This document shows positions 1-64,000 of a stretch of 64,000 nt of DNA, piece after piece. Source of the DNA: a virus; the IMG/VR virus record IMGVR_UViG_3300008117_007749; one strand, given 5' to 3'. The stretch's first letter is position 1. The number at the start of each line of letters is the position of its first letter. The notes under the pieces were generated by a model that worked only from the letters and a program-made list of their open reading frames with translations, was not told where the DNA came from and did not search any database. Made by a program: the position numbers and the translations under genes.

Positions 1-108
1 AATAAATGGAATCTCCCCATCAGCAATTTTTTTACCAGTTTCTAACTCACTTAAATGTTTTTTTAAGTAGTCTTCTTCTGACATTTCTTGTTTTTTATTA
101 TCTGACAT
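1..108 (-). CDS. Hypothetical protein, 5' part only (MSDNKKQEMSEEDYLKKHL...), runs off the window start
   Basis: ATG at 108 with an open frame to position 1, translated by hand; A/T-rich leader. Confidence 0.7.
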   Translation of the reverse strand, partial: MSDNKKQEMSEEDYLKKHLSELETGKKIADGEIPFI

Positions 109-192
109 ATTATTAAATATTTTTTTTTATATATTCGAGAGTTTATCTCCTCTATTATAATTAATAATTTCAAATAAGTTTATATTATAAAT

Positions 193-223
193 AAAAAAAC
201 CTCCAATTATAATTGGAGGTTTT
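193..223 (-). terminator. Intrinsic terminator downstream of the tail sheath gene
   Basis: Hairpin AAAACCTCCAAT-tata-ATTGGAGGTTTT with flanking A/T tracts. Confidence 0.75.
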
Positions 224-245
224 AGATTGTTTAATTATTCTTATC

Positions 246-3200
246 TTAAGAGTTGATGAAACCACCAGCACTGATAGCACCTGTTCTAAGAATCGTAATG
301 TTATTAACAATAACACCCATTCCTTTGATTGGTTCAACATAAGTATCAAGAACACCGATTTGATTATCAATGATTTCTGGAGTGTTATTTTCATCATCCA
401 TTTTATTGAAATAGTTATATAAACCATTTTTACCAACATATGTTTCACAAATAACGTCAGCTCTTAACTTAATTTCAGCTCTGATATCTGGTGTATTAAA
501 TTTCCACTGGAAGTCCAATAACATTCTCGATAACTCTCTCTCAAGTTCAATCAATACCTCTCTTACGTGAATGTAAGAAAGAGCTGACTTATAAAGAGTC
601 TGAGCCGTATTTTCAGTCTCAATTACAAAACCTCTATTTCTTTTGAATACCAAAGGATTCATTTGAGCTATGTTAAGGTTTTCAATATCACTTGGAGTTA
701 AATCTTGTTCCAAACTATTGATGTTTGTAATTCTACCATTAGTAACACCCGCAGCTATCGTCCAAGGAGTAACATTTCCTACATTAGAGATATGTTTTCT
801 CATATATGTAGTTGCTACGAATGGAGCTGGTGGATGATCTAAAGGTCTTCCATTATCATTTATATTTACATAAGGGAAGAAGTATCCTACACAAGTTGTT
901 CCTCCTCCTTCACCAAATGAGTAAAGGAATGCTGGATTACTCTCAGGATCACCTCCTGAAGCAATAAACGCAGTTTGTAAAACTCCTTCATTATTAACAA
1001 AAGAAGGCGAAGATGAATTTTTGAAAGATCTAGCAGACGGCATGTTAATGAAACCGAATGAGTCTAATCTATCTCCACAAATATCCATCAATTGTTGCTT
1101 ACTTCTTTCAGTAAGACCCAATCCAAATGAGTCAATTAAATATCTAAAGTCAATTGCTTCTTTATTAGTTGTTGCTTTAAATAAAGGTGTTCCTTTAGCA
1201 ACTAAGTTTAAGATAGCATTTTGCTTAGATTCTGTACCATCAGGAAGTGAAGCATTTCTGATTCTAAATCCTTTAAGAGAGATTGCCTTATATGTAGTAG
1301 CATATTGATCGATTGTTACAAATCTTGTAGTTTGTAAGTCACCACCAAAGTTTCTTATAGCAATTCTTGAGTCACAAGTAACCTCAACAAGTGATGGATC
1401 TCCACTATATTGTCTTTTAGAAAGAACTCTAGTTATTTTTCTTGGATATTCACCAACTTGTAAAAGTGATGTATCATAGAAAGCCTCTAAGAAATCACCA
1501 ACTTTAATTTCTGTATATCTAGCACCATCAATTAAAATCTTATTAGGTGTTTGAACATAACCAGATGGAACCTCAAGTTCAATAGTCTGAGTAAAGTTTG
1601 ACTTATCAGATTGAACATAGAAAGTATTATTTGCTTCAGGATCAACATCAATATCACTATCAAGTAAAGAGTCTTTAAACTCAACCGAAAGTACTCCATT
1701 TCCATCTAAGAACATTCTTAAATAATGTCTTCCTAAATAGTCATAAATAAGACTAACATCAAATAGTTCTTCATATTCAACTTCTTCATTAACTTGATAA
1801 GCGAAGAAGTTAGAAGCTGTATAACCAAGAGCCGCTGCTAACTGAGCTGGAGTTTGACCAGCATTTACAGAGTTTGATACTATTGTAAATGATCCTTTAT
1901 TTTTAGAAGCTGAAGGGAACATTAGTTGTTCAAAAGTTGCTAAGTTAGTCTCAGTTTCAAAGCTAGGAGCATTGAAGATAATATAATCATAACCAGCGTA
2001 TGAAGACGTAGGTGATCCAAGAGGAGCAGATTCTCCATCCACAAATACCACATCAACTGTTCCACCTGTAGAAGCATACGCGTTAGCAAATCCACCATCC
2101 ATAGCCGAAGCATCAAGATATAGTCTGTTAGCGTAGAAGAAGTCTTTTGTATTGATTTGACCATCAAAATATCTTTGATAGAATTTAGAGTATTTTGCAA
2201 CAACTCCCAATTCATTTAAGCTTGTTCCAGCAACTTCATCCTTAGTGATTACGCCATCAAATCCAAGTAAGAATTCGTTATCTTCAGTATAAAGAATAAA
2301 CATACCACCTAATACATTAGAAAGTTCGGCTTGTGAAAGACCAGTTGTTAAAATAAACGACTTATTTTGAGTTGTTGAATTAACAATATTTGAAATAGTC
2401 ACATTCGACATACTATATTTCACATCAGTATCAGTTGGTCCAAGTAAAAGAGTCATTTTATCTTTTCCTGGGCTATCAATAATATTTGTTAATCTGTTAA
2501 ATAGTTTAAATCTTCTGTATTGATCGTAGTTAGATGGACTAGCGATTGCCGCTGTATCATTAAATGTAATTTTAATTTTACCAGTAGTTGGGTCTTCTAA
2601 TGAGATATAATAGTCGTCACCAGATTGAGTACCAAATTGATAATCAATAAATCCTTGTGTTCCAACATTAACATTTATAAAGTTAGATACAAGTGAACCT
2701 AAATTGACAAATTGATTAGCATTTACATCAACATCAATATATCCTAATACGATATCTGTTGTAGCGACACTTGGATTAACACCTTCTGTCAAGCTATTAA
2801 TAACTGAGATTTCACCAGTATTATCAATAACAAATACTGAACGGTATGTCGCAGTAGTTGTAGAGTAAGGATAATCAGAAGCACTTATATTAAGTGTAAC
2901 TGAACCAGATGATGTTCCTTGAACAGGAATATAAGTCTCTCCAATAACAACATAAGAATCAGATATCAAATCATAATCAACACTAATAGATTGAGTTGAA
3001 GATGTGATAGGAGAAGTCGGTCTTGTAACACCATACACCGAATATTCAGCAAACCAAGCAGTTCTCTCATCAGCATTTACCACAACACCCGAAGGCTTAA
3101 CACCACCAGAAACGTTTCCACCAAATGCATGAGGATCTTGATTAATATATCCATATCCGGACCAAGTACCACCCAACATAGCAGTTACGTTACCAGGTAA

Positions 3201-4226
3201 GTCTAATGGAGTATTAGTAATCATCACAGATTCAGTGATGGTTTCTTTATAAGAAAGGAAATTAACATCCATATCTTCAGCTCCAACTAAAGTATTACCT
3301 AATAAGTCAAGTAATCCTGTGTAATAGTCTTTTTCAACTAAATCATTGTTAAATGCACAGAACACACCAGTTCTATCAGTATCTCTGTTAATTGTAGTTT
3401 CAATAAATATATTTCTTCCGTTTAAATCTCTAAAATATGGTATTAATGACAATCCTTCATAATAAGCAAGTGTAGTGATATTTCTATCATTGGCGAAGTT
3501 TCTAACTTCACTCTTTCTCAAACCAGAAGCATTAAAGTAAGCACTCCATCTGTTATCAACAGCAAGTTCTTGATAATTTGACCAATCACCAGCTACAATA
3601 ACAACATCCACTAAGTAATCAGACGCATAATCATTAGGATTGACATAAGCTGGCATTCTTTCAATTGATCCGTACCACTCTAACATAGTTCTATCAAAAC
3701 CAGTTAATGTAGATTTGAAAGTAAATATAGTTACATATCTATCTGATAAGTTAGTTAGACTTAATGCTCTCTCTGAGTAACCTAAGTTATTTTTTGTAAG
3801 ATTAATAAATGACTCAGTGTCTCTTTTCCAGAAACCAGTAGTATCAAAAAATCTTCTATATGGACCTTCTCTTTCAATGTCGTTGTTATATCCAGAAGAA
3901 GATGATAATGATTGATATTCAATCACATCTAAAGTATCGTCTGTTAATAACAAGTTCATTGCAAAAACAGGAGCTGTTTCAAGCATTTTTGCAACTGTTC
4001 TGTGAAAGAATGATCCTTTTCTCTCAAGAGATCTATCTAATTGACCAAAAATAGACTCAAAATCACCAGTAGTAGTGACTCTGATTGGAGTATTAACTGG
4101 TCCTTTTTTAGAAACCCCAATAATTAAATTTGTGATTCCTTCTACCACAGGACTAGTTATGACTGATTTGTCAAATTCCTCGATGAAGATTCCTGGTCTC
4201 TTGTATTTTCCAATTTGAATTGCCAT
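246..4226 (-). CDS. Contractile tail sheath protein (T4 gp18-like), enlarged to 1326 aa
   Basis: N-terminal RPGIFIEEFDKS and GVSKKGPVNTP; C-terminal PWTIAAGVTNGRI, SALSYIHVREVLIELE, FQWKFN, DDENNTPEIIDNQ and YVEPIKG match the sheath family. Confidence 0.92.
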   Translation of the reverse strand: MAIQIGKYKRPGIFIEEFDKSVITSPVVEGITNLIIGVSKKGPVNTPIRVTTTGDFESIFGQLDRSLERKGSFFHRTVAKMLETAPVFAMNLLLTDDTLDVIEYQSLSSSSGYNNDIEREGPYRRFFDTTGFWKRDTESFINLTKNNLGYSERALSLTNLSDRYVTIFTFKSTLTGFDRTMLEWYGSIERMPAYVNPNDYASDYLVDVVIVAGDWSNYQELAVDNRWSAYFNASGLRKSEVRNFANDRNITTLAYYEGLSLIPYFRDLNGRNIFIETTINRDTDRTGVFCAFNNDLVEKDYYTGLLDLLGNTLVGAEDMDVNFLSYKETITESVMITNTPLDLPGNVTAMLGGTWSGYGYINQDPHAFGGNVSGGVKPSGVVVNADERTAWFAEYSVYGVTRPTSPITSSTQSISVDYDLISDSYVVIGETYIPVQGTSSGSVTLNISASDYPYSTTTATYRSVFVIDNTGEISVINSLTEGVNPSVATTDIVLGYIDVDVNANQFVNLGSLVSNFINVNVGTQGFIDYQFGTQSGDDYYISLEDPTTGKIKITFNDTAAIASPSNYDQYRRFKLFNRLTNIIDSPGKDKMTLLLGPTDTDVKYSMSNVTISNIVNSTTQNKSFILTTGLSQAELSNVLGGMFILYTEDNEFLLGFDGVITKDEVAGTSLNELGVVAKYSKFYQRYFDGQINTKDFFYANRLYLDASAMDGGFANAYASTGGTVDVVFVDGESAPLGSPTSSYAGYDYIIFNAPSFETETNLATFEQLMFPSASKNKGSFTIVSNSVNAGQTPAQLAAALGYTASNFFAYQVNEEVEYEELFDVSLIYDYLGRHYLRMFLDGNGVLSVEFKDSLLDSDIDVDPEANNTFYVQSDKSNFTQTIELEVPSGYVQTPNKILIDGARYTEIKVGDFLEAFYDTSLLQVGEYPRKITRVLSKRQYSGDPSLVEVTCDSRIAIRNFGGDLQTTRFVTIDQYATTYKAISLKGFRIRNASLPDGTESKQNAILNLVAKGTPLFKATTNKEAIDFRYLIDSFGLGLTERSKQQLMDICGDRLDSFGFINMPSARSFKNSSSPSFVNNEGVLQTAFIASGGDPESNPAFLYSFGEGGGTTCVGYFFPYVNINDNGRPLDHPPAPFVATTYMRKHISNVGNVTPWTIAAGVTNGRITNINSLEQDLTPSDIENLNIAQMNPLVFKRNRGFVIETENTAQTLYKSALSYIHVREVLIELERELSRMLLDFQWKFNTPDIRAEIKLRADVICETYVGKNGLYNYFNKMDDENNTPEIIDNQIGVLDTYVEPIKGMGVIVNNITILRTGAISAGGFINS

Positions 4227-4289
4227 ATTGTTATTTTAATTTTTTATAATTTTTATAGTATATATAAAGTTGAAAAAATGATATTTTTT

Positions 4290-4823
4290 CTATTTTTGGT
4301 CTTCTTGTTTAATATTCTGTGTATTTTTAGTAATTTCTTTCTTTAAATCTTCCATTTTTTTAGTATGTTTAGTTTTAAAGTCTTGTAACTCTTTCATCTT
4401 ATTGGCTATTTTAGCATCGTAACTACCCATTCTCGACTTAATATCATTCAATTTAAATGATATACGTTGTTTAATATCAGACCCCTGCGCTAAAGACATT
4501 TCACTATTAAAATCATCTAATTTAATTTTATCATCTGTTTTATTTTTTTGAATATCAAATATTTCTTTTTGAAGTCTTAATAATTTTGTAAGTTCCGATA
4601 AAAACGGATTTTTATCCTTTTCTTCACCTAATATCTTTTTTAAACCTTCTTCAATTTCTAAATTATTAGAAGTGCTACTATAGAGAGATTCAATTTTAGA
4701 CTTTTTTTGATTATATTCTAATAAATTTTGTGACACATCATTTGTCTGTTCCTTTGCAAGTTTAACATCAGGTTTATCAGTGTCTTTAATTTCAATATCT
4801 TCAAAGTATTTTAAGTATTTCAT
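4290..4823 (-). CDS. Coiled-coil hypothetical protein with N-terminal MKYLKYFE motif
   Basis: 177 aa ORF; shared N-terminal motif (see findings). Confidence 0.75.
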   Translation of the reverse strand: MKYLKYFEDIEIKDTDKPDVKLAKEQTNDVSQNLLEYNQKKSKIESLYSSTSNNLEIEEGLKKILGEEKDKNPFLSELTKLLRLQKEIFDIQKNKTDDKIKLDDFNSEMSLAQGSDIKQRISFKLNDIKSRMGSYDAKIANKMKELQDFKTKHTKKMEDLKKEITKNTQNIKQEDQK

Positions 4824-7696
4824 TTTGATTTTGAAATATTTTCATCAGATTTTAGACTTTCTAAAATATTTTTAAAACCAGAGGTTTGGTCAATGGCAAC
4901 TCTCAATTTAGCCATATCCGTATTTTTGTAAAGAGTATATGTTTCTTTATCTTTCTCTCCACTCTGTTTAGATAAAAAGTGAATATCTTTAACTGAAATT
5001 GTTTTTCCTTTTTCATCATTTTTTCCCTTTGAATCAATAGCGTTAATTTCAAATTTTTCTTTTCTTTTAAGTATAAAATCTATTAAATCTTGTTTTTTAA
5101 TTTTTGTCCCAAATATTCCAAAGGATTCTTTTTCTAATTTGACCTGGGCTCCATTTTTAATGGAATCTTCTCTACTCACAGTAGGTGATCCTCCCTTAAT
5201 TTGAGACTTTAAATAAGCATTGTGATAGTAAAAAGTTCTTGAATAAGTCAGATAATAGAAATCTTTTTGAAAATCTTGAATATTAAAATAAAATCTAACA
5301 TCTTCTCCCTTTTCGTTGGTTGCCTTTATCTGAAAAGACATTCCATCAAATTTACCAGAATTCAATTCATCTTTGACTTCCTCTCTTCTAACAAAAACAT
5401 ACTTCAATTCTTCAATAGCATCAGCAATAGGACCAATATCTTCAGTATCTGGATTTCCAGTTCTTGGATCTTTATCACTAACACTCTCATCTTTGATATC
5501 AACGTCATCAGTCACTTCACCAAAATATTTGTTAAGGTATTTCTTTTGAGTTCCCGCAGTACTACCGGAATCACTAGATTTATATAATTCTTCACCATCT
5601 AATAAGTCTAAAATCATCTGTCTAAGAATAGCACCAGCGTTATCTTTAACTCTATCACCATTTCTTATTGATGTGCCTTTATCAAATACCTCTTCATATT
5701 CTTTGAAAACATCAAATACATAATTTTCCCACTTATTAAATAGTCTATTATTTCTATAAGGACCATCTCCTTTTCCCGACATTTCACCAGATGTGTTACC
5801 AAAGGCGGTCCATTGATTCATAGTAATGGCATTTAATTTACCATCTGTTCTTCCTGAAAAAGGTATAGCATTTTTAGTATGTATTTTATAAGCTCTATTA
5901 AATATTCTAAAGATTTCAATAATAGGTCCGATTCCTTGAATAACTATTCGACCTTCATTATCTTTTTTATACTCTTTAACTTTCTCTTCAACTTCATCTA
6001 CATCATCTTGTGAAATTGCCCAATATTTTAAGTCAAAGTTCTTATTGTAATATTCTCTAATTTGGTCAGATACAGACTTTTTAGTTTCACCTTCACCCTC
6101 ACCTTCTTCAGCTTCATTTATTTTACGAATAAATGAATCATATTTTAGAAGAACTTTTTCATTTTTCTTTACTTCTTCACCTTCTTCTTTCTTAGGCTCT
6201 ATTTTCTTAATTTGAGATTTTGTAAGAACTTTCATCGCCTCAACATATTCCTTAAGTGGTTTTCCTAAATCACCTAAACCACCGTAAAGATTTTCACCAT
6301 CAAATTGCATCGCTCTTTTAGTAAAGATTGCAATTTTTTGAGACACGTTTATAGTAGTTCCAGTATTATCTAAAACTTCTAGACTCTCTTTATACAGTGG
6401 ATCTTGAGCCGCATTTAATGTATTCTTTTTATCACCAACTAAAAATCGATTAACTTCAAAGAAAAGACTATAAATAACTCTTTTTGCACGAGCTGTAACT
6501 TTTTTATCTTTAACAACAGCTTGTGATGTAACCGCATTTAAGAAATCAGTTGTCACCGAAATGTCTTTATCTTTAGACTCTAAAAATTCACAAGACTTTT
6601 TAAGTTTAGCAAAGGCCTGAGTTAGAAAATCTTCACCGGTTTTGATATTGGCTCTTTCCTGACCACCACCAGCGCCTATTGGCGTTTTACTACCTTCTTT
6701 ATTACTACCACCTAAAGCATCTTCGAATAAGAACATAAAGTCCTCCATTACAAGTACTATTTCAGCTGGTAGCGTTTGAGTATTTTTGTCTTTTCCTGGC
6801 TCAAAAAACTCAGCGAATTTCTTTTTTTCACCTTTATGTGTTACAATTTGATTCTTTGCCAAGATATCTTTTTCTTTTAACTTGAATTTATTTGTTTGTA
6901 AATCTGTTGCTATTTTAGTCAATGTATCACCTTGTTTTGTAACATATGTATGTTTTTTCGAATCAGCTTGAGGTTTTGCATTTATTGTAACTTTTTTATA
7001 ATAAGCCAAAATAAGAGCAAGTGACTTTAATGATTTAATCATTGTTGTGTAAATAGGTTTTCCATCAGAACCGGTCTGACCATCAGCTGACTGAGAATCT
7101 TCTCCTTGACCATCACCTTCTCCTTCTTCACCCTCACTGAGTTCTTCTTCTCTTGATCTCCCACCTTCATCATCTTTGAATTGGTCAAGCCATTTTCTAA
7201 ATTCTTCTAATTTATCCAACAACTCTTCTTTTACATCTTGACTTTCTTCATCAACCTGAATTGCATCTATCTCGAAAATTGTTTCATCACAGATATTTTT
7301 AATATCACCAACTCTAAGACCATCTTCGACTGCTTGAGTCAAAGCTCTCAGAAGAGTTGCTATTTTCATTCTAGATATTCTAGAACCTGTTTCAGAATCT
7401 TCATTTGAAATTTCTTCAATAGATGTTTGCATTATATAATTGAAATGATTCTTCAATCTTCTACCTTGAATATCTATTCTAAGAGCGTTTGCATTTTCTT
7501 GAACTTTTCTTAATGTGGAGTTTATAAGTCTTCCCAATAAAGAGTCTCCCCAGTTAATCTCGTTACCTAATGGCCCAGTATTTGGACTACTTTCATAAAC
7601 TTTCTGCAAATTTTTATAAAAGAGTTCTTCTTGTTGTTTTTCTCTAATCTGAGACCTTTTTTGTAAGTAATTATCTTTGTGATTTAAATACTTCAT
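4820..7696 (-). CDS. Large acidic/Lys-rich probable virion protein with a LysM-like segment
   Basis: ORF track begins at a TTG at 7744; ATG 7696 (MKYLNHK), downstream of TAATATATA, is preferred; HTYVTKQGDTLTKIA resembles the LysM N-terminus. Confidence 0.65.
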   Translation of the reverse strand: MKYLNHKDNYLQKRSQIREKQQEELFYKNLQKVYESSPNTGPLGNEINWGDSLLGRLINSTLRKVQENANALRIDIQGRRLKNHFNYIMQTSIEEISNEDSETGSRISRMKIATLLRALTQAVEDGLRVGDIKNICDETIFEIDAIQVDEESQDVKEELLDKLEEFRKWLDQFKDDEGGRSREEELSEGEEGEGDGQGEDSQSADGQTGSDGKPIYTTMIKSLKSLALILAYYKKVTINAKPQADSKKHTYVTKQGDTLTKIATDLQTNKFKLKEKDILAKNQIVTHKGEKKKFAEFFEPGKDKNTQTLPAEIVLVMEDFMFLFEDALGGSNKEGSKTPIGAGGGQERANIKTGEDFLTQAFAKLKKSCEFLESKDKDISVTTDFLNAVTSQAVVKDKKVTARAKRVIYSLFFEVNRFLVGDKKNTLNAAQDPLYKESLEVLDNTGTTINVSQKIAIFTKRAMQFDGENLYGGLGDLGKPLKEYVEAMKVLTKSQIKKIEPKKEEGEEVKKNEKVLLKYDSFIRKINEAEEGEGEGETKKSVSDQIREYYNKNFDLKYWAISQDDVDEVEEKVKEYKKDNEGRIVIQGIGPIIEIFRIFNRAYKIHTKNAIPFSGRTDGKLNAITMNQWTAFGNTSGEMSGKGDGPYRNNRLFNKWENYVFDVFKEYEEVFDKGTSIRNGDRVKDNAGAILRQMILDLLDGEELYKSSDSGSTAGTQKKYLNKYFGEVTDDVDIKDESVSDKDPRTGNPDTEDIGPIADAIEELKYVFVRREEVKDELNSGKFDGMSFQIKATNEKGEDVRFYFNIQDFQKDFYYLTYSRTFYYHNAYLKSQIKGGSPTVSREDSIKNGAQVKLEKESFGIFGTKIKKQDLIDFILKRKEKFEINAIDSKGKNDEKGKTISVKDIHFLSKQSGEKDKETYTLYKNTDMAKLRVAIDQTSGFKNILESLKSDENISKSK

Positions 7697-7768
7697 GTTA
7701 AAGTAAAATATATTTTTTCTATATATTAAGATTAAATTGCTCAATTTTTACTTTATTTAATAAATAAA

Positions 7769-7799
7769 TTTGTCACTTCTAATTTTTTTATTATATTTG
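7769..7799 (+). promoter_or_regulatory. Bacteroidota-type primary sigma promoter (-33 TTTG, -7 TAnnTTTG)
   Basis: TTTG (7769-7772), 19-nt spacer, TATATTTG (7792-7799), upstream of the ORF at 7829. Confidence 0.7.
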
Positions 7800-7828
7800 T
7801 ATAAATAATCACTACAAAAAACAAAAAA

Positions 7829-8272
7829 ATGAAAAACATCATCTGCGTTGATTTAACTAAATACAATCAGTCACAATTGTCAAAAATATCAGACATTATC
7901 GGTATAGTAGATGGGTCTCTTCAATCTTCAAAAAAAGAAGGTGTTAAGAAAGTTTTTTTCGATAAAGAAAAAAACTTATTCATCGGTGAAATAATTAAAG
8001 AAACATCTAATTACCTATATTCTTACAAAGGTCTTATACTCACAACAGAATATTCTTATCTTTCAAAAAAAGAAAAAGAAAATCTTATCAAAATGTCAGG
8101 AACTAATTTTGATAGTAAAAACTCAGTTGTCAAAGTTCAAAACACTAAATCCGAATCAACGATTTCTGTAAAACTTGAGGTAGATGCTATTTTAGAAAAA
8201 ATATTCAATTTTGGAATTAATTCTTTGACAAAATCTGAAAAAGAGTTTTTGGACAAAGAGTCTCAGAAATAA
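7829..8272 (+). CDS. Hypothetical protein with C-terminal DUF6576-like motif
   Basis: VDAILEKIFNFGINSLTKSEKEFL resembles the DxILDKIxxxGxxSLTxxEKxFL helical module. Confidence 0.65.
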   Translation: MKNIICVDLTKYNQSQLSKISDIIGIVDGSLQSSKKEGVKKVFFDKEKNLFIGEIIKETSNYLYSYKGLILTTEYSYLSKKEKENLIKMSGTNFDSKNSVVKVQNTKSESTISVKLEVDAILEKIFNFGINSLTKSEKEFLDKESQK

Positions 8273-8275
8273 TGT

Positions 8276-8302
8276 AAAAAACCGACAAAATTTGTCGGTT
8301 TT
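8276..8302 (+). terminator. Intrinsic terminator
   Basis: AAAACCGACAAA-a-TTTGTCGGTTTT inverted repeat followed by a T tract. Confidence 0.75.
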
Positions 8303-8419
8303 ATTTTTTTAAAATTATTTTTTTTGAAATTTTATTAAATTTTTTAAAAAATCCGCCTTTTCAAATATTAATGAAAAAAAGTTCTAATATATAACCATGT
8401 AAATTGAACTTTTTTAAAG

Positions 8420-8701
8420 ATGGAAATTTTAGAACTTAAGTATAATGATAGAATTTATACTAACAAACGTGACATAATCAATACACTTAAATCAAATGAA
8501 TTTTATTGGTTAATTGACTCAGAGATTGCAGATGCTGTCATTGAGATAAAAAATAATACACTTATATGGCATGATGGTATATTTATGACTGGAGACTGGC
8601 ACTATGGAATATTCAAAAATGGTGAATTTTACGGTAACTGGGAAAACGGAATATGGGAAAGCGGTTTATTTAAAGGCAATTGGAAAAGCGGATTAAAATA
8701 A
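8420..8701 (+). CDS. Hypothetical protein with short (W/F)xxG repeats
   Basis: WHDGIFMTGDWHYGIFKNGEFYGNWENGIWESGLFKGNWKSG. Confidence 0.65.
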   Translation: MEILELKYNDRIYTNKRDIINTLKSNEFYWLIDSEIADAVIEIKNNTLIWHDGIFMTGDWHYGIFKNGEFYGNWENGIWESGLFKGNWKSGLK

Positions 8702-8718
8702 AAAATAATCACACTACT

Positions 8719-9171
8719 ATGAAAAAGAGAAAACTTTTAATTGATTCAGAAATATCTGAATCTATTTTTAAAGATGAAAAAACAAAAATAAATAAAATAG
8801 ACGGAGAGTGGTATTTTGAAATTGGAAGAGAAGTTACATCAGACTTAGCAGAAGCAGTAACTTTAATGATGAGACTTTATGATTCTAAAGATGAAATTTG
8901 GAATTTGGAAATTAAAACAAAGTCAGAATCTATTACACCAGAAAAATGTTTATTCTGGCTTACTGGTGGTAAAAATGAATGGTCGTCTTGTGAAAATTAC
9001 ATCATTAATTGGTCAAAGTGTCATTTAGATTTTCAGGAAGAATTTGGAATATTGATTATAAATATTGTAAAAAGGTCAAAAAATTTAGGTGATATTAGAA
9101 AACATTTTTTAAAATATTTGAACTTAGCCATTCTATACGATTTTGCATTAAGTAAAGGATTTATCAACTAA
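8719..9171 (+). CDS. Hypothetical protein
   Basis: ORF; ATG 8719 preferred to the overlapping TTG at 8680. Confidence 0.65.
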   Translation: MKKRKLLIDSEISESIFKDEKTKINKIDGEWYFEIGREVTSDLAEAVTLMMRLYDSKDEIWNLEIKTKSESITPEKCLFWLTGGKNEWSSCENYIINWSKCHLDFQEEFGILIINIVKRSKNLGDIRKHFLKYLNLAILYDFALSKGFIN

Positions 9172-9176
9172 CTTTT

Positions 9177-9201
9177 AAAACCCATCAATTTGATGGGTTT
9201 T
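9177..9201 (+). terminator. Intrinsic terminator
   Basis: AAAACCCATCAA-t-TTGATGGGTTTT. Confidence 0.75.
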
Positions 9202-9219
9202 GTTTTTTATATATAGTCT

Positions 9220-9477
9220 ATGGAAGAATTTGAAAAAATTTGTAAGAATCCCTGGTGTAAAGGATTGTTTAGATACAATGAAACTCATTTTATAAAAAAA
9301 GAAGACGGTACCTTAGAACATCCAAAAACTTGTCATAAATGTAATAGCTTTTCAAATGATTTAAGTGGTGGTGTTGAATGGAACGACAAAACTTATGAAG
9401 AAAGAGAAGACGAATGTTTTTATCCAGGATCTTCAATTTATTCATATAAATATAAAATTACTCAATATAGACAATGA
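9220..9477 (+). CDS. Small putative zinc-binding protein
   Basis: CKNPWC ... CHKC cysteine pairs. Confidence 0.6.
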   Translation: MEEFEKICKNPWCKGLFRYNETHFIKKEDGTLEHPKTCHKCNSFSNDLSGGVEWNDKTYEEREDECFYPGSSIYSYKYKITQYRQ

Positions 9478-10346
9478 CAGCTCATTTTTTTGATATCAAT
9501 TCAGTTATTCAATCACATGCTGAGGTTTGGATTGTTTCGAAATCCGAGCCTAATAAACCAATACTTAAAGTTTCTCAGTCAGATTTTAATTTGATTAAGA
9601 AAGGAATATTCAAAAAACACGAACAACAAATAAAAATAAATGGTCAAAGTTATTGGATAGACGAACAAACTATGAATAAATTAAAAATTAGATGTAAAAA
9701 TCTAAAAGTTAATATAAATAACCTTCACTTTTCAATGCAAGAATTTATGAATCCAGAATTAATCAGTAACATTAACTTTAAAATCTGGAATGAACACTTT
9801 ATTCATTTAAGAAACTCACAAGATGATATTTATATAATCTGCTCTAAAAACAACAAAAGAAACTATGAGTCACTAATTGACAAATTAGAGGAAGATATGA
9901 GAAATATCGGAATACAAATAAAAGACTATTATTTTATTTCAGAGACTTTTTATAATAGAGATCAGGACGATATATCTCATAAAAAATGTAGGCTTATATT
10001 ACAACACATCGTTGGATTGAAAACAGATATCGATAAATTTACAGAAGAAGAAATTACCAAATACGATAAAATAATATTTTATGATGACGAAATTGAGTCA
10101 ATTGATTTAATCAATAACTCAAATACTTTATTAAAATTTCTTTATGGTAATTCAGAAAAAAATGTTCAAAGTAATATCAAAGAAATTCTAAAATCTTATC
10201 CAGTAGTTGAGACAAATCTTGTTACATTCAATAAAGTAAATATATTTGTAAAAAAGGAAATAAAAATTGAATTAGATAAAATTTTTAAGACTTTTGAAAG
10301 TTTTAGTCTTTTTTACCAGAATCTTTATTTAACATCGCGGTCTTAA
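9474..10346 (+). CDS. Degenerate HAD-fold-like protein
   Basis: N-terminal HFFDINS (motif I lacking the second Asp) and IIFYDD (motif IV-like). Confidence 0.45.
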   Translation: MTAHFFDINSVIQSHAEVWIVSKSEPNKPILKVSQSDFNLIKKGIFKKHEQQIKINGQSYWIDEQTMNKLKIRCKNLKVNINNLHFSMQEFMNPELISNINFKIWNEHFIHLRNSQDDIYIICSKNNKRNYESLIDKLEEDMRNIGIQIKDYYFISETFYNRDQDDISHKKCRLILQHIVGLKTDIDKFTEEEITKYDKIIFYDDEIESIDLINNSNTLLKFLYGNSEKNVQSNIKEILKSYPVVETNLVTFNKVNIFVKKEIKIELDKIFKTFESFSLFYQNLYLTSRS

Positions 10347-10932
10347 TAAGTTCATTTAGTTTTCTATTATCCATAATCTCACCATCAGTATTTGTACTCT
10401 CAGACAACTCTTCGTTGTTTTTTATATCTGGATTTTCAATTTCATTGAATCCCATATCCTTTCTCAATGTTTTCCAAAACTTTTCAAAATCAGTTCTTTG
10501 ACCCATTAAAAATTTAGAGTTCTCTCTTATTTGACCAATAGTCTGATTAACTACTTCATGCATTCTAGCAGAATTATCACCATTATCAACTTGTCTTAAT
10601 TGAGAAAGGAAGTTTTTTCTAGTCATTTTTTGTAGAAAAAGACCTTCAGCATAAACCATAGCATCCTCTTTCATTTTGTTTTTGATGTAAGGGTGTTCTT
10701 TTAATTGAGGAATATCACTTAAATAAAGATCAACTAAAGACTCTAATACATCCATAGATTGTTGTGATGAAACTGTTAAGTCTGAATCATAGTCATATAT
10801 TTCAATTTCACCTAAATCAGGTAAATCTTCTGGCTTAGCTAAGTGTTTTGATATATCAAAATCACCACCCTCTGACTGAATCTGTTCAAATTCATCTTTC
10901 AATCTATTTCTTTCGTTTTCTGATTTCGACAT
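10303..10932 (-). CDS. Hypothetical helical protein divergent from terL (possible small terminase, from position only)
   Basis: 209 aa ORF sharing a TATATATA intergenic region with terL; no motif recognised. Confidence 0.45.
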   Translation of the reverse strand: MSKSENERNRLKDEFEQIQSEGGDFDISKHLAKPEDLPDLGEIEIYDYDSDLTVSSQQSMDVLESLVDLYLSDIPQLKEHPYIKNKMKEDAMVYAEGLFLQKMTRKNFLSQLRQVDNGDNSARMHEVVNQTIGQIRENSKFLMGQRTDFEKFWKTLRKDMGFNEIENPDIKNNEELSESTNTDGEIMDNRKLNELIKTAMLNKDSGKKD

Positions 10933-10976
10933 AGAAGCGGTTTTTTACGATATATATAATAAAACGGTCTTTCCGT

Positions 10977-13118
10977 ATGACTAATATTAGAGAAGAAAAA
11001 GAAAAACAGATGATATTTACTACCAAATTGGTAGATGAATCAACTGATAAGATAAATGACGGTGTTGTTTTAAAACGATATCAAAATCCATGGCTAAAAA
11101 GTGAAGTAGGTCTAAGAAGATCGGGAGTAACTTTCAGAATGACTCCCGATGAACAACAAGAGTATGTAAGATGTGCAATAGATGTTCATTACTTTGTTGA
11201 AAAATATTGTAAAGTTAAAAGAGAAGATGGTTCAATTGGAAATATTTTCCTAAGAGATTATCAGAAAGATATATTAGATAACTTTGTAAATAGTAGATTT
11301 AATATACTTATGGCCTCTCGACAAGTAGGAAAAACAGTCTCTTCTTCAATTTTTATGTTACATAAAATTCTTTTTGATAATGATAAAAACATAATGATTG
11401 TTGCAAACAAAGGAGATACAGCTGTAGAAATCGTCGATAAAATAAAATCAATTTATACATTGCTTCCATTCTTCTTAAAACCAGGTATAAAAACTTGGAA
11501 TCAAAAGTCACTAACATTTGAGAATGGATGTAGAATAAAAACATCAGCTAGAACAAAAACTCCAGCAATCGGTTTCACCATTGACGTTCTTTATTTAGAT
11601 GAGTTTGCTCATATTCCTTCGAATATCATCGAACCATATTATACCGCTGCTTTCCCAACTACAGCTGCTGTACAAAACTCAAAAATTATAATTACTTCCA
11701 CTCCTAATGGTATGAATCTATTTCATAAACTTTTAACAGACGCTGAAAGACCAGAGGGAGATCCATTAAGGAATAACTATAAAGCAATGAGAGTCTATTG
11801 GTATCAAGTACCTGGTAGATTTGTAACATATTTAAGACTAAACTCACATAAGCTATATGAACATGGATTAACAAAAGAGGAGATTTTTGAAATTTGCAGA
11901 GAAAGATGGGAAAATAAAACAAAAATTGAAATAGGATATAACTCTGACTTACAAAAAGATGTAATTCATATCTATAATAATGAAAATTGCTCTGATGAAG
12001 ATGTCAAATCAATGACATTTATAGATAACAAAGGATTTGAAGTTCCTATTAGATTTTTAGCGGAAGTGACCACTTGGAAAGAAGAAGCAATAAAAGACAT
12101 TGGAGGAGAAGACGCATTTAATCAAGAATACGGTCTAAGGTTTATAAATGCTTCAAAATCACTATTAAATGAAGGAATAATAGATGAGCTACTTAGAAAC
12201 AAAAAGAACTATGAATTTGAAGAAATTTACGAATTTGATAAAAAAATAAAATTTAGTTATAGAGATTTGAAATGGGTAGATGATGATAATATATTCTTAC
12301 CAGTAAGAAGAAAAGAATATAAAATAGTTATATCAGTGGATATATCCGAAGGTTTAGGTCAAGACTACTCAGTGATAAATATTTTTAAAATAAGCGAAAA
12401 GACTAAAGAAACAATAGAATCTCAAAAAGATTCTTATAAATCCATAGTTGATTTCTTTAGACTTGAACAAGTAGGAATTTTCAGAAGCAATCTAGTATCA
12501 GTAAAACAATTATCCGAGTTCTTATACATTTTGGCATTTGAATATCTAAATCCTGAAAATGTAAAAATAGTTCTTGAATTAAATAACTATGGAAACACCC
12601 TTTTAGCTGAAATGCCTCACGTTTTTGATGGAAATAATAACTACGGATCATCTATCTTTGTAAGATATAAACATAGAGCGGATTCGACAGAAGAAAAAAT
12701 TGGACTCAAAGTTGGTGAAAATAAGAATCTTTTGGTGAAAGATTACCAAGATTTAATGTATGCTAAATCATTTGCTATCAATAACGAGGATACTATAAGA
12801 GAAATTACAACATTTGTTAAACACATAACAACAGCTGGTAACGTGAGATACGCAGCAGACGTTGGACATGATGATACAGTAATGACTATAGTAAATGCTA
12901 CTACAGTTTTTCAAAAAAATGAGTTTAAGGAAATGGTTGAAGAATATTCTAACAAACAATTAGATAAAGAAATGCTATCATATATTAAAGAATGTATGAA
13001 TAGACTTGACTATGTTGAGGGTGTTGATTACGGACAAGTATTGAGAATTAGAAGACAAAATCAAAATCAAAGAAATATGAACAAAAACTCAGGAATTAAC
13101 TGGTTTGGTAAAAATTAA
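10977..13118 (+). CDS. terL: Terminase large subunit (T4 gp17-like)
   Basis: LRDYQ Q-motif, Walker A ASRQVGKT, Walker B LYLDEFAHI, ITSTPNG coupling motif, nuclease VDISEGLGQDYS and GHDDTVM. Confidence 0.95.
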   Translation: MTNIREEKEKQMIFTTKLVDESTDKINDGVVLKRYQNPWLKSEVGLRRSGVTFRMTPDEQQEYVRCAIDVHYFVEKYCKVKREDGSIGNIFLRDYQKDILDNFVNSRFNILMASRQVGKTVSSSIFMLHKILFDNDKNIMIVANKGDTAVEIVDKIKSIYTLLPFFLKPGIKTWNQKSLTFENGCRIKTSARTKTPAIGFTIDVLYLDEFAHIPSNIIEPYYTAAFPTTAAVQNSKIIITSTPNGMNLFHKLLTDAERPEGDPLRNNYKAMRVYWYQVPGRFVTYLRLNSHKLYEHGLTKEEIFEICRERWENKTKIEIGYNSDLQKDVIHIYNNENCSDEDVKSMTFIDNKGFEVPIRFLAEVTTWKEEAIKDIGGEDAFNQEYGLRFINASKSLLNEGIIDELLRNKKNYEFEEIYEFDKKIKFSYRDLKWVDDDNIFLPVRRKEYKIVISVDISEGLGQDYSVINIFKISEKTKETIESQKDSYKSIVDFFRLEQVGIFRSNLVSVKQLSEFLYILAFEYLNPENVKIVLELNNYGNTLLAEMPHVFDGNNNYGSSIFVRYKHRADSTEEKIGLKVGENKNLLVKDYQDLMYAKSFAINNEDTIREITTFVKHITTAGNVRYAADVGHDDTVMTIVNATTVFQKNEFKEMVEEYSNKQLDKEMLSYIKECMNRLDYVEGVDYGQVLRIRRQNQNQRNMNKNSGINWFGKN

Positions 13119-13399
13119 CCATTTTCTTCCATTGTTACAGACAATCCAGAATTTTGTAATTTTTCTTTCATAGAAGAAATTGTATCAAAATCTCCGTATT
13201 TTACATCACATTTTCCTTTAAAATGGACAATATGAGCACATTGATTTGCTTGCTCAAATTCGTGACCACAGTATTTCATAAGACAATTGATTACATGATC
13301 AAACGTATTATGATCATCATTATGAAGGTCTAATCGATAAGGTTTAGAAAGTAATTCTTTTACTTTACTTTGTGTTTTCTTTTTTGTAATTGTTGCCAT
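13115..13399 (-). CDS. clpS: ATP-dependent Clp protease adaptor ClpS
   Basis: LHNDDHNTFDHVINCL...EQANQCAHIVHFKGKCDVK, a Bacteroidota-style ClpS signature. Confidence 0.9.
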   Translation of the reverse strand: MATITKKKTQSKVKELLSKPYRLDLHNDDHNTFDHVINCLMKYCGHEFEQANQCAHIVHFKGKCDVKYGDFDTISSMKEKLQNSGLSVTMEENG

Positions 13400-13414
13400 A
13401 TAAGTAATATTATT

Positions 13415-13936
13415 TTATGAGTTAAAAGTTTTAGCTGTTTTATTTACAACATCTACTATTGTAACCACACACATCTGTGTTTTAGCCCATTCTTCAAAAT
13501 GAGGTAGATGTTCCAATCTATCATCATACATAACAAAATGACGACAACCTGTTTTTGATATCATTTTTTCAAAAAGAGTAGTTTTAAATTTAAAAGTATC
13601 ACCTCCCCAATTAAGATATAATTCATCAAATTGAAAATTGTAGTATTCTAATATTTTAGAAACAGCGTCTCTCATTCCCGTAACCGTATCCAATCTACCG
13701 GTTGCTAATATTAAGTAACCACTTGGATCATTTTTTGCATCTACATATTTTTTATAAACCCATTCGTTTTTTGGTGTATCAAAAATAGAAATATCTAAAG
13801 TTTCTACTTTAGACCACCATCCTCTATGAGGCCAGACACTGCCAGTTTTTTCTTGCCATATTTGCTTCCCCGGTTCAGGTAACATAGTATGTATTAATGT
13901 TTCATCAAAGTCGAATGAGTATAAAGTATTATACAT
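13415..13936 (-). CDS. HAD-superfamily phosphatase-like protein
   Basis: FDFDETL (motif I), LATGR (motif II), K, MYDDR (motif IV); TATATTTG upstream (13957-13964, minus strand). Confidence 0.75.
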   Translation of the reverse strand: MYNTLYSFDFDETLIHTMLPEPGKQIWQEKTGSVWPHRGWWSKVETLDISIFDTPKNEWVYKKYVDAKNDPSGYLILATGRLDTVTGMRDAVSKILEYYNFQFDELYLNWGGDTFKFKTTLFEKMISKTGCRHFVMYDDRLEHLPHFEEWAKTQMCVVTIVDVVNKTAKTFNS

Positions 13937-14019
13937 AAAATTTATTTATTTTTTCACAAATATATATAAATTATTTAAAAGTAGAAACAGAAGAATAAAA
14001 AATTATATATAATTTAATT

Positions 14020-14436
14020 ATGAAAATACAACTTGACTTTAAATCGATTTTAATTTTGGTGTTTTTAGGAATATCAATTTTGTTTTTCTCAATGTGGTTT
14101 CTAAAAGGAACTGGTTATAAAAAAGAATTTAAGAAACTAGAATTAGAATTTCAAAAATTACAAAAAACAAGAGATTCATTAGAAGCAGTCAATATAAAAT
14201 TAAAAATTGACTTTGAAAAAATTCAACAGAAAATTGATGAAAGAAATTTAGAAATTAAAAAGGTAGAATATGAATTAGTAAAAGTTAAAAAAGATCTTAA
14301 TTCATCCAATAATCAATTACAAAAAAATAAAAAAGATTTAGAAGAGACTAGAAAAAAAATAGAAAAACTTAAAAAAGATCCAATAAAGAGAGAAGGCGAA
14401 GACCTTATAAATTCTCTTAAAGAAAAATTAAAATAA
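14020..14436 (+). CDS. Membrane-anchored coiled-coil protein (spanin-like topology)
   Basis: N-terminal hydrophobic helix followed by a long heptad-rich region. Confidence 0.55.
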   Translation: MKIQLDFKSILILVFLGISILFFSMWFLKGTGYKKEFKKLELEFQKLQKTRDSLEAVNIKLKIDFEKIQQKIDERNLEIKKVEYELVKVKKDLNSSNNQLQKNKKDLEETRKKIEKLKKDPIKREGEDLINSLKEKLK

Positions 14437-14438
14437 AA

Positions 14439-14936
14439 ATGAAAAATATATTAATAACTTCAATATTCTTAATTTTATCAACTATTTGTTTCTCTCAAGA
14501 CTATCCTAGAATTGAAACTGATTCAAACGGAATAAAATTGGTAGTAATGACTTATGAACAAGCTCAAAAAATTGATAACGCATTTGAATTAGTCACTCTA
14601 TTAGAAAAGGCAGGAGCTGAATGTGATAGTCTTACTCTATCTTATGTAAAAGTTATAGACGGTCTAAAAAGACAAGTTTCTCTTTTAGAATTAGATTTAA
14701 GTTTATATAAAGGACAAGTAATAGACAAAGATAGACAATTATCAAATATTCAAAAACAATTAAATAATTGCGAAACTAATAAAGCAGCATGTGATTCTCA
14801 AATTTCTATAAGAGATAGTCAAATTAATTTACTCAATGATGAAATTAAGACTTTGAAAACAAAGAGAAATATTGCATATGGTGTAGGGATTGGAGGAGTT
14901 ATCGGAGGCATTCTACTTGTTTTATTTATTCATTAA
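14439..14936 (+). CDS. Exported coiled-coil protein with C-terminal TM helix
   Basis: Signal peptide ending CFS-Q, coiled coil, C-terminal GVGIGGVIGGILLVLF. Confidence 0.55.
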   Translation: MKNILITSIFLILSTICFSQDYPRIETDSNGIKLVVMTYEQAQKIDNAFELVTLLEKAGAECDSLTLSYVKVIDGLKRQVSLLELDLSLYKGQVIDKDRQLSNIQKQLNNCETNKAACDSQISIRDSQINLLNDEIKTLKTKRNIAYGVGIGGVIGGILLVLFIH

Positions 14937-14996
14937 AATTGAAAAAAAATTGGTTTTTTTAATTAATATATACATTATAAAAAATATAGCTATAAA

Positions 14997-15752
14997 ATGA
15001 AGCACATTAGAACATTTGAAAGTTATCGTATAAGAAAAAACAGAGAAGAGATTATTAAAGAATCTGTTCTTCAAGTAAACGATATCTATAAAGTTAAGAC
15101 TATGATTGATATTCCACAATCATTAATCAATGCTTATGTTAAAAAAGTAAAAGATACTACAGGTAAAAACTTGAGACAATTTTTTGGAGATGTTGATATC
15201 GCTGAAGAAATTGTTAAGTATATAAACTTGAATAATCTTGATGTTGAAAAACTACCAGGAAATGCTCTCATGGGTGGGGCTCAAGGACAAACTCAAGGAC
15301 AAAATCAGACACAAGTTCAAGTAGAAGGTGGTCAAGAACAAGCTCAAACACAAGAACAAGCTCAAACACAAGGACAAGCTCAAACACAAGGACAAGCTCA
15401 AACACAAGGACAAGCTCAAACACAAGGACAAGCTCAAACACAAGGACAAGCTCAAGGTCAAGGACAAGCTCAAGGTCAAGCTCAAGGTCAAGGACAAGCT
15501 CAGGGTCAAGGACAAGCTCAAGGACAAGCTCAAGGTCAAGGACAAGCTCAAGGTCAAGGACAAGCTCAGGGTCAAGGACAAGCTCAAGAAGGAGAATTTG
15601 AAGAACCACAAGCTCAAGGACAAGCTCAAGGACAAGCTCAGGGTCAAGGACAAGGTCAGGGTCAAGGACAAGCTCAAGGACAAGCTCAAGGACAAGCTCA
15701 AGGACAAGCTCAAGAAGAGGAAGAAGAGGGAGAAGAGGAATTACCAGCTTAA
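14997..15752 (+). CDS. Protein with MKHIRTFES N-terminus and long Gln/Gly/Ala low-complexity tail
   Basis: ORF downstream of TAATATATA; QGQAQT/QGQAQG repeats; acidic C-terminus. Confidence 0.8.
   Translation: MKHIRTFESYRIRKNREEIIKESVLQVNDIYKVKTMIDIPQSLINAYVKKVKDTTGKNLRQFFGDVDIAEEIVKYINLNNLDVEKLPGNALMGGAQGQTQGQNQTQVQVEGGQEQAQTQEQAQTQGQAQTQGQAQTQGQAQTQGQAQTQGQAQGQGQAQGQAQGQGQAQGQGQAQGQAQGQGQAQGQGQAQGQGQAQEGEFEEPQAQGQAQGQAQGQGQGQGQGQAQGQAQGQAQGQAQEEEEEGEEELPA
15281..15713 (+). repeat. Coding tandem repeat, 12/18-nt units (CAAGGACAAGCTCAAACA / CAAGGACAAGCT)
   Basis: Directly visible. Confidence 0.9.
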
Positions 15753-15772
15753 TCTAAAATAAAATATTAAAG

Positions 15773-15799
15773 AAACCCATCAGAAATGATGGGTTTTTT
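15773..15799 (+). terminator. Intrinsic terminator
   Basis: AAACCCATCA-gaaa-TGATGGGTTTTTT. Confidence 0.8.
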
Positions 15800-15802
15800 A
15801 TT

Positions 15803-15811
15803 TAATATATA
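15803..15811 (+). promoter_or_regulatory. Putative phage late promoter TAATATATA (representative of more than 20 copies)
   Basis: TAATATATA/TTTATATATA precedes most structural genes; here 4 nt before ATG 15816. Confidence 0.7.
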
Positions 15812-15815
15812 GTTT

Positions 15816-16430
15816 ATGAAGTTTATTAAAACATTTGAAAGCTACAATGAAGATACTTTAATCATAGTGGATGTTCAGAAATCATTTAGAAAGTATTTTT
15901 CCGAAATGTATCTAAACGAACTTAAAAAATACTGTAAAAATTTTAATAATGTTTATCAGATTTGGGATAATCATCCGGATGGTAAAAATGTGGATAAAGA
16001 TTATCTATATGATGAGACTCCTGAAATTCCTATCCATAAAGACATTTATCACTTTCCAAATCAAAAAGAATTAATTGAAAAAAGATATAATTACGACGTT
16101 GATGCCGATTTTTACAAGAAAATACTAGATAAAGAAGTTTATGATAAAATTAGTAAAAAAGAAGAGGAAAAAACATTAAAAAAAGGAGATATCTTTGAGA
16201 CAAAGGAGGGAACTATAATCACATTTATAAACAACAATCATGTTTGGTTTCACTGTCCTAAAAAACTATATGATCTTTTAATAGACTTAAAGGGAAGAGA
16301 AGTTACTATTGTTGGTGGAGCTGACGGCGAGTGTCTAGAGGATGTAGTAACAACAGCTGAAAGTTTAGGTGTCAAAATAAAAAGAGATTATAAATACATC
16401 TGGACCGCTACAAGTTGTCCAATAAAGTAG
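15816..16430 (+). CDS. Isochorismatase/cysteine hydrolase-like protein
   Basis: LIIVDVQKSF (catalytic Asp), IEKRY (Lys), VTIVGGADGECLEDV (catalytic Cys). Confidence 0.7.
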   Translation: MKFIKTFESYNEDTLIIVDVQKSFRKYFSEMYLNELKKYCKNFNNVYQIWDNHPDGKNVDKDYLYDETPEIPIHKDIYHFPNQKELIEKRYNYDVDADFYKKILDKEVYDKISKKEEEKTLKKGDIFETKEGTIITFINNNHVWFHCPKKLYDLLIDLKGREVTIVGGADGECLEDVVTTAESLGVKIKRDYKYIWTATSCPIK

Positions 16431-16437
16431 AAAACAA

Positions 16438-16890
16438 ATGAAATATTTAAAATTTTTTGAAAACTTCGAATATGAAGAAATAGAATTACCAGAAGAAGAG
16501 TATCTTTACATCCAACCCTCACAAATTAAAAATGCAGGTAATGGTCTTTTTACCTCTATAGATATAGAATGTGGTGAAATCATTTCTAAATTTAAAGGGG
16601 AAGTAATATCAGATGAAGAAGCAAAAAGAAGAGCCTATCTAGGAGATGATGATTACTTTATGAATTTACCATCAGGAGAAACTTTAGACTGTAAAAGAAC
16701 AGATTGTTTTGCTAAATTTGCAAATGATGCTGAAGGAATTCCTTCAAATTTTGAAAATAACTCAATTATAACAATGGACGATGATAACAATGTTGTTTTA
16801 TTATCAGATAGAGATATCAAATCAGGTGAAGAAATATTTGTTGGATACGGAAAAAGTTACTGGAAAATAAATAAATATCGAGTTAATTAA
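16438..16890 (+). CDS. SET-domain protein (putative lysine methyltransferase)
   Basis: SQIKNAGNGLF, AKFANDA, RDIKSGEEIFVGYGKSYW. Confidence 0.9.
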   Translation: MKYLKFFENFEYEEIELPEEEYLYIQPSQIKNAGNGLFTSIDIECGEIISKFKGEVISDEEAKRRAYLGDDDYFMNLPSGETLDCKRTDCFAKFANDAEGIPSNFENNSIITMDDDNNVVLLSDRDIKSGEEIFVGYGKSYWKINKYRVN

Positions 16891-17264
16891 GAAACAGAAG
16901 CATAAACTTCATAACCCGCTACCTCAAAGTTTATTTCCATATATTCTTGAAATCTCTCTGGATCTTCAAAAAATTCAACTAATAAAGAATATTCAATTTC
17001 TTTTAATTCAGGAATATATTCATTTATTTGTGATTTAATTTCATTTTCTATACTTTCAGCTGATAATCTTGTCTCATGTAATAGTTGATATAAATCTCCT
17101 CCGAAATTAGGATCACCAAAAAAATCACCTTTATTAGTGAATAAAATCATTTCATATTTTTGTATTATAACTCTTACAACATCATCCTCAATAATATCCG
17201 GAGTTTTAAATCTGGGATGACCAGGGTACCCTATATAAAAATCTACAAAATTAAAATTACTCAT
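16887..17264 (-). CDS. Baseplate wedge protein (gp25-like)
   Basis: MILFTNKGDFFGDPNFGGDLYQLLHE...EIKSQINEYIP matches the gp25 LxTxxGERxxxPxFG pattern. Confidence 0.8.
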   Translation of the reverse strand: MSNFNFVDFYIGYPGHPRFKTPDIIEDDVVRVIIQKYEMILFTNKGDFFGDPNFGGDLYQLLHETRLSAESIENEIKSQINEYIPELKEIEYSLLVEFFEDPERFQEYMEINFEVAGYEVYASVS

Positions 17265-17290
17265 AAAATTATATATTAAAAATTAGAATC

Positions 17291-18262
17291 TCAATTCAAT
17301 ATATCTCTTATTTTTCCAATAATAGTCATCGCTAGTATTATTGGGTCGGTATTGGTTTCTAATTTAGAACCATAGTCAGCGATAATATAATTACATTCAA
17401 ATAATTTTTCTATACTTTTTCCCTCAGATATAGACCAATCAATAAAAGGTTTTCCTAGAAGTTTTATCATTGTGTCAATTCTATCAGCTGTAAATGTATT
17501 CATTAGAAAATGATAAATTTTCTCATAATCTAAAGATTTATCATAGATAATATTATATAAATCTAATTTTATTTTATTTGAAACGTTTATCGATGAGGTA
17601 TTTGTGACACCGGATTCTAAGAAACTTTGAACTTCCACAATTATACTTCTAAAGTCTGGAAATTTCTTTTGAATTATCGAAACCAACTCTTCTTTTTTGA
17701 TTTCTTTTTGCTCTGTTGGTAGAATTGTTGTTGTTAATCTTTTAAATATTTCCTGCTTTAAAAACTTTTCTTCTTCCATATTTTGACAATCAAAGCATAT
17801 TTGAGGTATTCTAGATTTTATCCCATCCGAAATTTTGTTTATATGATTAGTTGTTATTATAAACCTTACATTCTTATTATACTTCTCAATAAATGCTTTA
17901 AATGCATCTTGAAATTGAGATGATACTCTTTCAAACTCATCTAAAAATATATATTTGATATCAGAATCAGAATCAGATAACATTAATGGAGTAAATTTAC
18001 AGAAGTCTTCAATTTGATTTCTCAAAACATCAATTGATGTAAAAAGTGAGGAGTTTAGTTCAAGAAAAGGTTTATCTTTTGTGTATTTACCAATTAATAT
18101 TCTAGCTAAGCTAGTCTTTCCGGTACCAAAGTGTCCGTAAAAAATGTAATTACCATTTATTCCATTTTCGAATTGTTTTTTTATTCTTGGAAGTAATATA
18201 ATATCTTCTAATTTTTTAGGACGCCATTTTTCCCATAACAATAATTGATTAACTGAACTCAT
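17291..18262 (-). CDS. Sliding-clamp loader AAA+ subunit (T4 gp44/RFC-like)
   Basis: LLWEKWRPKKLEDIIL, GHFGTGKTS, IFLDEFE, RFIITTN, IKSR, FPDFRS. Confidence 0.9.
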   Translation of the reverse strand: MSSVNQLLLWEKWRPKKLEDIILLPRIKKQFENGINGNYIFYGHFGTGKTSLARILIGKYTKDKPFLELNSSLFTSIDVLRNQIEDFCKFTPLMLSDSDSDIKYIFLDEFERVSSQFQDAFKAFIEKYNKNVRFIITTNHINKISDGIKSRIPQICFDCQNMEEEKFLKQEIFKRLTTTILPTEQKEIKKEELVSIIQKKFPDFRSIIVEVQSFLESGVTNTSSINVSNKIKLDLYNIIYDKSLDYEKIYHFLMNTFTADRIDTMIKLLGKPFIDWSISEGKSIEKLFECNYIIADYGSKLETNTDPIILAMTIIGKIRDILN

Positions 18263-18334
18263 AAATTTTATATGATTTTACTATGTGAAAGTTATAGATA
18301 AATGCAGGGACTAAGTTTTTTATATATAACGAAT

Positions 18335-19516
18335 ATGATTGGAGAAAAATTTAATTTTGAAGATGTATTTTTTAGAGACTTAACGGTTTGTGTCTTAGAC
18401 ACACTAGAAGGCCAAGTCAATTGGATTAATAGATTCTCATCAGGGGATATTCCGGTTAGCGTACCATTTTACTACTCACTGAGTGGCGATGAAAGATTTT
18501 TACTTGATTCTTTTCAAGATGATATAGTATCAGAAAACAGATTTGTTGAACTAAATACCGATATCATACCAAGAGGACATCTTACACTAACAGGATTTAA
18601 TATTAAGTCAGATGAATTTGCCAATCCAAATGTTTGGCTTAGAATGGTTGTTGAAAATGAAATAGAAATTAGAAAAGTTTTAGCAAAAGTGAGAGCAATT
18701 CCGATTACTGTAAATTATGACTTAACTATTCTTCTCTCAAATGAAATAGACACATTTAAGTGTAGTCAAGCTATTATGGACACACTTTGGATTTATAAAT
18801 TTATGTATTTTGAATACAACTTTATGAATATTGACGCGGTGATATTAATGCCAGATTCTAATCAAATTGAATTATCTAGAGAAAAAAACCTCACCAGTGA
18901 TAACAACATCACATTAAAAGTGTCTTTTACGGTAGAAACTTATTATCCAGCATTTAGAAGAGATAGAGTAAATATTGAAGGATATCCTAAATATTATGGA
19001 GGATCAATGACAGATCTTAACAATTACACAATAACAGGAGGTGTTTCTGAGTACTTTGCAGGTCCTGGTTTTACAGGATCAAGCAGCAGAAATCCTACAT
19101 TTACTTCCGTAACAAACACAACAAATGAGGCAAGTGGATTTCCAGGATGGCCAAGACCACCATATATTGGTCCTCCATTTTTAACACCTCCATTTTCAAC
19201 CATCGGAGGTACTGAAACAGGAGTAACAGGAGTTCCGGGTCAAGATGGAAATACTGGATTCTTTGGACAAACTGGTGGATTCAATGAATTAAGTAATCCA
19301 TTTGGATCTAACTTATCACAAGTAATTGGTCCTAACGGAACTCTTACAAATGACCCTGACTACTTTATGGTTTCACCAAAAAGAACAAAATGGTTTAACA
19401 ATATACTAAAAGCGAGACAGAGGTCTGCTGCTCAAAGTCCTAATCCAAACTCAGGACCACCAACAAATGCTAATGATGGAGCATCAAATCCACCAACAAA
19501 TCCTAATCCTTTGTAA
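18335..19516 (+). CDS. Tail terminator / sheath stabiliser (gp15-like) with Pro/Gly/Thr-rich C-terminal extension
   Basis: VSVPFYY...ERFL, IPR, AIPITVNYDLTI, FTVETYYP resemble gp15; ATG 18335 follows TTTATATATA. Confidence 0.65.
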   Translation: MIGEKFNFEDVFFRDLTVCVLDTLEGQVNWINRFSSGDIPVSVPFYYSLSGDERFLLDSFQDDIVSENRFVELNTDIIPRGHLTLTGFNIKSDEFANPNVWLRMVVENEIEIRKVLAKVRAIPITVNYDLTILLSNEIDTFKCSQAIMDTLWIYKFMYFEYNFMNIDAVILMPDSNQIELSREKNLTSDNNITLKVSFTVETYYPAFRRDRVNIEGYPKYYGGSMTDLNNYTITGGVSEYFAGPGFTGSSSRNPTFTSVTNTTNEASGFPGWPRPPYIGPPFLTPPFSTIGGTETGVTGVPGQDGNTGFFGQTGGFNELSNPFGSNLSQVIGPNGTLTNDPDYFMVSPKRTKWFNNILKARQRSAAQSPNPNSGPPTNANDGASNPPTNPNPL

Positions 19517-19588
19517 AATTATAAAATGACAAAAAGTGACTTTTTTGTGTTAATATATAGTAATAAAGAAAAAATAATATTTTAAAAT

Positions 19589-20872
19589 ATGAAGAATCTT
19601 AAACTCGAGTTGTTTAACTTCAAAAAGAATCTTTCCCTTGATCAAGAAGAGATTTCTGTTATAGTAGAAGGACATATGAATGCTTGCATAGAGCACTCAG
19701 AAAAAACAATAATCAAATCATTAAATGAGAGATTAAAAGCTTATACTTATGATAAGAGTGTTAAGTCTCTTTTAGAGGGCCTAAACGATGACATGGCTAA
19801 TTATGAATTGTTATATGAATTAAAGAATTTATATAATGTTTTAAATTCAAAAAATCAAGGAGAGCTTTATAGACAACCAATTAATGTTTTATTACAAACT
19901 ATTAATCTTGAATCAGATCAAGATAGAATGTCTAAAATTCTTAATGAATTAGCTGTTTATGATTGGGTACCTGAAGTTAAATTATTTGTTCACAATTTAA
20001 CTACTTCTCCTGAGAAGAGAAGCAACTTGTTAAGTGGGGGTAAAGGGGAATCAGTTTATTCAATTGTAGAACAAGTAGAAAATGGTCACATCGCACTTAT
20101 CAAAGATTCTTGGTTTATTTTAACAGAAAACACAATCGAAAAAACTTTACTTGAATCAAATATTAAAGAAGAAGGAGAACTTAGAACTCTAAGAACTTTA
20201 GAAACTGCTATGAAATATGCTACAGTTAATGAGGATAGAATTAATTTCAGAATTTCTGAATATCTTACATTAGGTCTTTCCGTTTCTAAAAAAGGAGGAA
20301 TCTACATAAATGACGACGAATTAAACTCAGACACTACACTTGAGTCTTTATTTAATTCTCCGATTGTTCCAATCGTAAATAAGAACTTCTATCCAATTTT
20401 ATTAGAAGTATCTGAAAATTTAGACAAATTTGTAGAATTAGACGTAGTTAAGAAAATTGAAAACCTCATAAATCCTCACTTAGAGTGCTACGCATTTAAC
20501 TACAAAAACAACACTTATCTTTACAGATGTGATGAAAGATATGGAAATTCTTTCTTTAAATACGAATCGGCTTTAGAATTAGTAAATGAAGTAAGAAATG
20601 AGTTAAACTATGATTTAACTTACTTTTATGAAAATAAATTATCTAAAGAAACTGTTGTTAAAAGAAAACTTGAAGATAAAGAAAGAGAAATCAGTTTAAA
20701 GCTAGAAGATGTTCAATTCAACATTGAAAAAGTCAGAGGATCAATTCAAATGATAGGCGAATCAGAAGTTTTAACTACCGCTCTTAAAAACTTAGAAAAA
20801 AGAGAAGTAGTTCTTAAAGCTGAACTTGGTGGTGTTAAAGAACTTCAATATAAAGAAAGAATTAAACTTTAA
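19589..20872 (+). CDS. Hypothetical late protein (coiled-coil C-terminus)
   Basis: 427 aa ORF after TAATATATA; no family recognised. Confidence 0.7.
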   Translation: MKNLKLELFNFKKNLSLDQEEISVIVEGHMNACIEHSEKTIIKSLNERLKAYTYDKSVKSLLEGLNDDMANYELLYELKNLYNVLNSKNQGELYRQPINVLLQTINLESDQDRMSKILNELAVYDWVPEVKLFVHNLTTSPEKRSNLLSGGKGESVYSIVEQVENGHIALIKDSWFILTENTIEKTLLESNIKEEGELRTLRTLETAMKYATVNEDRINFRISEYLTLGLSVSKKGGIYINDDELNSDTTLESLFNSPIVPIVNKNFYPILLEVSENLDKFVELDVVKKIENLINPHLECYAFNYKNNTYLYRCDERYGNSFFKYESALELVNEVRNELNYDLTYFYENKLSKETVVKRKLEDKEREISLKLEDVQFNIEKVRGSIQMIGESEVLTTALKNLEKREVVLKAELGGVKELQYKERIKL

Positions 20873-20893
20873 TTTTTTTAAAATATAAAAATT

Positions 20894-20923
20894 AAATCCT
20901 CAAAGAAATTTGAGGATTTTTTT
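20894..20923 (+). terminator. Intrinsic terminator
   Basis: AAATCCTCAAA-gaaa-TTTGAGGATTTTTTT. Confidence 0.75.
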
Positions 20924-21017
20924 GTTTTATAAACTTTTTAAATAAATTAATATATAACATGAAGTAAAAAGCTTCAAAGAAATAATCAGATTATTTCTTA
21001 AAAATAAAGCTTAATGA

Positions 21018-21383
21018 ATGTATTTAAATAATAAAGATCTATACGTAGAAATTATCGTATCAAAAGCACAAGGCAAACTTACCAGAAACGCCGAAAAAAT
21101 GTTAGAACTCCTAGCCAAAAAAACAATAAAAAAAATGAGATACTGGTCAAATGATGACAAATTAGACTGTTATCAATCTGGACTTTTAGATATGTTCCAA
21201 AACTGGTACAATTTTAATGAAGACAAATCAGTTAACGCATTTGCTTACTTCACCGAAGTATTTAAAAGAGGAATAGCCAAAGGATTTAATGAAATCTATA
21301 AAAAGAAAGGTGATAACGAAAATCAGATTAAATTAATATCAATTGAAGGAAGTAACGATGGACAAGGTCTTCACTCAATCTAA
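21018..21383 (+). CDS. Late-transcription sigma factor (T4 gp55-like), compact
   Basis: YLNNKDL N-terminus and NFNEDKSVNAFAYFTEVFKR match the gp55 NFDxxKSxNPFAYFT motif. Confidence 0.85.
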   Translation: MYLNNKDLYVEIIVSKAQGKLTRNAEKMLELLAKKTIKKMRYWSNDDKLDCYQSGLLDMFQNWYNFNEDKSVNAFAYFTEVFKRGIAKGFNEIYKKKGDNENQIKLISIEGSNDGQGLHSI

Positions 21384-21400
21384 ATAGAATATAAGTCATT

Positions 21401-21427
21401 AAAAAACCCACTTAAAAGTGGGTTTTT
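21401..21427. terminator. Bidirectional intrinsic terminator between convergent genes
   Basis: AAAAAACCCACTT-a-AAAGTGGGTTTTT. Confidence 0.8.
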
Positions 21428-21432
21428 GTTTT

Positions 21433-22494
21433 TTACGAATAAACTGTTTCTAACATTTTAGCAGATACCAAATAAGGATCACAATTTGAAGATGGTCTTC
21501 TATCTTCAAAATATCCTCGTCCATCCACAAGTGATTGAGCCGGAATTCTAATAGATGTATCTCTAGTGCTATACCCATAGCTAAATTCATGAATTCCCGA
21601 TGTCTCATGCTCACCGGTCAATCTTTGTTCGTTATGCAAACCATAAACTTCAATATGTTCCATATGAGATGATTCAAGTTTTGGCATTGTTTCTTTAATC
21701 AATTCAATACCACCATCTTCTCTCATTTCTTTAGAAGAGAAATTAACGTGACACCCTGTTCCATTCCAGTCACCTTTGATAGGCTTTGGATGCAAAGAAA
21801 CATTAACACTATGTTTTTCAGCAACTCTTTCTAAGATATATCTTGATATCCAAAGTTGATCAGAACCGTTGAGAGCCGTAACAGGACCAATTTGATATTC
21901 CCATTGTCCAAGTAGAACTTCGGCATTGATTCCCGAGATATCTAAACCAATCTCTAAACACATATCCATATGCTCCTCAACAATTTGACGACCAATTACT
22001 GTATCAGCCCCAATTCCACAATAGTAGTCACCTTGTGCTCTTGGAGTTTTACCAACTTCAAATCCCAAAGGCAAACCAACACCCTCTCCAAAAGGCATAC
22101 CCGGCTTATGAGTCAAAGTGTATTCTTGTTCCCAACCAAACCAAGGAGCATCATTCTTAATTAAAGAATTAAGATTTAAACCATCTACAATAGAAGCTAA
22201 TTTTCTTCTATTGTTTGTTGGATGATTAGTTCCATCTGGACTCAAAACCTCACAAAATACTAATTTATTAGGATATTCTCTAAATGGATCTTTACAAACA
22301 AATACTGGTTTTAACAAACAATCTGTGTTTTTACCTTTACCTGCCTCTGCTTGAAGAGTTGAACTACCATCAAAAGACCACATTGAGTAGTCCTCGGGAT
22401 TCATAGTTTCTGCTTTATCAACTATTTTTGTTTTACTTCTGAGTTGCTGGGGCTCGGAACCATCTAACCAAATATACTCTAATTTAATTTTCAT
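21433..22494 (-). CDS. glnII: Glutamine synthetase type II
   Basis: KLEYIWLDG, LRSKT, WSFDGSST, WFGWEQEY, GINAEV, GQWEYQIGP, DWNGTGCH, RLTGEHET, YFEDRRPSSNCDPY. Confidence 0.95.
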   Translation of the reverse strand: MKIKLEYIWLDGSEPQQLRSKTKIVDKAETMNPEDYSMWSFDGSSTLQAEAGKGKNTDCLLKPVFVCKDPFREYPNKLVFCEVLSPDGTNHPTNNRRKLASIVDGLNLNSLIKNDAPWFGWEQEYTLTHKPGMPFGEGVGLPLGFEVGKTPRAQGDYYCGIGADTVIGRQIVEEHMDMCLEIGLDISGINAEVLLGQWEYQIGPVTALNGSDQLWISRYILERVAEKHSVNVSLHPKPIKGDWNGTGCHVNFSSKEMREDGGIELIKETMPKLESSHMEHIEVYGLHNEQRLTGEHETSGIHEFSYGYSTRDTSIRIPAQSLVDGRGYFEDRRPSSNCDPYLVSAKMLETVYS

Positions 22495-22562
22495 AAAAGT
22501 GTTTTTTTTTATTTTATTAAATTTTAAAACAAAGTTTAGATAAATAAATATACTTTTGTAAT

Positions 22563-22853
22563 ATGAGATTAGCTATTATACAAATTTGGGAAGAGTCGTT
22601 TAGTGATAACTCAATATCACCCGATGGATGCACTTTACATATTGATAAAGAATATAGAAATAGATATGTTGAAAATTTTTATAACAACAGAACAGAAGAA
22701 GTACCAGATACTTACGAAAGGATAGTAGGTAGAGAATCATTTGTTAAAATATCAGAAGAATTATGGGATATACTCTCAATAAACAAAAATATAAGAATAA
22801 CAGAAGTTGAATTCAATAACCTAATTGGTTTTAAAAAAATAAAACAAGCATGA
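22563..22853 (+). CDS. Hypothetical protein
   Basis: ORF; TACTTTTG (-7-like element) at 22551-22558. Confidence 0.6.
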   Translation: MRLAIIQIWEESFSDNSISPDGCTLHIDKEYRNRYVENFYNNRTEEVPDTYERIVGRESFVKISEELWDILSINKNIRITEVEFNNLIGFKKIKQA

Positions 22854-23203
22854 TATCTTACTTATCACTTATTCCTCTCTTTATTTGGATGAATCTTTTT
22901 TATCTTTCCAATATTACTAAAATTGATATTAGGTTTCATCAAATAGATTTGTCAAAAAGTAATAAGACTTTAATTTTATTTTATATTACTAAAATTTTAT
23001 ACTGGATGTGGATAATTTTTGGAATTTATTTGAAATTATACACCCCAGTGTTGATACTTATCTCACTGACTATAGTAAAGTTTTTGTCATATCGTTTTTC
23101 AACTAAATTATACAAAATATCTAACTTAATAACACCTATAATCTCAATAGTGTTAATGACTTTGATAGTTTTAACTTATTTTTTAAACATTAAACTTTTT
23201 TAA
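22850..23203 (+). CDS. Small multi-pass membrane protein
   Basis: Three to four hydrophobic stretches. Confidence 0.55.
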   Translation: MISYLSLIPLFIWMNLFYLSNITKIDIRFHQIDLSKSNKTLILFYITKILYWMWIIFGIYLKLYTPVLILISLTIVKFLSYRFSTKLYKISNLITPIISIVLMTLIVLTYFLNIKLF

Positions 23204-23710
23204 GTGATCTTCAGTTATTATAATAAATTCATATCCCTTCTTATTACAATATGATATCATAGTTTCCCACTTATTCTTATTCTTATAAGCCATTTTTAAA
23301 TCGTATTCAAAGTTTTTTAACTTTTTTGCACCAGACTGAGGAACAACTAACCGACCTTCATTTAAGTCTTGAACCATTTTATACTCTTTCATTGGCTTAA
23401 CTTCAACCACTACTTGTTTTAAAGATCCATCTTCCAGTCTCATTTCATAGTAAAAATCAGGATAGTAACAATGCTCTTTAATTTTTGTATCTCCGTTTTC
23501 AAAATGGGTCATTTGATAAGGTATTCTCATACATTCAGCCCCCCACTTTGTAATTTTAGTATTGTGGTCTAACCAAGTCATTATCTTCTTTTCCCAAGAA
23601 CTTCTAAAATAGACACCACCATAAGTATTTAACTTTATGACTTTATCTTTAAACTTAGGTATATAATTACCCTGATTATAGTTCTTATTACTTGGTTTAG
23701 AATTTAACAT
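23183..23710 (-). CDS. Head completion nuclease (T4 gp4-like, TnsA fold)
   Basis: YFRSSWEKKIMTWLD, KWGAE, IPY, HCYYPDF, VEVKP, NKNKWE, FIIITE. Confidence 0.9.
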   Translation of the reverse strand: MLNSKPSNKNYNQGNYIPKFKDKVIKLNTYGGVYFRSSWEKKIMTWLDHNTKITKWGAECMRIPYQMTHFENGDTKIKEHCYYPDFYYEMRLEDGSLKQVVVEVKPMKEYKMVQDLNEGRLVVPQSGAKKLKNFEYDLKMAYKNKNKWETMISYCNKKGYEFIIITEDHLKKFNV

Positions 23711-23758
23711 AAATAAAGGATTCTATTTATTTTATATATAAAATAAACTTTAAACCCT

Positions 23759-24472
23759 ATGGGAGAACTATATGAAAGACTAAAACTAAATAAGTTTGTA
23801 AAAAGCAATGACGTTCCAAGTTTTTTTAAGCAAAATTCTCTCGACTTCTATCAAAGATATTTAAAGTCAGATGATTATGTCAAATCAACTCCTGTCACAA
23901 ATATTATAAAAGGTCAATTTTATTTTTTTCACTATAAAGATGACTCTAACTGGGTCAAATGGTCTCCTGTTTTTGTAGTTGATGTAAAAGTTTATAGTAA
24001 TAAAATTATTTTACTATGTGTAAATTTTAATTTTCTACCTTTAGAGGTAAGAGTGGCTATTTTTGATAAGTATCTTACAGAAGCTGATTTTGAAAAGTGT
24101 GAAAGACTAAAAGGCAGACACTTTATAAAAGTTAAATTTGAGCCAATGTATAATGAGTTAAAAAGATTGAAACTAGAGTATTGTTTAATGGAATATAATG
24201 CTATTCAAATTGCTCAAGCACACAGAATTCATTTTACATTACTACCCGAATTTCTTTATTCTCAACATCCAAAGAATAAATATGACCCTAAAAAACTTAT
24301 TCAAATTTGGAAAAAGAAAGCAGAAACTTCTGTAGAAAGAGACTCTGAAATGTCACAACTAGCTATTGATGATCTATATAACTTTGATAAGGATTTTACA
24401 ACAAAATTTAAAGTTTTAGAAGGACACATCAAAAGGATTAGAGCAAGTGCTCAAAAATATGGAAAAGGCTAA
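23759..24472 (+). CDS. DNA end protector (T4 gp2-like)
   Basis: GQFYFFHY...SPVF...VNFNFLPLEVR resembles gp2 GxMYFFxY...PLI...LNLHYLP; divergent from the gp4-like gene. Confidence 0.65.
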   Translation: MGELYERLKLNKFVKSNDVPSFFKQNSLDFYQRYLKSDDYVKSTPVTNIIKGQFYFFHYKDDSNWVKWSPVFVVDVKVYSNKIILLCVNFNFLPLEVRVAIFDKYLTEADFEKCERLKGRHFIKVKFEPMYNELKRLKLEYCLMEYNAIQIAQAHRIHFTLLPEFLYSQHPKNKYDPKKLIQIWKKKAETSVERDSEMSQLAIDDLYNFDKDFTTKFKVLEGHIKRIRASAQKYGKG

Positions 24473-24801
24473 TCTAATAGATTGTCAATATTAAAGTCTC
24501 TATAAACTTGTTTTGTTATATCACCTAAACCAGTATCAAGTAATTTATCAAAATTTGAATCTGTTGAGTCAATCTCATAATCTTTAAGTGTTTCTAAATT
24601 TTTATTATACCACATATAAAAGAAATCACATGCAGTCTCAACTATATCTTCATAAGAAGGTTCCGAAACTGAATCATAAGCACAAAATAAAATTCTAACA
24701 TCTAATGGCTGTTCAGTGTCATAGATAATATCAATTGATTTATTCCAATTTAAGTTTATAGTAAATCCTAATTTTTCAATTCTATCTAAATGATCAAACA
24801 T
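24469..24801 (-). CDS. Hypothetical protein
   Basis: 110 aa ORF ending YRDFNIDNLLD. Confidence 0.6.
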   Translation of the reverse strand: MFDHLDRIEKLGFTINLNWNKSIDIIYDTEQPLDVRILFCAYDSVSEPSYEDIVETACDFFYMWYNKNLETLKDYEIDSTDSNFDKLLDTGLGDITKQVYRDFNIDNLLD

Positions 24802-25024
24802 TTTTTAATATTTTACTAAGTTTATTCTCTCTTTTATCTTCTATTTCAATTGGTTCTACTATTATCTCACCGTTTGATATTCTAATTTCCCATTTGTTAC
24901 CAGTGACATCATCAAGTAGAGCTAATTTTTTTATAACACAATAACCATCTGGTTCTATTCTAAGAACAGAATCACCAGTTGAACTATTCACATTAAATAT
25001 ATTAGGTTGAAGTTTAACAGTCAT
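24794..25024 (-). CDS. Hypothetical protein
   Basis: 76 aa ORF ending KRENKLSKILKNV; translationally coupled to its neighbours. Confidence 0.6.
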   Translation of the reverse strand: MTVKLQPNIFNVNSSTGDSVLRIEPDGYCVIKKLALLDDVTGNKWEIRISNGEIIVEPIEIEDKRENKLSKILKNV

Positions 25025-25965
25025 TATAGTTTAATACCGGTTTTGGGATCGTAATTCATAATTAACAACTCAATACCTTTAGCTTGTTCGGATTTTAAAT
25101 CAGAGTTGTTTCCACCTTGAGCCGAACTTCTAAATACTTCTTTCTCTGTCCAAACGTATTTATCTTTAGGTAATAACTCTTCTAAAAGAGGAAAATAATA
25201 ATAAGAAAGTGACCAACGACACTTAGTCTTTTTGATTAACTCCAATAGTCTTCTATGAGAAGCTGGTCCAAACATTCCTTCTTTGTCAGCACCATACCAA
25301 AACAATCTTTTAGCGTCATCTTCACCATTTTCATCTGGTCTGAAGTATGGTGGATCCAAATAAAGATAAGTATCTTCTGAATCATATTTTGTAATAAGTT
25401 CTTCAAAATCAATATTTAAGAAATCAGTAATTGATTGTAATTTAGGAGTATATTTATTTTTTTTCAATTTATCAATAAGAACTTCTAATTTCAAACGGTC
25501 TTTATCTTTTTTATAACCATTGAAACCAGCACCTCGAGGATAAACAGAGTTATGAGCAGAAGTGATAAGAAAAGCATAAATAGCGGCTTTCTCAAAATCA
25601 CCAATTTCAAAATTCATATCATCTAAGAAATCATTTTTTTGATATTCTTTATAAATCTTTTTATAGAAATCCCATTTCTTTAATGGATCTGTTTCTTCTG
25701 TGAAAAGAAGAGTATTTTTTAAATTCTCTAAATAAGGTAGGAACTCCTCAGGTTGTGATGAACACTTGTATAAGTTCACCTGATGACGATTTTTATCATT
25801 ATAGACAACTACATCGAATTTAAGTTGATCGTCATCCATATACGTTCCCATTGAACCAGAAAAAGGTTCTAAATACGTTTTAATTCCAGTTTTTGGGATT
25901 TTTGTATTGATTAATTCTTGAAATGCTGAGGAACTCTTACCTCCGAAATAACTTATTACCGCCAT
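25024..25965 (-). CDS. dam: DNA adenine methyltransferase (D12/Dam class)
   Basis: ISYFGGKS, YLEPFSGS, YND, YLDPPY, ELLIMNY; target sequence not determined. Confidence 0.9.
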   Translation of the reverse strand: MAVISYFGGKSSSAFQELINTKIPKTGIKTYLEPFSGSMGTYMDDDQLKFDVVVYNDKNRHQVNLYKCSSQPEEFLPYLENLKNTLLFTEETDPLKKWDFYKKIYKEYQKNDFLDDMNFEIGDFEKAAIYAFLITSAHNSVYPRGAGFNGYKKDKDRLKLEVLIDKLKKNKYTPKLQSITDFLNIDFEELITKYDSEDTYLYLDPPYFRPDENGEDDAKRLFWYGADKEGMFGPASHRRLLELIKKTKCRWSLSYYYFPLLEELLPKDKYVWTEKEVFRSSAQGGNNSDLKSEQAKGIELLIMNYDPKTGIKL

Positions 25966-25966
25966 T

Positions 25967-26485
25967 TTATTTATTTTGATTTTTAATTTGTTCTTCTAGT
26001 GAAGGTCTTTCATTTTGTTGTCTTAATTCTTCTCTAATCTTCATTAAAATTTTACCTAAATGATTTTCACCAATACTATTACATTTTGGACAAGAACACT
26101 GACCCCAAAAGACATCGTGCCAAAAGTTACCCTCTATAAGTTCTAATTTACCAGTATCCAATAACATCTCGCATAATTTAGGATCTTTGAATTTTTCACG
26201 AATTCCCCAATTCATAAAGTCTAATTTTTTTTCTTCCCAATCTTGTCTAACTTTTACTCGACTTCCTAATTTTTTTACATCACCAGCATCTGGTATTCTA
26301 GCAATTAACTCTCTAAAATCAGGAGCAGTATAATAAACACCATCAATGAATTGCATTTGAGTAACTTTTAGAGCAACATAATAGTGTTCTACAGAAGGAT
26401 ATGTAATTCCTTTATGTTCAATTTTACAGGGATAAAAGTTTGAAAGGAAATAATAACGACCTCTAAAAGAATTGATATAACTCAT
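25967..26485 (-). CDS. NADAR family protein (YbiA-like)
   Basis: FLSNFY, YPSVEHYY, KKLG, DWE, KF, LLDTG, LIEGNFWHDVFWG, GENHLGKILMKIRE. Confidence 0.92.
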   Translation of the reverse strand: MSYINSFRGRYYFLSNFYPCKIEHKGITYPSVEHYYVALKVTQMQFIDGVYYTAPDFRELIARIPDAGDVKKLGSRVKVRQDWEEKKLDFMNWGIREKFKDPKLCEMLLDTGKLELIEGNFWHDVFWGQCSCPKCNSIGENHLGKILMKIREELRQQNERPSLEEQIKNQNK

Positions 26486-26506
26486 AATTCTTATATGTTA
26501 TAAATT

Positions 26507-26531
26507 AAAAAAGTCCACCTTAGGCGGACTT
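26507..26531 (-). terminator. Intrinsic terminator of the tmRNA gene
   Basis: Minus strand AAGTCCGCC-taa-GGTGGACTTTTTT. Confidence 0.75.
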
Positions 26532-26539
26532 AATTTTAG

Positions 26540-26913
26540 TGGAGATGACCGGCTCTGCCTCCGGTGTCTTCCCTAGCTAACAATAATTATTCATTTACAG
26601 GCTTAGTGAAATTTTTCTAAACTCACAAAATATTTAGTTGAACTAACCCATCACTCTAACAATTCTGGTTTCACATTTTAAACTGTGTGATTCAGCTGGA
26701 GAATTTTTGCGATTAGCTTAAAAGCTTAAACTACTGCTAGCTCTTCTGCCTTAAGCATGTTGTTTTGTAACGCCGCTACTAAATCTTCACGGGATGCTAC
26801 TTCATTTGTTTTGCCATTTACGACTTTTGTTACCTAATTTATTAGTCGGTCATTTAACCACCCGACACCTGCATAACTACCACTACTCTATGAATCTATT
26901 CTATGACATCCCC
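26540..26913 (-). ncRNA. ssrA: Transfer-messenger RNA (tmRNA), about 374 nt
   Basis: 5' GGGGATG pairs with 3' CATCTCC-A, including the G3.U wobble (Ala identity); T-arm ACCGG/CCGGT preceded by GAC; internal tag frame after GTAAAT resumes at GGC (26815) and stops at 26726; size typical. Confidence 0.9.
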
Positions 26914-26934
26914 ATAGTCATTGTAATTATTTTA

Positions 26935-26950
26935 CAAATGTATATATAAT
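26935..26950 (-). promoter_or_regulatory. Overlapping host-type -7 element (TACATTTG) and late-type TTATATATA upstream of the tmRNA
   Basis: Minus strand reads ATTATATATACATTTG, about 20 nt upstream of the mature 5' end. Confidence 0.55.
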
Positions 26951-26974
26951 ATTTGAAAATAAGAAAAAGTTTAA

Positions 26975-27544
26975 TTAAAATGGCATATTATCATCTTCTA
27001 AACCTTCATCTAATGTAAAACCAAACGAAAGTATTCCACCACCGGATTTCGATTGCCAAATGTCAAATTCAGCATCATATTGAGCTAATATATCTCTTTT
27101 AAGTTTGTTAGCTACTTCAAAAACTTTAATAATACTTCTAAGTGTCTCTTTTTTTGCCATATTAACTTCAATGACAATATCCTCATTTCTTTTTGCCGTA
27201 ATCTGAACATTATCAACACCCGAGTTTCTAAACATTTGACGAAGCAAATAAGTTAAATGTTGCACGTCATCATCATCATCATCATCATCTGATTCATATC
27301 CATAGTCATCATCTTCATCATCGAATTTAGGATTTGATGATTTTCTCGAGTTATCACGCGTACTTTCATCGTCATACCAATCATCATAATCTCCATAATC
27401 TTTAGTAGAATCATCATCATATCCATAATCATCTTCTGGCCAACGAGCTTCATTTTTCTTATTAGCAGAAAGTTCGTTATTAAGATGACTAAATTCGTCT
27501 TCTCTGATATTTTCTAAATATTTTATAAATGTTTTTATTTTCAT
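26975..27544 (-). CDS. Asp-rich hypothetical protein
   Basis: Poly-Asp tracts; N-terminus MKIKTFIKYLE. Confidence 0.7.
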   Translation of the reverse strand: MKIKTFIKYLENIREDEFSHLNNELSANKKNEARWPEDDYGYDDDSTKDYGDYDDWYDDESTRDNSRKSSNPKFDDEDDDYGYESDDDDDDDDVQHLTYLLRQMFRNSGVDNVQITAKRNEDIVIEVNMAKKETLRSIIKVFEVANKLKRDILAQYDAEFDIWQSKSGGGILSFGFTLDEGLEDDNMPF

Positions 27545-27545
27545 A

Positions 27546-36776: not shown

Positions 36777-38500
36777 AACTCAAATTCTCCTCCTTCAGCG
36801 GGCGCTTCTCCTCCTCCTTCAGCAGGTGCCTCTGGAGCATCTTGAGCTCCTGCTTGAGCTTCACCACCACCCTCAACAGGAGCTTCTCCACCTTCAGCCG
36901 GCATTTCTCCTTCAACTGGAGCACCACCTTCAGCACCAGGAGCAGCACCAGCCGCACCAGCAGCCGCTTTATTAGCGGCATCTTTAGCCCAATATCTTTG
37001 GTTTTCAGTTTTTTCTTCAGGTGTTAATTTAAAGACATTATCCATAATCCACTCAATGTGAAAATATGGTTGTTCTCCATTCATAATTCCGGTTAATGTA
37101 GTAACAGCCTCAGCTCTTTTAGCTAAATTATTTATTTTTTTCCATTCTTCAAAAATCTGATTAGTATAGAAAATGATATCAACGCTATTAACAAAAACTT
37201 CATCATCCTTTAACTCAGGAAACTCGATTAGCATTTGTAATTTAAGAGGCTTAACAATAATCTCTTTAAAATTTGCTCTCAATCTACTAATAAAATTATG
37301 AAACTTAATTTCATCTCTTGTCATCTCAGCGGCATCTGTTATTAAGTTACCACCACCCGAGTCACCCTCAAAACGAGTAAGTGGAATTTTTGAAGCTCTT
37401 TTAAGTCCTTGGTGAAACCACTTTAACATTGTTTCATCATTTAAGTCATGTCCCTCTTGTTTAACGATTTCAAATCCCGGTGTTCCGGCATCTCCTTCTG
37501 GAAACCAGATTTGTTTGTTATAGTGTAAGTGCTTAGACCCATTTATTGATAAAGTTCCTAAGGTATCATCCCATTCAACTTCCTCCGAATAGTCATGAAT
37601 TAATTGACCTATCTGTTCTTCTGCTCTTTGACGAGATAAACCTTTAATTGGAATTGTAAATTTTTGCCAAATCATTGCATTTGTTACGTTCCACATAATT
37701 CTTGTTTGTTCAAGAATTTTTAATTGGTTATAAGGCTTGATTAATCCTTCCACATAAGAAGTTTCCGAATAATCATTTTGAGTGGAATATGATATATAAA
37801 TAATCTGAGAATCTAAGAAAATTCTCCTAAGTTGAGGATCTTCTGGAAACTGAATCCAAAGGTGGCCAACATTTGGCTCATAAGCCGGAACTAATGTCTC
37901 GGGTCTCAATCTGTTGAATCCGATAACATTTTTCTTTTTATCATCATAAATTATTTCAATTGCAATATATCCATCAATTAAGAAATCTCTCAACATATTC
38001 CAAGCGGTGATATTATCCGAGAATCCAAATTTTGTGTATAATCTCTCAAAAAATTCTTGATACTTATCTGTTATTTCTTGTGAATAATCAGTAGGCAGCG
38101 GTCTTGGTGAACAAAAGTCTTTATCCTCGTTATAAACTACTGTCTCATCTGATATAGCAGAAACAAAATCTCTAATTTCATCTTTAATTGAATACTCTCT
38201 TAAAATTCTTCTTTTATCAGCATATGACTTATCTAAATAAGGAATTGATTTTCTATTTAAAACTGAAGCAACAGCTCTTTGTGAAAAGAAATCATACATA
38301 GAATTACCCTTTGCTGAGTAAGGATCTTCATTGATTCCAATACCGACTTGATTTTTTATAATCATGTCATCATAGTTCATACCATAATTAGAAAGTGTTC
38401 TTAAGATTCTACTAAATAATCCTTTATTTTCTATTGCTGAGTTATTTCCTATGAAATTCTGACCAAATCCTGATGTATTAAAATTGTTATAAGTAGCCAT
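36773..38500 (-). CDS. Portal protein (T4 gp20-like) with Ala/Gly/Glu/Pro tail
   Basis: FLIDG, SYVEGLIKPYNQLKILE, ASKIPLTRF, EMTRDEIKFHNFISRLR. Confidence 0.92.
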   Translation of the reverse strand: MATYNNFNTSGFGQNFIGNNSAIENKGLFSRILRTLSNYGMNYDDMIIKNQVGIGINEDPYSAKGNSMYDFFSQRAVASVLNRKSIPYLDKSYADKRRILREYSIKDEIRDFVSAISDETVVYNEDKDFCSPRPLPTDYSQEITDKYQEFFERLYTKFGFSDNITAWNMLRDFLIDGYIAIEIIYDDKKKNVIGFNRLRPETLVPAYEPNVGHLWIQFPEDPQLRRIFLDSQIIYISYSTQNDYSETSYVEGLIKPYNQLKILEQTRIMWNVTNAMIWQKFTIPIKGLSRQRAEEQIGQLIHDYSEEVEWDDTLGTLSINGSKHLHYNKQIWFPEGDAGTPGFEIVKQEGHDLNDETMLKWFHQGLKRASKIPLTRFEGDSGGGNLITDAAEMTRDEIKFHNFISRLRANFKEIIVKPLKLQMLIEFPELKDDEVFVNSVDIIFYTNQIFEEWKKINNLAKRAEAVTTLTGIMNGEQPYFHIEWIMDNVFKLTPEEKTENQRYWAKDAANKAAAGAAGAAPGAEGGAPVEGEMPAEGGEAPVEGGGEAQAGAQDAPEAPAEGGGEAPAEGGEFEF

Positions 38501-38555
38501 TTAAAAATGCTAAAATTTTGTGATATATATTAAATTTTTGATATTCCTCCAGAAA

Positions 38556-39203
38556 TTACTTTTTAATAGTTATTGTAATCTCTGCCTGTTTATCACCGTA
38601 TCGGTCCTCTGTTATATTTTTCTCAACATCGAAATCAGAGAAATCTATTCCCCTAAAAAGACCATTCCACTTTCTATCAGTATAACTACCAGGTCCAAAA
38701 CCATTACAATTTACAGTAATTTTAAATTCTTCTTTATTTAATCTTTTCACAATACCATTTACAAAATCACTTTTTGCAGCACTTGTCCTTTTGGACATTT
38801 CATTGTACAATTTTTGAACTTTGAATAAATCGCCTTCTACTTTTGCATTTTGAATAAAACAAACGACAATACCCCATTTCCAACTAGTATTAATTGACAC
38901 CTGGACACTTTCTAAACGATTTTTAAAAGATATAAGTTCATCTAAAAACTCCCAAAACTTATCATCAATTATCATTTCGGTGTAACCACCCATAGGTCCA
39001 GTTTTAAATGAATTTCTGAATATGATATTCATTGAAGTATATCCCTCATATTCACCTTCTGTGATTGTTCTTGGTGGCTGAAAAGAATATTCAATATCCA
39101 AATCCTTTATAGGAAGTAACATCTCATCTAACTCTTCTTTAGAAAGATCTGTTATATCCTGAGATTCATTTAAATGTTGTAAAAACTTATGTAAATATTT
39201 CAT
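38556..39203 (-). CDS. Hypothetical protein (N-terminus MKYLHKFLQHLNES)
   Basis: 215 aa ORF. Confidence 0.7.
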   Translation of the reverse strand: MKYLHKFLQHLNESQDITDLSKEELDEMLLPIKDLDIEYSFQPPRTITEGEYEGYTSMNIIFRNSFKTGPMGGYTEMIIDDKFWEFLDELISFKNRLESVQVSINTSWKWGIVVCFIQNAKVEGDLFKVQKLYNEMSKRTSAAKSDFVNGIVKRLNKEEFKITVNCNGFGPGSYTDRKWNGLFRGIDFSDFDVEKNITEDRYGDKQAEITITIKK

Positions 39204-39898
39204 TATTTATTTTTAAGTTTTTTATCTAATATTTTAGCGACATGGTCACCAATAAAGAAGTGCAGGTTTTTAAGAGTGTCTGTTTCAAACGTCTCTATCT
39301 CATCCATAAAACGAAATTGGTATTTATATATGTCTATTTCATCCTCACTTGTTTTATCAACCTTAGAAATTGACAACTCCATATTATAGTTATTATTTAT
39401 GTTGATTTTAAAGTCAAATGTGGTTTCATCACAAGGAGTTGTTTTAAACTTTGGTTGATACTCAACATCAAAGACCGAATAGTCAGTGATTTTTGCTCTA
39501 CGCATGTAGTAATTTAAAAACATAGCGGGTGCTTCAATAAAGTCTGAAAGAATTTGTAAATCTTGACCAAAATCATTTGAGTCTATGATATCTTCAATTT
39601 TCTTCTTAACATCTAATACATTTTCAAACTCAATTTTGTGATAAACACAATTTATATCATATAAGTAAATAAAAGAATTCTCAATTAGATTTTTTTTATT
39701 TAAATCAACTTTGAATATGTACTTTGTATGTATAATAGAAACATCTTCAGTTTCTAAACCCTGAATAGATATCACCATCTTATAAAACTTTTCATCTGGT
39801 GACATCTCATAAACTATCTCTACGGAAGAAGCAATTCCCTCTTCTTCCTCGAATATCTCTTTAAATAGTTCTTGTATTTCTGAAATTTTAATATCCAT
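39203..39898 (-). CDS. Hypothetical protein
   Basis: 231 aa ORF. Confidence 0.7.
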   Translation of the reverse strand: MDIKISEIQELFKEIFEEEEGIASSVEIVYEMSPDEKFYKMVISIQGLETEDVSIIHTKYIFKVDLNKKNLIENSFIYLYDINCVYHKIEFENVLDVKKKIEDIIDSNDFGQDLQILSDFIEAPAMFLNYYMRRAKITDYSVFDVEYQPKFKTTPCDETTFDFKININNNYNMELSISKVDKTSEDEIDIYKYQFRFMDEIETFETDTLKNLHFFIGDHVAKILDKKLKNK

Positions 39899-39899
39899 A

Positions 39900-40664
39900 T
39901 TATTTAAATTGTTTGTCGTATAATTTTCTTTTCATTTCCATGATTTTTCCGATATATCCATTTCTTCTTAGTAACTTAAATACTAAGTTACCCAATGAAA
40001 ATTCACCACTTTCGGAATCTAATCCACTTTGTCGATAACTTTTTATCTTTTTCCAAACCTTTTTTATCTTTGGTTCTAGTTCATCAAAGTCCTTTTCTTT
40101 AGAATCGGATTCAATATCATCTATAGACATTATAATAGTCTTAGATTTTTCTTTAATCATTCTCTCATTTGGTTTAAAATCAACTTTTTCTGGTTTTTTA
40201 ACCCATTTATCATTCATCAATGAGTAGACTCCTCCCATTTTTCCGGTTTTTAACTCATCACGCATAATTGCATCATCCTGAATACAAACCTCAACCTCAT
40301 AACCCTTTATTTTAATATCATGTTGTTGGTTCCAAATTTTCTTAGCATAATCACATAGTTTTTCAACTAAATCATAGTCTTCATCAACATTTTTATAATC
40401 TATAGTTATATGTAAATCATAGTCTGAATATTTTTCAGACCAATTATAATTACACAGAGATCCACATAAAACTATATCAACAACATCCGTTTTTATTTCA
40501 GTTCCTTCAAAGAAATCCTGAGCAATTTGTAATAACTGTTTTTTAATATCACCGTCCAATTCAAAATTATCCCACAACTTTGAAGGTAATTCATTTTGAA
40601 TCCTAAATGACTTAATTGGAGTAAAAGCTCCTCTTTTAAACTCAAAGAATTTTGTCAATTTCAT
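39900..40664 (-). CDS. Pol-beta superfamily nucleotidyltransferase
   Basis: DIVLCGSLCNYNW...SDYDLHI (hGS...DxD) and a third acidic residue in EVEV. Confidence 0.75.
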   Translation of the reverse strand: MKLTKFFEFKRGAFTPIKSFRIQNELPSKLWDNFELDGDIKKQLLQIAQDFFEGTEIKTDVVDIVLCGSLCNYNWSEKYSDYDLHITIDYKNVDEDYDLVEKLCDYAKKIWNQQHDIKIKGYEVEVCIQDDAIMRDELKTGKMGGVYSLMNDKWVKKPEKVDFKPNERMIKEKSKTIIMSIDDIESDSKEKDFDELEPKIKKVWKKIKSYRQSGLDSESGEFSLGNLVFKLLRRNGYIGKIMEMKRKLYDKQFK

Positions 40665-40716
40665 AGAGTATATATTAAAAAAGAAACTTTTATTTTATTG
40701 ACAATATAATTTATTG

Positions 40717-42552
40717 ATGAAACAGAGACTTTTAATAATTTCTTCTCACTTTTCAACAGGAGGAGCTCCACAATTCACTCTAAATAAAATACAAATTTTA
40801 AAAGACACCTATGATATTTGGTGTATAGAATATGATTTTTTATCATCAGATTTTGTTGTTCAAAGAAATGCTGTTATCGAAATACTTGGCGATAACTTTA
40901 TTCCACTTTATGAAAATAAAGAAAAAATAATTTCAATTATTGATGAATTATCACCAGAATTAATTTTAATTGAAGAGATATCCGAAACATTCATTAAAGA
41001 AGAGATACTTAAAAAGATTTATTGCAGTGAAAGAAATTGGAAAATAATAGAGACAACTCATAGTTCTCATAACAATTCCGGACTTAAAAGATATCTTCCA
41101 GATAAATTTACATTTGTATCTCAGTGGTCATTAGAAATGTACAAACATTTAGGAGTGGATTCGACGGTCATCGAATATCCAATTGATAAAAAAAGTCGAA
41201 ACAAATATAAATCTCAAGTCGAATTAGGACTTGACCCTAATAAAATACACGTCTTAAATGTTGGGTTATTTACTTCCGGAAAAAATCAAGGATACGCATT
41301 TGAAATTGCTAAACATTTTTTAGACAAAAATTACGAATTTCATTTTGTAGGTAACTTAGCGGGTAATTTTCAAGATTATTGGGGTCCAGTAATTGAAAAT
41401 AAACCAGATAATTGTAGAATTTGGGGAGAAAGATCAGATGTCAAAAACTTTATTGAAGCATGTGATGTGTTTCTTTTTACTTCACGATTTGAATTAAATC
41501 CACTCGTCATAAAAGAAACTCTCTGTTATGATATACCGATACTAATGTTCAACTTACAGACATATTGTGGAATCTATAATAATGAACAAAATTGCCATTT
41601 CTTGAAAGGGGATACTAATAAAGACTCAAAATTATTAGAAAATATAATAAAGGAAAATTCTAAACATAAATTTGGATATGTTCTTTATTCAAATGAAAAA
41701 TACTTTGAAATATCGAAATTATGTGCTGAATCAATAAGAAAATCAAGTAATCACCCAATTTATGTCTATCTGATGAATTCAGATAGAGTTTTAGATATAG
41801 AAAACTGCCATACAATAAATTGGATATGTGATTTAGAAGTGGATTCCGAAATGTATAACACTATTGGTGATAACTTTTACATAAATAGAGGAAACTCTAA
41901 CATTTATAAAATGTTAATACAAAGACCAAAAGTAGTCAAAGATGTTTTAGAAAAATATGTAGAAACAGTCGCATATGTAGATAGCGATTCAATTGCTACT
42001 AAATATGTTGATAACATCTTTTCAATGTATCCTAAATATTTAGAATATCCATACTTTGTAGAAGGAGTATATGACTATCTTTTTTACAACGGGAGAGGAG
42101 GAGCTGAAACTAAAGAAGACTTAACAAATACACTAGAGCATCCAGTTTGTGAATTGTATGATATAGATCAGAAAATTAGAGAAAGATATAGACAAACAGG
42201 TTATTTTATCGCTGGTAAAAATACTTTAGATTTTTTACAAGAGTGGTCCGATATGTGTGAAAATCCAATAATATTAGAAAATAACGAATGGTTTGCTCCT
42301 TATAACGAAGAAACTATTTTAAATTGTCTTTTATATAAAAAGAAAATATTAGACGGATTACCTTGTATTTATGTAAATGGAACTTTAGATACGATTGATA
42401 GAGTATATTCAGAAATTGGTTTTTCTGACAAAGATGTAATAGTAGATTCATGGTTACGAATTCCATCAAAAAAAGAAAACTTACTATTCATACACGGCGA
42501 AAAAAACTTACCAATACTAAATAAAATGATAAAAAAATTAGAAGAAATATGA
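40717..42552 (+). CDS. Bifunctional glycosyltransferase (GT-B/GT4-like N-terminal, GT-A/DxD C-terminal)
   Basis: STGGAPQ, NVGLFTSGKNQ, DVFLFTSRFELNPLVIKE; second half YVDSDSI and NEETILN. Confidence 0.8.
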   Translation: MKQRLLIISSHFSTGGAPQFTLNKIQILKDTYDIWCIEYDFLSSDFVVQRNAVIEILGDNFIPLYENKEKIISIIDELSPELILIEEISETFIKEEILKKIYCSERNWKIIETTHSSHNNSGLKRYLPDKFTFVSQWSLEMYKHLGVDSTVIEYPIDKKSRNKYKSQVELGLDPNKIHVLNVGLFTSGKNQGYAFEIAKHFLDKNYEFHFVGNLAGNFQDYWGPVIENKPDNCRIWGERSDVKNFIEACDVFLFTSRFELNPLVIKETLCYDIPILMFNLQTYCGIYNNEQNCHFLKGDTNKDSKLLENIIKENSKHKFGYVLYSNEKYFEISKLCAESIRKSSNHPIYVYLMNSDRVLDIENCHTINWICDLEVDSEMYNTIGDNFYINRGNSNIYKMLIQRPKVVKDVLEKYVETVAYVDSDSIATKYVDNIFSMYPKYLEYPYFVEGVYDYLFYNGRGGAETKEDLTNTLEHPVCELYDIDQKIRERYRQTGYFIAGKNTLDFLQEWSDMCENPIILENNEWFAPYNEETILNCLLYKKKILDGLPCIYVNGTLDTIDRVYSEIGFSDKDVIVDSWLRIPSKKENLLFIHGEKNLPILNKMIKKLEEI

Positions 42553-44351
42553 ATTCAAAAGAAACTAAACAAAGATATATTGATGAGTTTAACTCAACTG
42601 AGTTAATAAAAAAACAAACAATTGAAGACAACGTTTCATTTAATCTACACTTTGTTCAAAAGGCATTCTTTGAAGTTGTTGGTAATTCAAAGAAAAAGTA
42701 TCCAGTCTTTTTCTTTGATGGAGAAAATAATTTAGTTTATAAAACTGATTTAAGTTCAGGAATGTGGGCATCTCCAAGTAAAACCTATTTTGAGAAATGG
42801 AGAATTGTCGTTGATGACTCAGGTAAGTTAATAGAATTTAATTATGACTGCACAGGAAAAAGAGTCTATATAAGCATGGATTCATCTTCATTAGGAGACA
42901 CTATCGCTTGGATGCCTTATATTGATGAATTTAGAAAAAAATGGAATTGTCATGTAATCACATCAACATTTTGGAATAAATTATTTAGGAATTCTTATCC
43001 TGAAATAGAGTTTATAGATCCAGGAGTTGTAGTTCATAACCTTTATGCTATGTATGTTTTAGGATGGTTCTGGAATAAAGACAAAGAGCCGGAAGAACCA
43101 AATACAATACCTTTACAAAAAGCGGCCTCTAATATATTAGGATTAGAATTTAAAGAAATTAAACCTGAAATTGACTTCGTGCCTGGTCAAAATCCATATA
43201 AAGAAAAATATGTAGTTATTGCACCACACTCAACATCTGGTCTTAAATACTGGAATAATCTAACTGGATGGCAAGAAGTTATAAACTATCTAAACGGATC
43301 TGGATACAAAGTCGTAAATATATCAAAAGATTCGGTAGAATACTACGGAGTTGAAAATTTATTAGATACTAGCATAGAATATACAATGAATGTGATTCAC
43401 CACAGTGAGTTTATGATTGGTTTATCGAGTGGACTTTCATGGTTGTCATGGGCATTAGGAAAACATGTTGTCATGATTTCTAATTTTACAACATCAGACC
43501 ACGAATTTCAATCAAACTGTAGTAGAATTATTGATAGAAGTGTTTGTTCTGGATGTTGGAATAAAAGTGAGTTTAGATTTGATAAAGGCGACTGGAATTG
43601 GTGTCCTGTCCATAAAGGAACCGACAGACAATTTGAATGTCACAAAAAGATTACCGGTCAAATGGTAATCAATAGAATCAAAAGTATTGATAAATTAAAT
43701 AACTTCGAATGGGGATGGATGAAAGATAATTTGAATCAAAAAGAAATACTTATCAAAGAAATATTTGAAGACAAAATTTATGAAAGATTTTTTCAAATTG
43801 AAAAAGGTGATGTTGTTATGGATATTGGAAGTTCAGTAGGTCCATTTCCTTACTCAGCTGGTGAAAAAATTAAACACGTGTATTGTTTAGAACCAAGCGA
43901 TGTGGAATTTGATACTTTATTGGAAAATATGAAAGATATTTCATCCACCTGTTTGAAGCTGGGAATATCCGATGAAACAGGAATAACCGATGGTGATTAT
44001 ATTTACGGAGGACAACAAAAAATGGAATGTATTTCATTCAGTGACCTGATTGAAAAATATAATATTAATAAAATTGACTTCTTAAAAACGGACTGCGAAG
44101 GTGGTGAATATGACATCTTTAATTCAAAAAATATTGAATGGATTAAAAGTAATGTGAGTAAGATTTCTGGAGAATGGCACTTGGGAAATAATTTAAAGGA
44201 AAAATTTAGAAAGTTTAGAGATGAAATATTAGTTCAATTTCCAAACTACGAGGTTTATTCTTTAGATGGATACAATGTAAAATGGGACTTATTCAATGAT
44301 CACTTTTTAGAATACTTTACAGAAGTAATTATACACATAAAAAATTATTAA
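42549..44351 (+). CDS. TibC/Aah-like (autotransporter O-heptosyltransferase family) glycosyltransferase fused to an FkbM methyltransferase
   Basis: SSLGDTIAWMPY, FMIGLSSGLSWLSWALGKHVVMISNFT, four-Cys motif CSGCWN...WCPVHKGTDRQFEC; C-terminal MDIGSSVG...IDFLKTDCEGGEY. Confidence 0.8.
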   Translation: MNSKETKQRYIDEFNSTELIKKQTIEDNVSFNLHFVQKAFFEVVGNSKKKYPVFFFDGENNLVYKTDLSSGMWASPSKTYFEKWRIVVDDSGKLIEFNYDCTGKRVYISMDSSSLGDTIAWMPYIDEFRKKWNCHVITSTFWNKLFRNSYPEIEFIDPGVVVHNLYAMYVLGWFWNKDKEPEEPNTIPLQKAASNILGLEFKEIKPEIDFVPGQNPYKEKYVVIAPHSTSGLKYWNNLTGWQEVINYLNGSGYKVVNISKDSVEYYGVENLLDTSIEYTMNVIHHSEFMIGLSSGLSWLSWALGKHVVMISNFTTSDHEFQSNCSRIIDRSVCSGCWNKSEFRFDKGDWNWCPVHKGTDRQFECHKKITGQMVINRIKSIDKLNNFEWGWMKDNLNQKEILIKEIFEDKIYERFFQIEKGDVVMDIGSSVGPFPYSAGEKIKHVYCLEPSDVEFDTLLENMKDISSTCLKLGISDETGITDGDYIYGGQQKMECISFSDLIEKYNINKIDFLKTDCEGGEYDIFNSKNIEWIKSNVSKISGEWHLGNNLKEKFRKFRDEILVQFPNYEVYSLDGYNVKWDLFNDHFLEYFTEVIIHIKNY

Positions 44352-44356
44352 TAAAA

Positions 44357-44728
44357 ATGGAAATAGAAGTTTCAATTGGTGAAATAGTTGATAAACTATC
44401 AATATTAGATATAAAAATGAAAAATATCACAAATAATGAAAAATTGAAAAATATTGAAAAAGAATTTATTTATCTGAATAATATAGTTTTTAATCAATTA
44501 AAAATCGAAGAAATTGACTATCAAAAATTAGTTTCTATAAATAAAAAACTTTGGATAATAGAAGATGATATCAGAGATAAGGAAAGAAATAAAGAATTTG
44601 ACGAAAATTTTATAGAACTCGCAAGATTAGTTTATTTCACAAATGATCAAAGAGCTGAAATTAAAAAAGAAATTAATATAAAATATGGATCTTTATTTGT
44701 AGAAGAGAAGTCTTATCAAAAATATTAA
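44357..44728 (+). CDS. DUF6165-like protein
   Basis: EVSIGEIVDKLSILDIK, LWIIEDDIR, FIELARLVYFTNDQRAEIKKEIN, EEKSY. Confidence 0.75.
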   Translation: MEIEVSIGEIVDKLSILDIKMKNITNNEKLKNIEKEFIYLNNIVFNQLKIEEIDYQKLVSINKKLWIIEDDIRDKERNKEFDENFIELARLVYFTNDQRAEIKKEINIKYGSLFVEEKSYQKY

Positions 44729-45369
44729 CGAGGAGGAGCTGGTACAGTAAAGTTACCTGTGGTCAAATTACTTATCTTTATCCACTCACACCTTAACCTA
44801 TCATTAGAGTTTTCCACACCCCCAGCAGCAATAATAAAACCACCGTTAAGAGCTATTTGATTATAGTGTGTCCAATCTATAGATCCGAGAGACTCTTGTG
44901 TTCCAATAATTTGATACTGATCATCAACAGTACCTGAAACTCTGTCTCTAAAAAATAAATCAGTACCTCTACTAAAAGTAGAAGAATTAAAAGTATTGTA
45001 TGGATCAAAAGATCTCGTAGAATTAGTTAAACTAACAATTTGAACTCTTCTAAATATATTACTATATGTAAATGAAGCAGGAGCATAATCACCGTCATAA
45101 GTAGGATTTAATGTACCATGGCAAATTAAACGAGCATTTGTTAGTGTAGCTGATGTATTCCAATATAGTTCAGTGAAATATTTACCACTACTACCCTGTT
45201 TTGAAAAACATGCTTCTATTTGCACAATATCTCCTACACCGAAGTTATTTGGTGGAACTTCAATTGACTTTATCAATGCAGGACCAGAAGCTGTTATGCC
45301 AGTAACCGCCGCGCAATTGCTAATTACATTCCAAGCTTTTCCTAAACTATATGTATTCGTTTCCGCCAT
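44725..45369 (-). CDS. Putative fibre-associated beta-sandwich protein (paralogue 1)
   Basis: Shares (V/I)PxxxxxxxDV, YWNxxxxL and (I/V)(D/N)W patterns with the two upstream genes. Confidence 0.6.
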   Translation of the reverse strand: MAETNTYSLGKAWNVISNCAAVTGITASGPALIKSIEVPPNNFGVGDIVQIEACFSKQGSSGKYFTELYWNTSATLTNARLICHGTLNPTYDGDYAPASFTYSNIFRRVQIVSLTNSTRSFDPYNTFNSSTFSRGTDLFFRDRVSGTVDDQYQIIGTQESLGSIDWTHYNQIALNGGFIIAAGGVENSNDRLRCEWIKISNLTTGNFTVPAPPR

Positions 45370-45376
45370 AATTTTA

Positions 45377-45883
45377 TTATTTTATTATTCCAAAATATCT
45401 TTTTGTCATTGTATCCACTCTATCAGTCGCTAGTATTAAATAACCATCTGTGTTCCAATTTATAGTTGTTATTGTAGTCATATCAATGTTGGTCTCTTCA
45501 CCACCAGTATCACCCAAATCAGTTGCAGTTGTTTGACTAGTACTCCAAACTAAAGTTGTGGTGGAATCCACTATTGCCATTGTTCTATATATCGGACAAT
45601 AGTCATCATTCACACTATTTGTAAGAGATCGAGCCAATAAAATAGGAGTTGTTAAATCATTAGTTTCATTCCAATATACATAACAAGAATACTGAGAATC
45701 ACTTGTTGATGCCCTCTGAACCACTCCTTGTATATTAATAACATCATTTGATTTCAAAGTACCAGCTGGTATAAAAAATGACTCTATAAGAGCTATTTGT
45801 CCATCAGTTGTTGAATCAGTTACAGTAACACCATCAACAAATCCAACAGCACCAGCTACCTCAAAAGTATTAATTTTACCCAT
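45377..45883 (-). CDS. Putative fibre-associated protein (paralogue 2)
   Basis: IPAGTLKSNDVINI, YWNETNDLT, INWNTDGYLIL. Confidence 0.6.
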   Translation of the reverse strand: MGKINTFEVAGAVGFVDGVTVTDSTTDGQIALIESFFIPAGTLKSNDVINIQGVVQRASTSDSQYSCYVYWNETNDLTTPILLARSLTNSVNDDYCPIYRTMAIVDSTTTLVWSTSQTTATDLGDTGGEETNIDMTTITTINWNTDGYLILATDRVDTMTKRYFGIIK

Positions 45884-45884
45884 T

Positions 45885-46451
45885 TTAATTATTTATTTTA
45901 AAATATCTAACCTGTAAAACATCAGAAGCATTATCAACATCTCCACTTACAAGAATCCAAACATCATTTTGCCAATTAACAGATACCAAATCAATACCAC
46001 CTGGTGATTCACCATTCCTACCATTTAATTCACTGCCTCCAAAAGCTAAATCAGTTGTTGCACTTCTAGTGGTATCAAAAGCTATTGTACTGTTAGTTGC
46101 TGATCTTATACCCAATCTTCTATGAAGAGGAAGAGACCGAGAAGTTGAAGTATATAAACACTGAGCTAACTGAGTCGCTCCTGATAAAGAAGCAGTGGTA
46201 CCATACCAAAATCTAAGAGTGCAAGTATTATTAGTAGCGGATTTTGTACCTAAAGTTCTAATATCCAATACCTCATTTGCTATATAAGTTCCTGCCGGAA
46301 CAAGAGTACTATAAAGTAAAACATCAGTCAATGAGCTTGTTGTTATTCCAGTAACTGTGCTACTTATAACTTTTCTAACATCTGGATCACCAGCATCAGC
46401 CGTAATATCAACTGGGCCTAATGGAAGTGTATATGTATTGTATCTACTCAT
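45885..46451 (-). CDS. Putative fibre-associated protein (paralogue 3)
   Basis: VPAGTYIANEVLDI, VNWQNDVWILV; late promoter 4 nt upstream. Confidence 0.6.
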   Translation of the reverse strand: MSRYNTYTLPLGPVDITADAGDPDVRKVISSTVTGITTSSLTDVLLYSTLVPAGTYIANEVLDIRTLGTKSATNNTCTLRFWYGTTASLSGATQLAQCLYTSTSRSLPLHRRLGIRSATNSTIAFDTTRSATTDLAFGGSELNGRNGESPGGIDLVSVNWQNDVWILVSGDVDNASDVLQVRYFKINN

Positions 46452-46469
46452 ACTCTATATATAAATAAT

Positions 46470-49400
46470 TTATATTTCTATCCAAGTATTATCAGGACAG
46501 AAAAATATTACAGTTCTACTAATAGCAAATCCAACAATTCTAATTACATCATTTGCAGCAGTCGGAGCTGTGTTTGAAAGAGCTCCAGCCGTAGAATTTA
46601 GATAGACAGCAGAAGCCGTAGCAAAGGTCCAAGAGTCGTTTCTAACATATCCTCTTAGTAACATACCAGACGCTACCGTATTACCCAAAGCTATAGCTAA
46701 CATACCAGTCGAAGTTGCAACTCCGTTAGAATCACTTAGAGACCAAGCACTACCAGAAGTAAAATAATAACAACTAAATGTAACACCACCTCCTGAACCA
46801 AACGTGACCACGTCTCCGTAACCACCTGAAGTAGATAATTCAGTAGTTGGATTATGTGTAAAGTCATAAGAACCGATAACATTCAAGTCTCCACTAACAT
46901 TTAGCAAAGAACCATCAAAAGTTAAATTAGATTCAACAGTAGCATTCGATCCACTTCCATCATAAGTTATGACACCATTCGTGGTGGCTCCTGTGAGACT
47001 TAAGGTTCCATTTGCCCCAGAAGAACCGGATGTACCAGATGTTCCTCTGGTCCCAGAAGAACCGGATGTACCAGATGTTCCGTTAGCACCATTTGCACCA
47101 GAAGAGCCGGATGTACCAGATGTTCCGTTAGCACCATTTGCACCAGAAGAGCCGGATGTACCAGATGTTCCGTTAGCACCATTTGCACCAGAAGATCCGG
47201 ATGTACCAGATGTTCCGTTAGCACCATTTGCACCAGAAGATCCGGATGTACCAGATGTTCCGTTAGCACCATTTGCACCAGAAGAGCCGGATGTACCAGA
47301 TGTTCCGTTAGCACCGGAAGTTCCACTAGTTCCTCTTGTACCGGATGTACCACTTGTTCCTGTAGTTCCGCTTGTTCCAGATGTTCCATTAGCACCGGAA
47401 GTTCCACTAGTTCCTCTTGTACCGGATGTACCACTTGTTCCTGTAGTTCCGCTTGTTCCAGATGTTCCATCACCTTTATCACCAGTTCTATAGAAAGTTA
47501 TAGAACATTGTTCAGTGTCAGTAGGAGTACTTCCGGATAAGTAAGTAACTGATAGAATATTCCAACCTAAATTATCAGTAAGAGCAGTAAGTTGGAAATT
47601 ACAAATAGTGGTATCTGAATTGGAGTTTGATTTTATTTCAATTACTCCCTTCACATTACTAGTGCTATTATCCCATGAAGTTATATAACTTGCAAAACTT
47701 ACCGAATTAACATCCAAATCGTCAATGTAAATCTCAGTAGTACCACTAGCAGCGGCATTATTAAATTTAAACAAACCTGTTCCTGGATCAGAAGAAGCTG
47801 TGCTAATAGCATCAAAGTTATATCTTATACCAGCTGACTCACCTTGTTGTCCTGATGTACCTGATGTACCTGATGTACCACGAGTTCCTGATGTACCACT
47901 TGTTCCAGAAGTCGCGGATGTACCACTTGTTCCAGAAGTCGCGGATGTACCAGATGTACCGGACGTACCATTAGCCCCGGATGTACCAGAAGTAGCAGAC
48001 GTACCAGACGTTCCTGATGTGCCGTTTTGACCAGATGATCCTGATGTTCCAGAAGTAGCGGATGTACCACTTGTTCCAGATGTACCATTGACTCCGGATG
48101 TACCAGAAGTAGCAGACGTACCAGATGTACCGGAAGTACCATTAACTCCGGACGTACCAGAAGTAGCAGAAGTACCGGATGTACCAGATGTACCGTTTTG
48201 ACCAGACGAACCACTTGTTCCAGATGTCGCGGATGTACCACTTGTTCCAGATGTCGCGGATGTACCACTTGTTCCGGAAGTCGCGGATGTACCACTTGTT
48301 CCAGATGTCGCGGATGTACCACTTGTTCCAGATGTACCCGCTACACTAACAGAAGAAGTCCAGGATGCTAATCCATTAGCATCGGAAACTAAAAGGTAAC
48401 CGGATGCGGCTCCGTTTGAAATTTGAATCTGAGAAGTTGTAAGTCCAGAAAGTCTTAGATTAGAATAATTTACTATACCTATATTACCAATAACCGTATG
48501 ATCATCATTTGTTCCTATTAAAGCAAAGGTATCATCTGACTCATCCCAGATAAATGCCTGTGTTAGACCAGTACCTCTAACAAACATAATACCTTCGTCT
48601 AAAACCGGTGATCCAGATTGACTATGACCTAAAGCAATTATTGTATCAGATACCACTAATGAACTAGTGTTTATTGAAGAAAATGAACCAGAAACAGAAA
48701 ATGTTCCATTTACAAATAGGTTTCCTTGTATATTTAATGTAGAACCGTCAAATGTTAAATTTGTTTCAGCTACTGCAGAATTTGAAGAACCATCCGAAGT
48801 AAGTATTCTATTATTTGACGGGTTACTAATTGTAGTAAATCCTGCACCACTTGTTCCTGAAGTACCTGAGGACCCATTCAATCCGGATGTTCCAGATGTA
48901 GCAGACGAACCAGATGTACCGGATGTTGCGGATGTACCAGATGTACCGGATGTACCACTAGTCCCCGAAACCCCAGTACCACCAGATGTACCACTTGAAC
49001 CATTATTACCAGAAGTTCCAGAAGTTCCAGATGTACCATTCAATCCAGATGTACCACTCGTAGCGGATGTTCCAGAAGTACCACTACTACCAGTATTACC
49101 AGAGGTACCACTTGTAGCAGAAGTTCCGGATGTTCCGGATGTTCCTGATGACCCGTTATTTCCAGATGAACCGGATGTACCAGATGTACCAGATGTACCA
49201 CTAGATCCATTTTGACCTGATGTACCAGATGTTGCGGATGTGCCACTAGTTCCAGAAGTAGCAGATGTACCGGAGGTAGCAGATGTACCGGAAGTACCGG
49301 ATGTACCACTTGTACCAGTATCACCAGATGTTCCCGAAGTAGCAGATGTTCCAGACGTACCGGAAGTACCGGAAGTACCGGATGTGCCAGTACTTCCAGA

Positions 49401-49754
49401 AGTACCTGCAGTACCAGAAGTTCCAGCAGTTATAGTATCAACAGAAATTAACCAATTGGAACCATTACTTTGAACAGTGATTGATTGATTCTGTGTTAAA
49501 TTTTTTGTAGAACTACCATCTATGGTCTGAGAGGAAGTTGTATCAACAGTTATTGTACCAGAACCACTGTTTTTAACAACATATATTTTTCCGGCCACAC
49601 CAACAGCTGTTGGTAAAGTAACATTAAAGGTTCCTGAACAATCTACAAAGTAATCACTATCTAAGATAGTATAAGTTGTATTGTTAGAAACATATGGGAA
49701 AGTTACACCTCCCAGTGATATTATTCCTCTACGGGTTATAAATTCATTAGCCAT
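46470..49754 (-). CDS. Fibre protein with three (Gly-Thr-Ser)n tracts
   Basis: 1094 aa; GTS/ATS triplet blocks separated by globular modules; late promoter upstream. Confidence 0.8.
47005..47470 (-). repeat. GTS / [12 protein letters not shown] coding repeat block
   Basis: 9-nt periodicity with 45-nt higher-order units. Confidence 0.9.
47850..48340 (-). repeat. GTS/ATS coding repeat block
   Basis: 9-nt and 27-nt periodicity. Confidence 0.9.
48847..49430 (-). repeat. GTS/ATS coding repeat block
   Basis: 9-nt periodicity. Confidence 0.9.
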
Positions 49755-49833
49755 TTAAATAGTTCTTTTTTCACTTTCCAAAAGAAGTCAAAGTATATAT
49801 TAAAAACTTTAACTCAAAAATTAAAAAATAAAT

Positions 49834-50637
49834 TTAAATAGCTCTAATTAATGTTTTAACTCCCCAAGTTGATGTTGAAGATAAAGCTTGCAGAACAGCA
49901 TAAGTACCAGATATAACAAAAGAAAAAGTAAATCCAGTCGTTGTTCCTAAATCCACTGTTGAAACATCAGTGTAAGTTATAGAGTTACCTTGCCAAACAG
50001 CCGTCAAACTACCAGCTCTTAAATTTGATCCACTACTAACATTATAGTCAATATGTGCACTTGTATAAGAAGCTGTCGCAAACGAATATATCGAAACAGT
50101 ATTTGAGACAGTAGCTGTTGTAAGTTTAGATGTATATAAAGCCTGTACTCCTGATTCACCAATTAAAGCTGAATTATTAATTGAAAGTGATAAACCATCA
50201 AATGTCATATTTGACTCAACAATAGCATTCGGAACCGAACCATTAAGTGTAATGATACCATTATTGGTTGTTCCTGTAAGCGAAAGAAGACCAGATGTCC
50301 CACTAGTTCCAGAAGTACCGGACGTGCCATCAGTTCCAGAAGTACCGGACGTGCCATCAGTTCCAGAGGTCCCGGACGTGCCATCAGTTCCAGAGGTTCC
50401 GGACGTGCCATCAGTTCCGGAAGTACCAGATGTGCCGTCAGTTCCAGAAGTACCGGACGTACCATCAGTTCCAGAGGTTCCGGACGTACCATCAGTTCCA
50501 GAAGTACCGGACGTGCCATCAGTTCCAGAAGTACCGGATGTTCCCGATACCCCATCAAGACCATTTAATAAAATCCAATCATTAAGTGAAGATGGAACAT
50601 TATTATTATTATTTGCAGTGGATTGATAAGAAAACAA
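49834..50637 (-). CDS. C-terminal portion of a GTS fibre protein, out of frame with 50565-53324
   Basis: TTG start with no promoter; continues the GTSGTD repeats of the upstream ORF. Confidence 0.6.
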
Positions 50638-50820
50638 ACCATCAATACAGTTCCAGAAGTACCAGAAGTACCGGACGTACCATCAGTTCCAGAAGTACCG
50701 GACGTGCCATCAGTTCCAGAAGTACCAGAAGTACCGGACGTGCCATCAGTTCCAGAAGTACCAGAAGTACCAGATGTGCCGTCAGTTCCGGAAGTACCAG
50801 ATGTACCGTCAGTTCCATTA
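50292..50820 (-). repeat. GTSGTSGTD 27-nt coding repeats on both sides of the frame break
   Basis: Visible at about 50292-50550 and 50650-50820. Confidence 0.85.
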
Positions 50821-53324
50821 TTTCCTGTCGATCCAGTAGGACCAACAAGAGAACTAACTTCCCATCTACTATTTAAATCATTCCATGCTAAAACTTGACC
50901 ATTCGAAGGAGTTCCGGATATATAAACATCATGTATTTCATTCAATTCATAACCATTTTGAGGTTTTACAAATAATTCTCCGTTTCCATTATTTGCTCTC
51001 AAAACAACACCAACAAATACCAAGTGTTGAGGAGCCTGAGCTTTATATGTTGTGAAAGTTCCTGCAGTTGCGCCCAACCAAACAACATCACCAGTGGAAT
51101 AAGAACCTAAATTCAAATTAGTTAAAACTCCTTGTGTAATACAATATCCAATTTGACTTGACAAAATATTCTCAGCCACAATACCTAACGTCTTAGCTGA
51201 TGTAGCATCACTTAGATTGAAAGCTCTTTTGACTTTTATTTTATCACCTTGCGCCCCCGAAATATAAACAACTTCACCTTTTACCAAAGTGTCTACTTCA
51301 CCGTTAAAAACTTGAGCATATTGAGCTTGACCAACAGGAACATTTACATTACCTCCTGTAAGACCTACATTAAGAGTTCCATAGTCACTATTCCAACTTA
51401 TTCTACCCGGTAGTTGCACTACAGCATCTTGTCTAAAATCAATATAATCAACATATCCACCTGAAAAAGTAGCAAATGTTAGATTAGCGTATGTAAAATT
51501 TCCCTGCGATGCAGTAATTCTATTTAATCTTAAATCAGAATATCCTGATATGTTAACATTACCAGTAACAGTTGAAGGATCATTAGTAGATATAAGAGCA
51601 AATTCGTCACTAGACTCATCCCAAATAAAAGACTGTGTTTGACTTGAACCTCTGTTTATAAATAAACCAGAATCCAAAGTAGGTGTTCCTGTTTGTGTTC
51701 CAGCTAAAAGTATAATAGGGTCCTGAACAAATAAGTTTTGAGTATTTATAACAGATGACGTTCCTGATACAGTAAAACTTCCAGTAACAACTAAGTCACC
51801 ATATACAGATAAAGTATCACCATCAAATGTTAAATTAGATTCAACAGTCGCATTTGGAGCAGAACCATTTAAAGTAATAACACCATTATCTGTAGAACCA
51901 GTCAAAGAAAGTAATCCGGATGTTCCGGAAGTACCAGAGGTTCCATCAGTACCGGAAGTACCAGAGGTTCCATCAGTACCGGAAGTACCAGAGGTTCCAT
52001 CAGTACCGGAAGTACCAGAGGTTCCATCAGTACCGGAAGTACCAGAGGTTCCAGTACCGGAAGTACCAGAGGTTCCATCAGTACCAGAGGTTCCAGAAGT
52101 ACCTGAAACACCACTACCAGATGCGCTAATTAAAACGTCAATTCTTGAATTTAAACTAGAATCAGTTACCGTTACAGTTGATCCACTTCCTGATATAAAA
52201 TTTATTACGCTTCTACTACCAACTAAAACACCATTTGATTGAACAGAAATACTCGTATTAGCAACCGGAGTACCAATACCACCAACCAAATACACTTCGT
52301 CCAACAATGCTTCAACATAGTTAGCTGAAGGATTTCCTGAAAATCCTATCAATATATTATTGACATTATTTGAACCACCATTTGACGTTAAAGCATTTAC
52401 CGCGGAACCAAAATAACTTAAAGGCAAAACACATAGTTGCCAAGTTCCTGTAGTTGTTCTAGAAACACCACCATTAGTGAACGGATAAGCATAGGATCCA
52501 ACATTTGTATTTCCATTTCTCCATATCACTCTCATAGTCTTTGTATTAAGAACCGCGGAAGGAAAATAAACTCTAAAGACTAAATAGGAATAATCTTTTA
52601 ATAAAATAGATGAGTTGTTGGTCCACTTAACAGATGTTGTTTTATTCAATATCACTCTTGTTGAATAGGTACCTTGAAAAGGTACAATTCCCGTATATTG
52701 AAAATCGACAGAACTTGTACCTAAAGAAGTACTGAATGTTCCACCAGTCCAATAATCATCGTCTTGATAAATATACTCTGAAGATGTAACACCAGAAACA
52801 GGAACTGTTGAATTTTCAGAGATACTAACATATTGTACTAATAGTTGTTCATCAGGTATTGAAGGAGTAACTGGATCAGGCGTAGCATCTCCTTGTAAAA
52901 CACTAATCAATCCTTCCTCATCAACAACAATCGCGTCAAATCTTGAATAAGTCGGGTCTCCGTCACTAAGAGACACTGAAGTAGGACCAGCTGTTAAAAT
53001 TGGCCCTGTAAAAGTATACTGTAAAGTACTAACTGAAAAAGTTAAACCAACTCCACTCCATATCGCACCTCCTGATAATAACTGTTTCGTAAAGGGAATT
53101 TGAGTTTGTTGCCAAGTTGCATTTCCAAAAGAATCTGATGTTAAAACATAACCAGGTAATTGATTACCGTCAATAAATTGAAGAGAACCATCTACTATTA
53201 GTTTATTAGAACTATGTTCCCAACGTAAATTGTCAAAGTTTTCACTAACAACACTGTTAGTGCCCAGAAAAAGTATAGAACCTTGAGAAGCTCCTCTTAT
53301 TTGTTTAGTTTTTATTTGAGCCAT
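50565..53324 (-). CDS. Fibre protein with GTS/GTD tracts (N-terminal portion)
   Basis: 919 aa; the last ~28 codons ([10 protein letters not shown]...) look out of frame. Confidence 0.75.
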
Positions 53325-53401
53325 TAATGACTAAATTTTTTTTATCTTTCTTATATATTAAATTGAAATTGCCTATTTTGAAAAACCGACTTAAACCAAA
53401 C

Positions 53402-53433
53402 AAAAAAAGACCTTAAAGTAAGGTCTTTTTTTT
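53402..53433 (-). terminator. Intrinsic terminator
   Basis: AAAAAAAGACCTTA-aag-TAAGGTCTTTTTTTT. Confidence 0.8.
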
Positions 53434-53448
53434 GTTTGAATTTTATAA

Positions 53449-55674
53449 TTAAACCTCATAAACTATTTCAATAATATCGGTGGATGATAAATCAAATCCA
53501 GCCACTGTTCCATTCCAATAAAGTTGATCTCCAGATATCAAATTATTAAGAGCAATCGGTGTTGATGGAGCAGTTCCAAAATAACAGTCTTTTGTTGCAA
53601 CATTATCTCCTAATCTTTGTTTCTGACCATTAACATAGACTTCAATTCTAGAATAATCATTTGGTGTTGAACTTAAAGTAACTCCTGTTACAATTGCATC
53701 ATCACCAGTAGTTAATACAGCAACAAACTCGTTATATACAGGCTGTGATGAACCAGAGACTACCGACAATACTCCAGCAGAGAAAGTCAGACCCGTACCA
53801 GCAATTGTTGGAGAAACATCTAAAGTAATAAATCCTGAGGTACCTCCTCCTGATAATCCATTACCTGCAGTCACACCAGTGATAAAATCAGCGTTTATCA
53901 CAGCAACCGCATCATCTACATACTTTTTTGTAATTAAAGAGTTATTTACAAATGTAGATGAGTAATCAGATGTATAAACCAAACCTTGAAGACTTGATGT
54001 TGTAATAGAACCGGTTGCAGTAGATACTGTAAATTCATTCGTTGAAATGATATCCACACTTCCGGTAGCAAATAATGTCACATCACCACCATAAAGATCA
54101 ATAGTTCCTCCGTTACCAGCATCTACTAAGAATAATCCATTATCCAATTGAATATCAATAACCGAACCAGTAAGAGTTAATATGTCAAAGTCTTGAATAG
54201 TTAAATCATAATTAGATCCACTAATTGTAGTGTTTTGTGAAAAAGTTCCACCCAATCCAATTACACCTGGACTTAATTCTTGTATTCCGTTATCCGTGCC
54301 AACATTGGATGTCACACTATCAACATATTGTTTTGTAACAAGTGAATTATCCGTAAAACTACCAGTATAATCACCTGCATAAACCGCTCCTTTTCCTAGT
54401 GTGTCTGTAATTACTATTCTATTATCGGTAGATCCGTCACTAACACTAATAGTTGATGTATTTATTTCAATCTGAAACTGAGAACCAACATTTGGATCAG
54501 TAGAAAGAAGTTTAATTTGTCCTTGATTCACAGCAACGAATGAATACGTACCACCAGCATACGTAGATGATAATTCAACACCGTAACCTGATTGTGCATT
54601 AAGATCTAAAGTTGTGGTGTAATCTCCATTAAAATTATCTAAATGTAAAGTACCAACTCCAGTAACTCCTAAGTTAATATTATTTGCATCTGATAAACTA
54701 AAATCATTTCCATTTGCTTCTATTGTAGTATTCTGTGAGAGTGTTCCTCCCAATTGAACTGTGTCAGAAATAATTTCTAATCCATTACCAATATTAACAG
54801 AAAGCGTTCCACCATTTTCTGATAAACCATCACCAGCTAGTGATGTTGCAAATCCAGTATCAATACTTATCTGTGTTCCATTTTGTGTAAGTCCTGTTCC
54901 TGTAATTGTAACATAATCTAAAGAAACCGTTGCGCCGTCTTTAACAAGTCCTGTTCCTGTATTCAACAGAATTGACACCTCAGAACCAGAAATACCAGCT
55001 GACCACAAATCGGTCGATTCGTTCCAGATTAAAGAAGCAGATGGCTCACTTCCTCTTATAACATCAATACCAGAATTTAGTATCGGAGAACCGGACCAAG
55101 TTGCGTTTAGTGTAATAATATTATCTTCAACTAGTACAGTTTGAGTTTGTATATATGATACTGTTCCATTTACATAAAAGTCACCATTTACAGTAACTGT
55201 ATCTTGGAAAGTTCTGTTACCCACAATCGTATCTTTTAATCTCAGAACATCACCTACTATCTCTAAAGAGTCAGCATTCACATTCACATCCAAAGTTGAA
55301 CCATTAGCAGTAAGTCCATTTCCAGCTATAGAAGAATCTAAAATAATATCATCTCCTGAAAAAGTTAATCCACTATTAACACCTAAATTAACATCTAAAG
55401 TGATGTAAGCAGAAGTTCCACCTCCCGATAGACCATTTCCAGCGGTAACTCCAGCTATCGAACCGGAACCTAATAATGAAACAGCATCATCTACATATTT
55501 TTTATTAGCAACATCCTCATCCGTGTTGATATTTACAGATGCTTGAGTGATCGACGATCCAGTTGCAAAACTCATAGTCGCGGAAGCTGTAAATGTCACT
55601 AAACCACTATATCCCTTAAGCTTATCTAATGAGACTGATTGAATTTTTAATTGTTTTCCATCTAATTGAGCCAT
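53449..55674 (-). CDS. Fibre/decoration-like structural protein
   Basis: Repeated VTAGNGLSGGGTS, AGxGL and (N/T)K(K/Q)YVD motifs typical of phage fibres. Confidence 0.7.
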   Translation of the reverse strand: MAQLDGKQLKIQSVSLDKLKGYSGLVTFTASATMSFATGSSITQASVNINTDEDVANKKYVDDAVSLLGSGSIAGVTAGNGLSGGGTSAYITLDVNLGVNSGLTFSGDDIILDSSIAGNGLTANGSTLDVNVNADSLEIVGDVLRLKDTIVGNRTFQDTVTVNGDFYVNGTVSYIQTQTVLVEDNIITLNATWSGSPILNSGIDVIRGSEPSASLIWNESTDLWSAGISGSEVSILLNTGTGLVKDGATVSLDYVTITGTGLTQNGTQISIDTGFATSLAGDGLSENGGTLSVNIGNGLEIISDTVQLGGTLSQNTTIEANGNDFSLSDANNINLGVTGVGTLHLDNFNGDYTTTLDLNAQSGYGVELSSTYAGGTYSFVAVNQGQIKLLSTDPNVGSQFQIEINTSTISVSDGSTDNRIVITDTLGKGAVYAGDYTGSFTDNSLVTKQYVDSVTSNVGTDNGIQELSPGVIGLGGTFSQNTTISGSNYDLTIQDFDILTLTGSVIDIQLDNGLFLVDAGNGGTIDLYGGDVTLFATGSVDIISTNEFTVSTATGSITTSSLQGLVYTSDYSSTFVNNSLITKKYVDDAVAVINADFITGVTAGNGLSGGGTSGFITLDVSPTIAGTGLTFSAGVLSVVSGSSQPVYNEFVAVLTTGDDAIVTGVTLSSTPNDYSRIEVYVNGQKQRLGDNVATKDCYFGTAPSTPIALNNLISGDQLYWNGTVAGFDLSSTDIIEIVYEV

Positions 55675-55718
55675 ATTTTAGTTTCTTTTTTTTATTTTAT
55701 TATATATTAATTTTAAAT

Positions 55719-57320
55719 TTAAATTCTTTCATAAATCATATCGATTGAGTCTAATGATATTAGATCGAATCCAGAGTTGAATCCATTCCAATAGAGCTCA
55801 TCACCTAAATCAACAGAGAATATTGTTTTTGCGGTTAATCCCCCATCATTCGAAAAATAACAATCAACATTAGAAGCTGTGGAATTTTGACCATCACCTA
55901 AATTTTGTAATTGACCATTAACATAAATGGATAATCTTGAATAATCATTTGGACTATAGTTTATTGTCAAACCAGTAGGTTGAAAATTCTGACCAATCAA
56001 TGTACCTAATGGAGATAAATTAATTTGAGAATACTCAGGTTGTGCTAATGCTGAGCTTGGTACCCATTGAAAATAACCCATTGAATCCACTGATAAAAAA
56101 TAACCAGCGGTCGCTCCCCCATTACTACCTGAATCCAATTTAAACGTGTTAATTGATGAGTTCTTAACTTCAGCTGAAACCGAAGGACCAAAGATTGTAT
56201 TAGATTGTGAAAAGGAAATAGTATTAGTGTCATTAAATGATGTGGTCATTCCACTACCTGAAAAATTAATTAAAGATAATTGTCCATAATTTGAAAATGT
56301 ACCACCACTCAAAATCATTGATCCATTTGCTATAACAACTTGACCATAATTAACAAGTGTTCCTTGTATAGTTAAGTCAGAATAAACCCAATATTGATAG
56401 TATGGCGGTACTACGATATAATCGTTTGGTTCCACTAAATACTTTACACTAAAAATATCATCATTTGTGTAAGGTCTTGATAATTGAAAATAAGTACCAT
56501 CAAAACAAACATTATAAATTAATGTTGTATCAATTTCATTAGGATTAAAATTGGATAGTCCGCTAGCAGATGGCCTTTTTACCAGTACCTCACCCAATCC
56601 GTTTATATTTAGCGAAACAGTCAATCCAATATTCGAGGTAGCAAACTGTGTCAAAAATAACACATCAGGATAATACTGATCTATAGAAGGTGTCATAGTA
56701 ACAGAATAGGATAAACCATTCGCAGTTGTAGCTACTATTGATCTAATTTGATTTAATTTTTCTTTAACCCAAGCACCTGTTGGGAAAACACCTTCATATC
56801 TATAAATTGAATTATCTTCATCATCGACTCTTACCGACATCCCATCCGTAGGAGTTGTCTGAATCCATTGATTAGTGACTGAATTCCATTCAACAACTTT
56901 ATCAGGTTGAAAAGAAGACCAATTAATTCCAGAAGGAGCATTTCCTAATAAGTATCTATCCCCTGAAGAAGGAGTAGGTTCTATATTTGAAATAGAAAGT
57001 ACAGAGTCAATCCATTCATTTCCACCACCTCCAGAAACACCTCCAGAAAATTCTTTCCAATTTGAATCATCTAAAATGTTAGTAGAAACATAATTATATG
57101 TTAATTGATAAGTTTTATTATTAGACGGAGTTGGATCACTATAAACAGTAACCATCATACCCCATTCTCTTCTTTCAAATATAATAGAATTTCTCTCTGC
57201 GATTGTAGCATAAGAATGAAGACCCCCTTTAATCTCTGAAGCATAAGCAGTAGCAATAGTATCCAGACTATCTACTGGTCTTATTGCTGCTGAAATTAAT
57301 GTTCCTGTATTTAATGCCAT
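55719..57320 (-). CDS. Structural protein with a DUF2793-like segment
   Basis: GDRYLLGNAPSGINW...WIQTTPTDGM; C-terminal domain paralogous to 53449-55674. Confidence 0.6.
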   Translation of the reverse strand: MALNTGTLISAAIRPVDSLDTIATAYASEIKGGLHSYATIAERNSIIFERREWGMMVTVYSDPTPSNNKTYQLTYNYVSTNILDDSNWKEFSGGVSGGGGNEWIDSVLSISNIEPTPSSGDRYLLGNAPSGINWSSFQPDKVVEWNSVTNQWIQTTPTDGMSVRVDDEDNSIYRYEGVFPTGAWVKEKLNQIRSIVATTANGLSYSVTMTPSIDQYYPDVLFLTQFATSNIGLTVSLNINGLGEVLVKRPSASGLSNFNPNEIDTTLIYNVCFDGTYFQLSRPYTNDDIFSVKYLVEPNDYIVVPPYYQYWVYSDLTIQGTLVNYGQVVIANGSMILSGGTFSNYGQLSLINFSGSGMTTSFNDTNTISFSQSNTIFGPSVSAEVKNSSINTFKLDSGSNGGATAGYFLSVDSMGYFQWVPSSALAQPEYSQINLSPLGTLIGQNFQPTGLTINYSPNDYSRLSIYVNGQLQNLGDGQNSTASNVDCYFSNDGGLTAKTIFSVDLGDELYWNGFNSGFDLISLDSIDMIYERI

Positions 57321-57339
57321 CTAATTTTTATTTATATTT

Positions 57340-58350
57340 TTATGTTATTACTATATTTACTGGTGAATTATATCTAGTATTACTAACCCAAACCTCATAG
57401 TTAGTTATAAACCCAAAAGTGTTAGCTAACGGAGATGCGGTCCTTACATTAGTAAATGCTGTATTAATCATACCATTTACTGTAAAAACCGGGGTAGTTG
57501 ATTGTGATACAGTACTAGGCCAAGCAAATACTAAGTAATTACCACCACCATTAATATTATTATATGTTCTACTTTTATTTGTACTTAATATATTTCCAAA
57601 GGCTTGTCCATTTGCACCAGCACCGGTTAAATTTCTAATAGTAGAATCAATACAAACTGCGGTTACTAATGAAGAGGAACCTGGATTTGTGGTTAAATTG
57701 GGCTGCGAAGGAACTACAATATCTCCCCAATAAATTCGATTCATAAATGTCAATGACTGAGTAGAACTAGCACTTGATATTGCATCCGAGGCGGTCATAG
57801 AAAAATACTTTACCTCAGAAGGACCTACAGGTGACATACTATGAGTAGTAAAAATACCTGTAGCGACTCCAGATTGACTTAAACCAGTTGGAACAACCGG
57901 AGAACCATTAATTAGTATAGAAGTAATGTTGTTAGATCCACGCACCACATTCCAATTCAAAGAAACATTCATCGAAGACCCAAACTCCCTATCATTTAAA
58001 AGACCTATACCCGTAGAAGGTGAAACATAAGGATACAACATAGTATCAATAACATCCTGAACTGAACCAGAGAAAGTAGCTCCCGGTAAAATACCCCCAA
58101 TTGGAGAAGTTATAGTGGAGGGCGTTAATCCAATATAAGCAGAAGAAACAGTAAGACCACTGACAGACGAAGAAAACCCATCTAATCTAGCCCACAATGA
58201 ATAAATCGCATCACGGACATCACCCGCTCCAATTTCACCACCAGTATTATTCGGAATTTGAAGTAGCAATTCATCAACAGTAGAATATTGATAACTAAGA
58301 GTTATCGAAGCACTAGGACCCGGAACAGAATAAGTACCAACAAAAGCCAT
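57340..58350 (-). CDS. Ser/Thr-rich structural protein
   Basis: Late promoter upstream; beta-rich composition. Confidence 0.6.
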   Translation of the reverse strand: MAFVGTYSVPGPSASITLSYQYSTVDELLLQIPNNTGGEIGAGDVRDAIYSLWARLDGFSSSVSGLTVSSAYIGLTPSTITSPIGGILPGATFSGSVQDVIDTMLYPYVSPSTGIGLLNDREFGSSMNVSLNWNVVRGSNNITSILINGSPVVPTGLSQSGVATGIFTTHSMSPVGPSEVKYFSMTASDAISSASSTQSLTFMNRIYWGDIVVPSQPNLTTNPGSSSLVTAVCIDSTIRNLTGAGANGQAFGNILSTNKSRTYNNINGGGNYLVFAWPSTVSQSTTPVFTVNGMINTAFTNVRTASPLANTFGFITNYEVWVSNTRYNSPVNIVIT

Positions 58351-58452
58351 TTACAAAATATAGTTTTCTTTATATATTAAAAAAGAAAAATCTAATTATT
58401 CAAAAGCATTAAAAATAAAATTTATAGTAAGAGTATCATGATGTTTCATGAT

Positions 58453-59163
58453 TTAAGATAACCAGATGTAGTGACCTCTATTGAATCCATCATGTTGCCA
58501 CTCATCCCCTAAACAAACACTTATTAAATCACATAACTTATCTTTATTTAAAATTTCTGACAATTTTTCCTCTAATAAATCCTTTTTTACCAAATCATTA
58601 AATTTTATTTTGAGGTCATCAATTATGTCTATCTCTCTTTCAGACATTTCATCAACAATATGTTCTATTATATTATGTTTAATAACTTCAAATTCTTCTT
58701 CTGAGTAAATAATTATATTCCAATCGTCATTCTTCCAATCTTCAATCTTAAATTTGTGTTTATCCGAATCTATAACATCAATTGCGCTTAAATTAGTATC
58801 AAAATAATCAGCTAAAATTTTCTCCATTTCTATTCCAGCTTTATCTATACCCTTATAGAGACACTGCTTTAAATCTGATATTTTCCATTCGGTAGATTCT
58901 AATAAATTAAATGATTCAAATGTAATTACACCATCTGATTCCATATGTTTTCTATCTTCTATAATATCTTTAAGAATTCTATCAGAACCAGAAATATCTT
59001 TTAATTTATTTCTTTCTAAAAATTTATTAAATCTTTGACCACCTGGCTTAAGATAAGCACTTAATCTAGAAGGTCTAATTTTATGATTATCAATATAATC
59101 ATCCACCAAACCATTAATTAATTGATAGTATTTATTTGCGTCTTCTCTATTATTAATTGACAT
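58453..59163 (-). CDS. Hypothetical protein
   Basis: 236 aa ORF with internal ITFESF motif. Confidence 0.7.
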   Translation of the reverse strand: MSINNREDANKYYQLINGLVDDYIDNHKIRPSRLSAYLKPGGQRFNKFLERNKLKDISGSDRILKDIIEDRKHMESDGVITFESFNLLESTEWKISDLKQCLYKGIDKAGIEMEKILADYFDTNLSAIDVIDSDKHKFKIEDWKNDDWNIIIYSEEEFEVIKHNIIEHIVDEMSEREIDIIDDLKIKFNDLVKKDLLEEKLSEILNKDKLCDLISVCLGDEWQHDGFNRGHYIWLS

Positions 59164-59461
59164 TTCCTTTATTTAATTTATATAAATCTATAAAGTCATC
59201 TTCATCTTTAGCTCTCTCGGATTCTAAATCCTGAAAATCATCTTCTTCTAGTCTATCACCAACAGTTTCATACCACTCGTCTTTACTTAACTCCTCAATT
59301 TCGTTAGATTGGCAAAATTTACAATCATTGGATTCTTGATTAAGTTGTTTCCAAAGAGCATTACACTCATCACAATGATAATAAAGTGTTAAGTCAGCCT
59401 TTGATGCGACTGGTAGCGTTTGACTAAAATCAAAAGTTTCAAATTTCCTGATATACTTCAT
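59153..59461 (-). CDS. Zn-ribbon protein with MKYIRKFE N-terminus
   Basis: CDEC...CKFC. Confidence 0.7.
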   Translation of the reverse strand: MKYIRKFETFDFSQTLPVASKADLTLYYHCDECNALWKQLNQESNDCKFCQSNEIEELSKDEWYETVGDRLEEDDFQDLESERAKDEDDFIDLYKLNKGNVN

Positions 59462-59537
59462 ACTATCTATATATAAATTTTATTTTTATTATTTTTTCAT
59501 ATTGAATTTAGAGAATGATATATTAATATATAATTAC

Positions 59538-60440
59538 ATGAACTTAAAGCAATTAAAAGACTTTTATAATAAAAAACCTGTAGAATTTGTAATTAAAGAA
59601 CATTATGATTTGATAGAGAATCAAGAGTTTATTCCAAGATTTTCCTTAAAGAATGTAAAGGATATCAATAATATTCCAATTAATAAACCTATTAAATATT
59701 CAGATGATTTAATGTCAAAGGCGATAAAGTATGGAATGATCTTTTTAATTAACTATAAGGGAGAAGAAGACAAACATTTTGCAGGTCACGAAAGAGTAAT
59801 TTATCCAATGGTTTTAGGACGCTCATCAAAAGGCAAAACGTTACTAAGAGGATGGCATTTAAATGGATGGTCAGTATCTCAAAGAAGACATATAAATAAA
59901 ATTTGGAGACTTTTTAGAACAGATAGAATACTTTCTATGACCTTTACAGGTTCTTTTTATAGATTACCTCCTTCTGGATATAATATGAATGATAAGGGAA
60001 TGCGTGGTGGAATCATAACACGAGCTGACTTTAATGAGATTAGAAGAAACCAACAAAACTTAGTGAATCAAAATAAAATTCAAAATAGAGAAGAAGTGGA
60101 AATGGGAGCAGAGGAAAGAAAATTTGCTTCAATTGTTGTTAAAGAAACCGGAACTCAATTAGATTTGAAAAATGCCTTAGAAAACTCCTATATTAATAAC
60201 TTAAAAGATACAGAAGGACTGAGATTATCTTTTCTTAAAAGTGTATATGGAACTAAATATGTAGCGATTTTAGGAGCTCTCGGCCAACCAGGAAACACCG
60301 TAAAAGTTACTACAGATAAGAATCAAAATCTAGGAGTATTCAAAGTATTAGACTCAATAACAGGAAAAGTACTGAAAAGTATTAAAAATGTGAAGGGTAA
60401 TTCAGTATATGATCTTTACCTTTTTGATAAGAAAGTATAA
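59538..60440 (+). CDS. WYL-domain protein
   Basis: INYKG...ERVIYPMVLG...LLRGW...WRLFRTDRILSM; ATG 59538 follows TAATATATA. Confidence 0.7.
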   Translation: MNLKQLKDFYNKKPVEFVIKEHYDLIENQEFIPRFSLKNVKDINNIPINKPIKYSDDLMSKAIKYGMIFLINYKGEEDKHFAGHERVIYPMVLGRSSKGKTLLRGWHLNGWSVSQRRHINKIWRLFRTDRILSMTFTGSFYRLPPSGYNMNDKGMRGGIITRADFNEIRRNQQNLVNQNKIQNREEVEMGAEERKFASIVVKETGTQLDLKNALENSYINNLKDTEGLRLSFLKSVYGTKYVAILGALGQPGNTVKVTTDKNQNLGVFKVLDSITGKVLKSIKNVKGNSVYDLYLFDKKV

Positions 60441-60468
60441 ATTCATTTATAATTTTAATATATAAATC

Positions 60469-61623
60469 ATGTTAAAAAGATTTTCAAACTTTATAAGAGA
60501 AGAATTATGGATTGAAGACATGGATAAACCTTCAGTAGATACTCTAAAAAGAAATTTACTTTTTAGATTAAATGAGTATCGAACATTTATTCTATCAAAC
60601 ATCAATTATAATTTAACAACGAATAAAGTAGAGTATAAAGAATTCGAAACAATCGATATTAAAGTAATGATAAGAGAACTAACTAATGAATTTACAGAAG
60701 AAGTTGTTCAAGAATTAAACTTAGAAGCATTTTTAAGAAAATTAAATCAAATATTAGAACTTAAAAAAAGAAATACTAAAAGAAAAGTTAGAGAATCCTT
60801 TGATGACTACTACAAGTCAATAGAAGTAAGAATTGACCAATTACATCAGACAGGAAAAACTGAAGATCATTTTGACCAATTTGAAGGAGAAGGTTCAATT
60901 TTAGGAAGAAGACAATATGAATCTGAAAAATATCAATTACAGGTTGAACTATTAAAACTTCAAGAATGGGTTAAGGCAAACGGAAAAAAAGTAGCAATTG
61001 TATTTGAAGGTAGAGATGCCGCAGGTAAAGGATCAACTATTAAAAGATTTGTTGAATATTTGGATCCAAAAGGATTTAAAGTTGTAGCACTAGGTGTTCC
61101 AACTGATGAGGAAAAAAACAATTGGTTCCAAAGATATGAGACACACTTGCCTAATTCAGGAGAAATAGTTTTCTTTGATAGAAGTTGGTACAATAGAGCA
61201 GTTGTTGAACCAGCTATGGGATATTGCACAGAAGAACAATATCAAGACTTTATGGATAAAGTTATAGATTGGGAAGAAAAACAAATCAGAAATGGTTTGA
61301 TACTTATAAAATTCTGGTTCTCAATTACGCAAGATAAACAAATTAAAAGATTTGAATTAAGACAAAAATCACCACTTAAATATTGGAAGTTCTCTCCAAA
61401 CGACGCAAAAGTATTAGACAAATGGGAAGTTATTGGAAACTTTAAAAGACAGATGTTTCAACAAACTTCATCTAGATTGTCTCCTTGGGTTATTATTAAC
61501 TCAAATGATAAAAAGATTGGTAGGTTAAACGCTATGAGATATGTTATATCTAAAGTAGACTATTCTGATAAAAATCCAGAAATGAGTAAATACTACCCTG
61601 AAGTAGTTAATATTCTGATTTAA
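60469..61623 (+). CDS. ppk2: Polyphosphate kinase 2 with N-terminal extension
   Basis: LQVELLKLQ, FEGRDAAGKGSTIKR, FDRSWYNRA, LIKFWFSI, PLKYWKFSPND, PWVII. Confidence 0.93.
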   Translation: MLKRFSNFIREELWIEDMDKPSVDTLKRNLLFRLNEYRTFILSNINYNLTTNKVEYKEFETIDIKVMIRELTNEFTEEVVQELNLEAFLRKLNQILELKKRNTKRKVRESFDDYYKSIEVRIDQLHQTGKTEDHFDQFEGEGSILGRRQYESEKYQLQVELLKLQEWVKANGKKVAIVFEGRDAAGKGSTIKRFVEYLDPKGFKVVALGVPTDEEKNNWFQRYETHLPNSGEIVFFDRSWYNRAVVEPAMGYCTEEQYQDFMDKVIDWEEKQIRNGLILIKFWFSITQDKQIKRFELRQKSPLKYWKFSPNDAKVLDKWEVIGNFKRQMFQQTSSRLSPWVIINSNDKKIGRLNAMRYVISKVDYSDKNPEMSKYYPEVVNILI

Positions 61624-61656
61624 TAATATAATATATACAAAAAACAAAACAAAATT

Positions 61657-62388
61657 ATGAAAGTTATTCAAAAATTTGAAAGTTATATGTCTAGAGAAGA
61701 AATGTGTAGTGCTCTTTGCAGATGTGGATATACTATGAGCGAACTCGAAGAATGTTCAAATCAAGAACTTGAAGAAATGTGTAGAGCAACAGAGGAAGAA
61801 AACTATATAAATAATAACACTATGACTCAGGAGAAGAAAGGAGAAAAATGGATTAAAGACGCTATCAAAAATCCAGGATCTTTAAGAAAATCTATGGACA
61901 AAAAAGAAGGAGAAAAAATTTCAAAGAAAGAAATTGACTCCGAACTAGAGGCTCTAAAAGGAAAAGACAAAGATCCTAAGAAAAAAGGAGTACAAGGTCT
62001 TTCTAAAAATGATTTAGCAAAATACAGAAAATTAAATTTAGCAAAAACACTTAAAGGACTAAAAGAACACCAGAATACACAAAATTATATGTTTTTTGGA
62101 AATTTAAAAACAATTAAAAGATTAGTTGATGAGATGTTAGAAATGGATGAATCTGAAGTTGATGCTAAATTATCAAATGGTCACAACTGGGCATTAGATC
62201 ATATTGCAACATCTAAAGATGATATCGAGGAAGTATTCAATTTCTTAGCTGGTCACGATGTACCATCTGAAGACCAAGGACATCATCATTATGATGAACC
62301 ATCACACGAAGAGACCGAGAGTCATTTGGCTAATAAAGATTTAGAAGATGAAATGAAAAATATAAAAAGTTTTGGAAACTTTAAATAA
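61657..62388 (+). CDS. Hypothetical protein with MKVIQKFES N-terminus
   Basis: Contains KWIKDAIKNPGSLR...NLAKTL and NYMFF...GHNWALDHI segments. Confidence 0.7.
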   Translation: MKVIQKFESYMSREEMCSALCRCGYTMSELEECSNQELEEMCRATEEENYINNNTMTQEKKGEKWIKDAIKNPGSLRKSMDKKEGEKISKKEIDSELEALKGKDKDPKKKGVQGLSKNDLAKYRKLNLAKTLKGLKEHQNTQNYMFFGNLKTIKRLVDEMLEMDESEVDAKLSNGHNWALDHIATSKDDIEEVFNFLAGHDVPSEDQGHHHYDEPSHEETESHLANKDLEDEMKNIKSFGNFK

Positions 62389-62419
62389 AAAAAACCCAGT
62401 CAAAATGACTGGGTTTTTT
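62387..62419. terminator. Bidirectional intrinsic terminator
   Basis: AAAAAACCCAGTCA-aaa-TGACTGGGTTTTTT between convergent genes. Confidence 0.85.
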
Positions 62420-62422
62420 ATT

Positions 62423-63157
62423 TTAGAATAAATCTTTTTCATCTAAAAGAGTATAAGTAAATTTGTTTTTTGTTACAGTTTTAAACTTCTCACAAACATT
62501 CATAACTTCTTCTTTATGAAGCCAATGTGAAAATACCTGACAACCAGCAGACCACTTACCGATTTTTGCAGATGAACCAGCTTTATTAGATCCGTGAATA
62601 TTAATACCAAATAATCCAGTCTCAACTTTTGATTCATTCAACTGATAATTGTTATCCTTATTTGAATCTCTATAAACCGTAACTTTTCCGGTTTGAACCA
62701 AAGCTCTGTGGTCTGTTTTTTGTTGGTGAAATCCTAAAGACCAACAATCAACCCATTGATTTGGCTTAAGAATAGCTGTTCCTAATTTACTCATAGGGTT
62801 ATTTAGCCAATAAACACCCGGATTAGTTGTGTTGGGAAATATTTTAATAACTTCTTGACCAGCGACTTTACTATACTCAGCTAAAGCGAAATCGGTATTT
62901 TTACCAGCTACTCCATCCTCAGCTAACGTTTTCCCATTAGCACCTTTGAATCCATAAGAGTTAAGAAATTGTTGTTTACCTTTTAGGTCTAAATTATCAG
63001 CCATTTTGGGTATTTGATAAGCAAGACAAAAAAAGTCGTTAAATGAATCCGGAACATCTAATGTTGCTCTTACTCCGATTAAATTTGGTCTGTCGGTATA
63101 CCATTTGTAGCCCTTTTTTGATAGGACTGATTTTAATAAATCAATTGTTATGTTCAT
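62423..63157 (-). CDS. Putative endolysin (L,D-transpeptidase-like catalytic motif, inserted peptidoglycan-binding motif)
   Basis: GINIHG...WSAGCQV (Hx~14SxGC); AEDGVAGKNT resembles PG_binding DGxxGxxT. Confidence 0.7.
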   Translation of the reverse strand: MNITIDLLKSVLSKKGYKWYTDRPNLIGVRATLDVPDSFNDFFCLAYQIPKMADNLDLKGKQQFLNSYGFKGANGKTLAEDGVAGKNTDFALAEYSKVAGQEVIKIFPNTTNPGVYWLNNPMSKLGTAILKPNQWVDCWSLGFHQQKTDHRALVQTGKVTVYRDSNKDNNYQLNESKVETGLFGINIHGSNKAGSSAKIGKWSAGCQVFSHWLHKEEVMNVCEKFKTVTKNKFTYTLLDEKDLF

Positions 63158-63260
63158 AATAGTTATTCTTTTTTAGTATATATCAAAACAATTTTCTAAA
63201 TTTTTACTAAAATCATTATGAGATTTTTTCAGTCTCAATAAATATAATACTTTAGACAGT

Positions 63261-63677
63261 ATGGATAAGTTAGATAAATTTTTACATTTTTTTTTAGACA
63301 ACATTGATGACAAAAGAATCTCAGTATCAAAAAAAATGAAATATGGATTTAGATTCTACTACATAACTTTTGTAGTCGATGAAGATCCAATAAAAAAATC
63401 AACTCAGTTATATCAATATAGAGAAAATATGGAAGTTATATTTGATAATAGAAACGGATGTATAGAAATATTTGGAGGATACGAAAACCACCCTCTTATT
63501 GTTGAAGACAAAATACTTTTAGAAAAATGGTCTAAAATATTAGAAAGCGTTGTAAATGAAAATTTAGAAGAAAGAGTGGTTGATGTTTTTGAAAAAACAC
63601 TTAATGAGTGTTATAATAAAAATTTATATAGAGAATTACAAATGAAAAAAATATTTAAAGAAGATGAATCCGTATAA
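63261..63677 (+). CDS. Hypothetical protein
   Basis: 138 aa ORF. Confidence 0.65.
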   Translation: MDKLDKFLHFFLDNIDDKRISVSKKMKYGFRFYYITFVVDEDPIKKSTQLYQYRENMEVIFDNRNGCIEIFGGYENHPLIVEDKILLEKWSKILESVVNENLEERVVDVFEKTLNECYNKNLYRELQMKKIFKEDESV

Positions 63678-64000
63678 CCAAGATGAATTCGATAGGATTG
63701 GTAAAGTTAAAGAAACTAACGATAAATTAGAAGAGTTCTTTAATGACAAAAGATCCGAGTGGAACAAAAATGTAGAACCACTCTTTAAAATAATAAGAGT
63801 TGATTTAACCAATCCTTCCTCCGCGAAGGACATAATGGAAGCTCAATCATCGGCTCTGTCTTATAGACAAGCAATCAGCGAACAAATTAATTTCTTCTTA
63901 AATAAACGCAGTAAAGAAACAACTAAGATTAAGAGACTTAGACAAGATAAATTTATATTTTATGCAACAGGATTTGGTGTTAAAACAAACCTAGGAGAAA
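63664..64000 (+). CDS. Partial helical protein (MNPYNQDEFDRIGKV...), weakly reminiscent of UvsY; runs off the window end
   Basis: Open frame from ATG 63664 to the end, translated by hand; KRLRQDKFIFYATG loosely resembles the UvsY K..YYxG region. Confidence 0.5.
   Translation, partial: MNPYNQDEFDRIGKVKETNDKLEEFFNDKRSEWNKNVEPLFKIIRVDLTNPSSAKDIMEAQSSALSYRQAISEQINFFLNKRSKETTKIKRLRQDKFIFYATGFGVKTNLGE

Follow-up and report, generated by a model that had tools for sequence, protein, structure and literature searches.

Does a giant phage glycosylate its own fibres? The question is raised by a locus within a 64,000-nucleotide window (the whole stretch of DNA analysed here, from IMG/VR record IMGVR_UViG_3300008117_007749), in which a tightly packed three-gene cassette occupies positions 40714–44728 on the plus strand. 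The original prediction described this cassette as a double glycosyltransferase, a TibC/Aah-like transferase fused to an FkbM methyltransferase and a DUF6165-like protein, and that composition is borne out: the genes encode a GT4 plus GT-A-fold protein, a TibC/Aah-like–FkbM fusion and a DUF6165 protein. The second gene (42549–44351) overlaps the first (40714–42552) by 4 nt, and the final stop codon of the cassette (44726–44728) overlaps that of a minus-strand gene (44725–45369). Past the cassette come three small paralogous genes and then three (Gly-Thr-Ser)n open reading frames (ORFs) on the minus strand (46470–53324). The cassette had been described as ending stop-to-stop against the fibre cluster; the stops do overlap, but the small genes (44725–46451) separate cassette from fibres. 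The T4-type TATAAATA late-promoter motif is mildly enriched in the window and absent in front of the cassette. The cassette is conserved among related viral loci.

The identity of the central enzyme bears directly on what the cassette might modify. The 600-amino-acid product of 42549–44351 (+) combines a TibC/Aah-like protein O-glycosyltransferase domain (residues about 51–380; 42699–43688) with an FkbM-family S-adenosylmethionine (SAM) methyltransferase domain (residues about 422–547; 43812–44189). A profile search with the protein returned TIGR04414 (hepto_Aah_TibC) at 281.7 bits against a cut-off of 200, and the genome scan gave 282.4 bits; the FkbM domain scored 41.2 bits with PF05050 (cut-off 22.7) and 46 bits with TIGR01444 (cut-off 37.7). 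Sequence search with the transferase matched TibC in the PDB at E = 3e-53. Its predicted structure (pLDDT 80.7) superimposes on the TibC entries 4rap/4rb4 with Foldseek TM scores of 0.83–0.85 (E about 1e-28) and on WaaC and WaaF with TM scores of 0.4–0.5. An LPS-type heptosyltransferase can thus be rejected, given only 22 bits against LPS heptosyltransferase I and TM scores of 0.4–0.5 to WaaC. The check put forward with the original prediction, whether the transferase groups with protein-directed enzymes or with LPS GT9 enzymes, comes out for TibC/Aah (282 versus 22 bits; TM 0.83–0.85 versus 0.4–0.5). To our knowledge, the TibC/Aah branch is the sole GT9 branch that glycosylates proteins. Profile, sequence and model comparisons point to a genuine TibC/Aah-family member in a virus-specific version. 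The clade is virus-restricted, with 225 matches in viral contigs versus 3 metagenome-assembled genome (MAG) contigs among 185,579 species genomes, and more than 7,000 close homologues of the transferase occur in metagenomes. In related viral loci the TibC-like domain is fused in varying orders to GT4, GT2/GT-A and FkbM domains. The cultured Microcystis phage Mel-JY01 carries the same enzyme adjoining a collagen-like gene that is unannotated in its GenBank record. Literature searches on TibC-like enzymes in phages, and on Mel-JY01, found nothing.

We examined which features of TibC the viral clade has kept. The predicted motifs SLGDTIAW, GLSSGLSWLSWA and CSGCWN...WCPVHKGTDRQFEC are all present in the transferase. 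Alignment to TibC places identical residues at Asp-110, the catalytic base of TibC, at its phosphate-binding Thr-226 and Lys-230, and at Trp-305, which contacts the sugar (PMC4358343). All four cysteines of the TibC iron finger (Cys-339, 342, 358 and 370) align with CSGCWN...WCP...FEC, indicating that the phage enzyme keeps a Cys4 finger predicted to bind iron. Two features are lost. The adenine-contacting Arg-286 of TibC is replaced, in a gap-free stretch of the alignment, by Thr-279, and Thr occupies this position in 13/13 viral sequences; Arg-286 touches adenine N1, which is the basis of ADP-sugar specificity in TibC, and the R286A mutant is inactive (PMC4358343). In addition, a 9-residue gap falls exactly over TibC residues 263–271, the β-hairpin thumb, and the predicted model of the phage enzyme has no hairpin at that position. 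The thumb, with its Phe-Val tip, builds the TibC dodecamer and is reported to be highly conserved and required. Absence of Arg-286 and of the thumb means that activity, donor and assembly may differ from those of TibC, or that the enzyme could be impaired. One could go further and suppose that the TibC-like domain has lost donor binding and ring assembly and now mainly helps to assemble or chaperone the fibres without acting as a catalyst, since both missing elements are essential for TibC activity on TibA. We find this very improbable: the Asp, Thr/Lys, Trp and iron-finger Cys positions are invariant over 13 viral homologues, and a domain fused to other transferases and to a methyltransferase is better seen as part of a working pathway.

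The flanking genes of the cassette supply further glycosyltransferase domains and a companion protein. The 612-amino-acid product of 40714–42552 (+) has an N-terminal half of the GT4 family with a GT-B fold (PF00534, 36.1 bits; cut-off 26.4). Its C-terminal half (about 41704–42549) gave no Pfam or PDB sequence match, and for that reason we assign it no CAZy family; the AlphaFold model (pLDDT 90.8) finds its best Foldseek matches among GT-A-fold GT6 transferases (E about 1e-5, TM about 0.5, probability 1.0), and a DxD motif, D93-S-D95 of this half, is invariant in 17 homologues. Model and motif agree with a predicted GT-A fold. Most related viral loci have homologous domains. The third gene (44357–44728, +) encodes a 123-amino-acid DUF6165 protein (PF19662, 34.7 bits; cut-off 27). 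In many related loci DUF6165, with 54–72% identity, follows the TibC-like or FkbM domain at a short distance, and its family has mostly viral members; it is a conserved companion of the TibC-like transferase.

The donor might be something other than ADP-heptose, as had been suggested, and both the invariant Thr in place of Arg-286 and the gene content of related viruses support this. GmhA was found in 0/45 enzyme-bearing viral records, as was any NTP-transferase above cut-off, and the phage's own contig carries neither an NTP-transferase nor an epimerase; no phage-encoded ADP-heptose pathway was found in these records. NDP-sugar epimerases or dehydratases are present in 20/45 of the related records.

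The candidate substrates are encoded by the three minus-strand ORFs. The first (46470–49754, 1,094 amino acids) contains several (Gly-Thr-Ser)n tracts, the longest strict one of 52 triplets, and matches the collagen family PF01391 at 188 bits (E = 2e-56; cut-off 27.2 bits for this family) as well as PHROG tail-fibre families. The other two, of 267 amino acids with 31 triplets (49834–50637; 51.9 bits) and 919 amino acids (50565–53324; 53.1 bits), are also collagen-like. The final 27 codons of the 919-amino-acid ORF are the start of the 267-amino-acid ORF read out of frame; the two are probably parts of a single gene interrupted by a 1-nt shift of frame, with the shorter ORF as its 3′ part. A triplet census of the three ORFs counted at least 182 strict Gly-X-Y triplets, 111 of them Gly-Thr-Ser, and the tracts hold 286 Ser/Thr residues, one Pro and no Lys, confirming the strict, Ser/Thr-rich repeats that had been reported; Gly is occasionally replaced by Ala. 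The label 'mucin-like' given to them earlier does not hold, because these are Gly-X-Y repeats of the PF01391 type, for which 'collagen-like' fits. PHROG and Pfam searches of the non-collagen parts of the fibre proteins and of neighbouring ORFs gave no useful domain identity. The collagen-like ORFs are candidate virion fibres on the basis of collagen-driven PHROG matches and their position among structural genes.

The composition of these tracts raises a problem of stability. Collagen triple helices are stabilised by proline and by Lys-Glu/Asp pairs. With almost no Pro and no Lys-Glu/Asp pairs, the fibres probably depend on dense glycosylation to fold or to remain folded. That unmodified Gly-Thr-Ser tracts would form a stable triple helix appears doubtful (compare PMC11923368): a (Gly-Pro-Thr)10 peptide forms the helix only with galactosylated Thr, and Thr glycosylation has been discussed as an alternative collagen stabiliser (PMC11923368).

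If enzyme and fibres belong together, their genes should travel together, and the original prediction had proposed co-occurrence and synteny as a check. Among 80 enzyme-bearing IMG/VR loci, 53 contain an ORF of the (G-[ST]-[ST])n type, with as many as 955 triplets, and in all but one of the 53 it lies downstream of the enzyme and convergent with it. Collapsing the 80 loci at 90% identity left 38 non-redundant viral loci; such a gene lies within 10 kb of the enzyme in 22/38, and Thr-Pro-rich (T-P-T-x)n proteins are found near it in a further 8/38. As controls, 80 loci from the same phage lineage (1.06 Mb in total) were anchored on TerL, the large terminase, and 0/80 contained a collagen-like or Thr-Pro-rich repeat gene (Fisher p about 5e-14 when only collagen-like genes are counted, 5e-21 when both kinds are). 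The enzyme is present in all five large relatives; at 40–47% enzyme identity, a G-S/T-S gene lies within 10 kb in five of six places, and every one of five checked records lacking a collagen-like gene within 10 kb has one farther off on the same contig. Reverse searches gave concordant results. The enzyme was present in 11/47 records retrieved by a GTS DNA pattern, and in 2/89 viral records with any Gly-X-Y repeat, both with a Ser/Thr fraction of 0.78–0.86 and no Pro (2/7 high-Ser/Thr records versus 0/82 others, p = 0.005). Ser/Thr-rich collagen-like viral contigs without the enzyme (36/47 and 5/7) are mostly fragments; at least one is a 98%-complete record of 58 kb. Forward and reverse searches thus agree on a strong association that persists between deeply diverged relatives (22/38 versus 0/80; 2/7 versus 0/82), and the matched controls together with the reverse searches rule out chance adjacency. 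This conserved linkage shows a functional connection between the enzyme and the fibre genes, and we infer the acceptor.

Linkage to a particular composition also bears on whether the cassette instead builds or alters a glycan that is not linked to protein (host LPS, the capsule or some other polysaccharide of the surface), perhaps in superinfection exclusion or receptor masking, with fibre adjacency incidental. Phage glycosyltransferases are often interpreted in this way (PMC12801897), polysaccharide synthesis commonly involves GT4, GT-A and FkbM domains, and the NDP-sugar epimerases or dehydratases of the 20/45 records would fit. We nevertheless regard this as quite unlikely, given that the Ser/Thr content of the repeat protein next door determines whether the association is seen, and that the central enzyme falls in the branch that acts on proteins, with only 22 bits against LPS heptosyltransferase I; flippase, polymerase and lipid-carrier genes were not noticed during a non-systematic look at the window.

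Which protein is modified is a separate matter, on which the genes around the enzyme are informative. On a tree of the viral enzymes, loci with a collagen-like neighbour occur throughout, and this is the most widespread state; one nested clade has only Thr-Pro neighbours nearby, yet has distant collagen-like genes. There is no clean signal of co-diversification between enzyme tree and neighbour type, because the collagen-like neighbour is tree-wide and the Thr-Pro clade has its collagen-like genes at a distance. The three small genes next to the cassette (44725–46451, −) encode virus-specific paralogues of 214, 168 and 188 amino acids (28–31% pairwise BLASTP identity, E 1e-8 to 9e-10), their Atlas neighbours are viral hypothetical proteins, and the relatives L005 and L292 have homologues at the equivalent position. 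The cassette might glycosylate other phage or virion proteins (these paralogues, Thr-Pro-rich linkers, or capsid and tail components), the fibre genes being mere neighbours in a module. Here and in two relatives the paralogues separate the cassette from the fibres, the Thr-Pro clade has (T-P-T-x)n as its nearest Ser/Thr-rich neighbour with a collagen-like gene about 46 kb off, and the phage virion glycosylation known from PMC10527164, as summarised in PMC12619734, concerns capsid and tail tube. That reading is unlikely in view of the tree-wide collagen-like neighbour, of the many loci without small paralogues in which a collagen-like gene abuts the cassette (38–700 nt), and of the restriction of the enzyme, among collagen-like repeats, to Ser/Thr-rich kinds.

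We consider it likely that with this cassette the phage encodes a protein O-glycosylation system of its own, directed mainly at its Ser/Thr-rich collagen-like fibre proteins. Late in infection, in the host cytoplasm, the TibC-like domain would move the first sugar from a nucleotide sugar to Ser/Thr of the (Gly-Thr-Ser)n tracts, with the conserved Asp of the SLGDT motif as presumed catalytic base. The GT4 and GT-A domains would extend the glycan and the fused FkbM domain would O-methylate the sugar; DUF6165 would be an obligate partner. The resulting dense glycosylation could allow the fibres to fold or stay folded, and could shield them. Sugar attachment, acceptor, order of steps, donor and benefit are all points that we infer. 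A more specific version, offered tentatively as possible rather than probable, is that a re-tooled viral TibC-like clade, having lost the Arg and the thumb and gained fusions, hyper-glycosylates proline-free, charge-free (Gly-Thr-Ser)n helices, using a donor that is maybe not ADP-heptose; glycans would replace hydroxyproline and salt bridges in fibres of up to about 950 triplets that could not otherwise fold.

The closest known systems are the bacterial autotransporter heptosyltransferase (BAHT) pairs TibC/TibA and Aah/AIDA-I (4rap/4rb4; PMC4358343). Like these transferases, the phage enzyme combines an N-terminal β-barrel with a GT-B-like core and has the catalytic Asp, the Thr and Lys that bind phosphate, the Trp that touches the sugar and the Cys4 iron finger. 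It is likewise cytoplasmic, and its gene neighbours that of a long, repetitive protein rich in Ser, a candidate substrate with many sites. The phage enzyme differs from TibC in its Thr for the adenine-contact Arg and its deleted dodecamer thumb, and from both in its FkbM fusion, two further glycosyltransferase domains and viral clade. The BAHT substrate is a β-helix autotransporter, whereas the phage candidate is a Gly-X-Y collagen-like repeat; neither TIGR04415 acceptor repeats nor a PF03797 autotransporter domain was found at E ≤ 1 on the 121.8-kb contig (about 21% of the genome). In Mimivirus, virus-encoded glycosylation machinery likewise acts on virion fibres, and collagen-like genes are present. 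In contrast, these viruses infect eukaryotes, their chemistry differs (glucose linked to hydroxylysine, and complex glycans on the fibrils) and they are not known to use a BAHT-type enzyme. Glycosylation of giant-virus fibrils and collagen-like proteins is treated in the review PMC9614988. Mycobacteriophage glycosyltransferases also decorate the phages' own structural proteins, by different enzymes and at capsid and tail-tube C-termini in phages of Actinobacteria (Freeman et al. 2023, PMC10527164, as cited in PMC12619734). In the Bacillus anthracis exosporium, BclA resembles what is proposed for the phage fibres in its Thr-rich collagen-like region, many O-linked oligosaccharides, O-methylated cap and hair-like surface layer. 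We know of no relationship between the BclA glycosyltransferases and TibC. BclA is moreover bacterial, non-viral and built of Pro-containing (GPT) repeats. Its O-linked oligosaccharides are of the rhamnose-anthrose type (Daubenspeck 2004, cited in PMC11923368; PMC6222408).

Phages with this enzyme probably sugar-coat their own fibres and perhaps stabilise them. As Mel-JY01 is cultured and carries both enzyme and collagen-like gene, the idea of fibre glycosylation can be tested at the bench. How Thr-rich collagen-like helices without hydroxyproline stay folded, and whether glycosylation acts on unfolded chains or folded helices, are open questions in the collagen field (PMC11923368), and the phage cassette and fibres offer a concrete enzyme–substrate pair for both. 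If the proposal is true, the BAHT family, at present a few autotransporter systems associated with virulence, would come to include thousands of phage genes from the environment and would gain a new substrate class. It would also suggest that phage virion glycosylation is far commoner than the mycobacteriophage cases, which would bear on how phages recognise their hosts, on their resistance to proteases and on the stability of their particles.

The cassette comprises three plus-strand genes packed closely together, the first two overlapping by 4 nt and the last two separated by 5 nt. Gene 1 (40714–42552, +) encodes a GT4 domain in its first half (PF00534, 36 bits) and a GT-A-fold domain in its second; the latter gave no sequence match in Pfam or the PDB, and its AlphaFold model (pLDDT 90.8) resembles GT-A-fold GT6 transferases and carries an invariant D-S-D motif. 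Gene 2 (42549–44351, +) combines a TibC/Aah-like domain with an FkbM methyltransferase domain, and gene 3 (44357–44728, +) encodes DUF6165, a mainly viral family. The last stop codon of the cassette overlaps that of a minus-strand gene, and three small paralogous genes come next, before ORFs filled with G-T-S triplets. GC content is about 30% in the window, climbing to about 40% across these repeat genes. The window belongs to a 121.8-kb viral contig estimated by CheckV to be 21% complete, implying a very large genome, and its T4-like portal, tail sheath, large terminase, major head protein and prohead protease genes indicate a large myovirus.

The original prediction placed the transferase with TibC and Aah, the bacterial autotransporter heptosyltransferases (BAHT), and the motifs it quoted are all found in the sequence. 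Profile and structure searches confirm this kinship: the enzyme scores 281.7 bits against TIGR04414 (hepto_Aah_TibC; cut-off 200) and aligns with the PDB TibC entry at E = 3e-53 across residues 51–378. Its domain model (pLDDT 80.7) matches TibC with TM scores of 0.83–0.85, whereas LPS heptosyltransferases reach 0.4–0.5 and their HMMs give about 20 bits. Mapping TibC residue roles through this alignment, we found preservation of the catalytic base Asp-110, the β-phosphate ligands Thr-226 and Lys-230 and the sugar-contacting Trp-305 (PMC4358343), together with Phe-368 and the four iron-finger cysteines (TibC numbering); Pro-300 is Ser, as in Aah. A non-catalytic role for the enzyme in assembly appears most improbable beside these residues. 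Arg-286, which in TibC contacts adenine N1 and whose mutation abolishes activity, is replaced by a Thr that is invariant across 13 viral homologues. The β-hairpin thumb, whose Phe-Val tip builds the TibC dodecamer and whose mutants are inactive dimers (PMC4358343), is absent, leaving a 9-residue gap in the alignment. The retention of catalytic residues, but not of Arg-286 or the thumb, suggests that the viral enzymes are BAHT-like, probably differing from TibC in assembly and perhaps in donor.

The three G-T-S ORFs match collagen triple-helix repeats in Pfam (E = 2e-56, 6.5e-14 and 2.7e-14). The 182 triplets found by strict counting (111 of them G-T-S) contain 286 Ser/Thr, a single Pro and no Lys. 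The repeats had been recognized in the original prediction, which missed that they are Gly-X-Y and collagen-like, the key to their likely biology. Ala often takes the place of Gly at the first triplet position (46470–49754, −), and a conserved module follows four GTS tracts across the three ORFs. In the region 50565–50650 (−), the 919-aa and 267-aa ORFs share 73 nt; because a one-base shift past the last GTSGT of the former gives uninterrupted reading into the latter, the two resemble a single fibre gene (about 1160 aa) divided by a 1-nt frame change, which may reflect misassembly, a genuine mutation or programmed frameshifting. Long ORFs that overlie the GTS tracts in alternative frames and on the complementary strand (46969–47493, 47000–47482, 47825–48322, 48667–49215 and 50252–50626), rich in Pro/Val/Glu/Asp or Leu/His/Val, are artefacts of the triplet repeat rather than genes.

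Metagenomes contain more than 7000 close homologues of the enzyme domain (55–65% identity), often fused to GT4, GT2 or FkbM. An IMG/VR scan yielded 225 viral loci with the enzyme, and in a set of genomes from 185,579 species the same peptide patterns matched only three metagenome-assembled contigs; in one (L204), a 272-triplet Gly-X-Y ORF adjoins the enzyme. Across 80 retrieved loci, GT-A, GT4, TibC-like, FkbM and DUF6165 units recur in variable fusion order. A large (G-[ST]-[ST])n ORF of up to 955 triplets is present in 53 of the 80, downstream and convergent in all but one. DUF6165 is better conserved (54–72% identity) than the accompanying transferases and in many loci lies shortly downstream of a TibC-like or FkbM domain, which suggests that it is a direct partner of the enzyme.

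After loci were collapsed at 90% identity, 22 of 38 clusters had a (G-[ST]-[ST])n gene within 10 kb, and (T-P-T-x)n repeat proteins were present in a further eight. Among the eight clusters with neither, several have truncated flanks. Neither repeat kind occurred in any of 80 control loci taken around the large terminase in the same phage lineage and totalling 1.06 Mb (Fisher p = 5e-14 if only collagen-like genes are counted, 5e-21 for either kind), bearing out the co-occurrence expected of relatives. Every one of the five large relatives of this phage has the enzyme, a G-S/T-S gene lies within 10 kb in five of six places even at 40–47% enzyme identity, and collagen-like neighbours are scattered throughout the enzyme tree. 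In each of the five records with no collagen-like gene inside 10 kb, the contig carries one at a greater distance, such as about 46 kb. The 436-kb relative G048 (95% complete) contains an additional, less closely related TibC-like copy (C1:160218–161354, −; locus L291), 32% identical to that of the window, with no collagen-like gene within 10 kb.

Starting from the repeats, the enzyme exceeded the cut-off in 11 of 47 viral records found by a GTS DNA pattern, most of them fragments, and in only two of 89 found by a composition-blind Gly-X-Y pattern. Both of the latter have Ser/Thr fractions of 0.78–0.86 and no proline (2/7 high-Ser/Thr versus 0/82 other records, p = 0.005); none of the 89 paired the enzyme with the Pro-, Gln-, Lys- and Asp-rich repeats that are typical of viral collagen-like genes. 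The link is therefore specific to hydroxyl-rich repeats, and it is not obligatory, since some phages with Ser/Thr-rich collagen-like genes have no enzyme. These loci show a conserved, virus-specific cassette that comprises a methyltransferase and three glycosyltransferase domains. It has a protein-O-glycosyltransferase family at its centre and shows genetic coupling to Ser/Thr-only collagen-like genes. That the cassette instead synthesizes or modifies a non-protein glycan seems quite improbable. The (T-P-T-x)n neighbours, large Cys-containing proteins with long linker tracts in one enzyme clade (L043, 849–4100, −; L051, 4792–6636, −; L082, 11281–13677, +; L060, 2–5389, −), are likely a second class of O-glycosylation substrate; we consider it unlikely that other virion proteins, in place of the GTS tracts, are the targets.

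In the mechanism that we propose, the TibC-like domain would prime Ser/Thr within the repeat tracts, the GT4 and GT-A domains would lengthen the glycan and the FkbM domain would methylate it. Named collagen stabilizers are proline/hydroxyproline and Lys-Glu/Asp salt bridges, and a (Gly-Pro-Thr)10 peptide adopts a triple helix if its Thr carries galactose but not otherwise (PMC11923368). As the viral tracts have neither stabilizer, glycosylation could plausibly be required for their folding. Among 45 enzyme-bearing viral records, none encodes GmhA or a nucleotidyltransferase and 20 encode NDP-sugar epimerases or dehydratases. In some relatives (G079, G068, G081 and G083), 3–8 such genes cluster about 13–23 kb from the cassette, as estimated from contig ranges. 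No nucleotidyltransferase was found; these phages seem to modify nucleotide sugars of the host instead of synthesizing them.

No publication describing TibC-like enzymes of phages came up in full-text literature searches. Virion glycosylation is already known in mycobacteriophages, where enzymes and targets differ from those here (PMC10527164 as cited in PMC12619734). The Microcystis phage Mel-JY01 (PP395634.1) encodes a 1226-aa protein with GT4 and TibC-like domains, and directly upstream of this gene lies a collagen-like open frame of some 1016 aa, rich in G-[ST]-S (2–3049, +). Because the frame begins at the first bases of the record, it may run on over the record boundary. GenBank annotates opposite-strand hypothetical coding sequences (1–651 and 739–2298) and a short same-strand one (2519–3052) over it, an annotation probably misled by other-frame ORFs of the triplet repeat. 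Being cultured, Mel-JY01 offers a direct experimental handle on the pairing of enzyme and collagen-like protein.
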